A stretch of DNA of 64,000 bases from the NCBI RefSeq assembly GCF_963853765.1, contig NC_088862.1, positions 3,286,001-3,350,000 on the forward strand, written 5' to 3'. Below the pieces are notes generated by a model, which was given only the letters and a program-made list of their open reading frames with translations, was not told where the DNA came from and did not search any database. A program made the position numbers and the translations under genes. Origin of the DNA: Magallana gigas (Eukaryota). Every line of letters starts with the position of its first letter. Positions within the stretch are counted from its first letter, which is position 1. Shown here piece by piece: positions 1 to 64,000 of this stretch.

Positions 1-287
1 TGCAAATATTAACTGATCCAGAGAATTTTCATGGAGAAAGGGAACCAAATTTCAATATTTAATGTTGAAAAATGAACTCCAGTTTTTCAACACGGGTCAA
101 TATCTTTTGTTGTAGCATCTCTACTGAATGGTCTAAAATATTTTTATACCTGCATCAAAAGTTTTTTTTCCCGTATCTGTGTTTTCCTTTGTTTTGATCT
201 AGCACTTAAAACTTCCAACTACAAACACTGTTAACAATACATGTAAAATAAGGTTCTGCTATTTAATTGAAAGCAACCAAAGTATAT

Positions 288-770
288 AAAGAACTATATA
301 TGATAAGAGTTAAATTTGGCCCCCATAATTCATTTTTTAAGTGTTTCGGGTACAATAAAATGTTATGTTATAATTTAGAAGAGTTGATATAAAATATATT
401 TTTCACATATTTGTTTGATTTATTTGCACTCACTTGCAGTATGTCAGAAGTCACGCTATTTCTATAATTCAATTAAAATCAGTCGAAATTGACATTTTCC
501 TCATCTTTTTACGAATGGGAAATATAGAGCCCATGCTTGAACCAGGACAAATTTTTTGTCACTTATTAGTCATTTACACGAACAAAGAAAAATAAACTTG
601 TATTATTTCACGAAACTGACGTGTCTTCTCAAGTTTTGTCTGCCACACATACTATCAACATTTTTTAAACTGTTGGCTATTCAAAAGTAACGAATGATTA
701 AATATTAATACACTGTCTTGATAAGCTTACAATTCAAAATGAACGACGAAAACTTTTAGGCTGACTCGCA
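288..770. mobile_element. Truncated non-autonomous TIR element, same family as 13575-14160
   Basis: Shares aaagaactata.atgata...ttttaagtgtttcgggtacaataaa...atttgcactcacttgcagtat with the second copy; right end approximate. Confidence 0.65.
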
Positions 771-1090
771 CACATACATGTATATTATCGAATATGAGAA
801 ATATAGACCGTGTAAGCACCATATTAGTACAACATTAGCCAAAGTCGCATATACATACTCTTCGTTGTTGATATGTCAACCCACTTTGTCCACCATTGCA
901 ATATATTTTAATAGAGCGTTACTTAATGATGTAAATGAATTAATTTTCTATGTTAAAATAAGTTCATGAATATTATCAATACTGTTTCCATTGCCTAGTA
1001 AATCCCGCATTTCTATGAATTCAAAAGAAAATCACTTATTTCAGATTCATTGACGTTGCCCCTGTCTGCTCAATGGTCAAATAAAAGTAA

Positions 1091-1096
1091 TTTATT
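1091..1096 (-). terminator. Candidate polyadenylation signal of the receptor/ankyrin gene
   Basis: AATAAA on the minus strand about 105 nt after the stop codon. Confidence 0.45.
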
Positions 1097-1200
1097 ATTA
1101 TTAACTTTGATTTTTTTTATCAACCGAAGACAACATACTGCCAAATATCTGAAGTAAAAATATTACACCAGTTTCTTTCAAATGGAAAATTAATATTTAC

Positions 1201-3756
1201 TCAAATATTTTGGAAAAGTTTTTGGATGCCATTATTTCCGTTTTGGTAAGCTATAGCGAGAGGAGATAATCCGTTTGTTGTTTTTAAGTTTCTATCTGCT
1301 CCATTATCAAGTAAAAGTTTTGCAATACTCTCGTGCCCATTTTTACAAGCTAGATAGAGAGGACTGGCATGGTCTGAAGAACGTAAAAAATTAACAGCCG
1401 CTCCATTATTTAGTAAAATGTTCACAGTGCTTTCACGCTTATTACGACACGCTGCATGGAGAGCAGTGGAATCATCGTCACAACGTAAATTGATATTTGC
1501 ACCTTTTTCCAGCAATAATTGCACGATGGTGTCGTGTCCATTTTGACTCGCTATACAAAGAGAACTGACTCCGTATTGGTCACAAGAATCAACGTACGCT
1601 CCTTTGTTTAGTAGAAGTTGTACAATTTTAAAGTCTCCGTTTTGACAAGCTGAGAAGAGAGGACCTATATTTTCATTGTTCCCTAAATTTGAATCTGCTC
1701 CATTATCTAGTAAAAAGATAACAATACTATAATGTCCTTTCTGGCAGGCTATATGGAGAGGAGTTGGTCCGCATTGCCCACCAAGGTTAATGTCTGCTCC
1801 ATTATTAACTAGAAGTTGTACAGTGCTCTCATGACCATTTTGACTCGCTCTATAGAGAGGACTCGTTGCGTTTATATTGAATGAATTAATAGAAGCTTTA
1901 TTATCTAATAAAAGTTGTACAATGCTATCATGTCCGTGTTCACAAGCAAAATGAAGTGGAGTATCTCCGTTTTTGGTACGTATCTTAATGTTTGCTCCAT
2001 TCCTCAGTAAAAGTTGTGCAGTGCTATCATGTCCACTTTCACACGCAAAATGAAGTGGAGTTGCTCCATTTTTAGTGCATGCATTAATGTCTGCTCCATT
2101 CCTCAGTAAAAGTTGTGCAGTGCTATCATGCCCCTTTTCACAAGCAAAATGTAGCGGTGTGGCTTCGTTTATGGTTCGTGAATTAATGTCTGCTCCATTA
2201 CTCAGTAAAAGTTGTGCAGTGCTATCATGCCCGTTTTCACAAGCAAAATGAAGCGATGTGGCTTTGCTTTCGGTTCGTGAATTAATGTCTGCCCCATTGT
2301 TCAGTAAACGTTGTGTAGTGCTATAATTCCCGTTTTCACAAGCAAAATGAAGCGGGGTGGCTTCGTTTTCGGTTCGTGAATTAATGTCTGCTCCATTATT
2401 CAGTAAAAGTTGTGCAATGCTATAATTCCCGTTTTCACAGGCAAAATGAAGTGGAGTTGCACCGTTTTTGATGCGTGAATTAATGTCTGCTCCATTATTC
2501 AGTAAGAGTTGTGCAGTGCTATCATGCCCGTTTATACAAGCAAAATGAAGGGATGTGGCTTCGTTTTCGGTTCGTGAATTAATGTCTGCTCCATTACTCA
2601 GTAAAAGTTGTGCAGTGCTATCATGCCCGCTTTCACAAGCAAAATGAAGTGGAGTTGCACCGTTTTCGGTTCGTGAATTAATGTCTGCTCCATTATTCAG
2701 TAAAAGTTGTGCAGTGCTATCATGCCCGTTTTCACAAGCAAAATGAAGCGATGTGGCTTCGTTTTTGGTTCGTGAATTAATGTCTGCTCCATTATTCAGT
2801 AAATGTTGTGCAGTGCTATCATGCCCGTTTTCACAAGCAAAATGAAGCGATGTGGCTTTGTTTTCGGTGCGTGAATTAATGTCTGCTCCATTATTCAGTA
2901 AAAGTTGTGCAGTGCTATCATGACCGTTTTCACAAGCAATATGAAGCGATGTGGCTTCGTTTTCGGTGCGTGAATTAATGTCTGCTCCATTATTCAGTAA
3001 ACGTTGTGCAGTGCTATCATGCCCGTTTTCACAAGCAAAATGAAGTGGAGTTGCATCGTTTTCGGTGCGTGAATTTATATCTGCTCCATTATTCAGTAAA
3101 CGTTGTGCAGTGCTATCATGCCCCTTTTCACAAGCAAAATGAAGCGGCGTGGCTTCGTTTTCGGTTCGTGAATTAATGTCTGTCCCATTATTCAGTAAAA
3201 GTTGTGCAGTGCTATCATGCCCGCTTTCACACGCTAAATGAAGTGGTGTGGCTTTGTTTTCGGTGCGTGAATTAATGTCTGCTCCATTATTCAGTAAAAG
3301 TTGTGCAGTGCTATCATGCCCGCTTTCACACGCTAAATGAAGTGGAGTTGCGCCGTTTTTGGTGCGTGAATTTATGTCTGCTGCATTATTCAATAAAAGA
3401 AGTGCAGTGCTATCGTGCCCGTTTTTACAAGCAAAATGAAGTGGAGTTGCACCGTTTTCGGTTCGTGAATTTGTGTCTGCCCCATTATTCAGTAAAAGTT
3501 GTGCAGTGCTATCATGCCTGTTTTCACAAGCAAAATGAAGTGGGGTTGCACAGTTTCCGGTGCATAAATTAACGTTCGCTCCACTTTTCAGTAATTGCTG
3601 CACAATGCTATTTTGCCCGTTTTTACAAGCTGTTAGGAGGAGACTGACTCCGCTTTCCATACATGAATAATTGTCTTCTACCTGACTCAGTAAATGTAGC
3701 TCAGTGCTATCATTTCTCTCAATCTTCTTTAAATGAAGCTCTGAATAATTAAACAT
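1201..3756 (-). CDS. Ankyrin-repeat exon/ORF (24 full 33-aa repeats plus a capping repeat; about 17 are near-identical 99-bp units)
   Basis: ORF translation shows repeated TPLHFACENGHDSTAQLLLNNGADIN. In-frame stop 2 codons upstream of the ATG; candidate acceptor ctaatctatgtttaattattcag|AG with exon start at 3740. Confidence 0.95.
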   Translation of the reverse strand: MFNYSELHLKKIERNDSTELHLLSQVEDNYSCMESGVSLLLTACKNGQNSIVQQLLKSGANVNLCTGNCATPLHFACENRHDSTAQLLLNNGADTNSRTENGATPLHFACKNGHDSTALLLLNNAADINSRTKNGATPLHLACESGHDSTAQLLLNNGADINSRTENKATPLHLACESGHDSTAQLLLNNGTDINSRTENEATPLHFACEKGHDSTAQRLLNNGADINSRTENDATPLHFACENGHDSTAQRLLNNGADINSRTENEATSLHIACENGHDSTAQLLLNNGADINSRTENKATSLHFACENGHDSTAQHLLNNGADINSRTKNEATSLHFACENGHDSTAQLLLNNGADINSRTENGATPLHFACESGHDSTAQLLLSNGADINSRTENEATSLHFACINGHDSTAQLLLNNGADINSRIKNGATPLHFACENGNYSIAQLLLNNGADINSRTENEATPLHFACENGNYSTTQRLLNNGADINSRTESKATSLHFACENGHDSTAQLLLSNGADINSRTINEATPLHFACEKGHDSTAQLLLRNGADINACTKNGATPLHFACESGHDSTAQLLLRNGANIKIRTKNGDTPLHFACEHGHDSIVQLLLDNKASINSFNINATSPLYRASQNGHESTVQLLVNNGADINLGGQCGPTPLHIACQKGHYSIVIFLLDNGADSNLGNNENIGPLFSACQNGDFKIVQLLLNKGAYVDSCDQYGVSSLCIASQNGHDTIVQLLLEKGANINLRCDDDSTALHAACRNKRESTVNILLNNGAAVNFLRSSDHASPLYLACKNGHESIAKLLLDNGADRNLKTTNGLSPLAIAYQNGNNGIQKLFQNI

Positions 3757-6700
3757 AGATTAGATAACAACTGCATTACAAAACTCCAAAAAATTGTTGA
3801 TAACTTTTTTAAATTAATTTTTCAAGAGTTATCTTTATAATTTGCAATTTTACTTGTGGTCTGTTAATCATGCAAATGTAAACAAGGCTCTCCGAAGCAT
3901 TCGTTTGTTAGTAACAAATTTAACCGAAATCAACTTTTCCCTTAATGGTAATTAAGGTGGAATGCTACACCAAAAATTTATTTTATGGATCGTTAGAGTA
4001 TTATTTCTGTAGCAAGATTGCGTTGTTCTAAAAAGGATATACGTCCTTAATTTTTTAATACCATTTTTTGTATTTTTTACGAAAAAGTAGAAAATCTATT
4101 TTGGTTTCAAGTAACGCACTGTAGAGTTAAAATTTTAATGTGAATAAATGCATAATATAAATATCTAATAGATCATGTCCAGTGATGTCAATAAGACGTT
4201 TTATTTTTTTAATAAAAAAATATTTATGATAATAAAAAACTTCATTTGATAATATTTTTCTAACCTATGGATAAAATTTTCTAAAGAAACGTGTTCCATA
4301 GTAAGGAAAAGTAAGGAAATCATTTTAAAAAAAGAAATAGATAATCAAATTGGCGAAATTTTAGAGATATGGCAAATTTTCAAAATTGAAGCACACCCGA
4401 TCGAAAGTAAACTGGTCCCGAGTTGAATAATAGAAAATTTAAATATATAGCAATTTCACCCCAAAACTAGGATGTTTGGTTGTAATATGGTTTGTAAATT
4501 AGGAGAACAATTACAAATTAAATTGATTTTTTGTCTGCACATGAACAAATATTGTTGATTTTAAATTTTTGGCAATTTAGATCGGGATCAGGGTTTTGAT
4601 CGGGATCGGCCAAATTTTGAAGATTAGCAATACTTCTAGAATTTTGTCAATTTGATTCAGTTTTATAAAAAAAAGTGATTGCCTTATATTTCTTCCCCAT
4701 AAGACACGTCTCTTTAAAAGATTTTATCCATAGGTTTGAAAAAAAAATAATTTTTATTTACATAAATAATTTTTTATTAAACAATTTAAACCATCTTGTT
4801 GACATTACTGGTCATGGTTTATTAGATATTTATATTATGCATTTATTCACATTAAATTTTGAACTCTACAGTGCGTTACTTGCAACAAAAATAGATTTTC
4901 TACTTTTTCGTTAAAAATGCAAAAAAATTCGTATAAAAGATTAAGGGCATAATTATATCCTTCTTGAAACAAAGCAATCTTGCTTCAGAAATGATAAATA
5001 TTCATAAAAAAAATTGCTATTGCATTTCGCCTTAACTGACTAACATAGCTTAAAGTATGTGAGGGCAATTTAAATATCAACAACTTTCTGAACACCTTGT
5101 GCACTTTTTTAGATTGTTAACATGGATAATTTTTTTCCCCGCAAACTACTATAATTTTGAAATTCTGTAGAAATATAACAGTGACACCAGAGGCCATGAC
5201 CACGTAAATTTTCAGTGCTGGTGATTTTGGTCTATTGAGGTGTTCTTTTAATACAAAGTGGGATTTTATTTTGACTTATTGTGTGTCAAATATTGTTCTG
5301 TATTGAAATACATGTATACTGGAAAAAAAGAGGAATTTCCATTTGGATTTGTTTGAAACATGAAAACACGAAACAAAGGACTGTCAAAAATTTCTGACAA
5401 CAATTCACCCTAAGCCAAGTAAACCAAAAATTCGGCAGAGTGTGACCAGGGTCCGTGATGTGACAAACTAAAACCCGTATCGGACCAGGCCGAGTGTAAT
5501 TACAACGAAATTGTAATCTTGCGCTACGAAAATGCTCAACATAGGCGTGAAATTAATCTCCCGCGGTCGGTTGTTATTAGAATGAACAGAAAACTGTCAC
5601 ACATGGATGATGACATAACTAATCTTCGCTCGAGATCGATGAAAGACAATATATTGATTCACAACTACCCATATAACCAACAAGAGGACTTGGCCACAAT
5701 GATACCCAATGTTATTAAGCAATTACTGGGTGTTGATGTTGAATTCGTTTGCATCCACAGAAACTGAGTCCACCCACAGTTCAACAAATTACTATAATTA
5801 TGGAATTTTTAAAAATCTCTTGAATAATTTGAAAAAAAAAGTTTTAGTAATGTATTATAATAGACATATTTTTATTGATATATTTCAATGGCATTACTAA
5901 GAAAGGTATTAACATTTATGTATATACATTGTATATACAATTACATGTATCTACACCATAGTGTTACCTTGAACATCAAAAAATGATTTAAACAGAACTG
6001 AATCTTACTTCTTCTAATGCAAAAAAACAGATTGCAGACGACATAGGCCATAAGAACTACTCCTGAAAGTGATGATAGTAGAACTAACACACTGTCAATC
6101 CTGTTATTGTGATTTGTTGATTCGCTGTCTTTATGGTTAAAGGTGTAATTCTCTGTCTGGGTAGCTTCTGTAGCATCTTGGAAATTATTTGTTGTTCTGT
6201 TAAGCATAAAATATATTGTTATAACAATTGCCTGTCATTCTTGCACATTATTTTTTGGCGGTGATTTACAGAGATAATTGTATTTAAATTAATAAAGTTT
6301 TTTCTTTTAACATTTCTCTCAGCAAAAGTACTGATTATTTTTTGTTGTTGTCTAACAAACTTTTAAAAGAACAATTATTATGAAGAATTTATCATTTTTA
6401 AGTTTAAAAAAATATTAAAGAGATGTTTTTTTTTGGTTTTATTTTTTTTTTAATTTTTAAAAATGATTCATTCTTTAAAAAAAAAGTCGCTTTGACACTT
6501 TTAAATCTTTAAAAATTAAATTATCAATTTATACACGACAACGGACAATAAATGGGTTTATCAAAAAGTACTTCTATACCACAAAAACAAAGATACAATG
6601 GTATCAGAATTTTTGCTCAACTTGTATAAATAGAGCTTTCGATTTTTGCCAACACTGTATATTAAATCAGATGCAATTCAAGAGTAAAAAAGATGAGTTC

Positions 6701-8905
6701 TGGAATCAATGATTTTGTGAGGATATGTTATGTTAAAGATAATATAGTTTCACATTAGTACATACGACATTGGGCATTTTCTATCAGTTATTTGAAAAAG
6801 GAAACACCGAGCGCATGTTTGCTCCTACACTATTTTACTACGATATGAAAACCAATATGAACAACAATATACTTCAAAATGGTGTGAATATTGACAGAAT
6901 ACATAGCTCAAAACTGTTTAAAATTTTAAAACTACCTACCTATTATTACCTATTACCTACCTATTACAAGATGGTTCGGCAACAAAACATCCATTTCCAA
7001 TTGCTAAACAACTTGGATCTGTTGAAAACAAAGATAATCCTATACATGGCATTTAATGGGCTCAGTCATTTATAGCCTAGTTTTTAATCATATATATGCA
7101 TTCTAACACATATAAGTAAGAAAATGTATGTGTTGAAGTACATGCTAGTTTTTTTTATTATTATCTCCCGGAAGGTGTGTAATAGTCCTTGCAAAATTAT
7201 TTACAATGATGAGAATATAATTATCAACTATTGGTAAATAAGAATTGGATGTATGAATATGTTTAAACCATATCAACTTAATATTATTGCACAAATTGTA
7301 CGATTTGTGGGCCTGTCATATTAGAATACATTACGAAAAAAATAGATACACTTGCTAATTTTGTTAATTTTTAACTATTTTATGGAATCAGATCTTTATT
7401 ATCAGTACTGTTGTCTAAAGAATGCCATCGCACAAAAAAGAATAGATAAATAAATTATATGTTGACGGATTACTTTTCCAGCTATAATCTCGAAACCAAG
7501 TAGACCAAGTAGAAAACATTCCGTTTAATTAATAGTTTTCTTCTCATGTCTTTCAATAATGTTGGAATCTTCTAAACTCTAGTTAATAAACGATCAATTT
7601 TATAAATACCAAATGGCATTTGTTTTCAAAATTTAATTGGTTTAATTAAAGGAAAAAATGAAAACGGGAGAGGCACCCACCTCTCAATCAAAACAAAGAC
7701 GATGTTATAATGAGCCTGATCGTAATTAAGTTTGATTGCTAACAACTCTACATGTAGGTCTCAAATTGGTTGTGTAAAGAAGCATACCTGAGATCATAAC
7801 TAATCAGAGCATTTTTATCCAGAAAAATGTTGTTTTTTCATTTTTCTGTTTGCGTAGTCGAGTTTTTTTTTTTTTAATTTGAACGTTTATATCTAATTCA
7901 ATACATAAAACACCTTTATTGCTTATCGTTGTTGACAAGAGTGACGTAGAGCAAAACCAATACTGGATATCTAAAATGCTATCTGAGGGTCAAATTGATA
8001 AATTGATAAATTGATATTAGTACAATTCGGAATAGTGCGATACTCCGACTACTCTGATTGTATTAAATGAAATGATAAGCCAAAATATATTATATATCAT
8101 ATTCTTAACAATCATTTATAAACTTAAAAGATTTTGGTAGTTTATCACACAACGTAAACATGTAACATTATTATACATCAGAATGATTATTCTATATAAC
8201 GCGTCACTTGCCAGGGCGAACAAAACATCATGTCTCACAGGAAATAAATATCGTGTCTCCAAAGGTATGAAAAAGTCACTATGAGCATACGATGTTGTCA
8301 AATATAATAAATCATTTAAATTCTCTTTAAAACACAAAATACAATTTCACTACAAGTGATTCGAATTTATGAAAGAAAAAAGAGACAATAAGATTAAAAA
8401 AAACCCAAAAAACAAACAATCACGACGTTAATGCCTTCGACAAGTAAAAAATTATTAGAATTCGACGTATTTTGTATAATCAAATGTTGCTCGGTATAAT
8501 AAAACTTTTATTGCATGATGGTGAAGCCCTCAGGAAATTTTTCTTTTGGGAATAAATTATCATATTTCCTGAACATTCGTGCAATAAATCTATATTGTTA
8601 TTGGTTTCCTTGAAAGAATTGCGCACTGTTTACTCAGAAAATAGGATATTATTATTGACACGTTACGGGTTCATAAACCAAAAACTTACATTGAAAATTC
8701 CTTAAAGATTGATGCGAGGAATTTGGACATCCAGATTGAAAATGTTGGCACGCCTTAGAATTCACCCTTGAGAATCGTTTGTTCAAATACAAACAAAGAC
8801 CTAAAATAAAACCGAATGATATCATTCGATGAATTCACTTTAAATTTGTTTGTATATTTCAATGAAATTCTGATACATCGTTCATTTAAACATATAGTAT
8901 TATTA

Positions 8906-8942
<37 letters not shown>

Positions 8943-11899
8943 ACTTATTTATATATTTTTTTATTGAGCAAAATCAAAATTTATTCTGATAAATGGCAAC
9001 ACACTTTTTTTTGTCAATAATCTTCACACTAATTACCTTTAGTTATATTTTGTTTTAACCAAGCTGAATAATATTGGATGAATATAAAAGTTGTCTCTTG
9101 TCAATTCTACGCTACAAAAAGTAAAGGTTGTTCTAAACCAAGCTAGTTTTTGCAATAATTACAAACTTCTGTACGTTGTAGGCCTACAATTGCAAAGTTG
9201 GTGTTATATAGTTTTCGGCTGAATTATTTTAGCATTTGATAAATGCAAATGATAATTGATTCAAAATAATGGTGGCTTCTCTACCTTCCTGTATCCATAT
9301 GAAAGGATGTATATAACAGAACTCAAGAAGTTCTGTGATATTTTCGTTCGGTAAACATAAGTATCCATTAGACTCGTTACAACTGATTGCAGACGATCTT
9401 TCGTTCCATTCTGTTTGATTTCTAGGACAGAATTCTGTTGAGTAAACTGGAAACTCATAACCATCCAGCTTTTTCTGAAAATTTTATATAAAAAAAAAGT
9501 TATTTTACATAACACTTTGTGAATTATCTTTTATTTCTCTGAGATAATTTATTTATTCTTATGATGTTAAAAAGGGCAGCGAAACTAGACAGGGAAATTT
9601 ATTATTACTCTAATTGTTATGCATATTAATTTTTATATATACTTATATATAAGAATTTAATACTTGAAGCAAATTGAGCATTGTGGTGAAATACAGTGAA
9701 TTTACATTTAATTAGGTATTATATATATTATCTCCTATCAAATCAAATTAATCAAAACAATTTGGAAAATATTGAACTTTTTAAAGAGAAAGAATTTTTC
9801 ACAGATCTTTCAATTAGTAAACGTGTATGGCAGTGCGGAATTCACTGATTGATCATGGAATTAATTTGAACCCTATGTTTTTTTTCTTAATATCAAGTTA
9901 CACAAAGCTTATTTTTTAATTAACGCCTGGAACTTTTCGGACGCTAAATCTGTTAAAACAAAGAAGCGGAATGCTTTGTTTCAGGAACTGTTAGTCTCTA
10001 GTTAGAACAAAATTGTATAATTATATCTGTTTCCATGTCGATTATTTAATGCTTGTACCGGATAGTAATACCAGTTTGAAGCATATAACTACTTTTGTTT
10101 TTTGTGTCTCCTGCCTGTTGGGCGAGAAAATTTTACTTTGAATAATGTTTATCCAATGGGAATATGATGTGAGTTTTCTTATATTTTTATATTTCTTATA
10201 GAATAAGATTACATTATATATACCATGCGGGTATCTAAAAGAAAACATTACGGTAGGAAATTCTATATGTCATGCTAGAAAATGTTTTTCCTTAAGAAAT
10301 CGTTTTCTAATGATATTAAATTACATTTTCGATAATTGGCTCACCTGTGACATGGAAACGCTAAAGTAAAGGGGTTAAATTACTCCATAGGGGAATAGGG
10401 GTATGGTATTTGGCACAATGTTTGGTTTTGTTAGAATTGGCGAGTGCAAAAAGGAAGTACCGTATGGAAGTTACAGTTACTTCAGATATTGGATATATTT
10501 TTCTGACAATGACATTGTTTATATCTAAAAGCTAGTCCATTTTTTAAGAAAGTATAAAAATACTGTCGTTTCTATCTTGTTTATGCCACAGTTTTCGCCC
10601 GTTTTTAACCCTTAAAGCAGATTGTTTTGCTACGCATATGTCAACGTTACCCATTTTCTAAATAGCAATGAATTGATGCACAAATTTTATTTATTTCCGG
10701 CATTTCATAACGTTTTACGATAACATGCATAGTTATTGGAACATAATATTGTTATTTGCATCATATCTTTTTTTAATAATTATTAAATACAATGGACACG
10801 GCGCACCAGACCAGAAAAAAGCGCTGAACAATAAAGCAGGAAGAGGAAAATGAAACTATTGATGGGACATGGTGACACACAAACCCATGATTCAGCAAAT
10901 ATCGAGTTTACAAGATTTCCTCATATTTTATATATCATATGATAAGATGAACTTTTGAAAAATTACGGTGTTCAAAAGTTAATAAATCAAATTAAAAAGA
11001 GAAAAATAGAATTACGCGTTGGGCCAATACGAACATATTGAGTTTTTCTTCCGCTTCACAGCCACGCAGGCGCAGGGGAAAGTAAATACTACAGCGTGGT
11101 GTACATCGAATAGCTTCAAATTCAAATTCTTCTTTCAGTGTGTCAATCCTATTGTAACTATATTTAGACTGAAATCGCAATCACGTGACACTAAACCAAT
11201 GTCCAAAACAACCCATTTGTGTACATGTGCAATTTCCAGATGAGTTAAATGATCTGTAAATGAATAGGTGATGACTTATGATGCGAAAAACCTTCCGTAT
11301 GATGAAATCTCTTTTTATTCTCGTTGTCATAATAAAAAATCTATTTTAAGTCACCGTGCCACTTTAAGGATTGAAATTAAGAAACTTGATAATCTAAATT
11401 CATATTGGTATGGAAATAGACCCCTTTTTGATAAATATTGACGAAAATATTAATAATTCTTAGAAATAAAGTTATTTACTTTTAAACCTAAGAAGAAAAA
11501 CGGGACGAAACTAGTCCAAAATTGTATAGAAATATTGATAAAAATATAAATAATACTGATAAGCTTTACGTGTGATAAGTGCATTTAAAAGGTGTGCGCA
11601 ACATAAATTCAACATAGAGAAAACAAAGACAAGAAGTAAAAACATTTACTATGAAACGCTTATTTTAAAACCTGCAACATTTGTGTATGTCATACTTATT
11701 TTACCATTATAATAATTAAAAAACCCATTAAATTTAAATATGCAGAAAGAGCTGCCATGTGGTTTTTCTGTGACTGTTATTATTCAAAACATACTGCATA
11801 TACTTAATCAAGTTAACTGTACATACTTACACACTCAAAGATGGGAGAAGACAAAAAAGATCCTAATAAAACAAAACATATTCGTGAGCTTATTTCCAT
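1201..11899 (-). CDS. Predicted single-pass receptor with Cys-rich ectodomain and cytoplasmic ankyrin array; join 11899-11831, 9474-9285, 8800-8690, 7018-6961, 6196-6009, 3740-1201 (3156 nt, 1051 aa)
   Basis: All five introns are GT-AG and the phases match in series (0,1,1,2,1), giving one open frame: MEISSRICFVLLGSFLSSPIFEC|KKLDGYEFPVYSTEFCPRNQTEW...|GLCLYL...|YPSCLAIGNGCFVAEPSCN|RTT...TM...CIRR|KLHLKK...ankyrins. The first five exons are well supported; the join to the ankyrin exon is inferred from phase, the acceptor and a CTAAT branch motif. Confidence 0.72.
3952..5035. mobile_element. Foldback MITE with long inverted arms, flanked by TTAA (Kolobok-like ends)
   Basis: TTAA-GGTGG...CGCC-TTAA; about 3960-4330 is the reverse complement of about 4660-5030 (e.g. 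gtaacgcactgtagagtt / aactctacagtgcgttac). Confidence 0.8.
5360..5767 (+). pseudogene. Degenerate L1/Tx1-type LINE ORF1 fragment
   Basis: DITNLRSRSMKDNILIHN...EDL...IKQLLGVDVEFVCIHR resembles the ORF1p DLENRSRRNNL motif; stops in the upstream part. Confidence 0.6.
6009..6196 (-). CDS. Receptor exon 5: S/T/N-rich stalk plus transmembrane helix
   Basis: ttttatgcttaacag|A acceptor and A|gtaaga donor; encodes TTNNFQDATE...DSVLVLLSSLSGVVLMAYVVCNLFFCIRR. Confidence 0.85.
6961..7018 (-). CDS. Receptor exon 4 (YPSCLAIGNGCFVAEPSCN)
   Basis: ctttgttttcaacag acceptor, AG|gtaggt donor, phase 1 to 2; not in the ORF track. Confidence 0.85.
8506..8589. repeat. Degenerate palindromic end of an interspersed element
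   Basis: tttattgcatga...caggaaat / atttcctg...tcgtgcaataaa inverted arms. Confidence 0.55.
8690..8800 (-). CDS. Receptor exon 3 (GLCLYLNKRFSRVNSKACQHFQSGCPNSSHQSLRNFQ)
   Basis: ggttttattttag acceptor, T|gtaagt donor, phase 1 to 1. Confidence 0.85.
8909..8937. repeat. (GT)n microsatellite
   Basis: Direct reading. Confidence 0.95.
9285..9474 (-). CDS. Receptor exon 2 (KKLDGYEFPVYSTEFCPRNQTEWNERSSAISCNESNGYLCLPNENITELLEFCYIHPFIWIQE)
   Basis: ttttcag acceptor, G|gtagag donor, stop-free in a frame different from the listed ORF; four Cys and three N-glycosylation sequons. Confidence 0.85.
11831..11899 (-). CDS. Receptor exon 1: signal peptide (MEISSRICFVLLGSFLSSPIFEC)
   Basis: accATGG start context, hydrophobic core, TGT|gtaagt phase-0 donor; an in-frame upstream ATG at 11920 is an alternative start. 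Confidence 0.75.
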
Positions 11900-13329
11900 G
11901 GTTTTCAACAGGAAGGTCATCACCCAGCGTCCAGGTACTTGTATGTTCTATCGAAAAAGCTAATTTATTTTAAATTCATGCACAATATAGTGTTAAAAAA
12001 CGTTCCGCATGTATCATATTTATGCTTTGTTACTTTAAGTTGCGGAAGTTATAGACACTGAATAGGAATGTTTCCGGCCATTTTATGACGCTAAAAAAAA
12101 GGAACCTAGCTTTTTGTAATAAAAGATTCCAATCGCATATACCGAATAAAAGTTTACTTGTACATGTCACGATTTTCTGAATAGAAATGGCGAATAACAA
12201 TTTCTTATTGAGTGTTCACTTGAATATCTAATCTGTTTTGCCACTTTCTTTGTTTTTAACACACACTGAAGTACAACCGACCAATACAATTTAAGTTCCT
12301 CCTTGTAATGGTCGATTAACTGTAATAGGGTTTACAAATCAAATTTCACTTATAAAGCATACATATAGGCCTATTTTTATTTAGAAATATTTTTTGAATC
12401 CGGTAAACAATATTTTTATGATTTTTTTTTTTAAATGACATTGTTTTACCGCGGGAAATGATTTTACTTCCATATGAGTTTGGTTGTATATAGAAATTAA
12501 CCCATGATATATAAAATATGTCATAAATATTTATACGCACAAATCTTCATGCACACAACAAAATGAAAATTTCGGGTAGCAACTAAATTATTTTTTCCCA
12601 AATAACTTCTAGCGTTATTTAGACAATGGTAATCTTTCTCTGCATTGGCAACTTGAAGCTTCTCTTATACGCATTATAGAAATAAATAAAATTGAAAACG
12701 ATTTAAATGAAATACTGTAGATTTAATCTTTTCATAAATAAATATAACATATGATAACAGACGTAGAACAAAGAAAATATGATCGTTGACAAAAAGGTCA
12801 AGATGAAAATGTTTAGAAAAAGATTGAAAAAAAAAATCAATAATGTCCAAGTATCTAAGCGTCAAGCTATTATTTCTTACAGAAAAAATAAAACATATTG
12901 TATACAATTTTCTTGATAAATGTATGTATATATTAAACATTAAATAGATAATTTTTTTGCAAAATTCATTATCACATATATAAACTTTAAAGTTAATAAT
13001 AATAAAAAAAATCAATATACAAACATAATAAACACCGTGGTTGGAAAAGAAACAAAAAGTCAATGGGTTTCATCGCTCATCAGATCTACACGTATACTTG
13101 TAATGAACAACGAACAATAAAGCAGTATCTAGTTTTGATAAGTCACCAAATAACAATAAGAGGACCAAATGTAAATATTCAACAAAAACTTGAAATTTGA
13201 AGACAAAATCCGAAGAAAGTCAATCAGTGCCTTCTTACTTTTTTTCAAAATAAAAATTGCTTCCTTGGTTTTCAATGCAATGTCAACATCAAGGGATTCT
13301 TTTGTATCTGTCCCTAGTTCACAATTTTA

Positions 13330-13560
13330 CTCCTCAGAAGGCATGTGCAGATGAACAATCTAAAATGAAATTAAATCAACCGAGAAAGCTAAAATGTTAG
13401 GAATTTAATTTTGTAAACATTCGTATATTTTAAATTTAATCGGCCAAGTGGTTCCAGGAAAGAAGGTAAAAAAAATAATAGGTTAACAACAATGGTCAAC
13501 GACAAAAACAAAAATTCTGGTTAGAGCAATCATGAGCCCTTAGGTTAACAGATTCCTAAA
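13330..13560. mobile_element. Degenerate remnant resembling non-autonomous Helitron-type bivalve repeats
   Basis: aatcggccaagtggttcc.g.aaagaag...acaac...gagccctt motif order recalled from such repeats; not searched. Confidence 0.35.
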
Positions 13561-13574
13561 AACATAACAAAGCA

Positions 13575-14160
13575 AAGAACTATACATGATATGATTCAAA
13601 TTTGGCCATAAAAAATTCGCCATTTTTTTAAGTGTTTCGGGTACAATAAATTATGTTATTTTTTAGAAGAGTTGTAATAAAATATATTTTTCACCTATTC
13701 ATTAGATTCATTTGCACTCACTTGCAGTATAGGACGTCAAAAGTGACGCTATTTTTATAATTCAATCAAAATCAGTCAAAAATTGACATTTTTCTTTTCT
13801 TTTTACGAATGGGAAATTAAGAGCGACGCTTTGAACAGGGAATTTTTTTGGACACATATTAGTCTTAGCTAGAAACATCTCTGATTAAATTATTTTGTTT
13901 GTTCAAGCATGCGCTCTACGTTTTCTGAAGAAAATCTGCTTAAAAACAAGCCATTTTATGCTACAAATTCAAAAAAGGCAGGAAAAGGTTATCTTTACCA
14001 TGTCATAATTCTAAATTGTGGGCCCTTGAATCAAAATGAAATTATGAAAAAAATATCACGTATATATATTTGTACAAAGAAAGCAAAGAATTAGTAAGAT
14101 GATGATGTTGATTTTACAGGGGGGGGGGGGCATTTTAGGCCCATATCATATATAGTCCTT
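13575..14160. mobile_element. Non-autonomous TIR element, apparently full length
   Basis: Ends aagaactatacatgata / tatcatatatagtcctt are inverted; interior homologous to 288-770. Confidence 0.7.
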
Positions 14161-14572
14161 TATGATTGAAACTAAACTTACACTTAATACATTCATAAAC
14201 TTAAAATATATGAACCCTGTCATAAATAAATATATGAAGTCAGATCTACAAGTACACTGGTTATAAAAAATTAAATGATAATTGAACACCACCACATATA
14301 AAAATATCATTGAAACATATAACACAGAGACAGATATCAAATACAATAATCTTCCTGTCCTTCAAACATTCACCACCGTTTGTGATTGCCCTGGATGGTT
14401 GATATTCAATATTGCATGTTTTTCTTTAAAATATTATGGTTCATTAATTCCAACCCTTTTATTTATATAACCCTTCAGTGAAAATGAATCTAAATTCAAA
14501 ACGTTAAATACATGCAAAATCAGTAATTTGTAAAATATATATTTACAAACTTGTTTTATATTAGAATAAAAG

Positions 14573-14751
14573 TATAGTCAAACTTCGTTATCTCGAACTA
14601 GATGGGACTATTTAATTAGTTCGAAATATCCGAGTATTCGAGATATCGAGGGTGAAATACTAAAAAAATAAGTGGTTGGGACTTACAAATCACTTCGACA
14701 TATCCATTGTATTCGAGATATTTGTGTTCGAGATATCGAAGTTTAACTGTA
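14573..14751. mobile_element. TA-flanked MITE (Tc1/mariner-pogo type)
   Basis: TIR tagtcaaacttcgttatctcgaac / gttcgagatatcgaagtttaactg; partial inverted copy at 27575-27713. Confidence 0.8.
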
Positions 14752-15152
14752 GTTTATCAAAGAGAGATCTATGTGTTGTTGATCAGAATGAGCAATGTAC
14801 CTTAAATCAGCAAACATCCCTACGTACCACTTTACTTTAAATACTGATTAACCATTTTATTTCAAATAGTGTTATTTATAACTTTATATTTTATTGTACC
14901 TAAAACATCACAGGGATTAGGGAAAATCTATTCTAAAGACTGATGTAAGTTTTCATTTTGACTTTGAATTTTAAATGTTAATTTCATTGAACATTTATGC
15001 AGTAGCATTTTTAACAAGCTATTGTTGTTAAACAATCACAACCAAAACATGCTCAGAGTCACAAATTTTTCATGTTTTTAGACTTCGGTTTACACAAACA
15101 ATTTTAACCATTCCTACATAACTGTTAATTCACAAAATTAGTCATATAAATC

Positions 15153-15155
<3 letters not shown>

Positions 15156-15225
<70 letters not shown>
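15156..15225. repeat. (CT)n microsatellite
   Basis: Direct reading; lies in the 3'UTR region of the transporter gene. Confidence 0.95.
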
Positions 15226-15229
<4 letters not shown>

Positions 15230-15299
15230 TAGTGATTACTAACACTGGAAAAGCTATTTATCCAATGGAATTCATTCTTTCAGCAGATTAACTCCTATT

Positions 15300-15590
15300 T
15301 CAGCCAATAGGTGTAGTACCAAGTGTTGTTGTGGAGAAAGGAAAAGCAGTAGTTCCATTGGCCGAGGGCTGGTCATTCTTACAGTAGGGCATCTCATTAC
15401 CATGACTACAAGAAAACCCCTCGGAGAGATCGACAAGAGCCACTACAGTACCAAAAACCATTACAAGAGTTCCGAACACAGCAATGATAATGGGAATAAT
15501 ATTGGTCTTGGAGAGAATGGGCTCCTGTCGCAATTTCATAACACAGACTGGAGGGATGATGAAAGCCAAAGGTGAAGCAATCAGAACACC
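15300..15590 (-). CDS. SLC38A11: SLC38A11 last coding exon (GVLIASPLAFIIPP...TTPIG*)
   Basis: attttcag acceptor, phase 0, TGA at 15300. Confidence 0.9.
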   Translation of the reverse strand, partial: GVLIASPLAFIIPPVCVMKLRQEPILSKTNIIPIIIAVFGTLVMVFGTVVALVDLSEGFSCSHGNEMPYCKNDQPSANGTTAFPFSTTTLGTTPIG

Positions 15591-18500
15591 CTGAAAATTA
15601 ATAATCAATTAATAATTAATACTTAATGAATTACTGTAGAATCCTTATTTTACAAGAGTTATTAATTCTGCGATCCCATCACTTTGTATCACATCATGAG
15701 AATATGAAATAGTGAATTTTTATCCTAATTTCTTATAGTTCTCAACTCTCTTAAAATTAAAGCAAGAATTTAAAATTTGCAAGGGGTGCTTCTCAAGATT
15801 TTCCGCGGATATTAATTCTTTGCGTTAAGTAATGAACCTACAGTAATTATAATGAACATGATGTATGGATAAATTAATTAAATTATTTTAATGGATTACA
15901 ATTATGAGAAGCATTCAGCAACATTTAGCATATCCATTTTAATATTTGCAAGAACCTTTATTTATACAGAGCAACAGGCTTACAGTAAGTTTTGAGGACA
16001 AACAATTTTAATTCGGTCCTTATAAATACACTTTTTGACCAAACTGACCTCACTGTATACATGAATTTGCAATAAGAATGTTGAATTAAAATCAATCAGA
16101 AAGTTTAAACTTACATTAAAGGTTAGCACAATGCCTAGACAATCTGTTGTCAAGGATATAACAACAGTTAGAATGACAACACCTATAGTGACGCCAAGAT
16201 GCCGCCATGTTGGTGAGGGATCTTGGGAAGGGAAAAATGCATTTTCTATGACCTGTTGAATAAAACATTATCATTTATAATGTTATGATTATACATGATA
16301 TGGCATTATAACTTTTAACTTTAAAAGAGATAGACAAATTATTTGTTTATTTTCAATTGCAAGGTTAAAATTGAGTGTCATAAATATATCACTAGAATAA
16401 GCATGTTATATTTTAGCTCCTCTCCCATCCTTCCTTTCAAAATAATCATTGAACTTTACACACACTTTACCTCCTTAGAAAAAATAAATATTAAAGCTTA
16501 CTGAAGAGCTACAAATAATAGTGTATATAGGGTTATCATCGCCCCATGTTATTTTCATCCCCTGTTATTTTTCGCCTTTCTCCACTTGCAAACAGTTTCT
16601 CTTAATTCACCAAGTCAAACTTGTGTTTTAAGAGAGATACTCTGAGCCATTTGAGTTTGCCCAGTATTCTATTAGCTCGTTGACAGTGAGGGAAAAAGGG
16701 GCTCGAGAATAATATGAAAGGGGGCATATTTTCTTTTGTTATACTTTCATGTTAAATACTGAAATCTGATTGGTTAAGACGCAGTTAATAATATTTTATA
16801 TTACCCTCAGCGTTAGCAACGCACTTAGCAACGGGTAACATTAAAAAATGTTACATGCGCGAAAATTATGCGCGTACGGTTCGCTGTAGAATTCACGTTA
16901 TTCCTATATAAAAGCAGTAAAATTTTCTTAAAAATTTAAAAAAAGACATTCAGTATAACAAAATAAATAGTGCCTGTTTGGGAGGATAACAGTTGAAATT
17001 GACACCCCTCGAAAACCATTGTCAACCTCCGCTTCGCGTCGGTTGACAATGGTTTTCTCGGGGTGTCAATTTCAACTGTTACCCTCCCAAACAGGCACTA
17101 TTTATATAGTATCAACTGTAGCCAAGTTTTGAATTTAGCATTGAAAATTAGATAAATTGTAAATCCTTATAATTTTTGCTAGCTTATATATTGTAGATTG
17201 GTTTATAAAGGTAAAAGTCCAGACCTCTCTTGTGACAAAGCATTCTATTGGGTAGGTCAGCATGATGCTGAGAGCAAAGACAAATCTAGAGACATTCATC
17301 AGGTCATCGTCATGGCAATAGTTTTCTAAAAGGTCACCTGTTAAGAAAAAAAATATACTGTAACTAAATCCATTAGGCACTATATTAGAGGAGTTTAGAA
17401 GAGTTGTTCATTACAAGAGATCGTTTTTCTACAATCAGAAGGAATTTTTAACTGAATAAGCACATTACATCCTCCAAAATTTAAAATTAATTATTAGAAG
17501 AGTCTGACTTAAAACTTGATGAATAAAATATTTTGATGAATACACTGTAACCAGTGATAACGACTGGACTGTCTTACCCTGTGTATGTCCAGTAAAGGAC
17601 ACGTATCCCAGAATTCCCAGGATCAGCATGAGCGTCATGGAGAATCCAATGCTGAGGTGGGTGACCAAACTCCAGCGCTGGTGGGTGGGGTTCTCCAGAG
17701 ACCCATGAATCAGGAATGTGTTGTGGTGACACATGTATGCTGCATTGGTACAAAAGTAGGTTATTGTGACACATTTATGCTGCAAAAGTACAAAAGTAGG
17801 TTATAGTGACATATTTATGAACATGTACAAAAGTAGGTTAAATTGACACATGTTTGCTGCACATGTATAAGATTGGGGAAAATTACTTCCTTTTTTGAAC
17901 CCATATTCTGTAAAATAAAACATTACTATAATTATCCAATTCAATCCAGTTCTAATTTAACAACAGAATATCTAGAGAATAGAGATATTCTCCAGCAACT
18001 GCACAGCGGTAATATTTCTAAATATTTTATCAAACAACTTTACTCTTTTACTACTGCTGTGTGTAAGTATGCAACACAGTGATGTTGAAAATAAAAAAGT
18101 AAATTTAGATTTTGCAAATCAATCATTTGTCAAATAAGATGTATATTCATGTTGATTAAGGGATAAATACATCCTACAACAATACACACTATCATTAATC
18201 AAGAAAACAGAAATATTTGAAAAAAAAAGCTGAGGTGTTAAACAAATGAGACAGACTACTTCAAACTAAATTCACAAAACTGAGGCAACATATTCACAAC
18301 ATAAAACTTGTTACAAAATAGTCAAGAATTTATTTTTTTAAAACTCACCAAAAGCCATAATACCAACAGCTTGGGCTATATTATAATTAGCCACATACCA
18401 AGCATCTTCTGTAGGTGGTCTGCAACATCACAAAAAATGATAATTCTAAATCATAAGACAGTAGTCATCAGTTAAGTGTATTTGCATAAAACCACAGAGT

Positions 18501-20425
18501 ATACTGTGGAATCATTAGAATTCATGGTGGCTAAATTTTTGTGGTATTCATGGGTAAGCCCACCCCAACAAACTTACATCCTCGACAAAAAAAAATTTTG
18601 AAAGGTTAGTTTTCTTATTGAAAATGAAAACCAACACATCCTGGAATTCCCATGAATAAGTAAAAAACCCACAATTTATGAAAATGGACCCCACAAATAA
18701 AAATGATTCCAAAGTATTTGTAAGCACTATGCTTTAATTAAAAAAATACTCTAGAGTACTCAAAGGGTCTTATAGACAACAGTTACACCATCACTTTTCT
18801 GGTATATCCATGTATGAATTTTAGTTTATTGTTTTGAACGTTGAGTACTATAAGGATCTTTTAAACACCAGTTACATCATCTCATTTTTGGTCTGCCTAC
18901 AAAAGAAGTGACTCACTCACAGATTCAAGCTTTTAAGCCTGTCTAGACCTTCCAGGTTAATAATGTAAAATCAATACCAAATGTAATAGTTATAGATCAC
19001 TGGGGAAAAAAACATATTAGCCATCTGCTTCTTAAGTTTGCAAAAATGATTACTCCAGACCTGCTTTTCACAGCTCTTTTTTTTCACCATATACAGTATC
19101 TCCTTTTTGAGATTTTAAGACATACCCTAAAGGAGCACGGAACCTTATTTAAACCTTCGTTTTCATACCAGCATGCATATAATATATTACATATAATTTG
19201 TTATAAATGTAAAGGAAGGGACAAAGTCAGTACTTACAATACTCAGTTTAACTGATCTGGTCATAATTTTTTTTTAAAACAAGAATCTTAAATGGTCCTT
19301 TTAGGAATAATATAATATACATGAAGTTTAATTTGAGTCATAAAGTTTCAAATGAGAAGTATGCATAAGTTTTTCTTTAATTCCATTGGGTCTGCTAAAG
19401 AAACTGTGGTTTCATCAATATTTATTGAATAATGGATTTAATTTTTGAGTTCATCAGAGAAACCAAATGTTCATTGAAATACAATTTCTAAAAGCATATT
19501 TTTAATGCTAAGATCACTGACCCAATTTTTACATATTCTTGAAACTGTGATTTTCACAAGATCCACGAAACTTGATGCCCATGAATGGATATCTAAGGAA
19601 CCATAGAGTGCTAGATGTTTTAACTTATAGTTCAGCAATAATGATTGAAAACACTTACATTTCTTTGACATATTCTCCTGTCCTTATACAAATTGTGACC
19701 AATATAAAGAAGACAAAGATGATGGAGAGGAAGGCCCACTGAAATAGAAAACCAAATACTGTAAACAAACTATTATTCGCAACAACTTTATTTCGCGATT
19801 TACCCGAGATGAACTGGTTCGCGACAACTAATTTCCGCGACCAAGCCTTATCTACACCTGGTTTTTTTTTATAACAACTATATGGCAAATACTGGTTCGC
19901 GGCAAGAAATATTCGAGATAATAAGGCCCTTGCGAACATCGCGAAAATTTCTTGCACGCAAATAAAAGTTCATTTACAGTATATTAAACTCTTTTACAGT
20001 AACTGTAACACTTACAATACAGTACAATACATATGTAGCTATCATTATATACTGATACTCTACATTCCTTTATTTTAAGCAAGTACTTAATTCTGTCAAT
20101 TTGGGTCAAATCACGAGATAAATTATGCTATATCATGAAATTTTGATATACATGACTGTATTAAATCAAACTTCATAACTCCATGAAAAATAAAAGTGTG
20201 ATTCTAAAACCCGCAATAGGTGCAACAGGTGCTTAATATTAAGTTCCTTACAGTTTATAAGATAAAGACAGTCATTATGTCTGGTTGATATTTGTTTTGC
20301 ATTAATTGCTGGTGACAATTTTTCAATAAACATGCCGAAGTAATCACAGCAATGAAAATAAATTGTCTTTAGTTTTTTTGTTAATCAAATTGGTAGGAAG
20401 CAACATCTCTCTCTCTCTCTCTCCA

Positions 20426-20468
<43 letters not shown>

Positions 20469-22459
20469 ACCTACCTTACTGAGCTGGGCTATATTCCTGT
20501 ACAGCGATAAAGGCAGTGTGACCATTAGCGTGGACAGGAATATGATGAACTGTCTGTTACCTAACACAGTCCCACCGAGATTAGCTGGAAAAAGGATATC
20601 ACACTTAATCAGTTCTTGCAAACATTATCTGGGCAATATTGCACTCTAAATTAATACTGGTAATCATATCCATGTAAGAGTGTCATTAAGAGAATTCAAT
20701 CATTGAGCATTAATTACCAAATAATTTATATATCTACATTTATTATACTTTCATGTTAAATATTGAAATCTGATTGGTTTAGACAGTTTATAATTCGTTC
20801 TATTGCCTTCAGCGTTTGCACCACACTTGGCAACAGGTAACACTATATAAATAGTGCCTGTTTGGGAGGGTAACAGAGAAAAACATTGTCAACCGACGCG
20901 AAGCGGAGGTTGACAATGGTTTTCGAGGGGTGTCAATTTCAACTGTTATCCTCCCAAACAGGCACTATTTATTTTGTTATACTGAATGTCTTAATTTTTA
21001 AGAAAATTTTACTGCTTTTATATAGGAATAACATGAATTCGACAGCGAACCGTACGCGCATAATTTTCGCGCATGTAACAATTTGTAATGATACCCATTG
21101 CTAAGTGCGTTGCTAACGCTGAGGGTAATAGAACGGATTATGAACGGTATCTTAACCAATCAGATTTCAGTATTTAACATGAATTCAAAGTATAACAAAA
21201 CAAATTGTGACATATGTGCTTGAACTATGCGCTTACTGTTCACCGTAGAATTCATGTCATTCCTAATAATTAAAAGAAGTTAATTTTTTTTTGGAATTAA
21301 GGCATTCAGTATAATAAAATAAATAGGGCCTGTTTAGAAAGGTAACAGTTGAAATTCAGACACCCCTGGAAAACCATTGTCAACCTCAGTTTGATTCGGT
21401 TGACAATGGTTTTCTTGGGCATTTCAATTTTCACTGTTACCCTCCCACACAGGCAATATTTATATAGTACTAACCAATATGCTACATGTCTTAGAGATTT
21501 GTTTTAGAATTAGAAATTCATATTTAGACTAATGATTCACCACTACATGTATATTTACATGTTCTTTTATGGAACTCTCAAAATGTATATTTAGTTACCA
21601 TATAAATAAACAAAGCAAATAATAAATTTATACTTCTCCCTCATAATAATGATCAAGCAAGACTAATGTGATGTCAATTTGAAATTTCTTTAAAATTCTG
21701 ATTAGTAACAAATTTAAGGAAAATTCGTACAGTTAACAAATTTTAAAGGAAATGGTCAAGCCGATCTGATGGATTTATTTGGCTGTCACAAAAAAGTTTG
21801 TGGACAAAAAAGCATAAATATTATTTGTTTGTGCAAACTGGTGTGCTTCTATTAAAAAAAAGCATGTTTGTGAAGGTAACAGTTCAAATTGGCATTCCTG
21901 CATGGAAAACCATTGTCAACTGAAGCAAAGCGCATAAAACAATTGGTCGTGTTACCTGTTGCCAAGTGTGTTGCTAATACTGAGGGTAATAGAACGGATT
22001 ACCAACAGCATCTAACCCAATCAGATTTCAGTATTTAAGATGAAGAATAATTAATAGAATACAATGTGACCTGCATTAAAATGTTTTAATTTGCCAGACT
22101 TCTAAATGTTGTAAAATTAATTATCATGAGAAAAAAAGTCTTAATTTCTCTGCTTCTAATGATAAAAAATTAAGTTTAACAGCTTCATAACAATTCAGTA
22201 GATATACTAGTATAACTTAGTTTAAGGAACAGTTTATATTTTATTCTGAGTTTTTCAAAGCATTATAAACAACCTACTTAATGATAAAAATAAAGAACCT
22301 ATAAAATTGATTCTGTATTTAGAGATCTATGTAAACCTAACCTGTTTTGCCAATCCTGACAATAATCTTTGTGATCGTGTCTCCTATGATGACGTTGTAA
22401 CTTATCATGGCTGAAACGAAGAGGGTTCAAAATATCAAACATATGGCAATCATAAGTCC

Positions 22460-22502
<43 letters not shown>

Positions 22503-25500
22503 ACTGTAAACCACTGTAATTCCTAACAATTTAACTTTAAAATTTAGCAATCTGGTCTGCAGCAATTAATTTTTGCAACCAAACTTGCATTTCCCATTTT
22601 TATTCAATAAAAAAGACATTAAAGGTCTAATTTACTGATATATATGTTCAACAACAAGGTTTTTATGATATTTGTTGAATTTCCTCAAGTTTATTCACTG
22701 AATAGAATTGTAGTGATTATTGGACATATTCCATGTAATGAAGAAAGAATGAATAGATAGAAAAAAGAACAATGGCATAGTAAGGATTTAGACAGAGATG
22801 ATAGGACAACAAAATAAAATTCATTAATAGAGATAAATACTTAATAATTCCATGATTCAATCGTTTTACGTCAAATCACAAGAATATAAAACAGCAATGT
22901 TATTTTTTTTTTCATTGTTTCATTTAGGTTACATCTGTTTCTAAAAAAGCAAGATTTCAAAATTTGCTAGATAATAAGCTAATCTCACAATTTTACGCAG
23001 ATATTAATTCCTCGCATTTAGTTAGGAATCTAAAGTACGTCTGGACAAATAATTATATTTGGCATGTTCAATATTTGACAAAAAATTATTGTTCACCCTA
23101 TTAGCATGAATTTGAATTAATAAGGTATTTCTAAATGCACCTATCATTAATATACACATATGCAAGACAATCAGCTATGAACTAAATTAAGTGAAACCTG
23201 TTTTCTGCCAAAAACGCTAAAATAAAGTACACAGTTAAATGTAATACATGTACAGTACATCACAGAGTTTTGCCCATAGAGAATTATTCCACTCACCTAT
23301 AAGGGGATACAGGAACTGTAACAGTGTCAAAAGATAAAACCCGGGCCGCCCACAGGCCACCATTATCATATCCTACAAAAACACGAGTTCATTGTCAAAC
23401 ACTAACAAAGTCATCATTATTTGTGAATTAATTTATAACTTTTGGTCACACTGTAAACCAAATTTTGTCAGCGCCATACTGTCGTTGTTGTACTGTTGTC
23501 ATTACAAGACAGGCCTGGATAAGACTTCGTCGTGATTGCTGCGAAACACTTTATCGGAAGTAATTTAACGCGAAATAAAGTCTTCACCAATAAAAGTTGG
23601 TTTACAGTAAAAGGGAAAAGAAAATCCTTATAACTTAAGTTAGATTCCGAATGTCTTCTATGAATTTTATTTTCAAAGTATTCAACAACAAAAATATACT
23701 AAATATCAGTAGTTAAAATGATAATTACTTGGTAGCTATCTGTGTTTGATAATTTTCCTGCCTCCACAAGGAGAATGATTGAATAGTCTGAAATTAGAAA
23801 CAAAAGTTAAAATTCATGATTTTTTAGGTTTTCAATTCTCCATCTTCATTGTTAAATATTAATTATTTATAAATAAGCATTATAAATCAATAAAACTCCC
23901 ACAGCAAGTCAATAGGTGAAAACTTTATATTGAATTTCTGCATTGTTAATGTCCATGTAATTACATACTTAATGATTCTTGTATAGAAGTAATATGTACC
24001 AGCTATACACGAAATGTAATGTATTAGATCCCATTATCAAAATCAACAAAAAGAAAATGTCCCAGCTTCTTAAAATGAAGGAAGAAAAATCTTCGAAGAT
24101 TGTAATCGAATATCTTACCATTAACTACTGCGGTGAAAATCAGCAGAAAAATTCCCATTCCAAATCCAGCTTGTTTTAGGGCAAAAGGTATACCTATTCC
24201 ATAGAAGAAAAAACCAAAATCATTTTCAATATATGCAACTTCTTTCCCCATCCTACCAGGCAATTGAAATTTGGGTTGCCCATAGATGTTCCTTGTGCGG
24301 AGAGATCCAAGAGTGAAATACGTGTAATATTAAACACAATCAAATTAAACACTACTGAAAAAAGTATTTAGGCCTTTGAGAAAATAGTATATAAATTATG
24401 TAGTGCAAAAGAGAACATCTTTTTTATCTAAAGATGAACAGAAATCATTTTTACTATAATCTTAATACATGTAGATGCAAATAAATTATAAAATATTAAG
24501 TATTCATTAACAAGTACTTTAGCTCAGATAAGGGTTTAAAATTTTTGTCATTGGTTACAATTACATGTAATTACTTGTCATTGGTTGCCATTACATGAAA
24601 TTACTTGTCACTGGTTACAATTACATGTAATTACTTGTCAATGGTTAAAATTACATGTAATTACTTGTCACAGTCTATTTTGAATTTCATTTCATTTATG
24701 TCACAAAATTACCATTGAAATGGACCTGTTCAGTAAATGTGCATGAGGCTAAAGGGAGTCCTAGTGGTGTAGTCTAAAGGGAGTCCTAGTGGTGTAGTCT
24801 AAAGGGAGACTCTAATTTCAAATGTTAAACTTTATTTGATTAGAATTGAAACTTTGCATGGAACATTTATAGTGGTAATCTAGGCTTTATCATAAAATTA
24901 AATACAACTTTTATTGAGTTAGCTCCCAAGGAGTCCCATCAGTGTTCTTTTTCTCCTATTAAACTCGATGTAAATGAGCTGCATGAACATTTATTGACAC
25001 ATAGATATTGTTCAGATTGAATTTTCTATCAAAAGTTTCATAATATCCAAAATGTTAAGATAAAAAAATTAATTTTCTTTGTGAATGAATTAATTGCAAT
25101 AACGGTATACATTCATAGTTAATCATCTTTTGGGGGAAATGCATTATACCCTCAGCGTAATCACATGATAAGCGCAGTACTAATTATCATTCAAGAAGAG
25201 GGGCGAATGCAAGCAGACGTGTATACAGACAAGGAAGGTGAATATGCATGTTTCCTATTTGCTTAAAATCCATCAAACAACCCACTTCACACATCAATTA
25301 TCTGGCATATAAATAAAGTGTTTCAAGATAATTGCAGAAACTGCTTTATTGCAGGGCATTTTGATAAAATTTAGTGAATTGCGACAAAACAGCAATAGTT
25401 AAATAAATGTCAATTATTTTCTACTATGATCTAAAACTGCACCAAACTAGATTAGTTTGCCCTGCTAAAGAACATGCATGCACAGTCAACATGACAGGAG

Positions 25501-28500
25501 AGATAATTTATAAGTTATACCAATAATTCCCGATCCTATAATGGAGTTGATGAAGTTAAATGCCGTCATAGGAATACCGCCGCGTAGCACGCTGTCCCTA
25601 CGCTCTAGTTCCACTAGCTGCTTCGTGTCGCTGGCGTAGCTCATCTCGGACGCCTCAGACTGTAAGGTAAAGGTACAGATCAGGCATAAAGTTGTAGAAA
25701 AGGTTCCTTGAAATTCATGCTCGAACACTTTTGGGGAAAAAATTCACATAGCATCATTAAATTAATGTACTCTGTAAGAAATATGATTATTATACTGTCA
25801 CTGGAATCATTTAAATTCATGGGGACCAATTTACGTGGATTGTTGGTTTTTTGCTTATTTGTTGGGATGTTAATTCGTGGATATGTTGGTAAGAAAACGA
25901 ACTCTTTCAAAACATGTTTTCGTGGAGGATGTAAATTTGTGGGGGAAGGCTACCCACGAATACCACGAAAATTGAGCCTCCATGAATTTTAATGATTCCA
26001 CAGTATTAGATGCATATTTTAATGAAGTAATAACTATAAATTATGAAGGAATTGTAAAAAGAAATTGTGCTTAGCTTCCAATATTCAAAACAGTCATATA
26101 GAACAATCAATTGAACAGTTTGCATCCCTCCCTCAGTCTCTTTCTCATTTTCTCTCTCTCTTTCTCTCTGTCTCTCTGTCTCTCTCTCTCCAATTGACTT
26201 TGCTTACAGGCTCAGTCACCATATGCCAATGCAATATGATATTTAAATTGAATCATGGATTGCAATGATTTATAACAGAGGAAGCCCTACTCAAGTGTTC
26301 ATATTACACATAAAATCAATAGCAGGCAAAGTTTTAGTATTGTACAGATGAAAATGGAAGAGTATATATATCCAGATTGTTACTCTGAAGTAGAAAAAAG
26401 TCCATTAGCAAAGAACACTACTCACTTTGAGACATTTATTCTACTGCCAAGGAGATTTCTATATATAATCTGCATAAAAATGTGGACACCCTATTGTGTC
26501 ACCTTTCGTGTTTCCTGGGTTCAACAATCAATAGAAGTTTTTTTTATACTTGCTGTGAAAAATTAATTAAGCTTTGACATTAATGCTTGCATAGGTTAAA
26601 ATTAACTTCACAAGGCATCCTTTCCCTTCGGAGGAAAGGACTGAATTTTTTTTGCAAAAATATAATTGTAGCCTCAAACTTTTTCTTATTTCAGCTGACT
26701 GATTTAACTGTAAATTCCTAATTAAACGCGAGGAATTTATATCCACGTAAAATCGCGAGAAGCACCCCTCACGGATTTTTAAATCTCGCCATTATTTTCT
26801 GAGAGTTTGGAACTATAAGAAATGTGGATGAATGATCAGCGTTTGCGATTTTATATTCTCGCGATTTGATACAAAACAGTAGGATCCTGGAAATAAGTAT
26901 AAGGAATTTACAGTATCATCCTAATTACACAAAAGAATAACAAGAGTTCATAAAGACTGCAGGCAAATCCCTGCCAGGAGCAGATATCTGATTGGATGAG
27001 TAAATTAAGGGTCATTTGGTGGTGACCTTTTATTGGGTGACTTCAGATCCTTGTGAACTGATGAAAAACTTCCACCAGTTTAGAACTTTCAAATGTAATC
27101 ACAATATTTAACCAAATAATAGCTTTTAAAAATATTTGGAGAGATAAAATTTGTAAAAAACCCCAGCGGGATTCGAACTCATGACTTACATAGTAGTATA
27201 CCCTCTAAACCACTGCGCTACTCTGTTAGTTGACAGATAGGTGACAAAATTGGGAAAGAAACTACTTATATAATTATACACTTGGATTTAATTGTTTATT
27301 TGAAGTGTCCCATACCACCGTAAATCCCTCTAAGTGTTCCTGATCTGCTTGTCACATGATCAAAAAGAACTTATCAATATCACCAAATTATAACAAACAT
27401 AAAGGCCCCGGCCAATAAAAATAAAATAACTCATGCACCCAACAAGAGGTATAAGACAGAACTCAAGAGAACACATTAAGAACAAAATCACCATATGAAT
27501 GTCAATTAAAAATTGTTATCTTTATGGAGACTTTATTATCTATAGTAGGCCAAGAAGGCTGGAGGCTCATCTATTACAATGGATATGTCAAAGTGATTTG
27601 TAAGTCCCAGCCACGTATTTTTTAACTTTTCTACCCTCGATATCTCAAATACTTGGATATCTCGACGTTTTTAAACAGTCCCATCTAGTTCAAGATACTG
27701 AAGTTTGCCTGTACAATAATTTTGGTCTTTATCCATACATTTTTCTTTAGTTATAAAAAAAAATCCAACGTTTATACTTGTTTCCTATCATATCGCAGGT
27801 TCTATGATATCGCAGTATTTCTGTTTACGAATAGTAGCCATTGACATTTGACGTCAGGATTTTTTTTAGACATTATTAGTAAACAAAGGCACACTGAACA
27901 TCACTGAGGTATAAAATAGAGGAAACTCACAATAACATTTGTTTCTGGAAATATTTCCGTATTGATAGATTTTTCGACTAAATGATATAACTACCGCGAT
28001 ACCATAGGACCGGCTCATACACTTTGAATATTTTACAATAGATCTTCATTAAGGGCTCTTCATCTCAAGGAGATAAATATTGTCTAAAATTGCTACAACT
28101 ATCAAGCTCTCTTAATGTTAGGGTCCTTAACACTTATTCACTATAAAACTAAAAAAGAATTCAAGTCCAGGATGAAGAGGCCCATGCACACCATTTACCA
28201 GCCAGTGTTTACAGTATATTAAAAATTACTAGTAGTGTTTTCATAGCTTTATGTATTTCATAGCTCAATGGGGTACTTATACAAGTTGGTCAGCAAAAGT
28301 ATCACATTAGGTTTTAATCTACGTCATGTCAAGGTTACTCATGTGTGGTTGGTAGTTGTATTTTTACTATAACAAAAGAAATCCATTCATACATTAAACA
28401 AAGAAAACCTGCAGAAAATTCTCTTTTATGTTAGTAATTAATCATTCAAATATAGTGTTCACCTGCCTAGCAGCAATTTCATTATACATATTAAGCAGGA

Positions 28501-30861
28501 TTCTAGCTATATATAGCTGCTCATCAACTAGATTTAGAATTCGAACTAAATAAGGAATAAGAAATCATTCTTTGTGTATTATGAGGTGATAATTTCAGTC
28601 GGGGCGTGAATCAAATCCAATAGGGCTTTATGATAGATTTGATCACGCCCTGACCGAAATTATCACCTCATAATATTCAAAGAATGATTCCTTATTACTT
28701 ATATTTATATAATTTTCAGCCATCGCACGATTAAGTTTTTAAATATAAATAAGCAAACGCTGCTGGCTCCTCAATTTGGTGTCTTTGTATTATGCGTTAT
28801 ATAGTACAAAAACGATACGTAGTGTTATCACAGGCAAATACACTGGAAAATGTAAATGTTATGTGATATATGGAAGACCAAGTTGTATAATGTACATGGC
28901 AAACATAACATTGCAAGCACCAATCATTTCTCTTAATTTTATAATGATTGCAATTAACTGTCAAAAAAATAAAAGCAATATTCAAAAATTTGCAAGGTGT
29001 ACTTCTCACAATTTTACACAAATATTCCTTACATTTAATTATAGGAATCTGCAGTACCCTTAAGCGAGCTATGTTTCTAACAAACTATTGAAAACACTAC
29101 CAGCATTAGCATTTTGTAGTTCACCGCAAACTACCGATACCAACCTGACTGACCGTTTCAGCTCCTCCCAGTGAATTCTGGGTAGAATTATCTGCCTGCG
29201 ACATTACAAATAATACGGGTAAAGATCACAAATGTCTAAGACACTCAGAGCACATGACACTATAGAATGTATTCTGGTTTCAGATCTAACAAAGATCGAT
29301 AATTTCTCCAAGCATAAAGAATAAGATGTTCAAGATATCCATAAAATTGAATTGCAAATCTGCTGCACATAACATGAGTTATGTGAAGGATTTAATTGTA
29401 ACTGTAGATTTATTACAGCTGATACAGGCCGACCGTATGTGTTAAGAGAGATGACATTTCCTGATCTATATTTACATGGACAAGATGACTATAGCCACTA
29501 TATATGTCCATGTAACATCAGTCATCCACTGTAGGACGCATGTTAAATAAAATAATTAAACCACTAAACTTTCAATGGATGCTGGGATTGCTTTAGATAG
29601 TAAATTTTTGTACCTTTCATTTGACAAAAAAAAATAAATATGGCATTCAAGGCAAACATTTAAGTCCATTAAAGATACACATGATACATGTAAATTTATA
29701 TATACATTTGTATACTGAATTGATTGATTTACTTCAGTAAAACAAGAATAACTATAAATAAGCCCCCCAAAAAATATTCAACTTTTTCTAAAACCTAACA
29801 GCAAACAAAAGAAAACTTTGAAATTATCTTAGAGCATCGATGATTAGGCTTCATTAGGTCCAATCAATGACAAAGGATCGGGTGATTAATGGCCGACTGT
29901 GTATATACGCCCCCACCAATCAATAACAATCCCCGTTACATCATCTTAAGTTAGTGTTTCCTGCACTCAAACAGTTTTACACACCATTAACGTCTGCTAA
30001 AACACATCAGACCAGTATTAGTCTGGCTATCTTAAATTATCAATAATGCTTTGCGGAATAAATAATTTTTCTTTTAAAAAATATCGTTTACATTTCCATG
30101 GATCGATCATTTGAAGTCTGAGGTTTAAGAAATTAGTGTAAAAAAAAATTGACAGCTCTTTGCATTAAAGCATTATTACATGTAATTATTGTAATTGACA
30201 AAAGAATTATTTATTTTTTATCATGGGACATATCTACCAATGGATATAATAACACAGTTGGAAGCAATGTTACATGTAAAACGAATCTGCATTTTAGGTC
30301 GCACAAAGTTAATTCCATACATTTAACGTCATTTCAATGCTATTTTATTTACAATAAAACAAATGCAGTGAGTATTCAAGCTACATGTAGGCTACTTCTT
30401 TAATAGTTGTCTTCCCTAAAAATCCTATTGACTATCTGATCTATAGGCCATAATGTGCTCTAAACATTTCGAATTTCTACAGATTGCAGTATTTTAGTAT
30501 AATTGAACTGATCAAATTAAAATAGGGGTTTGTTTGTTTTTTTCAAAACCAAATTTCTCCAAAACCTAAGCGAACATGTTACGTTAAACGCAGAATTAAC
30601 TTAAGACAGCCTTATAGGCAAGGCTACAACAGCAGCAGATAAAACAGTAATCAGGGCTGGATATTCACAATTGTGGGAAAATAGTTTTCCCCTAAATTTG
30701 AAAATTATATATTATCATGAGTATATAGCAGACTGCCTGCCCATTTTAAACTTGAATAATATCAAGTGCAGAAACTTGAAGGTCATGTCTACCTGACTTC
30801 TTCCCAGTATGAAAGAGTTCTCTCCCTTTTGGGTTCCCGCACCAGAGCTGTTTTCTTCCAT
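15300..30861 (-). CDS. SLC38A11: Sodium-coupled neutral amino acid transporter, SLC38A11-like; join 30861-30793, 25659-25521, 24193-24119, 23787-23729, 23372-23297, 22410-22342, 20584-20475, 19738-19659, 18419-18349, 17739-17578, 17337-17225, 16252-16115, 15590-15300 (1452 nt, 483 aa)
   Basis: Thirteen GT-AG exons with consistent phases. Motifs FNFINSIIGSGIIG-IPFALKQAG, AMISYNVIIGDT, LPLSLYRNI, AVGIMAFAYMCHHNTFLI, GDLLENYC, LTYPIECFVTRE match the SLC38 family and the A11 subtype from memory. Confidence 0.9.
16115..16252 (-). CDS. SLC38A11: SLC38A11 coding exon 12 (VIENAFFP...CLGIVLTFN)
   Basis: ttcaacag / gtaagt, phase 0 to 0; absent from the ORF track. Confidence 0.9.
16739..17110 (+). mobile_element. 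Non-autonomous element ending in a 143-bp palindrome (16963-17105); putatively Crypton-like
   Basis: Near-perfect arms ataaatagtgcctgtttggga...aaaaccattgtcaacc around ccgcttcgcg; further copies at 20743-21195, 21227-21469 and 21861-22050. The superfamily label is from recollection only. Confidence 0.7.
17225..17337 (-). CDS. SLC38A11: SLC38A11 coding exon 11 (GDLLENYC...FVTRE)
   Basis: cttaacag / gtctgg, phase 1 to 0. Confidence 0.9.
17578..17739 (-). CDS. SLC38A11: SLC38A11 coding exon 10 (AYMCHHNTFLIHGSL...GHTQ)
   Basis: aatgcag / gtaaga, phase 1 to 1. Confidence 0.9.
17740..17870 (-). repeat. About 40-bp tandem repeat (3 extra copies) that duplicates the exon-10 splice acceptor
   Basis: Unit cctacttttgtac...gcag|catacatgtgtcac recurs with the acceptor position at 17740, 17780, about 17820 (AG lost) and 17857. 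Confidence 0.85.
18349..18419 (-). CDS. SLC38A11: SLC38A11 coding exon 9 (PPTEDAW...AVGIMAF)
   Basis: gttgcag / gtgagt, phase 2 to 1. Confidence 0.9.
18502..18716. mobile_element. TA-flanked MITE (tactgtggaatcatt...aatgattccaaagta)
   Basis: Terminal inverted repeats; opposite-orientation copy at 25793-26005. Confidence 0.75.
19659..19738 (-). CDS. SLC38A11: SLC38A11 coding exon 8 (WAFLSIIFVFFILV...VKE)
   Basis: atttcag / gtaagt, phase 0 to 2. Confidence 0.9.
19757..19981. mobile_element. TA-flanked MITE (tactgtaaa...tttacagta)
   Basis: Terminal inverted repeats and CG-rich tcgcga interior; similar ends at 23449-23609 and 26707-26915. Confidence 0.75.
20406..20465. repeat. Interrupted (CT)n microsatellite
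   Basis: Direct reading; source of the ERERER ORF text. Confidence 0.95.
20475..20584 (-). CDS. SLC38A11: SLC38A11 coding exon 7 (NLGGTVLGNRQFII...QLSK)
   Basis: tttccag / gtaggt, phase 1 to 0. Confidence 0.9.
20743..21195. mobile_element. Composite of two oppositely oriented palindrome-ended elements sharing one palindrome (20847-20972)
   Basis: The head ttatactttcatgttaaata.tgaaatctgattggtt occurs forward at 20743 and inverted at 21195. Confidence 0.7.
21227..21469 (+). mobile_element. Degenerate copy of the palindrome-ended family
   Basis: ggaaaaccattgtcaacc...ggttgacaatggtttt core. Confidence 0.65.
21861..22050 (-). mobile_element. Degenerate inverted partial copy of the palindrome-ended family
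   Basis: Half palindrome plus gagggtaatagaacggatta...caatcagatttcagtattta. Confidence 0.6.
22342..22410 (-). CDS. SLC38A11: SLC38A11 coding exon 6 (AMISYNVIIGDTITKIIVRIGKT)
   Basis: gtttcag / gttagg, phase 1 to 1. Confidence 0.88.
23297..23372 (-). CDS. SLC38A11: SLC38A11 coding exon 5 (DMIMVACGRPGFYLLTLLQFLYPLI)
   Basis: tttgtag / gtgagt, phase 0 to 1. Confidence 0.9.
23449..23609. mobile_element. MITE (ctgtaaacca...tggtttacag)
   Basis: Terminal inverted repeats. Confidence 0.6.
23729..23787 (-). CDS. SLC38A11: SLC38A11 coding exon 4 (DYSIILLVEAGKLSNTDSYQ)
   Basis: atttcag / gtaatt, phase 1 to 0. Confidence 0.9.
24119..24193 (-). CDS. SLC38A11: SLC38A11 coding exon 3 (IPFALKQAGFGMGIFLLIFTAVVN)
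   Basis: ggaatag / gtaaga, phase 1 to 1. Confidence 0.9.
24545..24670. repeat. 30-bp minisatellite, about 4 copies (ttacttgtcattggttacaattacatgtaa)
   Basis: Direct reading. Confidence 0.9.
24749..24810. repeat. 25-bp tandem repeat, about 2.5 copies (ctaaagggagtcctagtggtgtagt)
   Basis: Direct reading. Confidence 0.9.
25521..25659 (-). CDS. SLC38A11: SLC38A11 coding exon 2 (SEASEM...FNFINSIIGSGII)
   Basis: ccttacag / gtataa, phase 0 to 1. Confidence 0.9.
25793..26005. mobile_element. TA-flanked MITE, family of 18502-18716
   Basis: ccatgaattttaatgattccacagta end; interior is the reverse complement of the other copy. Confidence 0.75.
26707..26915. mobile_element. MITE (ctgtaaattcct...aggaatttacag)
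   Basis: Terminal inverted repeats. Confidence 0.7.
27090..27323. mobile_element. Truncated TIR element carrying a tRNA-like A/B-box segment (27161-27222, minus strand)
   Basis: Minus strand tagcgcagtggtt...gagttcgaatccc; right end gtgtcccataccacc matches the TIR at 34305-34323; left end approximate. Confidence 0.6.
27575..27713. mobile_element. Partial inverted copy of the 14573-14751 MITE
   Basis: gtgatttgtaagtccca...ccctcgatatctc...gtcccatctagttc. Confidence 0.75.
28548..28703. mobile_element. About 150-bp palindromic end of a second palindrome-ended element family
   Basis: aatcattctttg..tattatgaggtgataatttc.gtc.gggcgtga / tcacgccc.gac.gaaattatcacctcataata..caaagaatgatt. Confidence 0.7.
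30793..30861 (-). CDS. SLC38A11: SLC38A11 probable first coding segment (MEENSSGAGTQKGENSFILGRSQ), within exon 30940-30793
   Basis: ctttcattccag acceptor, aaaATGG context, CAG|gtagac phase-0 donor compatible with the next exon. Confidence 0.7.
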
Positions 30862-30912
30862 TTTGATCAGCAAGCTCTCCTGTTCTCTGGTCTATTTATT
30901 TTATATTTTTCC

Positions 30913-30939
30913 TTAGATTTCTGATTTCTGTAGGGTCAT
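30913..30939 (-). promoter_or_regulatory. Upstream ORF (MTLQKSEI*) in the SLC38A11 5'UTR
   Basis: ATG ACC CTA CAG AAA TCA GAA ATC TAA starts at the second base of the exon and ends 51 nt before the main ATG. Confidence 0.5.
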
Positions 30940-31264
30940 ACTGGAATGAAAGGACAGAAAAATTAAATCTGATGAATCAAATACCCCAGGTAAATGCCAG
31001 CTCATTATCAAAACAATGAAATAAGATTATAAATTATTAATTTTCTAATCACAAAACCTTTTCAAACATTATAGTAAACTAAATTAATCAGTACATCTAA
31101 CTATACAAATAGTTAAATATCAACACCTGATGAGGCACGCAGTTCTTGCATGTCATATAGTTTATAACTGAAAATTCGAAACTTTAAATGGCTTATCTTT
31201 CTCTCTTGATCTCTCCATTGCTTTCTCTCTCTCCATCTGTATGTCTGTCCATCCATCTGACCAA

Positions 31265-31322
<58 letters not shown>

Positions 31323-32042
31323 ATCTGTCCCCACCCTCTTTAACCCCCCCCCCCCCCCCCCATTTAAAAATAATGAAATGTGAATAGCTAACATGAAAAA
31401 AGCAATAATTTCAATGGCATCAAATGCATTATTGATATTCAAGGAAAAACGACAATCATTATATTAAAGTAACGATACAATTTCACTTATCACCCTTTAC
31501 CTTAAAAGAGATCAATATCAGCATTTAATCAATTTCACAGCAGAAAAATGACAGTGAAAAAAAGAGAGCAAAAAGCACAAATATTGGGTGATGTACTAGA
31601 AGCTAGCTAACACAACTATCAAGTGTCCACGTCAATAATGAGTTTATTGTATATTAAATCTAGTTAGCTTCCTGCCTGCATAATCAATGAATTCAAGAAA
31701 ATAGCTTAGGCCTATAAAATAGTCACAGGAGATTTTTTAACATGTCAAAATGTATAATTAAGACATACCTCCCATCTGCTCTTCCAATATATACAAGCCC
31801 AGGGAAAACAATTAATGAATATATCAGAACCCGCTGTAGTATGGACCACAAAATGTGAACATATGGCAGTTTCTGAGAACAATAATTGGGACTATGGTGC
31901 TGTGAATGAAACACAGCTAGCGTCTCATCACAGCATATAGATCCAAACCAAATCATAAAAAGATGGAGGCCTGTAGCGTGTTGCAGGGTATTGATTTTGT
32001 GAGAGTCAGCCGACAGATTCCTATGAAGCCCATAGGGACCTC

Positions 32043-32090
<48 letters not shown>

Positions 32091-33213
32091 AAGGTCTTTT
32101 TTTAGTCAACAGCTTACAGGTTAATAACATTTGGCATGATTTCAGGACACGGTTATATATCAACTGTCATTGGATATTGAATATTGTGGCACATAATGAT
32201 GCCCAGGTGTTCAATATTATTTTCCATAATGTTTAACATACATGTATGTTTATTTTTCTAATGCTTATTCATCCACAAACTGGGGGGGGGGGGGGGGCAG
32301 AGGTCCAGACCCCCCTTAAAAGTTCAACTTATCCAATTAAATGGACTCCTCTAGAAAAAAAATTCTGGATCCGCACATGTAAGTGATTTTACATTAACCG
32401 TAATTATATATTTGTCATTTCAATATTTTTTAACTGGAACTGTCAATCAAATCAAAAATGAAATTACATCAGTATTTATATAATAATTTTAGGTAAATAA
32501 ATTGTAACCCTACAATTCACAGTTTAAATTTTCAGTAAATTAATAACATTTATGTGGTAATGTCAATTTAAATGTGTTGAACTTTAAATTGTGCAAATAA
32601 CATCAGTAAAATATTTATGTCAACACACAGACACTTTAAAATTATAATCCCCGATTATTTTAATTTCTCTTTACATTAACTTTTATTCTGCATAAATGTT
32701 ATCTATTATATAAAAACAGTGATAAACCCTATTCATACAGATCAATTAAATTTGTAAGTTAATCACAATTTTCACCCCCCCCCCCAAAAAAAAAAAACAA
32801 AAAACAAAAACATTCGCAAGTTATCCTTTTAAAAAATCACCAATTTTTTGTCAATAGAACCTATTCACTTAAATTCAGATACTTATATTATATAACAGTG
32901 ATAACGTACCTGTATCTTTTCACCTGTTACAGCTAAAAAAAATCCAAATGAAAAAAAAACACCAGGTAAACAGGTGACAGGTAAACAGGTGACAGCTTTT
33001 ACATGTACCTGGATAATATTCAGGTGCACATTGGTCGCTCAGAACATAGGTAGCCAGTCTTCTGTTCTTCTAGGCAGATTTGTCCGGTTCTCCAAAAAAA
33101 CAGCGAAAAGGAGAGAACATCGATCACAACACATCAGTGACAACTGATGACTGCTTGATATATACGGTTCTATCAGTGATCGACTCCAGAGCATTTCGCC
33201 CCGACTGTAAATA

Positions 33214-33223
33214 GTCATGTGAC
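33214..33223. promoter_or_regulatory. GTCATGTGAC M-box/CLEAR-like E-box near the putative SLC38A11 first exon (donor CAG|gtacat at 33009)
   Basis: Motif is visible in a locally GC-richer segment; promoter role is inferred. Confidence 0.35.
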
Positions 33224-33983
33224 GGACTCGTAGACTCTGTGTCCTTGAGGTCTTTGTTTTTCTCAACAGGTGTTCAAAATTACTGAATCATTCTTGTTAA
33301 ATGTACGAGGAATTTGTACTGAAATGCAATAGGCCTATTAAGTGTGTGATATTACGAGGGAAGGGGGGGTATACACATGTATACATTATTACATGTAATA
33401 CAGGCGCGTTTAGCAATGGTCATTGAGAAGGGACCTACCCAAACATTGACAAGCAAAATAAACAAACAATATGACTTTTTACCAAACTTAGGTTGAGTCT
33501 AGACGGTCGGGAGGTCAAGAGTTCCGCCCACCCCTTCTCCTCAGGAAAATTTAAACTAGTCTTTAATAAACAAAGTAAAGTTATCAATGGAAAATTAAGC
33601 ATCGGAACCCAACGGAAGTCAAGAGTATCTGGTCCGTTCTGCTCTACAAATTGTCGGTCTCAATCAGAAAAAATGTATACCGTGTCTACTATTTGTGTTT
33701 TATACCATTTTTCTACCAGTTACTGGGTGGTTGTAAGTACCAAATATACAAAATGTACAATATATTAACTACATACACTTCTCTAACGATTTATTTTACA
33801 TGCATTGGTCCAAAATTGTAGGGCCACAACTTCTCTTTAAAAAAAACTTCAGGTATTTTTCATCAGACAGAAAATGAATAAAATTGTTAGATTTTTTTAA
33901 TGGCATTCGAAAATTCTAACCCCCCTCTTTAAATCTTTGCTTATTTTACGTCACAAAAACTGGTTCTGCTTAACCTTGAGATT

Positions 33984-34323
33984 GCTGGCATGGGACACCG
34001 ACACCTGTCCATATTAATGTGGATATACAGGACATGTTATAATCAGAATACTTTCACCGGTTTAGAATTTTCAAATTTTACAATATTTGTACAAAAATGT
34101 GCATTACAATTTTTGAAGAGGTAAAAAATATATAAGCCCATGCAGGATTCGAACATACGACTTACAGATTCGTAGTTTACGTTTAAAACCCATTGTGCTA
34201 CGCTGTTAGGTAACACTTTTGGGAAAGAAAATAAAAGATAAAATTCTGCTTGACTTAAATGTTTCATTTCGATAGGAAATACCAATACGTCACAAGATCT
34301 GGATGTGTCCCATGCCACCTTAA
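33984..34323. mobile_element. TIR element with internal tRNA-like segment (34137-34203, minus strand)
   Basis: TIR ggcatgggacac / gtgtcccatgcc followed by acc-TTAA; ggattcgaac B-box complement. Confidence 0.7.
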
Positions 34324-35032
34324 TATATATTAAATATTAAATATCATATATTATATATTGGTTTACTGTGGTTTTGATTATAAACCACAGTAAATATTAT
34401 TAGATACATGTAGATACATTCACAGGTACATTGTATTTGGGGCGTTTGTACCTTTCCTCCTTTATTGAAAATAAAAATCCAAGGCCAACTCACGCTTTAT
34501 ATCCATTGTTTATGTTTTTATATGCATGATACTTTATTGATAACGTTACATATAGAGAAATAATCTGTCTTTTATCTTAAAATATAGGATCTATATTTAT
34601 ATGACTGTGTAACAGAGTATGACTGTACTTTCTAATTTTCTCTTACTGACTTTCGAAGAAGTTGATCGAGGGGCCAGGTCGTTGTTTATTTTTAAAAAAC
34701 TATATTCTATGCGTGGTAAGTGGATAAAGAATGGTTGACTAAACACCCCCCCCCCCCCCACACACACACATCAATTGCTCCACAATTGTTTAGAAATTTA
34801 TACCCCCTGTCATATTGTGAAAAATTAATACAAAGGTTTTTTGAAACAGTATAAATGATGTTAAATACAAATATATACATGTAATGCAATACCATTTACA
34901 GTTTGTAAATAGTTAATTTAAGCGGGCTGTTTATTATTATCAAGTTTCTCCTTTACTGTGAAAATATAGCATTGTAAGCCTAAAGAATGATAACTCTAAT
35001 TCTATCCTGAACGATGTATAGTATGATATAAA

Positions 35033-35367
35033 TTAAGGTGCATGGAACACCACGCCCTGAAAAAGTCACTCAAACTAATAGTTAATTATTTGATTTTGAA
35101 AGATATAATGATAGATAAAATGTACATATGTGAAATAAAAGCGAAAAATTTTGCATTTTAAGGATAAAAAATGAACACTTAGGTAAGTAACAACAAAAGT
35201 CCCTGCAGGATTCGAATTCGGGATGTACAGATCACAAGCCGGACACTTTTATCCATTTGGCTGTGTAGTAAGTTACGTGTTGCCTTCAATAAAATTCTCT
35301 CTATAAAACGAAATTTCGTTTCGATCAGATGTCAGCCATTTTGTGATGATGTTTTATTCCACCTTAA
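35033..35367. mobile_element. TTAA-flanked TIR element with internal tRNA-like segment (about 35205-35270)
   Basis: TTAA-GGTG...CACC-TTAA; caggattcgaattcggga.gtacagatc. Confidence 0.7.
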
Positions 35368-36800
35368 TGTTCAACGGTCTCTTATTTATTCAGGTGGTTA
35401 GTGGTGCATGCGTTGAGATACCTCTTTTGTCCTCTTTTATATAAGCTTTCTGATTCTTTATTCCATCATACATACATGTAATTTGCACTTCTCATATATT
35501 TTTTTATCTAAGAGAGGGATTTGTATGATCTTATTGTACTTTATGTCAAATACATGTACCTGCTATTGTAAAATATCAATAAATATTGTTTAAACTAAAA
35601 ATATAAACTAGATACGGAAGCACGTGTGAGTATGGTACTTTTTTTTTTTTTACATTTTTTTTTTGGCATCAGCTGAATTTTGTTTCCAGCACCACGGGTA
35701 AGCCATCTTCGCTAGTAAGTAAAGGTAAGGTTTTTTGTAGTCTCCTTTTTGAATGGGAGCATGCATCTTCCAAAGTCAAGTACATTGTATTTGTAAACTG
35801 CTCCGCTCTACTGTGTTATTATGGAGACGGTACATGAAATTGGTACATGGGTGTATGTGAGAGAATCGAGCGAATCGTAAACCCATGCGGACATGCTTTA
35901 CAGTGCTTCTGTGGGTCTTCCCTTAAGCGCAATTCCTACATGTTTAACTGAGTGACTAAGGATGTATTTCGCCGCATGCATTTATCGGTAGGGTTTGTAA
36001 CTAATAACTTTATAACAACTCTGACAATGAAATTAAAGTAATGAAAGTACTGACGGCCGGATTATTGTAGTTTAATTCTGTTTTGAAATACTTTAAATTC
36101 ACTAATGATTTTTTGATGAGACAACTATCTACATTTATTTCTGTGCAGTTGTGCTATTTAAAAGTAACCATGTACATTTCTGCATACAGCCAGGCTTTTG
36201 CAAAGCTTAATTTGAGCTGGATGGCGGTGGCCATTATTAGGCTATATTTACCTCCTTTACACAAAGAGTTCTGTATAAGACATGGGAAAATGTTCAAATT
36301 TCAAAGTCAAAATGCTTTGATTTTTACTTGACTAAGTATTAGTCTATGGCAAAAAAGCATGTGTACAAATCTACAGCTGACATGGATCTGATGGATGATT
36401 TGTTGACAACGTGTACCCAGCATCATTAAACCACCATAAAAGAAACAGACAAAATACACATATAGAATAAACTTAAAATTTATTTGTGAAACATTGCATA
36501 TAGATTACATATGTCTGATGAGTTCATGTAATACTTTGAACGTACCAACTCTTTGAAAATCTCTTTTGTTGAGGGCTGATGGAATAGCAGTTTTCAAGTT
36601 TTTGTTTGGTCCAGACTATATTTTGTGAAGACACGAGGCTGTAGTTTTACATTAAATTATGTATGTATATACACATCTTTTATAATCAAGCTAACATGCA
36701 GCACAAATGCCGAGCTTTTCATAAATCGGCTTACTTTTTGCAGTATTTTAGCTCCAAGACTTTAATATGTTTTTAAAAATATTTGATAACAGTTGGAAGT

Positions 36801-36875
36801 CTATAGCTCCCGGTTTATAAAAAACTCGACCAGGTCGTCCATTCAATTTTTTCGATTCCTGACCGGGAGCTACAG
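36801..36875. repeat. Short inverted repeat / mini-MITE
   Basis: ctatagctcccggt / accgggagctacag (13 of 14 bases pair). Confidence 0.6.
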
Positions 36876-37000
36876 AACTGCATTCAGCTAATTTGATAAT
36901 ACATGTGTATACATGTGTATCGATACCACTCGATCTAAAAAATATTTTACCTAATTATATTAATCTACAGGACAAATTGAAGAATTCGCGTCGTTTGTAT

Positions 37001-38050
37001 TTATAAAACCAGAAGGATGATGCTGACTAATGAGAACAGTGTCCAGGACGACCTTCTACATTCAGCAGCGTTTCCACCCTTTTTATTTGTGTTGGACTTC
37101 GATCCCGATCCGTTTGATTCTTCATCCCCCATTATGATTCTGTCTGTACAAACGTGTTCCGGGATTTCTTGGATAGGTTGACAGTTGTCGGGCACCTGTT
37201 TGCTCGCGGGACAGTTTTGTATTTTATCATTATCCAGGACGTCTTTGACGCTCGCGCCTTGTAGCGCCTCTGGGCCGGTACATGTCCCCGTTTCAACCAA
37301 ATCCTTTAGCCCTACCTCAGAGGCATATATATTTTTCATGTACACAATATCGCAAGTGCACTGAAATTGACATCCAGAAATGATCAGCGATTTGGTGAGA
37401 CCTAGTCTCGGATAGACATTGCACTCCAAATTATCAAAAGCGACTTGTTTGAACTCAACAGTGTTGAATTGAGTATCGGCAAACGCAGCACTTCTTAGAT
37501 GTTTCAGCCGACCATTTTCATATTTTATACCCAGGTCAGAAGTAACATTGTTAAACGCAAATGGTTCCATTTTGTGCACTGTTGTGTCCGTGAAAGTGAG
37601 TTGTAGCTTTGTCTTGATATTCCAAAACGCGTAACTTTTCATTGTTGTTATGGTCGACTTTCTGAACGTGATGGACACCGGACTAAGATGTGTAAAAGCC
37701 CCTTGCTTGATTTCACCAATCACAGTCAGATCGAACAAAATTGTTTTCAAATTTTTATGATTACTTGGTATTGCGCATGCACTGATTTGTCCGAAATTGC
37801 AGCGACTAAATGACAGCGTGGTCAAATTAGGAAGGTTTTCGAAAGCTTTCGGGGGTAGTTCTGTCACAGTGTACTCATCAAAAACAATTTTTTCAGTATT
37901 TGTTGGAAACGATTCAGGAAAATGAACTGCCGCGGGACATTTGACATTGTTACCTCTACAGACGCATTGTTTTGGACATCCTAGGATCAATGCTGGTAGG
38001 ATACAGGCTATAATCAGGAGTGACCCTCCTAGGCTGTATCTTGAAGCCAT
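37001..38050 (-). CDS. Leucine-rich-repeat cell-surface protein, predicted GPI-anchored (349 aa, single coding exon)
   Basis: Signal peptide, LRRNT CPKQCVC, LRR_5-like repeats (xIxxxAF), LRRCT FQCTCD...CTGP, low-complexity spacer, terminal hydrophobic tail with no cytoplasmic part; acceptor ttcttcag at 38065. Confidence 0.9.
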   Translation of the reverse strand: MASRYSLGGSLLIIACILPALILGCPKQCVCRGNNVKCPAAVHFPESFPTNTEKIVFDEYTVTELPPKAFENLPNLTTLSFSRCNFGQISACAIPSNHKNLKTILFDLTVIGEIKQGAFTHLSPVSITFRKSTITTMKSYAFWNIKTKLQLTFTDTTVHKMEPFAFNNVTSDLGIKYENGRLKHLRSAAFADTQFNTVEFKQVAFDNLECNVYPRLGLTKSLIISGCQFQCTCDIVYMKNIYASEVGLKDLVETGTCTGPEALQGASVKDVLDNDKIQNCPASKQVPDNCQPIQEIPEHVCTDRIIMGDEESNGSGSKSNTNKKGGNAAECRRSSWTLFSLVSIILLVL

Positions 38051-38108
38051 TAAAAGCAGTCTGGCTGAAGAAGAAGAAATCAGATTTCATTAAATCATGC
38101 TTTCGAAG

Positions 38109-38109
<1 letters not shown>

Positions 38110-38192
<83 letters not shown>
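38110..38192. repeat. (TATC)n tetranucleotide microsatellite
   Basis: Direct reading. Confidence 0.95.
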
Positions 38193-38701
38193 CTTTTTAA
38201 ATTTTGTAATTAAAAATGAATGCATGTTTACGACCCTGTGTTTAGGAATTATTAATACCACTCGACCGGTTCCAAATTTAGTGTTGCATTAACATATCAT
38301 TTACATATCATAAGAAAAATAAAATGGTGGAGATTAATTAAAATGCGTAAATGTGTGGACTTCATTGATTTTAATAAGTTCAATTTGATGGTCCTTTTAG
38401 TCCTTATAGTGCGCAAGGAAGAAAACAAATACCAATCAAATACATTCATTTGCAAAGACAGAATTCTTTTTGTTTACTATTATTAATTGTCACGATGTCA
38501 AAAAATAAGCCTCGGGGGCACGTCATCAATTTATCTCTCAATTCATGATGTAACAAAACATGCGTATTATCAACGAAATAAGATAAAACAATAAATATGA
38601 ATAAGATATAATAAATAAATAATCTGCAAAAATAATACTGGTCTAATTTTTCTGCAAGACTATATCCCCCTTGTTTTGAAAGAATTGCGTAGAAAGCAAA
38701 C

Positions 38702-38806
38702 CTGTTGAGCAATAAGATCGTCTATTCCTCGTCTGTCGCGCCGTTGTCTTAACAAAACGTCTTGTGCATTTTTATTGCCTATTGTAACCGCAGGTACGGA
38801 AGCCCA
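38702..38806 (-). other. Putative 5'UTR exon of the LRR gene
   Basis: ttgtttctccag acceptor, CAG|gtttgc donor, GC-richer than its flanks. Confidence 0.5.
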
Positions 38807-38841
38807 CTGGAGAAACAAGACAATATATAAAGAGCATTTAA

Positions 38842-38848
<7 letters not shown>

Positions 38849-38887
<39 letters not shown>
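38849..38887. repeat. (AG)n microsatellite
   Basis: Direct reading. Confidence 0.95.
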
Positions 38888-38891
<4 letters not shown>

Positions 38892-39560
38892 GATGCGTGT
38901 GTCTACTGCAAGTAATTGCGTCGAAATAATATTTTGCGATGTGCAGCAATAGTAACTCTGCTGCAGTTGTTAATGTACTCCATAGCTAGACGTACTTATT
39001 TCAACAAGTTATTAATATAATCCAGAACATGATGAGGGTAGCAACATTGAAGGAAAGAAAAACCAACTCGCTAAGACGCAAACCGAAACACAAAACACCC
39101 AAAGGAATCGTTCACCGCATTATTTTCATCATTCCACTGGTTAACGTTAAAACAAGAGCATCCCTTTCATCATCATTTTCGTACCTCGACATCTCCTACA
39201 GGGGTCCACCTGGCGAATACAAGGCACGTAGCATCGATTTTAAAGTGGGTGGGGAAGGCTCATCAAACAAAATCTTTACAATAAAAAAAAAAGGAAATTC
39301 GCAAATTACGACATCCCTGACCCCGACCCAAACCATTTGCCACCGAGGGCTACGGAATAACCAATGCTGCATTTATTGTCATGCATCTCTCAGACTGGGA
39401 CTATATTTAATTAAACGACATTGCTCACGGCATTATTGGAACCGTGAACTCTAACATAGCATTGGACCTCCTAGTACATGTACATGTAGGTATATGAAGT
39501 ATGCTGACCCGGGTGATAGAGAGACTAGTCCCCAGTATACCATTGGAGAGGAGGGGGTAC

Positions 39561-39636
39561 CTCATCGCCATCAGCATGGGCTCTGGATGGTTCGAGCCAT
39601 TTTTAGACTGCATTAATCTCCTTGAGAAGAATAACT
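39561..39636 (-). other. Putative 5'UTR exon of the LRR gene with five ATGs
   Basis: ttacctttatgcag acceptor, GAG|gtaccc donor. Confidence 0.45.
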
Positions 39637-39942
39637 CTGCATAAAGGTAAATAAAGATTATTGAAAAATGAAGATTTTCTGCTAAAACATTTGAATATTT
39701 AATATTGTTTTAAGCAATCAGCAAAAAACAATCCTTTAAATTTATATAGGTTTAAAAGTTGTTGCATTTATCTGTTGTACATAACAAATTTATTTGACTT
39801 TTTGATTTCATGGTTTAAAAAAAAGATGGTTCTCAGCTAAGATAAAAAAATAATCGGGTGTAAAAAAATTTAATATAGATTTGATGGGTAATTTATGGAT
39901 ATAGGCCGAGCCTCCTCCAGATTGAGTTACATGTACTAATAC

Positions 39943-40073
39943 CTTGGATATCTCTCCTAAAATTCTCAAAATGCGTAACTTTTTCATTGTGCGTTGCCAA
40001 AGTGCTCAGAATTATTAAACCGCGACCGGAGTAAATGTCCCTGGAGGTATTGTATTCCTAATTCGCATATACA
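39943..40073 (-). pseudogene. Exon-like segment containing a degenerate copy of part of the LRR coding sequence
   Basis: caaaatgcgtaactttttcattgt versus caaaacgcgtaacttttcattgt at 37623, plus a second anchor accgga.taa.atgt at similar spacing. Confidence 0.4.
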
Positions 40074-40286
40074 CTGCAATAATTTAATAACAGTGTAATT
40101 AGATTTATATTACCTTTCATGTGAAGCTGTTCTGCCACTGTCGCAGCTGCCAAATGATCACATTCATTTATGACGGTGATTCAGACTAAATACCGCAATT
40201 AAAGCTGGTTTTAAATTTCCCTTAATATCGAAATACGAACATTCAAATAGGAATATAACAGTAATATCTACTGAAATGGTAGGGAA

Positions 40287-40562
40287 CTGGAACTTTCTAG
40301 TTAGCGAGGGATTATATTTTGTGATAACGTACATATGTAAGGGTCATCGTCGAAAATGAGAATAAAATGCCATGAATGCTTTTTTTACAAACTTTGATAC
40401 AAAGGGCACATGTGTAATGTATCTGGAATATTCTAGTTAGCGAGTGATTATATGTTGTGATAAAGTAAAGGTCATCGTCGGAAATCAAAATAAAAAACCA
40501 TGAATTTGCTGATTTAAGGCTTTTAATACAAACTTTGATACAAAAAGGCACATGTATAATGT
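40287..40562. repeat. Tandem duplication of an about 136-bp unit
   Basis: ttctagttagcgag...ggtcatcgtcg...tacaaactttgatacaaa..ggcacatgt.taatgta occurs twice (starts 40287 and 40423). Confidence 0.85.
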
Positions 40563-41080
40563 AACATTTTAAGTCACATGATGCCTACACTTTATTTGTA
40601 GACAAGCTCCTGTACATTTACACACACCACAACCCCGTTATTTTCAGTAACCAGTTCTTCATCTCTCTTCTCAACAAGTAGCGCAAGTGGATGCATGATT
40701 AAGCTTAACTTTGCATTTCAAAAGAAAAAAAGCGCATGGATTGGTGCGGATACGTGCATGGTGTCATTATCTTTCAAACGATTTTCAAATTAGCAAATGT
40801 TAAATCAGGGTAAAAATTAACCCTTTGCATGCAATTTCTCGACAAAACTTAAGCAGCGTAAAATGCTTAATGAGTATTTTAATGTCGGGGACACGTTATC
40901 GAACTCTCAGGATGACAACATTTGTGGAAGTAAATAGTGCCGTGTGCATTATATTAATTAGTTCATTCTTTATCGGGGTTGATCCTACATATAGTACAAT
41001 GATTTAGTCTTTTTACTAGTGAGGTCTCAGTAATCATTTCCTAAGTGTCCAGCTACCAACGACACCAGAAACGATTTATC

Positions 41081-44000
41081 ATGCGTGAGTATTTGTTTAT
41101 TTATGTTTATCAAAGTATTTCAGGTTAATATTGTTTTTGAGTTTCTAGTTACTTTTTTTTTAATTTCCTTTTGTCGGGTTAATAAAAATTTCATTTACTG
41201 TTTTATAAAACATGCATTATTAGCAATAAACCTTTATCAAATAACTAGCTATGAAATAAGTAAAAGTCGAATTTAAACAAAGCAATCAAGCTTAAAAATC
41301 AGCATTTTCAACAACTCAAAAGCAATTAAGCAAGAACAAAAGGTACATCGAAATTTGAATATGTGGAAATATTATATATAAAACTAAAGTCTTCTTTAAT
41401 TAAGCAAATTTTTACAATCTAGTAAGCTAATCTATTTGGCTTTCATTTTGATTATGTGGAAAATTGGTTTACAGACATAAATTTTGTTATCAATATGAAT
41501 TATGGAACATTAATCACCGATTAGAAATTTGTCATGGCCGTATGTGACCTATTCCCCCACAGGGCAACTGTCAATCTCGCATATATTACGATTCTAACAC
41601 GTGTCTAAAATATGTTCATTTTACATTTTATGTTTTGATTTCTTAAAAGAACTTCAATAGCTGCGCAATATCTTGGCCAAATTTAATCATTTTTAATTAT
41701 GGAACCTATAAATTCGTATAAATAGTGAATCGCAGGGTAAAGAACGTTCCTTTTCGATGTTTACCGTGTAACCGATTCTGGTAATGTTAATGTATTCACC
41801 ATCTACATACAGCTAATTAAAATACATGTACAAAGAAGTACAATTAACTTATGTTGTTCAGATTTTAAGATATTCACTCTAACTTCCTGCAAACTTCTGT
41901 GTAATTTGTGTTAACTTTTTCAGACTACAATGGCCGATTGTCGCCTTCTATCTCTACATTACTGGGTCTGTTTACTCTCCTTAAAATAACTACCGCCGTT
42001 GACCTGAATATTAATTTGAAGCATATAATGAACCAGTATGTATATCTATGTGGTCGGGATTCAATCTGTAATGAAGACTTGTTAACAACACCAGGCTATG
42101 AAGAAAGCGGACGAATCAACATAAGCTGCCCTGTGTGTAGCTGTGAGGATATATGTCGAATACACGGAGACTGTTGTCCCGATTTTGCATCGAACACGTG
42201 TGTACAAACTTCATTTAAACCAGATAAAGGACACGATGTGGTAGAGTACTTCATGAAAAATGATTGTCCACAAGATGCTGATGAAAATTTAGTAAGACGA
42301 TGTCAAGAGACAAACACTGATGAGAATGTCTTAAGGCGATACCCAGTAACTTCTACAGCCACCAACATAACGTACAGCAACGTCAAATGTGCAAGGTGTA
42401 GCAAGGACCTTTCCATTGTCCCGTGGCTAATTCAGACAGATTGTAATGTTGAAAAAATGTCCTTTTCCAGTGTTGATGACCTTTGGAAATCACTCAATAC
42501 CTTGCAGTGTAACATAACGTACGAACCAACTGAAGAATTAAAAGAAATTCTTCCAAGAATATGTGACAAAAATGTCCATCTGATCGCCGAATGCAATGCA
42601 ACAGGAACTGTGTCAGATTTCGATGAACACATGGAAGAAGCGTGTAAATCGACCAACCTGCCCATTGGCGCGTTTAAGAATCCGTTTTGTTTATTGTGTA
42701 ATATTCAGGAAGAATCATTCGACCCGCCAATCTCAACTTGCAATGTTACAGGAAAACTGAAATATATAGAAGAAAGAATCGCAAACGGATGTCTTAATAA
42801 AAGCGTGGATTTACTGACTTATCCATACAAGAATAAATTTTGCGAAGATTGCAATTTACCTAAAACTGATGAAGGTGACTTCAAGTATGCAGACGTTGAT
42901 CTGACTATTCAGGTTTACAACAAATTTCATACTTTGACTGATATCAATAACGTTTCAAAACTTGTGTATTTGTCTAAATATTCCATACGTTCTTTTAATT
43001 TTTCGTTGAATTCCACTTTGAGTGAAAGTATTGAAATGCAGCAAAGGTCACAAGATCAAATAAATGTGAAATTTATCAACTGGAACAACAGAAATAAATG
43101 GTGTAGAGAGAGAGAAAATGTCTATGCTGCAGGAGATAATGGATTACAGCAGTCATGCTCCTGTAAAGCAGATTGCAATCAAACAAACAGTTGCTGCAAC
43201 GACCCTGATGAGGCATGGACTAAAAGACTTTTGAAAACATGGGGTTGTGTCAATTCAACAATTCCGCGTACATCATCTTCAGATAATCACTACTTTATGA
43301 TCAGTAAATGTCAAGATAGCTACAACAACGAACTCATAAAACGTCTCTGCGAGTCGGACGATGAGGAAAACTATCTTAGTTTTATACCTTTGACTGATAT
43401 TCAATCATTATTGACTTACAAAAATTACTTTTGTTTACTATGTGTTTTTCCGAACACTCCCAGGAAATTAATTGTCCCATGGACATTCTCCATGATATGT
43501 CCTGTAATATTTAACTTTAAGAATGAAGAAAGCCTTGAATCAGTTATCAATCATGGGTTATCACGGCAGTGTACTTTCAATCTTGTCCCAAGCTCTGATG
43601 ATTATATCCCAGACAGTTGTGATGGTTGGGGTGGACGAAGTCTATACTGTTCAGTCTGTTATCAATATAAAACATCTGTAAGCGACAATATCTACGTTAG
43701 TCGGGGATACCGTTCAATATTTTCACTGTTTGATTACTCAGAGGAAACAGTTAAAAACAACAATGATGAAAAGTGCTCAAATGATGAAGTCTTTGATCAG
43801 GTAAGATTTTGAGCAGTTTAATTAATGAATTTTCCCTCTTTTAATTGAAAACTGTTTAGAAATTTAAGGTTAACATAATGTTTTAAACAAAAGTACATCA
43901 AAAATGTTGATCCCTGATATAAATTTTGTTACCTTACGAGAAATGTAGACTGCTTTTTCTTGGAAATTGAAATCGACAAATTCGAATAATAAGAATTGAT

Positions 44001-45921
44001 ATCGTAAGCTATTGATTCTGCGCTGTATTTCCATTATTTCAATTACTTTGCTTGTAAAGTTTTGTTGTCACATGCTCTTTTTTGGTTTTCCAAAGTTCCT
44101 TTATCCTTATTTTGCCTTTGAGAATGATTCCTCTAACTGCAACCGTCAAAACGGTTTGAGCATGTGACATAAAGGTTATTATTTCACATATCACCAATTT
44201 GAATATTAAAATATTCTATAGTTTTCATTCCAATTTGCTTTTTTTTGTAGGACGAATGTAGAAAGCTTGTCTGCAATCCAAGGAAAACTCTAGTGAATGG
44301 AACTTGCAAAACAATGATTTCATCCTACAAATCAAAAACCTATAATGTTGCATTTCAGGCGGTCATTTATTCAGAGATCATAATGGAGATTTACAAATAT
44401 GATGTCATTCAAAAGATAAAATCGATTGTTATAGAAGATCTCTCCAATGATTCAGATTTGGAAATTCTTGATTTTAAATACTACCATCGAGTTAACAGGA
44501 CATGTGAGAGGATGATCGAAGTATCCAAACTTAACCCTCTTTCGATTGAAGCATTCGTAAGGATATACTTCCGCAGAAAATCTGGTTCTAAATTTTTGGA
44601 TTCCGATATGATCGAACACTCCCTATTCAATGCGACTTCGAAAACTCGGTCCTGGGGAAACATATCAATAAACATTCATAAAAGTATTCATGCTTGGTTC
44701 CTTCCAATTTCTAAGACTGAAATGTACTCGACTCCATTCTGTAATGGTCTCCTGGAATATCGCTTTTCCTCTTATGATAGAAGCGATCCCGGCACGGATA
44801 TAACGGAATTGCTGTTCTGTCCAAAAGTGTTGCTTAATCCCGATAAATATACGATTTCTTCGGACGGCTTGCAAGCGTTTGTCAAATACCTGAATCGAAC
44901 GTTTTATCACAATGAATTTTTTCGGGGGGTCAACAATACTCTCCACATTTGTGCTAGTGATCTCTCCTCTGGTGTTATGGCGTTAACAACCCTTGAAAGA
45001 CAATCAAAACGATCAGAGTTTCCACTTGCTCTTCAAGTTATATCAATCTTTTCTACATGTATCTCTTTGATTGCTCTGTGTATTACATTCATTGTGTACT
45101 GCGTTCTTGAAAAATTGCGATCCATTCCGGGGCAGAATTTGATGTGTTTCGTAGGATCCCTATTCTTTGCTCAACTTTTCTCACTATTGAAAGACTTTTT
45201 TACTGTGAATACCGTGGTGTGTGAAGGAGTGGGCATTTTAACATACTATTTCTGGGTGTCGGTATTTACGACCGCCAGTGTATGTTGTTTTCACATGTGT
45301 CGTGTGTTTGTTTGTAACGCCAGATTTCAGAACAAATCGTTTTGCACTCAAACCGTAGTGTGGTATATGATATATTCGTTTTCAGTGCCTCTCCTTCTCA
45401 CCGTTATCACTATAGGATGTCATGTTATTTTATCGCCTTCTCGTCTATCTGGTTTTGGGGGATACGCTTGCTTCACACTTGACAGAGATACTCAACTGTT
45501 CGCTTTTATTATTCCTATAACTGTTATTTGTTTCGTAAATTTCATTTTATTCTCAGTTACTTTTTATAAAATCCATGATGCCCCGACAATGGAAACGGCT
45601 AATTCCCATTGTAGAAACGATCTCTTCATTTACTTCAAATTGTTTCTTTTGACAGGAACAGCGTGGTTGCTACAGGTTATCGACGGTCTGTTTGCCTTGT
45701 CTCCATTTTCCTATCTTGTAACAATATTTAATGCTCTTCAGGGTTTGTACATCATGATTTCTTTTGTCTTGAACGATCGCGTGAAAAATATGTTTCGTGA
45801 ACTTGGGATGAATGAGAGGTTTAGATTCCTGCATGTTACTTTTAAGTCTTCACACACTACGGGAAGTACACAACTCACACAGAGAATCACTGCTTCCTCA
45901 AACCATGAAAGCCACGTATAA
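41081..45921 (+). CDS. Family-B-like (Methuselah/adhesion-related) GPCR with large Cys-rich ectodomain; join 41081-41084, 41924-43800, 44251-45921 (3552 nt, 1183 aa)
   Basis: ATGC|gtgagt micro first exon, tttttcag acceptor in phase 1, CAG|gtaaga / ttgtag|GAC in phase 0. Signal peptide, somatomedin-B-like CSCxxxCxxxxxCC motifs, seven hydrophobic helices with 7tm_2-style LRSIPGQNLMC, CEGVGILTYYFW and FNALQG. Confidence 0.88.
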
Positions 45922-45927
45922 ATTTCG

Positions 45928-46366
45928 TACAGTACCGATTATTAGACCCAACCAAACAGAAAGTAAGTCCCAACTAAGCCCTGGGTTAACTTTCTGGGTT
46001 CACTTTGGGTTTACTCTTGGTTAACTAGAGAGGACCAAGACTTAATGCTATAGAAAACCCAGAATGGACACAGAGGGTCAACCCCGATCAGTATACCTTT
46101 GAAAGCAGACAATACATGTGTAATCTGAATATACACAGGGCAGGAATTACAGGCAGTAGGGTGGTAAGATAAAAGATGGGTCTGCTTCACAACTCAGTGT
46201 GTACAGTTGACCTTAAAAGCAATTCCCGAGTAAACCCAAAGTAAACCCCGAGTGGACCCACATTTTCAAAAAACAGACCCAGGGTAAACCCAAGTAAATC
46301 CAAAAGTAAACCCAGGGTGTAGTTGAGGTTTACTTTGGTATTAGCTTGGGTCTGATCGGTTCTGTA
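45928..46366. mobile_element. TA-flanked MITE with internal gtaaaccc/gggtttac repeats
   Basis: TA-cagtaccgat...agaccc / gggtctgatcggttctg-TA. Confidence 0.7.
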
Positions 46367-46561
46367 TAGAAATAGGGATTCTTGGCCCCAAGAAAGGTTT
46401 GAACTTCCCGATACCTCAATTCATACGTTAAGTCCTTTTATTCTTTTTTGGTTTGATTTCGATTGGAATTTACTGCATCAAGACTTTATTTCTGAATTTG
46501 ATAAAGCACCAATTTCTCCAGCTACATCATTATTTATCATTATGTTTTTCTTTTTCTCGTT

Positions 46562-46562
<1 letters not shown>

Positions 46563-46613
<51 letters not shown>
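46563..46613. repeat. (CT)n microsatellite
   Basis: Direct reading. Confidence 0.95.
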
Positions 46614-46616
<3 letters not shown>

Positions 46617-46909
46617 CCCTTTTCTTAGAGTATAAAACCTCAAAGTCAAAATTAAAGTCTTTTTTGTTTGGCCCTTACCAAACATAACATCTGTGTCAAT
46701 TTCACTTCGTGTATCCTTTGCCCTCAAATCTACCTTAGTAAATGATATGACCAGCTACACGACGCACAACATATTTTCTTTCTTTTATTTTCTTTTGCAT
46801 GTCCTTAAAAATGCAATGAGTTCTATTTCTCCATATTCCATTGTTGTAGGAATTCAACTCAATATTGTTTTAATTGTATTGTATATCATACTTGTGAAAT
46901 ACTTTTCAA

Positions 46910-46912
<3 letters not shown>

Positions 46913-46993
<81 letters not shown>
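46913..46993. repeat. (AT)n microsatellite
   Basis: Direct reading. Confidence 0.95.
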
Positions 46994-46996
<3 letters not shown>

Positions 46997-49900
46997 TATG
47001 AATCGTGATTCCGCTTTGGCTATAAAGGTTCACGTTTATGTATGTATGTCCTAAACAGTAAATTATTTATTTATCATCTTCGAGTAATCAATTCGGTTTT
47101 AGTTTTTAAAAAAAGAGCTTCTTTTTTTTTATTAATCTCAAAGTCGATCACTCGCATGAAATACATAAAAAATTTCAATAAGGAAAATTATTTATCTATG
47201 TTAAAAGTATAATTCATACGTGGATAAAGAGAGCAAAGATATTATCTTTAATCATTTTATTTTATATACAAAGTTTTGACTTCTTATATTATCATTCATT
47301 TTCTATAGGTAAAATTTGATTTAAGAAGATAATATAAAAGCTGCCTTATTCAAACTCATATAAACTGGGTTTAAACCGTTTAGACATGTAATGAATTGCT
47401 TTACGGCTGATATTTTGTATGTATTCATTTAGCGAACGTGTAAACTGCTTCAGCATTATGATTGTATTAAGATTGGAGTTATTAGCTCCATTTATTGAAG
47501 TAAAACTAGAGCTTGATATTTGATTTCATTTTACAATATATGTGGCAATAAAACAAATTAAGCTGCACTTGAAACAAAATGAATTTAATCAGCATCGATT
47601 AAAGCAAAGAAGGTGTTGCAAAACAGTGGGACTATTCCCTAACGTAGAAAAGACCTTTAAATATCCGTATCGCTTGAGAGCCACATCTAACTATAGACAC
47701 ATTACGTAGACGACTATATTTACATAGCGGGTATGTTCCGTATGAGGCAAAATAAACAAACATTTTACGTGCAATTCTATCACACACGGCAGCCACCAAA
47801 TACTAGTACATGTATTTGGTTACAGTTAGAAAGATAACTATAATTATACATGATTTCTGTATATTTGAATGTTATAACATATCTCAATTTGATATCTACT
47901 GTCCGGCTTGTTTAAAATATCATTCTTGAGATACATGAATAAATCTGATTCTGGCTCTTTAAAACCGTCAGAGTTGTAATTATAATCATTCTATGTTTCT
48001 ATAGTATCTAAATAAACGCTAAGTTTAGTCAAAAAGTACAAATGTTTCCGTACATATTTGCAGTAACCTATTGTTTCATCACCGATTCATACTTTCTCAA
48101 ATGATTTTGTTTGCTTTTAACAACCTGTACATGTATCTTTGAAATCAACATACCCGTTTATTTCATAAAAAGGGTGAAAAATCAACTTTCTACATTGATG
48201 CATACTAAGTACATTGTTTTGAAATCTCTTGTTCAGAAGAAAATATTTTTCAAGTTTATAAAGAGGACCCCACACAGTAATGTTGAAAAAAAAAGCAGAC
48301 ATGCAAAATATTACATTAACAAGGGTTTAAATAATTTTATTCAGACATTCTTAAATTATATCTATACATTACCTTTCCATGCGATTAAAAGAAATAAAAT
48401 TAAAATTAAAAAAATCCAACTTTTTCTGGATTCGAACCCAGTCAAAAATGTAAGACAGGGTTTTAACTTATTCTAACTGCGTAACCACTCGACTACTCTA
48501 GACATCAATTACCGAGGGGAAATTAAATACATCGTTTTTAGATTTCAAAGGTATTAATGATTTTTTCCAAAAGTCAGGTTTTTTAAAAATATGCCTCTTT
48601 GAAACAAAAATCGGAAATGGCAGTTTTCAAGAAATTGTCTTACTATAAACGTTAAGATTAAATTAATTTTGTTTCAAGGAGGCATTTTTTCCACAATGAT
48701 GAGGATTCCCCTTTTATATAGCGTGCATTCTGCCACATTTGTCTGTGTAACCATTTTCAAATTTATTTCATGGTCTTAAATAAGTTAGTACTAACTTTCC
48801 AAATAACATTCTACACTGCTTTATGTACAACGTTGCATGAAAAAAGATTTACATCGAAATCTTTAACTTTTATTTTTTCTATTTTATCTGCAACTCCTTT
48901 AGGAAAAATTAGCATAGGAACTGCAACACCTTCTTTGAATGGACAGTTTTATAGATTTAAAGAAACTATTTGATCGGTATTAAAGTGTTAAGATACAAAT
49001 AATGGCAACTATGAAACGGTTAAGGATCAGGGTAATACTCACTCCCTTTTGTAGGGTTATTTTTGCTGCTAAACCAATACTTTCGTTTTACCAAATTTAC
49101 TGTTTCCGTAATTATTTTTTGATGTTTCAAATAAATACACACAAATGTCAGTAAAAACGATTAATATTTGATTAATAAATGGCAATTACTCTAGAATGTC
49201 TGCCTTTCGCACTTTCCATTTTTTATAACCGAAGAATAACACAGAAATTAAAGAACCTTAAACTGGATTGATTGATTCTGACATCTTTTAACCATTCGAA
49301 AATTCTCGGGACGGGCGCAATTTTCAATATTTTTACCTGACTACGCTTCATGTCATTTACAATGTAGATCCCCAATAGACCTTTTTTGGTCGTTTATTGA
49401 AACCTGAAGCAATTAAGGAAATATTTTAAAACAGAAAAAACTGGCCTTTTTTGATTCTAGTTAATGAATGTAACTGCAACACGAAAGTTTTGCATAATTA
49501 TCGAAATATTTGAGCAAAGTCATTGTGGAAGCAGTAGCAATATAAAGTTTAGTACTTTATTTTAAGTTTTATCATCTTTTAATTTCACAGTCATTATCTG
49601 AAAAGAGAAACTTAGTCATTTCAACTATTTTTTGGTAGGACCTCAAAAAGTGACACAGTAAGGATAGACGTTTTGAATGCTTAATTTTTAGCATATCAAG
49701 GCAATGAGGTAGCGACAAAAGTGACGATAAGGCAAACATCAATAGTTTAAAAACATATGAATATAATATATTTTAATGATATTTTATGTAATAAAAACAA
49801 AACACCTATTTGACATTCTTTGATATGACTTAATGTATATCAATGCCATGCATTTATTCACATCAAATTTTAATTTCTACATTGTGTTAATAGCAACTAA

Positions 49901-52900
49901 AACAGATATTCCCCTGTCTCCTCAAAAATGCACAAACAATCGTGAAATTCGTTTTTGAACAACGAAATAAAGTTTCATAAAAGATACTTTAACGAGCAGT
50001 AAAATAAAATGCTGATGTAACATTCCTTAAAAGGACCTAGACACAATTTGAGCTTTAACCTTCCATTTTTTTTTATTTTGAATGTATATAATAGTTTATA
50101 TTGGTAAATCTAATGCTTTATGAAAAGTTAGATAGCAAATATCAAGTTACAAGCAAAGAATCGAACAGAGTTTAAAATTATTTGTTTTGTAAATGTATCA
50201 TATAATACAATATCAGTGTGTTTAATATCATACAATATCATAATACAATATATTTGTATACTATCATACAGGATCATGATACGATATTGTATTGTGTCAT
50301 CTATGCAATATTTAATTCATCATATGATACACAGCGATCGTAATTTCTTTCCTTAACATTATTTGTTAATATTTAGAAGACTCGAGTATTGTTTTCATAA
50401 CCTTTGGATCCACTCCTAAAGGATCACCTGAATTGACCTATAGGGCCTGTATCGGTTTCTGGCTTTACAAAAAGCATATTGATTTCCGTTGCATTTCTTG
50501 ATTTTAAGTGATACACAGAAACTCTTAATGGACGCTTTTTAGTACTTGTGCTGTCCCCAGCGAAAGAAAAAGACTATGCTTTGTCTGTAAATTTTATTAA
50601 CGCAGCATCACTGTCGAATGACAGAGTAAATTCTAGAGAAAAACAAAACACAAATGTTTACTTATACATTCACAAAAACACATTCGTACTAGAAAGTTTT
50701 GGTTTTAAGATATTCAAAGATAAATTCACCAAATAGTAATTCACAAATGTATTTACCCTGTGGGCCTCTATTTATAAGCCAAAGATGAAAACTAGCTGCA
50801 CAAGCCATGCGGTTTTGATTTCGTTTAAGACTATATCCGGTTACACTAAATACCCGTAAAAGATATAATAGAACACTTTTAAACTACTTCCGGTTACATT
50901 AATAACCTGTAAAAAAAAACCAAACGTAACAGAACAGTACTTTTTTCTCTTTTAATTTTATTTTCAGTTTTCTGTCTATAATCCGATACATGTACTTTTC
51001 CAATTATTTACAACCAGAGATATAATTGCAACTACCGAAGGTCTCGCGTAGCACGGTTGTTTGCCTAAATTTTATTTTATTCTTTTGAACACATGAAAAT
51101 ATTAACATAATTTCCTTGAAAAAATAAGGAATGTGTTATTTTATATTGTACCGATTGTCAACTGCTGTGACTCAGGTAATCAATACAAAAAGGTACAAGA
51201 AGGATCCAGTTGTCGTCTGCCACTGACAATGGAGCACCCATTATACAGCGATCCTTACTATAGAAAAAACAAAAGTCTGTTTTAATAGCTTATTTATTTA
51301 TCAATTAATGATACTAAACTTGCTTTTGAGTATCATTTCAGTTATTATCAGTATTATACAAGTACTTAATTTAAACGTGCTTATTAAATATTTTTTTCTT
51401 TATTTAAAAAGTCATTAATTGATTTAATAACAAATTTCTCTGAATTGGCAAATATATATAGATGTTATTAAGAAGCAAAACAATAATTAATTCATACAGA
51501 AAATTTTCAACCTTTTATTGACCTTTTGATTTCAGTGCAGGAGAGACAAGTCGGGCATGTTTGTTCTCAGTCAAGTGTTTTGAGACCATAAAATTGATTT
51601 GCATTTTGCATAATAACAAGCCGTTAAGTGAAATTGATTCTTAGTTAATCTGCAAAAATAAACCAGCAGGACAGATACCATCTATATTTCAGTGACTTGT
51701 GTTTTAAATTGAAATGGAGAATGTTTGTAGGCAGAACTTTATTCAAACTGTTTGAATCTTGTTTAGCAAACACAAATTGCAATCATGCGACTTTAACGTA
51801 CTTACTGGAGTTTGAACTGTTTGTGCGTAAGGTAGGAAGTGGGGGATATCCATGTGTTTTCATTGTAAATGGTGTTCATTTCGGATGTGTAAATACTCAA
51901 TGTGAATCAGATATTTTTCGGTAACAATGAAGTTTTTATTTCATGAATGTGTAGTATTGGTTTTTCAAATATTACAGGCAAAAGTTTGTGTTCGGTAATA
52001 TTTTATTAATTATAGATGTTGTATTACAAGCAAGTTACTTGGGAACCATACATATAATTTCTACGTACCATAAATCTGCCTTAAATAGAGACAAATGTAA
52101 TGAGTCTTAGTGCTGATATTTCGATCAGTTATTCAACAGTGGTTCCACGGAGAACTTTCTACATATTTTACAGGTAAAGGGTTCGAGCTAACGATGCACC
52201 AATACAACATTTTTGTAATTTTTTTTTTATCTCAGCTGTATATTTATTCCTTTGTATCCATCATGGGTTTGGGATTATGGAAAATTTTCAGCGTCACAAT
52301 CTGGGTCAGGGGCTGCGGAACTAGGTAATTACCACTAATGCGAATTTTTTTTTCGTGTCAGTTCAAAACTCTGTGTAATCTACCATTTGGGGAGTCTACT
52401 TTGGGGTGAAATCCTCAGCTTTTGCTTTTAGCCAGGTGAGGCAAGTTAAAGGGCCGAACCGGAACTTGATATATTGCACACATTCTTGGTAGATGTACAA
52501 AGAGGCGTGTTTACACCACAATCACCTGTGTGTGTAGGGGGGAGGGGGTACGGGAATTGATCCCTGTTGACAGGTTATGCTTAGTTATAGTTATATCGCT
52601 TCGAGAATCGGAAAATACATGAACCTGACTAAGTTTTGCCATAAAAATGTAAATTATAACAAAAATAAAATTAATTGACGTCAAATTAATAAGTATAAAA
52701 AAAACTGATGTACATCAACTCATCTGAACTCAGTTATAACATCGTTTACGAATTTCTCACTTAAGACTACAAGGCAGCATATTTTTTGTGCATGAGCAAT
52801 ATTGTCCTCGTTTTTAAAATTCATACTACAATTATGATACCATTTCAAGAGAAAAATGGATGAGATAAAAGTTTTAAAAAATCAATCTCATTCGAACACC

Positions 52901-53576
52901 ACAAATCTACTAAATCTCATAATTATATCCGTCCACGTTAAAGATGAGGTTTTTACCCTATCCAGTATAATAGAGTCTTCTTGAATATTTGTTCTGGAAC
53001 CATTATGACGTCATAATTGATTTAATGAATCTTTGTTCGTAATTTACACCTTTAAAATATTTGATAAGAAAAAAAGATCTATATCTGTATTTAAAGTAAC
53101 ATCAATACAAAGTGTTTGAAAGAGACTGTATGCATTCTATATATAATTCATTAGTATAATCACAGAAGTTGAAATGTTTCTTTTTTATGCCCTTTCAAAA
53201 CTTTTTTTTTCTGAAAAACAATGCAGTCATAAGCGGTATTCTCGTATATAACAATTAATTTTTAGACCATAAACGTTATTGATCATGTTAATTAAGAATA
53301 AAAACACAAGAAGAAGGGTATATTTTGCACCTACGAAAATAAAAATTTCCCTTAAGCTTCTTGAACTGCACTCGGCCTTGTTATTAACCTAAGTCCGAAG
53401 ACAGCAGAATATACCGTGTAATCTATAAAATAAATAAGGAGCGTCCCCTTTACCCCCTTCTTTCCCCGCCGAACATCTTGTAGTGTTACCTGATACATAG
53501 TTTGTTTAAAGATATCTGCTCTCTTCATTAAAAAACATGCAAATTGCTGAAAACCACCTGCATTGTAAATTGTAAT

Positions 53577-54270
53577 TTTTTTTTTTAATATACAGTTTTT
53601 CAATTTATAATACATATAACACATTCATACACGCATACATACAAGTCATGATCTTATAAATCTAGAAAACTATTCAAGTTGATACAATTTTGCTGAAATG
53701 AATAAAGCTTTTCCATTCAAACCATCTAGTATCATTATGTTAATCATAAGAAGAGTTTCTGATAGCAACACATTTTTCAATTTTGTATCTAATGTCTAAG
53801 TGACATAGAAGACCTGCAAATATTGGAACTTTTTTGTTGTACAGACATTGAAAAAATATATTGTTTTGTATAGAGGATCAAAGTGTTGATGACTAAGTTA
53901 GAATTTGAAGGAGGAGTCTTTCCAAATAATATGTTATTCTCATTAAAGCCAACTCTTTTTGAAACAGCATGATATACATGTATATGCATACTTAAACTAC
54001 TCCATAAATCTAAAGCAAAGGAACAGGATATGAAAATATGTTTAATAGTTTCAACTTCATAATTACAAAAAGAACATGTATCATTATCAACTATTTTTAT
54101 CTTTTTTAGATACGATTTTACAGGAAGAATTCTATGTAGAGTTCTATATTGTAGCCACTGTATATAGTAGTATCTGTTGAAACATACTTTGAAAACATCC
54201 TGTAAAATTAGTTCGGAGAAGCCTCTTTCAAAGTTCTTAAAAAAGGATAGCTTTAGAGTCTTTTAAAATG
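53577..54270 (-). mobile_element. 5'-truncated L1/Tx1-type LINE: ORF2 C-terminus with zf-RVT, one frameshift, 3'UTR and A-tail
   Basis: QWLQYRTLHRILPVKSYLKKIKIVDNDTCSFCNYEVETIKHIFISC...NILFG...LILYTKQYIF, then after a +1 shift QCLYNKKVPIFAGLLCHLDIRYKIEKCVA; A-run at about 53577-53586. Confidence 0.88.
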
Positions 54271-56673
54271 CAATCAACAGCATATCTTACAAATCATGAA
54301 TAACATTTCCATATTTTGATTTTACAAAGAAAGTGAACCAAATATTTTGTCATGAGAATCAACCCACATTGCTTGAGAAAAATTTTTAACGAATGAATGA
54401 CTGACAAGACTGACTGTCAACAATTGAGGAAACACTTTGATTTACATGATTACAGTGTGACATTTTTTCATATGTCATTTTTAGTGAAAAAAGGTTGGAA
54501 TTTTGTATCATTTAATATTAATTCGTTTGATGAGATATCGGTGCTTCTGACTGGTCGAAAATTTCTTTGATACCTGCATCAGTAAAATTTTGACCGGATT
54601 TACTTTTTTCATCTGTTATTAAACACTTTTTATAGAACGGGAATTTCCAAAACAAACACTGTCAACAAAGTGTAAAGTTGTGTCTGTTTAATTGTCAGCA
54701 AACCAAATACAAATATATAGGTATGAAAAATTAAAAGTTTCACCTTTAAATATAAACAATACATTTTATTAAATTCCAAAATAGAAATTAAGGGTCTTCT
54801 CACGATTTCGTCTGCTTGAGATCAATCAACATTTACTGCGAGGCTGGCTGTTCTTTTTCCAGGAATAATTATAACGAACATATTGGCCTATTCATTTTTA
54901 CGGTAACACTGGTGTTCAAATTTGGTAACGATGAGTTTTAAATTTACACATATACATGATCGGTCATCAGAATAAGCATCGTAAAGCAAAGCTTCTGTAT
55001 GAGTAGTGCATCAACTCCATCGGCGCATTCCGAGCGGCAGATATCTTTTTAAGTTCATCACAGGCTATCTAGTTACCACAACGTTCACAAAAGTAACTTA
55101 TACAGACTATTCTTTGTCGACATTTCGACCACGATCGCCTCTACTTACATGGATATGCCCAGTTGCATTATATAGCGATCTAATAAAAAAACCAAATTTA
55201 ACGATCTTTCAGCAAATTGAACAACATCACAAGATATTGCACGTATTTTCCTTTCGTTTTTAATCCACCCAGTTCAGATTTTAACTCGCTATTTGTGTTT
55301 AATCCGTTAAATTCAGCTTAATAGCTCTGCATCAGCTGAAGGTGCATCCATTTTGAATATTGTTGATTTTGTTGTTTTGTATTCATACGCGCCGCTTCAT
55401 TTAAGTTATTTACATTTTTGATCAATGACACTTCACATTCTATGTTTTGAAAATGTTTTATTAAATGATAATAAATGAAGATAATAATATTTCTACTGAT
55501 CGACGTATCAAAGAAAAAAATTGGCCCAAAAACTTTTTCATCAATACTGACTTTAATATTAACCGTGAGTATACCCCGACTTTACTGAACGGAGTTTGTC
55601 ACGAACTGCCCAAAGTCAAATCTCTTGATAAAAGAGATCGAGATGTAGTCAGAAGCATTTTATGAACAACACGTTATTGTAACTAATGTAATATTAACAA
55701 ATTGGCGATGACTTTCATCTTAAATCAAAATGTAAGGTATTATGTAACTAACGTAGGAAGTTATTCTAACATGATATATAACATAACATCTAACAATACT
55801 TAAAATGATGTTTTATGTATATATGTACACATGTTATTTTCCAATTTTCAAGTTAGAATGTCTAACTTTAATGTTGGAAATTCAAACTTTCGTCTACGAT
55901 TTTCTTTAAAGTTGATATTTTCAATTCGGAATTTCTATTGTCAAAGTAGAAGTTTTCAGCTTTGATTTTAAAATTTTTATAAATGATACATGAACATGTA
56001 TTCCGAGTAGTTTTTCATTTTCAGACAAATGTCTTTTAAAAAATTCATGTTTATCAACGCGGTGCAGATAATGGCATAAACAAAATACAAACGTATACAA
56101 ATTGTACCGCTTTGTTTTTATTGTAACTGTCTCTTCTTGACACAATTCGATATTTGATCACTGATATGTAATGCATATATACCCAAAACAGTTTTGTATG
56201 AAAAACATTTCAGACAGTTTCGAGGCACGTTAAAACTGATATTTTTTCCATACAGAACTGTTTTTGGCATTTATCGTACTTAAATCACTGCCATTGAATT
56301 GTAGACTGCTGTAACAAAGGAATGACATCATGTACAGCCATGCATGACACTGTCTTTAGAGCGGATCGCCCTTAGCTGGTCGGAAGCTTAATGCCAGAAC
56401 TTGCCAAGGCGCTTGTGCCCCCGCCTATTGAATGCTAGTTTATGATCAAATAAGATTTGATCCAACGGGAATCTGTGTTTGAAAAAATACATTTAAATAT
56501 CACGTTAATGAGAATAATTTTTGCTTTGATATGCAATGATGAATCGTTCTGAAAACACAGAAAATAAAGCGCACTGAAAATTACGACGTTCAATTTAAAA
56601 ATTCCCAACTCAAAGTTTAAATGAAACTGAATACAGTCGACTCTATTTTTATTCGGCAATATATATCGCTAAA

Positions 56674-56880
56674 GAGCACATGGCGGGTGTCCACAGATTT
56701 TCCCGTTGATGACAAGGAGACACGGCGGATGTGACTTGTCAGCAGAGGATGCTCTCTACTTGTCACCTGATCCTACCTCTAAGTTTTTTTTAAAGGTTTG
56801 TGTTTGTCCTGCTTCTATTTTGTACTTTTCCTTTGGACTTTTGATTTTGACCACTGTTCGTTTTCACCACATCTCGACAA
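56674..56880 (+). mobile_element. Remnant resembling the 3' end of an abundant bivalve Penelope-like retroelement
   Basis: cacggcgg.tgtgac..gtcagcagaggatgct...cacctgatcctacctct...gtttg.cc...ctattttgta...gaccactgttcgtt motif order recalled; not searched. Confidence 0.5.
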
Positions 56881-57931
56881 AAGGATTTAAATCTATCTGA
56901 TACATTATCATAATTAAAAAGTCCTCAGATATGAGGTATTTCAAGAGTTGTTTTTACTTTCCGAAGACATTTTTAAGACAATAAAGACAATTATTATTAT
57001 CTTTGGCACATTGGCGTAAAGTGAATAGACATTTTTTCATGCGCCATAACAATCATCAGTTTTTCAAATATAAAATGTAAAGTATTCATTACCAGAAAAG
57101 GAAAGGAAAATATGTTTTGTCAATACCTAAGATGAAAAAAAACCATACTCCAAAAGCTGAATGCGTTTTATTGATAAATAATTATGCACGCTTTTCTGAA
57201 TTGCACTCAATGTTACTTATGTTAAGGCAATTAAAATGGCCAGGAATCTTGATTGAACCGACACAATGCAAATGAATCACCGACGCAGTACAAACATTAA
57301 ACAACTCCTGATATCCATAACATTTATATTTAGCTACATTTTAAGATATTTACATTTTCCAGTGCCCTGGTCTGTGATAACACTACGAATCGATTTGGTA
57401 ATGTCAAATACATTTTATCAATACCTATTTTTATATTTAATCGTATTGCAAAAATTATATAAATATGTCATCTTTCTTTGAATATTATTTGATCACCTCA
57501 TAATGCTCTAAGATGAATCCTTATTTTTCAAATTAACTAGGCATACTTAGAAAAGTTATTTAAAAATGTAAAGGATAAAACGCATGTAATTCAGGTATTT
57601 GGCTCATTCGATTTAAACATAGATAATGTTATGTCTTCTTTGAGATCCACCATCAATATTTAATCAAGTGATACATTCAATGCAAAGTTTACATATGAAC
57701 AGACAATATTGAACCACATGAACGATCAGACGGTCAAAATGCATTTGATTATCAATCTTAAAATTTTATTCAACCTCAATATTTTTTTTCTAACATTAAA
57801 AGAAAGATTGTAATACAACGAAGAAACAAGAAACTATTTAACAGTTAAAGATAACTAAACTGTGGAAGTCAGTCAGCCCGTAATATTTTAAATCTTGATG
57901 TTAAAACTGAAATAAGCTGGATTAAAGATGA

Positions 57932-59560
57932 TTAATAGCGTTCCTGTTCTGCGTAGTAGAGATCATTAATAATGTCTTCGATGTTGTCTTCTAAATCCTA
58001 AAGTAATAAAATAATTTTTTAAAATTGAAAAAAGTCTTAATCATCTATCTCATTCCTGTAAAGTGTTTAGTAGTTTATTGATCAAAAATTGCATAGAATG
58101 AAGAGTAAAATTGGGTTGTAGGCTCTTGAGCAAATTGCATTTAAAGTAATGCATAATATTATCATTACTTCATGAATTTCGGCATTAATTACCATTTGCA
58201 TAATTATCTAATTTTCTTGAGGTAATGAATTACATTACCATGAGATCGTTAAAGAAATGCATTGCCATTACTTTTAGAAAATACTATTTTAGTTTTTTTT
58301 TTAAACAGAACAGCGAACTAAAGAGTTTTGCAAATGTTAAATATATGAAACAAACGGATATTTATGCATGTTCATGTTCACTATCAAAAGGGGAATGGGG
58401 TTAAAACTACTCAACGTTTTAAATTGTTTTGATACTTAGATCATTCTGAAGGCATTTTATGTCGTTGACCCATTCTTTACAATAAAGAATTTACTGAATG
58501 AATACCTAATTGCAATTTGTTAAAAAATGTTTCTGAACTCTTGATTAATCACAACACACTTAAACATGTATGAATAGTTTTAATGACAGTCCAAATAGTG
58601 TATAATTTTATTTTTGTTAACAATACAACAAAAATATTTTTATCTCAAGAATTAAATCTCTCTTTTTTAAAATAATTTTTTATGAAGCACAGTTTACATT
58701 CTTCAATTTACCACAATTTTGAAATGAATATGCATAAATAACTATAGTAACGACCGCATAAATATAACATAATACTTACCAACATCTTCTGATTAATGAA
58801 TTCGTAGATAAAACGTATTCGTTTCTCTCTGTTCTCTATCTCTGACATACGTGTGGCATTTTTTTCTCTGTTTTCTTCTATTTGTCGAAGTATCCATTCA
58901 ATTATTTCTTCCGGTGAATTCATTCTGCTCAGTGAATTATAAAGAAAGAAAACAATGGAAGAAAAGAAAGTGCTGATTCGATGCACAAAAATTCTAGTCC
59001 TTTTTAATATAGATAGAAAAATACAGGTTATCTTTTTTGATTGCAAATGAATTATTAAAGCTATGAAGTATTTACTTTCTGTTCATTCCATTTTTTTCAA
59101 TTTGTAGTCTTCTACTTGATGAACGTTAACTGATTTTCTCTTTTAAACAAAGTTAGATGAAAGCGAATTGATAAACAGCTTTCACACCTAACAATGAAAT
59201 AAATTCTTGTATTTTTTGCCTTCTATCATTTGTCTTTTTCATTATTCAAATAAGAAAAATATAAATAATTTGAATCTGAAATTTTTTTCACAATTTTTCA
59301 GTGCAATATGTAAGATTTGGTTAAATAATAATTACAATGTAATAACAGACAGATATCAAATAAATTAAATTGTATGTTCATTGGTTAATGGTATCCTTTA
59401 AAACATGAAAAGGTAGGTTGGTTTGGAAATAACGTATTTATTACAAACTTTTATCATATTAGCATATAAACATATCTTTGAAAGCAATGACTTACAATGA
59501 ATTTCTCTTTCGGCCTTCCTTATTATCTTCTTTCGGGGGTTGGTTGTGGATATTATTCAT
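57932..59560 (-). CDS. Small acidic coiled-coil protein (91 aa); join 59560-59496, 58924-58780, 57997-57932
   Basis: Donors TT|gtaagt and TTG|gtaagt, acceptors ctgagcag and tactttag; phases 2 and 0 give MNNIHNQPPKEDNKEGRKRNSLMNSPEEIIEWILRQIEENREKNATRMSEIENREKRIRFIYEFINQKMLDLEDNIEDIINDLYYAEQERY*. AATAAA about 160 nt downstream. Confidence 0.65.
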
Positions 59561-62500
59561 TTTTGCATGCTATGCTCAAAGAAATGAAAATAAAACTTTA
59601 TAGTGCTTAAATCGCTTTTATCTTTATTGACAAAACTTTAAATCAATATTTATTTTATTCTTAATTGAAGCTATCACCATTCGTGTTTAGATTGTGAAAA
59701 AATTTGTTCACATTGATTTCGTGGAGAAAGACCAAATTTATTTTCATCTTAGTAAATTAAATAGTATCATAGGAGTGGGATTTTTAAAATTTAAAAAAGA
59801 TATTGTTATGCAAATTTATCATTTTTTACAAAAAGTTATTAGAATTATAATTCAAACTTTGCTTTCAAGAAGACATATATTGTTTTACCGTCGTGCACGC
59901 TCAATAGAGCATCTCTAGGAGAGGCTCTTATTAGTGCGAACGAGGAACACAGGAGGTATTAAAGTTGTGAATTTTATATCTCATGGTACAGTACCTGTAC
60001 CTTTTTGATTTTTTCATAAAGCCCTGAAATAAATTCTGATTTAATTTCTAATAAAAAGCTTTCTTATTCGATCTTTATTCTATGTTGATTGTCATTGTCA
60101 AAATGATTAGAATTACGAACAGTAAAATACAAACATTTGCTTATGTAGTAAGAAAATTTGACTAGTCTATATATTGAAGGCAGATCATAGTAATTTGAAT
60201 CTAATAAATCATGCATCCCCATTATAAATCCTACATTCCTATTGCGATAACAAAAACGTTGTTATACGATCGGAAGAATGTTTGTGCGTTGCATTGCGGT
60301 AATTTGTATTGCATTTGGTCGCGTCTGATTGGGGTGCACATTCAATATTTTAGGAGACTTAATGCGACGACTAAAACGCTAGCAACCAATGCAAGACATT
60401 GTGCAATGAATGAGACAGCTGGTGCAAAGCTAAACCATTTTGATCGTAGAGTATTGTAAAGTGCTGGTGAGTCAATTGTGTAAAGGTTTTCACTTTAATC
60501 ATTTTATCTTTTCATTGCCTATCAATAGGTTTTTATGATCGTAAATTGCTCGTAAACAAAATGTAAAAGAGCTTTTACTTGAAACTTTTTGCATTGTTTA
60601 TGAACAGTTTCCCGATCGTTCTGCTTCATTTTAATAATCTGGCACCATCCACTGTACAATCAGCATTGGTTCAACTAAACATTGAATAAAGGTAGAACAC
60701 CTTGCATGACGATGAAAAATGGTGAGATAAACAACATTTTTGCATTGATCTTATTAGTCCACATTGTGTCATGAAAAAATAACATTCTCAGAATATCTTC
60801 CATTTGAAAAAAAAATTCAAATCATATTTTCAAAAATATTATAGGTTTACATTGAAAAGCATCGCATTTAGCATTCAATGTTAAACTAGGTTCTAATCCA
60901 CTTAAAGCTTCATGTGATGGAAACATTTTTCAATACTATATCCGACCTAGAAATATGGTATGAAATACCACATTTAATAATACACCCTTATTGTCAGCTT
61001 TCAAGAAGACAAAGAGTTAGCTTTCAAAAAGAGTTAAACTTAATGGCAAAGCAAGATTTTTTATCTTTAACAAAAACGAAACTTGACATTTAGAGTTTTT
61101 TCCAATGACGTTTTGAGGTTTAAGTTTTATTGGTATGATCTTAACAAAATATTTTCTTCCATCTCAGGAACACTTTATTTCTACAGTAAAATACCGAGTC
61201 TAAATTGCAAGATTACCTAAAATTTCCATCGAAAAGGTATGAAAGATCCCAGATAACAAGATTAAGAATAAGTGCACATTCGCTATTTATTGAAACAGGT
61301 AGATATTGTAATCCAATTGTCCTAAAGGAAAAACGTTTATGCTATGCTTGTAAATCATGAGTCGAAAAAAAAATTAAAATTTATTTCTAACCATTGTAAC
61401 TTGATAGTAGAGTTTGCTAAAGCTGTATTGTTTCGGACATTTTAGTGAATAATGAAACATGAAATATAACCCAAAGATACAAAATGAAAAACAAACGTAT
61501 GCTTACCACAAATATGATCGCCAGTGAAGGTATATAGCTTTGCAAAGTAAAACAGAACATAAAAGACGGCGATGTAATTCATTTTATATTAAAATAATTT
61601 TTAGACAGATGCCCCTCAGATCGTCGCACGCAGACCGCTGATTGACTGATCAGGGTGTTTCTGAATAAATTACCCCATACATCAGCAGTTTGATTGTTAA
61701 AAACTTGCTAATGTGTCTCAACATTAAATAGTTATTCATATTCCAGTACAAACTTATGTAAGCACAGTAATTCCGTCCAGCAGGTTTGAATACATGTATT
61801 TATTGAAGAATTAAAAATAAGAAGGATATGTCTATAAATTTGAAAAGAAGTTTGAAAGAGAATGAATTTAAAATGTTTTATTCGATGCATTATATTGATA
61901 AATTAAACAGGCTTTTTCACATTACACGAACCTGCATAATGAATAAAAATCAGTGAAGATTTGATGAAATCATAGTTTACAGAGCCTATTCTTAAAAATC
62001 TTTGTTCCACGTCAAGAACAATACGACACATTATAAATCACCATCTATACTACTATATTAAAATAATAGACTCGTATTTTTGGGCTTTAATACCGAGAAA
62101 TCGGAAGAGTTTTGTCTTTTGTGTCATAAAGTTAAAAAATCGTTGGTACTTGAAGATTACCCATTTGTTTTTATTTTTTCTCAATCAAGCTTCGCCAATT
62201 AATAATCAACGAAAATTCCTTTAAAAAATCCGGAAATCATCTGGATTTTTTGGATTTTACAATCTTGCACATGCGCAATACATTCACGCTAAATCACGGA
62301 AGGCTGTTTAGTTTAAGTTTCCACAATATCACATTTGCATGGATAAACTCAGAAACGATATTACAAGTACGTGTAAATTTTGTCTTATATTCTGTTCATC
62401 AAAGGAATACCGGATAGAACTCTAACTCAGTGCATTTAATATGAAATATCCCGAGAGTTCCGAATGTCAACATCGTGTGTAAATTCGAAGCGAGTAAAAA

Positions 62501-64000
62501 CTTTGGTGAAAAAGTGTTGAATTCTTCATTAAAATGAATTGAATTTTTAGATGATACTTTGACTGTTATTTTCAATGCAGCCTCATTAATTTTCTCCAAA
62601 ATCGTTACGGAGCGATTCTGCATTTTTTTGCGACATTACGGGTACATGGGAGGCATCTTAACCGGCTGTGGTGAAGGCCTGTTCCGAGATTATTCTAACT
62701 AAGCAGAGTGTAGTGAAATTAATTACTGTCAAAGTGGATAAAAGTATATTATTATCACACTTTATCAATTAAGAGTTTCCAAATATCATAATAATATTTT
62801 TGACCAAAACATGTTTAAAAAATTTGTTCAAAATGTCAATTTGTTAGTATGCAGTACTCACTAAATCCAGGTACATTGAGCCACCAAGAATATCTAGTAG
62901 TAATTTGACAAGTAGGATGATATTTTAATGTTAAACCAAAAACATTTGACAATTATTAAAAAGCAAACGTAATTTTTTATAGAGATATTAAGATAGAGAA
63001 TTGGTGGACACATTTGTACACTGAAATTTGAAATACTATTGATGTAATTATTTTTTTTTATTCATTTAGCAATGTGTAAATGAAAAATGAAATAAAAATG
63101 TGGTCAAACCAAACGAAATATATTTCATTTGTTATATATCTACATAATTGCAAAAACGTTGGTTTGTACAATCAAGAAAACAATTGCTGAAGACTGGAAA
63201 TTGGCAGGTGGCCTTGAATCTATAATGCAAGTCAGCATTAAGGGGAACATGTGACTAACTGATGATCAAATCATGCAATTATTCTAATAAAATGGAAAGG
63301 ATGTTTAAAACATTTTTACAATTTGATAAATAATTTATAACCTTTTTTATAAAAATGTTCACAAATTCGTGCATATCGAAAATAATGAAAAGACATACTT
63401 AGATCTGCATTCTAATGTTCTCTTGGGAAATTAACTACTTCTTAATTATTTAAATACGTTAAACAAAATTTGAATTCTACACCAGTTTACATTAATGATT
63501 AAATTCAAGACTAGTCATTAAATACTGTTTTACATTGTTTTACACAATTATATTTTCATAACTACATTTTTAAATTTTATAAAATTAAGCCTCTTTGTAA
63601 AGATCTGCAAAAGAAAACCCGAAAACAAAATGATTTGAACGATTAGCGGAATGATATGGATGCGAGCATGAAATTCACAGTAATGTGTTTATTCAATTAA
63701 TCATGAATGTAATATTTAAAAAAATATCAAACAAAACTTTTATTTGCTATACATAATTTTATTATGGGGGAAATATTGCCATTTGCAAATATAAAAAGAA
63801 AATTACTATAATAAAAAAAAATCTTTAGTACAAATGTCCAGTAAGTTATTCCCGAGCCATTGATGTAGCATAATTTTTTGCACATAGTGTAGAAAACTCC
63901 CATCAAACAATCACGAACGGGTTTTCAAAATCAGCTGTTTTTAGTTAACTAAAGCAATTGCCTCCATGTAGCCTTGAATCTATATTTTTTGTCGATATAT

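What the first reader, a model, noticed from the sequence alone, without database searches (positions are those of the whole stretch)
1201..11899. Hidden six-exon receptor: Cys-rich ectodomain and TM helix fused to about 25 cytoplasmic ankyrin repeats
Seen: five small exons with good splice sites and matching phases encode a signal peptide, 10-Cys ectodomain, stalk and TM helix. The TM exon ends in phase 1, and a phase-1 acceptor with a CTAAT branch motif at 3740 continues into the ankyrin ORF, giving 1051 aa with no stop. Established: Notch is the classical single-pass receptor with intracellular ankyrins, but it has 7 repeats and an EGF/LNR ectodomain, none of which is present here. Inference: this is a lineage-specific signalling or immune-type receptor with no enzymatic, TIR or death domain, using an expandable ankyrin scaffold as its output.
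Basis: partly seen in the sequence, partly recalled or inferred. Interest (0 to 1): 0.85.

Follow-up and report, generated by a model that had tools for sequence, protein, structure and literature searches.

The report
Oyster membrane receptor with ankyrin tail
The six-exon gene is real and its transcripts are spliced as predicted, but it is a cut-down member of a very large oyster family of membrane-anchored, NLR-like immune-type proteins that has lost the family's ATPase switch, not a new kind of receptor.

Summary
The six minus-strand exons (11899..1201) join in frame into 1051 codons with no stop. RNA-derived contigs from several independent studies carry all five splice junctions, including the decisive TM-exon to ankyrin-exon joint (6009|3740).

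- Every long family protein with a recognisable cytoplasmic domain, except two ankyrin-only transcripts and one scramblase chimaera, is signal peptide, 10-Cys ectodomain, TM helix, nSTAND3 P-loop NTPase, then an ankyrin array. That is a membrane-anchored STAND/NLR-like protein.
- This gene is a derivative with no NTPase. No trace of one exists in the 64-kb window.
- The acceptor at 3740 lies inside a degenerate ankyrin repeat, so the array is 5'-truncated.
- Similar NTPase-less forms occur as complete transcripts in other samples, and probably arose more than once.

The ectodomain folds confidently (pLDDT 95) but matches no solved structure and no Pfam family. It is known only from molluscs.

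The most likely role, which is inferred, is a switch-less membrane scaffold or modulator of its NTPase-bearing paralogues. An expressed young relic is the main rival.

The scan's first readers noted a similar Cys-rich-ectodomain/ankyrin gene elsewhere in this genome (s1-380941).

The parts
11831..11899 (-). Exon 1: start codon (11897-11899) and signal-peptide-like segment MEISSRICFVLLGSFLSSPIFEC. An in-frame ATG at 11920 would add 7 aa.
   Evidence: The junction to exon 2 is seen as a loose end at 9474 in X1, X6 and X9.
9285..9474 (-). Exon 2: first 63 aa of the 10-Cys ectodomain. It is the most conserved family module.
   Evidence: At least 127 copies in the genome. 350 cluster representatives at E<=0.001. 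RNA joint to exon 3.
8690..8800 (-). Exon 3: middle of the ectodomain (phase 1 to phase 1).
   Evidence: RNA joints on both sides.
6961..7018 (-). Exon 4: end of the ectodomain (YPSCLAIGNGCFVAEPSC).
   Evidence: 82% identical to aa 9-25 of P0010. RNA joints 7018|8690 and 6196|6961.
6009..6196 (-). Exon 5: Asn/Thr/Ser-rich stalk, TM helix (about 6016-6090, aa 179-203) and the basic stop-transfer residues IRR (ends in phase 1; the next K is completed by exon 6).
   Evidence: Hydropathy. RNA joint 6009|3740 in X6 and X9.
3741..6008 (-). Intron 5 (2268 nt). It holds no NTPase remnant. It contains a roughly 210-bp dispersed repeat at 3951-4160 and the CTAAT motif just upstream of the acceptor.
   Evidence: tblastn with pre-ankyrin parts of 16 homologues finds nothing significant. 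The repeat has more than 40 genomic copies.
1201..3740 (-). Exon 6: cytoplasmic ankyrin array of about 25 repeats, with the stop codon at 1201-1203.
   Evidence: Pfam Ank E 5e-199 with 24 stretches. Repeat register.
3660..3740 (-). Degenerate first ankyrin repeat (..SELHLKKIERNDSTELHLLSQVEDNYSC). The splice acceptor sits inside it.
   Evidence: It aligns residue for residue with internal repeats of paralogues, of the type SPLYIACQNGHDSTVKLLLSNGADINLC.
1882..3564 (-). 17 homogenised 33-aa repeats with mean 86% nt identity. Variation is concentrated at positions 3, 5, 15, 23 and 26 of the unit.
   Evidence: pS 0.25, pN 0.105, pN/pS 0.42.

Best explanation
This is a real, transcribed six-exon gene. 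It encodes a 1051-aa type I membrane protein in this order: signal peptide, a mollusc-specific 10-cysteine ectodomain of about 120 aa, a glycosylatable stalk, one TM helix, and about 25 cytoplasmic ankyrin repeats.

It belongs to a very large oyster lineage-specific family. The canonical architecture of that family is ectodomain, TM helix, nSTAND3 P-loop NTPase, then ankyrin array, that is, membrane-anchored STAND/NLR-like proteins. In this copy the NTPase module is gone. The TM exon splices to an acceptor that lies inside a degenerate ankyrin repeat of a 5'-truncated array.

Shown: the gene model, the splicing, the family membership, the absence of the NTPase, and the position of the acceptor.

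Inferred: lacking the nucleotide switch that drives STAND oligomerisation, the protein cannot signal like its paralogues. It most likely acts as a membrane-tethered ankyrin scaffold that competes with or modulates them. It would do so by sharing their extracellular partner through the ectodomain, or their cytoplasmic ligands through the ankyrin surface. An exon-5-skipping isoform may add a secreted, ectodomain-only form.
For: Gene model and phases.

All five junctions are in RNA contigs from different studies. Fourteen listed runs hold 20-27% of the sampled words; two are recorded as RNA-Seq and the other twelve are only guessed to be RNA. The exons make up 37% of the stretch searched.

Family evidence:
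- At least 127 exon-2 copies in the genome.
- P0007, P0016, P0020, P0030, P0032, P0036, P0043, P0054 and others match exons 2-4 at their N-termini and carry nSTAND3 plus Ank.
- By eye, about 22-24 of the 29 best paralogous exon-2 copies have an nSTAND3-coding stretch 10-53 kb downstream on the same strand. The window copy has none within 2.5 Mb.
- In paralogue L040 the NTPase and ankyrins share one 1995-codon open frame.

No NTPase similarity exists anywhere in the window. The start of exon 6 aligns to internal ankyrin repeats.

The ORF is intact, and pN/pS is 0.42 among the repeats.

NTPase-less ecto-TM-ankyrin proteins also occur as complete transcript ORFs elsewhere: P0153 in four SRA runs and P0210 in one. 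They do not group with the window protein in the ectodomain tree.
Against: - No function was tested.
- No annotated protein in the 5.8-billion-protein collection matches the ankyrin ORF at more than about 61% identity. Conservation of this particular gene in other oyster species is therefore not shown.
- The pN/pS signal among repeats may predate the loss of the NTPase.
- The acceptor inside a decayed repeat, and repeat debris in intron 5, fit a recent rearrangement that selection has not yet judged.
- One run's main contig skips the TM exon, which shifts the frame.
- The runs are Logan contigs. They show presence, not expression level.
Confidence: 0.6

Rival explanations
1. Expressed young relic. 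A recent deletion or rearrangement removed the NTPase from a canonical ecto-TM-nSTAND3-ankyrin gene. The remnant is still transcribed and spliced through a fortuitous acceptor, but it has no selected function.
For: - The acceptor lies inside a degenerate ankyrin repeat.
- There is dispersed-repeat debris in intron 5.
- No close annotated orthologue or even a self-match exists in the protein collection.
- There is a frameshifting exon-5-skipped form.
- The family is huge and turns over quickly, and several copies carry stops.
Against: - 1051 codons stay open in a 30-40% GC genome.
- All splice sites are canonical.
- Spliced RNA is found in several independent studies and under two organism labels.
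- The repeats show pN/pS 0.42.
- The same NTPase-less architecture occurs as complete ORFs in other samples.
Confidence: 0.27
2. One reading: an autonomous new class of receptor, analogous to Notch, in which the ankyrin array is the signalling output.
For: The protein has an ectodomain, a TM helix and ankyrins, and no other recognisable cytoplasmic domain. Two other NTPase-less proteins exist.
Against: - Its nearest relatives at both ends are NTPase-bearing STAND proteins.
- The array is 5'-truncated.
- The NTPase-less proteins do not form one clade.
- No Notch features are present: no EGF, LNR or RAM.
- There is no evidence of regulated cleavage.
Confidence: 0.1
3. Two genes: a short ectodomain-TM protein, and a separate ankyrin protein starting at the ATG at 3756 from its own promoter.
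For: Short family members of about 220 aa (ectodomain plus TM helix) are common. Low-depth contigs in X6 run unspliced across the acceptor, 3711-3943.
Against: Contigs in X6 and X9 join 6009 directly to 3740, at higher depth than the unspliced ones (14.8 and 12.7 against 2.8-5.2). The unspliced contigs resemble the low-level intron coverage seen all along the gene.
Confidence: 0.03

Closest known systems
Oyster ectodomain-TM-nSTAND3-ankyrin proteins. Examples: C. gigas LOC117690361 (P0007, 1476 aa), C. angulata LOC128173180 (P0163, XP_052694853.1), C. virginica LOC111133220 (P0194), UniProt A0A8W8ML17 (P0144).
   Same: - Homologous signal peptide and 10-Cys ectodomain, 56-70% identical over 122 aa.
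- The same small-exon layout for exons 2-4, with a stalk and a single TM helix.
- A long C-terminal array of 33-aa ankyrin repeats, 44-58% identical.

   Different: They have a variable linker of roughly 40-140 aa and a 450-500-aa nSTAND3 NTPase module (Pfam PF20720, E 1e-19 to 1e-24) between the TM helix and the ankyrins. The window protein goes from the TM helix to ankyrin repeats within about 5 residues and has no P-loop.
Crassostrea receptor-like TRADD-N expansion (Kaur, Iyer, Burroughs and Aravind 2021, eLife, PMC8195603).
   Same: The paper describes a constant N-terminal Cys-rich extracellular domain and TM helix. This is followed by variable intracellular modules that include STAND NTPases and ankyrin repeats, and the whole is read as immune or apoptotic receptors of sessile marine animals.
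   Different: Those proteins have a DED-TRADD-N dyad after the TM helix. None was detected here or in the paralogues scanned. Whether their Cys-rich domain is the same fold was not tested.
Cytosolic HEPN_DZIP3-nSTAND3-ankyrin proteins of oysters (P0001, P0003, P0004, P0014).
   Same: They give the best-scoring matches to the ankyrin array, 56-58% identity.
   Different: They have an N-terminal HEPN domain in place of the ectodomain and TM helix, and they keep the NTPase.
Notch
   Same: Single-pass type I topology with cytoplasmic ankyrin repeats.
   Different: There are no EGF, LNR, NOD or RAM domains. The repeat count is about 25 rather than 7. The ancestry is different (a STAND family). There is no evidence of cleavage-dependent signalling.

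Membership tests
Oyster ecto-TM-nSTAND3-ankyrin family (membrane-anchored STAND) | N-terminal 10-Cys ectodomain homologous to the family's | tested here: met
   Exon 2 gives E 1e-25 to 1e-34 to genomic copies. It is 56-70% identical over 122 aa to family proteins. Ten invariant Cys.
Oyster ecto-TM-nSTAND3-ankyrin family (membrane-anchored STAND) | Single TM helix after a low-complexity stalk | tested here: met
   Hydropathy peak 2.44 at aa 179-203, at the same relative place as in 19 relatives.
Oyster ecto-TM-nSTAND3-ankyrin family (membrane-anchored STAND) | nSTAND3 P-loop NTPase (PF20720) between the TM helix and the repeats | tested here: not met
   No Pfam hit in any exon. No tblastn similarity anywhere in the 64-kb window, even at E 5 in 3.5-12.5 kb.
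Oyster ecto-TM-nSTAND3-ankyrin family (membrane-anchored STAND) | C-terminal array of 33-aa ankyrin repeats | tested here: met
   PF00023 E 5e-199 with 24 stretches.
STAND / NLR-like NTPases in general | Central P-loop NTPase switch domain | tested here: not met
Notch receptors | EGF repeats and LNR modules in the ectodomain; RAM plus 7 ANK inside | tested here: not met
   Pfam finds only a sub-threshold EGF_Mua-3 hit (E 0.084, 13 bits against a cut-off of 27) in exon 2 and no Notch or LNR family. There are about 25 repeats.
Frizzled-type CRD (FZ). An automatic name given to one ESM Atlas cluster. | Fz domain profile and the mainly helical 10-Cys fold | tested here: not met
   None of the 63 ectodomains hits any Pfam family. 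No PDB sequence match for the profile. No PDB fold match. The model is mostly beta-strand.
TNFR-type Cys-rich domain | TNFR_c6-like ladder of disulfide modules | tested here: inconclusive
   One weak AlphaFold DB row only (E 1.4, probability 0.51). Nothing in the PDB.
TRADD-N receptor-like expansion of Crassostrea (Kaur et al. 2021) | DED-TRADD-N dyad after the TM helix | tested here: inconclusive
   No such Pfam hit here or in the paralogues. However, the Pfam TRADD_N model found nothing in the whole genome or in the control genomes, so the test has no power.

The most novel reading that the evidence does not exclude
NTPase-less ectodomain-TM-ankyrin proteins are a recurrently evolved, selected class of decoys or negative regulators. 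They would control the membrane-anchored STAND (transmembrane NLR-like) receptors of bivalves. Alternative skipping of the TM exon would add a secreted ectodomain form. Together these would give oysters a tunable, three-state (full, switch-less, soluble) version of one receptor module, built on an ectodomain fold not yet seen in any solved structure.
Probability: 0.2. Interest if true: 0.7.

Novelty: new variant of a known kind. Interest (0 to 1): 0.5.

Why it matters
Oysters have no adaptive immunity and rely on very large, fast-evolving receptor families. This locus gives RNA-supported proof that one such family places a STAND-type ankyrin array directly under the membrane, behind a mollusc-only Cys-rich ectodomain. 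It also shows that the family produces switch-less derivatives that are still expressed.

If these derivatives regulate their full-length paralogues, they would parallel the truncated or decoy NLRs of plants and vertebrates.

The gene seems to be missing from the protein collections searched, so family censuses based on annotation will undercount such forms.

The ectodomain (pLDDT 95, no PDB or Pfam match) is a good target for structure determination and ligand hunting.

Tried and rejected
- NTPase remnant. I searched intron 5 and the whole window with the pre-ankyrin parts of 16 homologues. Nothing was found.
- Closest DNA-level paralogue of the exon-6 5' end, to find a breakpoint. Only a dispersed 210-bp repeat matched. 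The earlier fetch returned only 10 kb per locus, which left most paralogues' TM-to-NTPase introns unseen.
- Origin of the ankyrin array. I compared the less-homogenised C-terminal repeats. All relatives score 50-56%, whether or not they carry the ectodomain, so the origin is unresolved.
- P0153 and P0210 against the own genome. They show only 55-68% ankyrin matches, so they come from other organisms. Their species was not identified.
- Pfam TRADD_N over the genome. No power: nothing rang even in the control genomes.
- Ectodomain fold searches. PDB Foldseek and VIA-align wide gave no match. The PDB profile search and Pfam on 63 members also gave no match.
- Literature searches for nSTAND3, oyster and ankyrin. 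Only Kaur et al. 2021 is relevant.
- The + strand ORF at 5519-5767 looked to me, from memory, like an L1 ORF1 fragment. Pfam gives no hit, so I make no claim.
- I did not test binding with complex prediction, because no binding claim is made.
Full report
**1. The observation**

On the minus strand the six proposed exons are 11899-11831, 9474-9285, 8800-8690, 7018-6961, 6196-6009 and 3740-1201.
- All are bounded by GT..AG. Their phases (0, 1, 1, 2, 1) fit.
- Joined, they give 3156 nt, that is 1051 codons with a single terminal stop.
- The product starts with a signal-peptide-like segment.
- It continues with a region holding the ten cysteines that are invariant in the family and six N-glycosylation sequons.
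- Next comes an Asn/Thr/Ser-rich stalk, then one hydrophobic helix at about aa 179-203 followed by RRKLHLKK.
- The rest is an ankyrin array with 24 Pfam Ank stretches at E 5e-199. I count about 25 repeats including a degenerate first one.
- The CTAAT motif upstream of the 3740 acceptor is present.

**2. RNA evidence**

Fourteen listed runs from seven studies hold 20-27% of the sampled words of 1201-9519. Two are recorded as RNA-Seq; the other twelve are only guessed to be RNA. The exons make up 37% of that stretch.

I laid four runs on 3520-9519.
- The decisive joint 3740|6009 (skipping 2268 nt, GT..AG on the minus strand) is in two contigs of X6 and one of X9. Both are recorded as RNA-Seq, come from different studies and carry different organism labels.
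- 6196|6961 is in X6.
- 7018|8690 is in X1 and X6, plus one raw read of X19.
- 8800|9285 is in X1, X6 and X9.
- The loose end at 9474 in three runs is the reverse complement of the last 30 nt of exon 1.
- Unspliced contigs across the acceptor exist in X6 at lower depth (2.8-5.2 against 14.8). They resemble the thin intron coverage along the whole gene.

One X1 contig joins exon 4 directly to exon 6, with only 25 nt on one side, so this is tentative. Skipping exon 5 shifts the frame and stops after 149 aa, inside the last exon. That would be a secreted ectodomain-only product that should escape nonsense-mediated decay (the NMD rule is established knowledge).

**3. What the gene belongs to**

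The genome is 564 Mb in 29 contigs.

The exon-2 peptide has at least 127 copies in it. It matches 350 cluster representatives in the 1.8-billion-protein library.

The ankyrin ORF has no near-identical protein in the 5.8-billion collection. Its best matches are oyster proteins of 1200-1480 aa at 44-61% identity that carry PF20720 (nSTAND3).

tblastn of those proteins on the window shows that many of them begin with the same ectodomain. P0007, P0016, P0020, P0030, P0032, P0036, P0043, P0054 and ten more do so.

Pfam on these, and on the long exon-2 hits, gives one dominant architecture: ectodomain, TM helix, linker, nSTAND3, ankyrin array. The family is thus a membrane-anchored STAND (NLR-like) family.

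By eye:
- About 22-24 of the 29 best paralogous exon-2 copies have an nSTAND3-coding stretch 10-53 kb downstream on the same strand.
- The window copy has none within 2.5 Mb, while its ankyrin exon starts 5.5 kb downstream of exon 2.
- The NTPase search scored only 89 of 165 candidates, so these counts are lower bounds.

In the one paralogue whose large exon I could read (L040), the NTPase and ankyrins lie in one 1995-codon open frame. Its acceptor sits just before the FEQW motif of the NTPase.

**4. How this copy differs**

No NTPase similarity exists anywhere in the window, even at E 5 between 3.5 and 12.5 kb.

The first residues of exon 6, and the codons just upstream of the acceptor (..NYSELHLKKIERNDSTELHLLSQVEDNYSC), align position by position with internal ankyrin repeats of paralogues, of the type SPLYIACQNGHDSTVKLLLSNGADINLC. 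The acceptor therefore lies inside a decayed repeat, and the array is truncated at its 5' end.

Intron 5 carries a 210-bp dispersed repeat with more than 40 copies.

The nearest ectodomain relative in the genome is on contig 3, with 85% identity in exon 2. It appears to be the NTPase-bearing gene of P0010, which shares 82% identity in exon 4 and a recognisably homologous stalk.

I conclude that the gene descends from a canonical family member, or from a fusion of parts of two members, by loss of the NTPase-coding part. Which of the two, and when, could not be resolved.

**5. Is it alive?**

For:
- The ORF is open over 1051 codons.
- The 17 central repeats are 86% identical in DNA, with pS 0.25, pN 0.105 and pN/pS 0.42.
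- Amino-acid variation is concentrated at five positions of the 33-aa unit. Three of them (3, 5 and 15) lie in the hairpin and first-helix region that ankyrin proteins use to bind partners (the structural assignment is established knowledge, not tested here).
- Two of four exonic differences seen in RNA contigs are synonymous. This is too few to weigh.
- Complete NTPase-less ecto-TM-ankyrin ORFs occur on transcript-like contigs elsewhere: P0153 (473 aa) in four SRA runs and P0210 (600 aa) in one. They are not from this genome.
- In an ectodomain tree the three NTPase-less proteins do not group, and P0210 sits in the other major clade. The alignment is only 122 columns, so resolution is weak. 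This suggests recurrent origin.

Against: the selection signal may predate the truncation, and no orthologue of this particular gene was found.

I put a functional switch-less member at about 0.6 and an expressed relic at about 0.27.

**6. Mechanism (inferred)**

In STAND proteins the central NTPase drives ligand-dependent oligomerisation. The C-terminal repeats sense ligands and hold the switch off. This is established for Apaf-1, NLRs and bacterial Avs.

A protein that keeps the ectodomain, the membrane anchor and the repeat array but lacks the switch cannot assemble in that way. It can still occupy the same extracellular partner and the same cytoplasmic ligands.

The most economical role is therefore a competitor or scaffold that tunes the full-length paralogues.

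**7. The ectodomain**

An AlphaFold model was built from a 63-sequence family alignment. Its first row is 70% identical to the window's ectodomain. The model is confident (pLDDT 95.2, pTM 0.86) and mixed beta/alpha.
- It has no match in the PDB by Foldseek (best E 2.1) or by VIA-align over 48,161 chains (no Z of 2 or more).
- The family profile hits no PDB sequence, and none of the 63 members hits Pfam.
- In AlphaFold DB and the ESM Atlas it matches only mollusc proteins. There it is joined to nSTAND3 plus ankyrins, or to short TM proteins of about 220 aa. By entry name it is also joined to roco-like, HEPN_DZIP3-like and MEGF10-like proteins.
- One Atlas cluster bears the automatic name 'FZ domain', which the tests do not support.

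**8. Prior knowledge and novelty**

Kaur et al. 2021 (PMC8195603) described Crassostrea receptor-like proteins with a Cys-rich extracellular domain, a TM helix, a DED-TRADD-N dyad and variable C-termini that include STAND NTPases and ankyrins.

I found no paper on the ecto-TM-nSTAND3-ankyrin family as such, or on NTPase-less derivatives.

First-stage notes of this scan list a similar hidden Cys-rich-ectodomain/ankyrin gene and HEPN-nSTAND3-ankyrin genes elsewhere in this genome. These are unverified, but they are consistent.

The finding is a new variant of a known kind. The gene model is right, the 'new receptor class' reading is overstated, and the interest is moderate.

Noticed in passing
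window 8690-9474 (minus strand): RNA contigs of X6 and X9 join the end of exon 3 (8690) back to the start of exon 2 (9474). This could be a 301-nt circular RNA of exons 2 and 3, or an assembly-graph cycle.
   Followed up: no
window 3740|6961: An X1 contig joins exon 4 directly to exon 6, skipping the TM exon. The frame shifts and stops after 149 aa in the last exon, which would give a secreted ectodomain-only product. Only 25 nt lie on one side of the joint.
   Followed up: partly
window 3951-4160: A dispersed repeat of about 210 bp has more than 40 copies at 84-90% identity across the genome, some in tandem arrays about 1.3 kb apart on contig 6. It has high depth in the RNA contigs.
   Followed up: partly
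window 7320-7519: A very high word depth (211) in run X1, with loose ends at 7448 shared by X1 and X19. This is probably another expressed repeat inside intron 3.
   Followed up: no
window 37001-38050 (-), 41908-43812 (+), 44293-45921 (+): Neighbouring long ORFs: a leucine-rich-repeat ORF (LRR_5, E 6e-10); a 634-codon ORF with no Pfam match; and a secretin-family 7TM ORF (7tm_2, E 1e-12). The last may be an adhesion-GPCR-like gene.
   Followed up: partly
G000:C8:37843436-37844007 (+): Three exon-2-like ectodomain segments lie in tandem within 600 bp, suggesting a family member with a repeated ectodomain module.
   Followed up: no
P0206 (413 aa) and P0158 (752 aa): These family ectodomains are joined to a scramblase domain (P0206) or to nSTAND3, ankyrins and a cyclic-nucleotide-binding domain (P0158). 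They may be further architectures or merged gene models.
   Followed up: no
window 11920: An in-frame ATG 21 nt upstream of the proposed start would add MTFLLKT, and a stop lies three codons further upstream in the same frame. Which ATG is used is open.
   Followed up: partly
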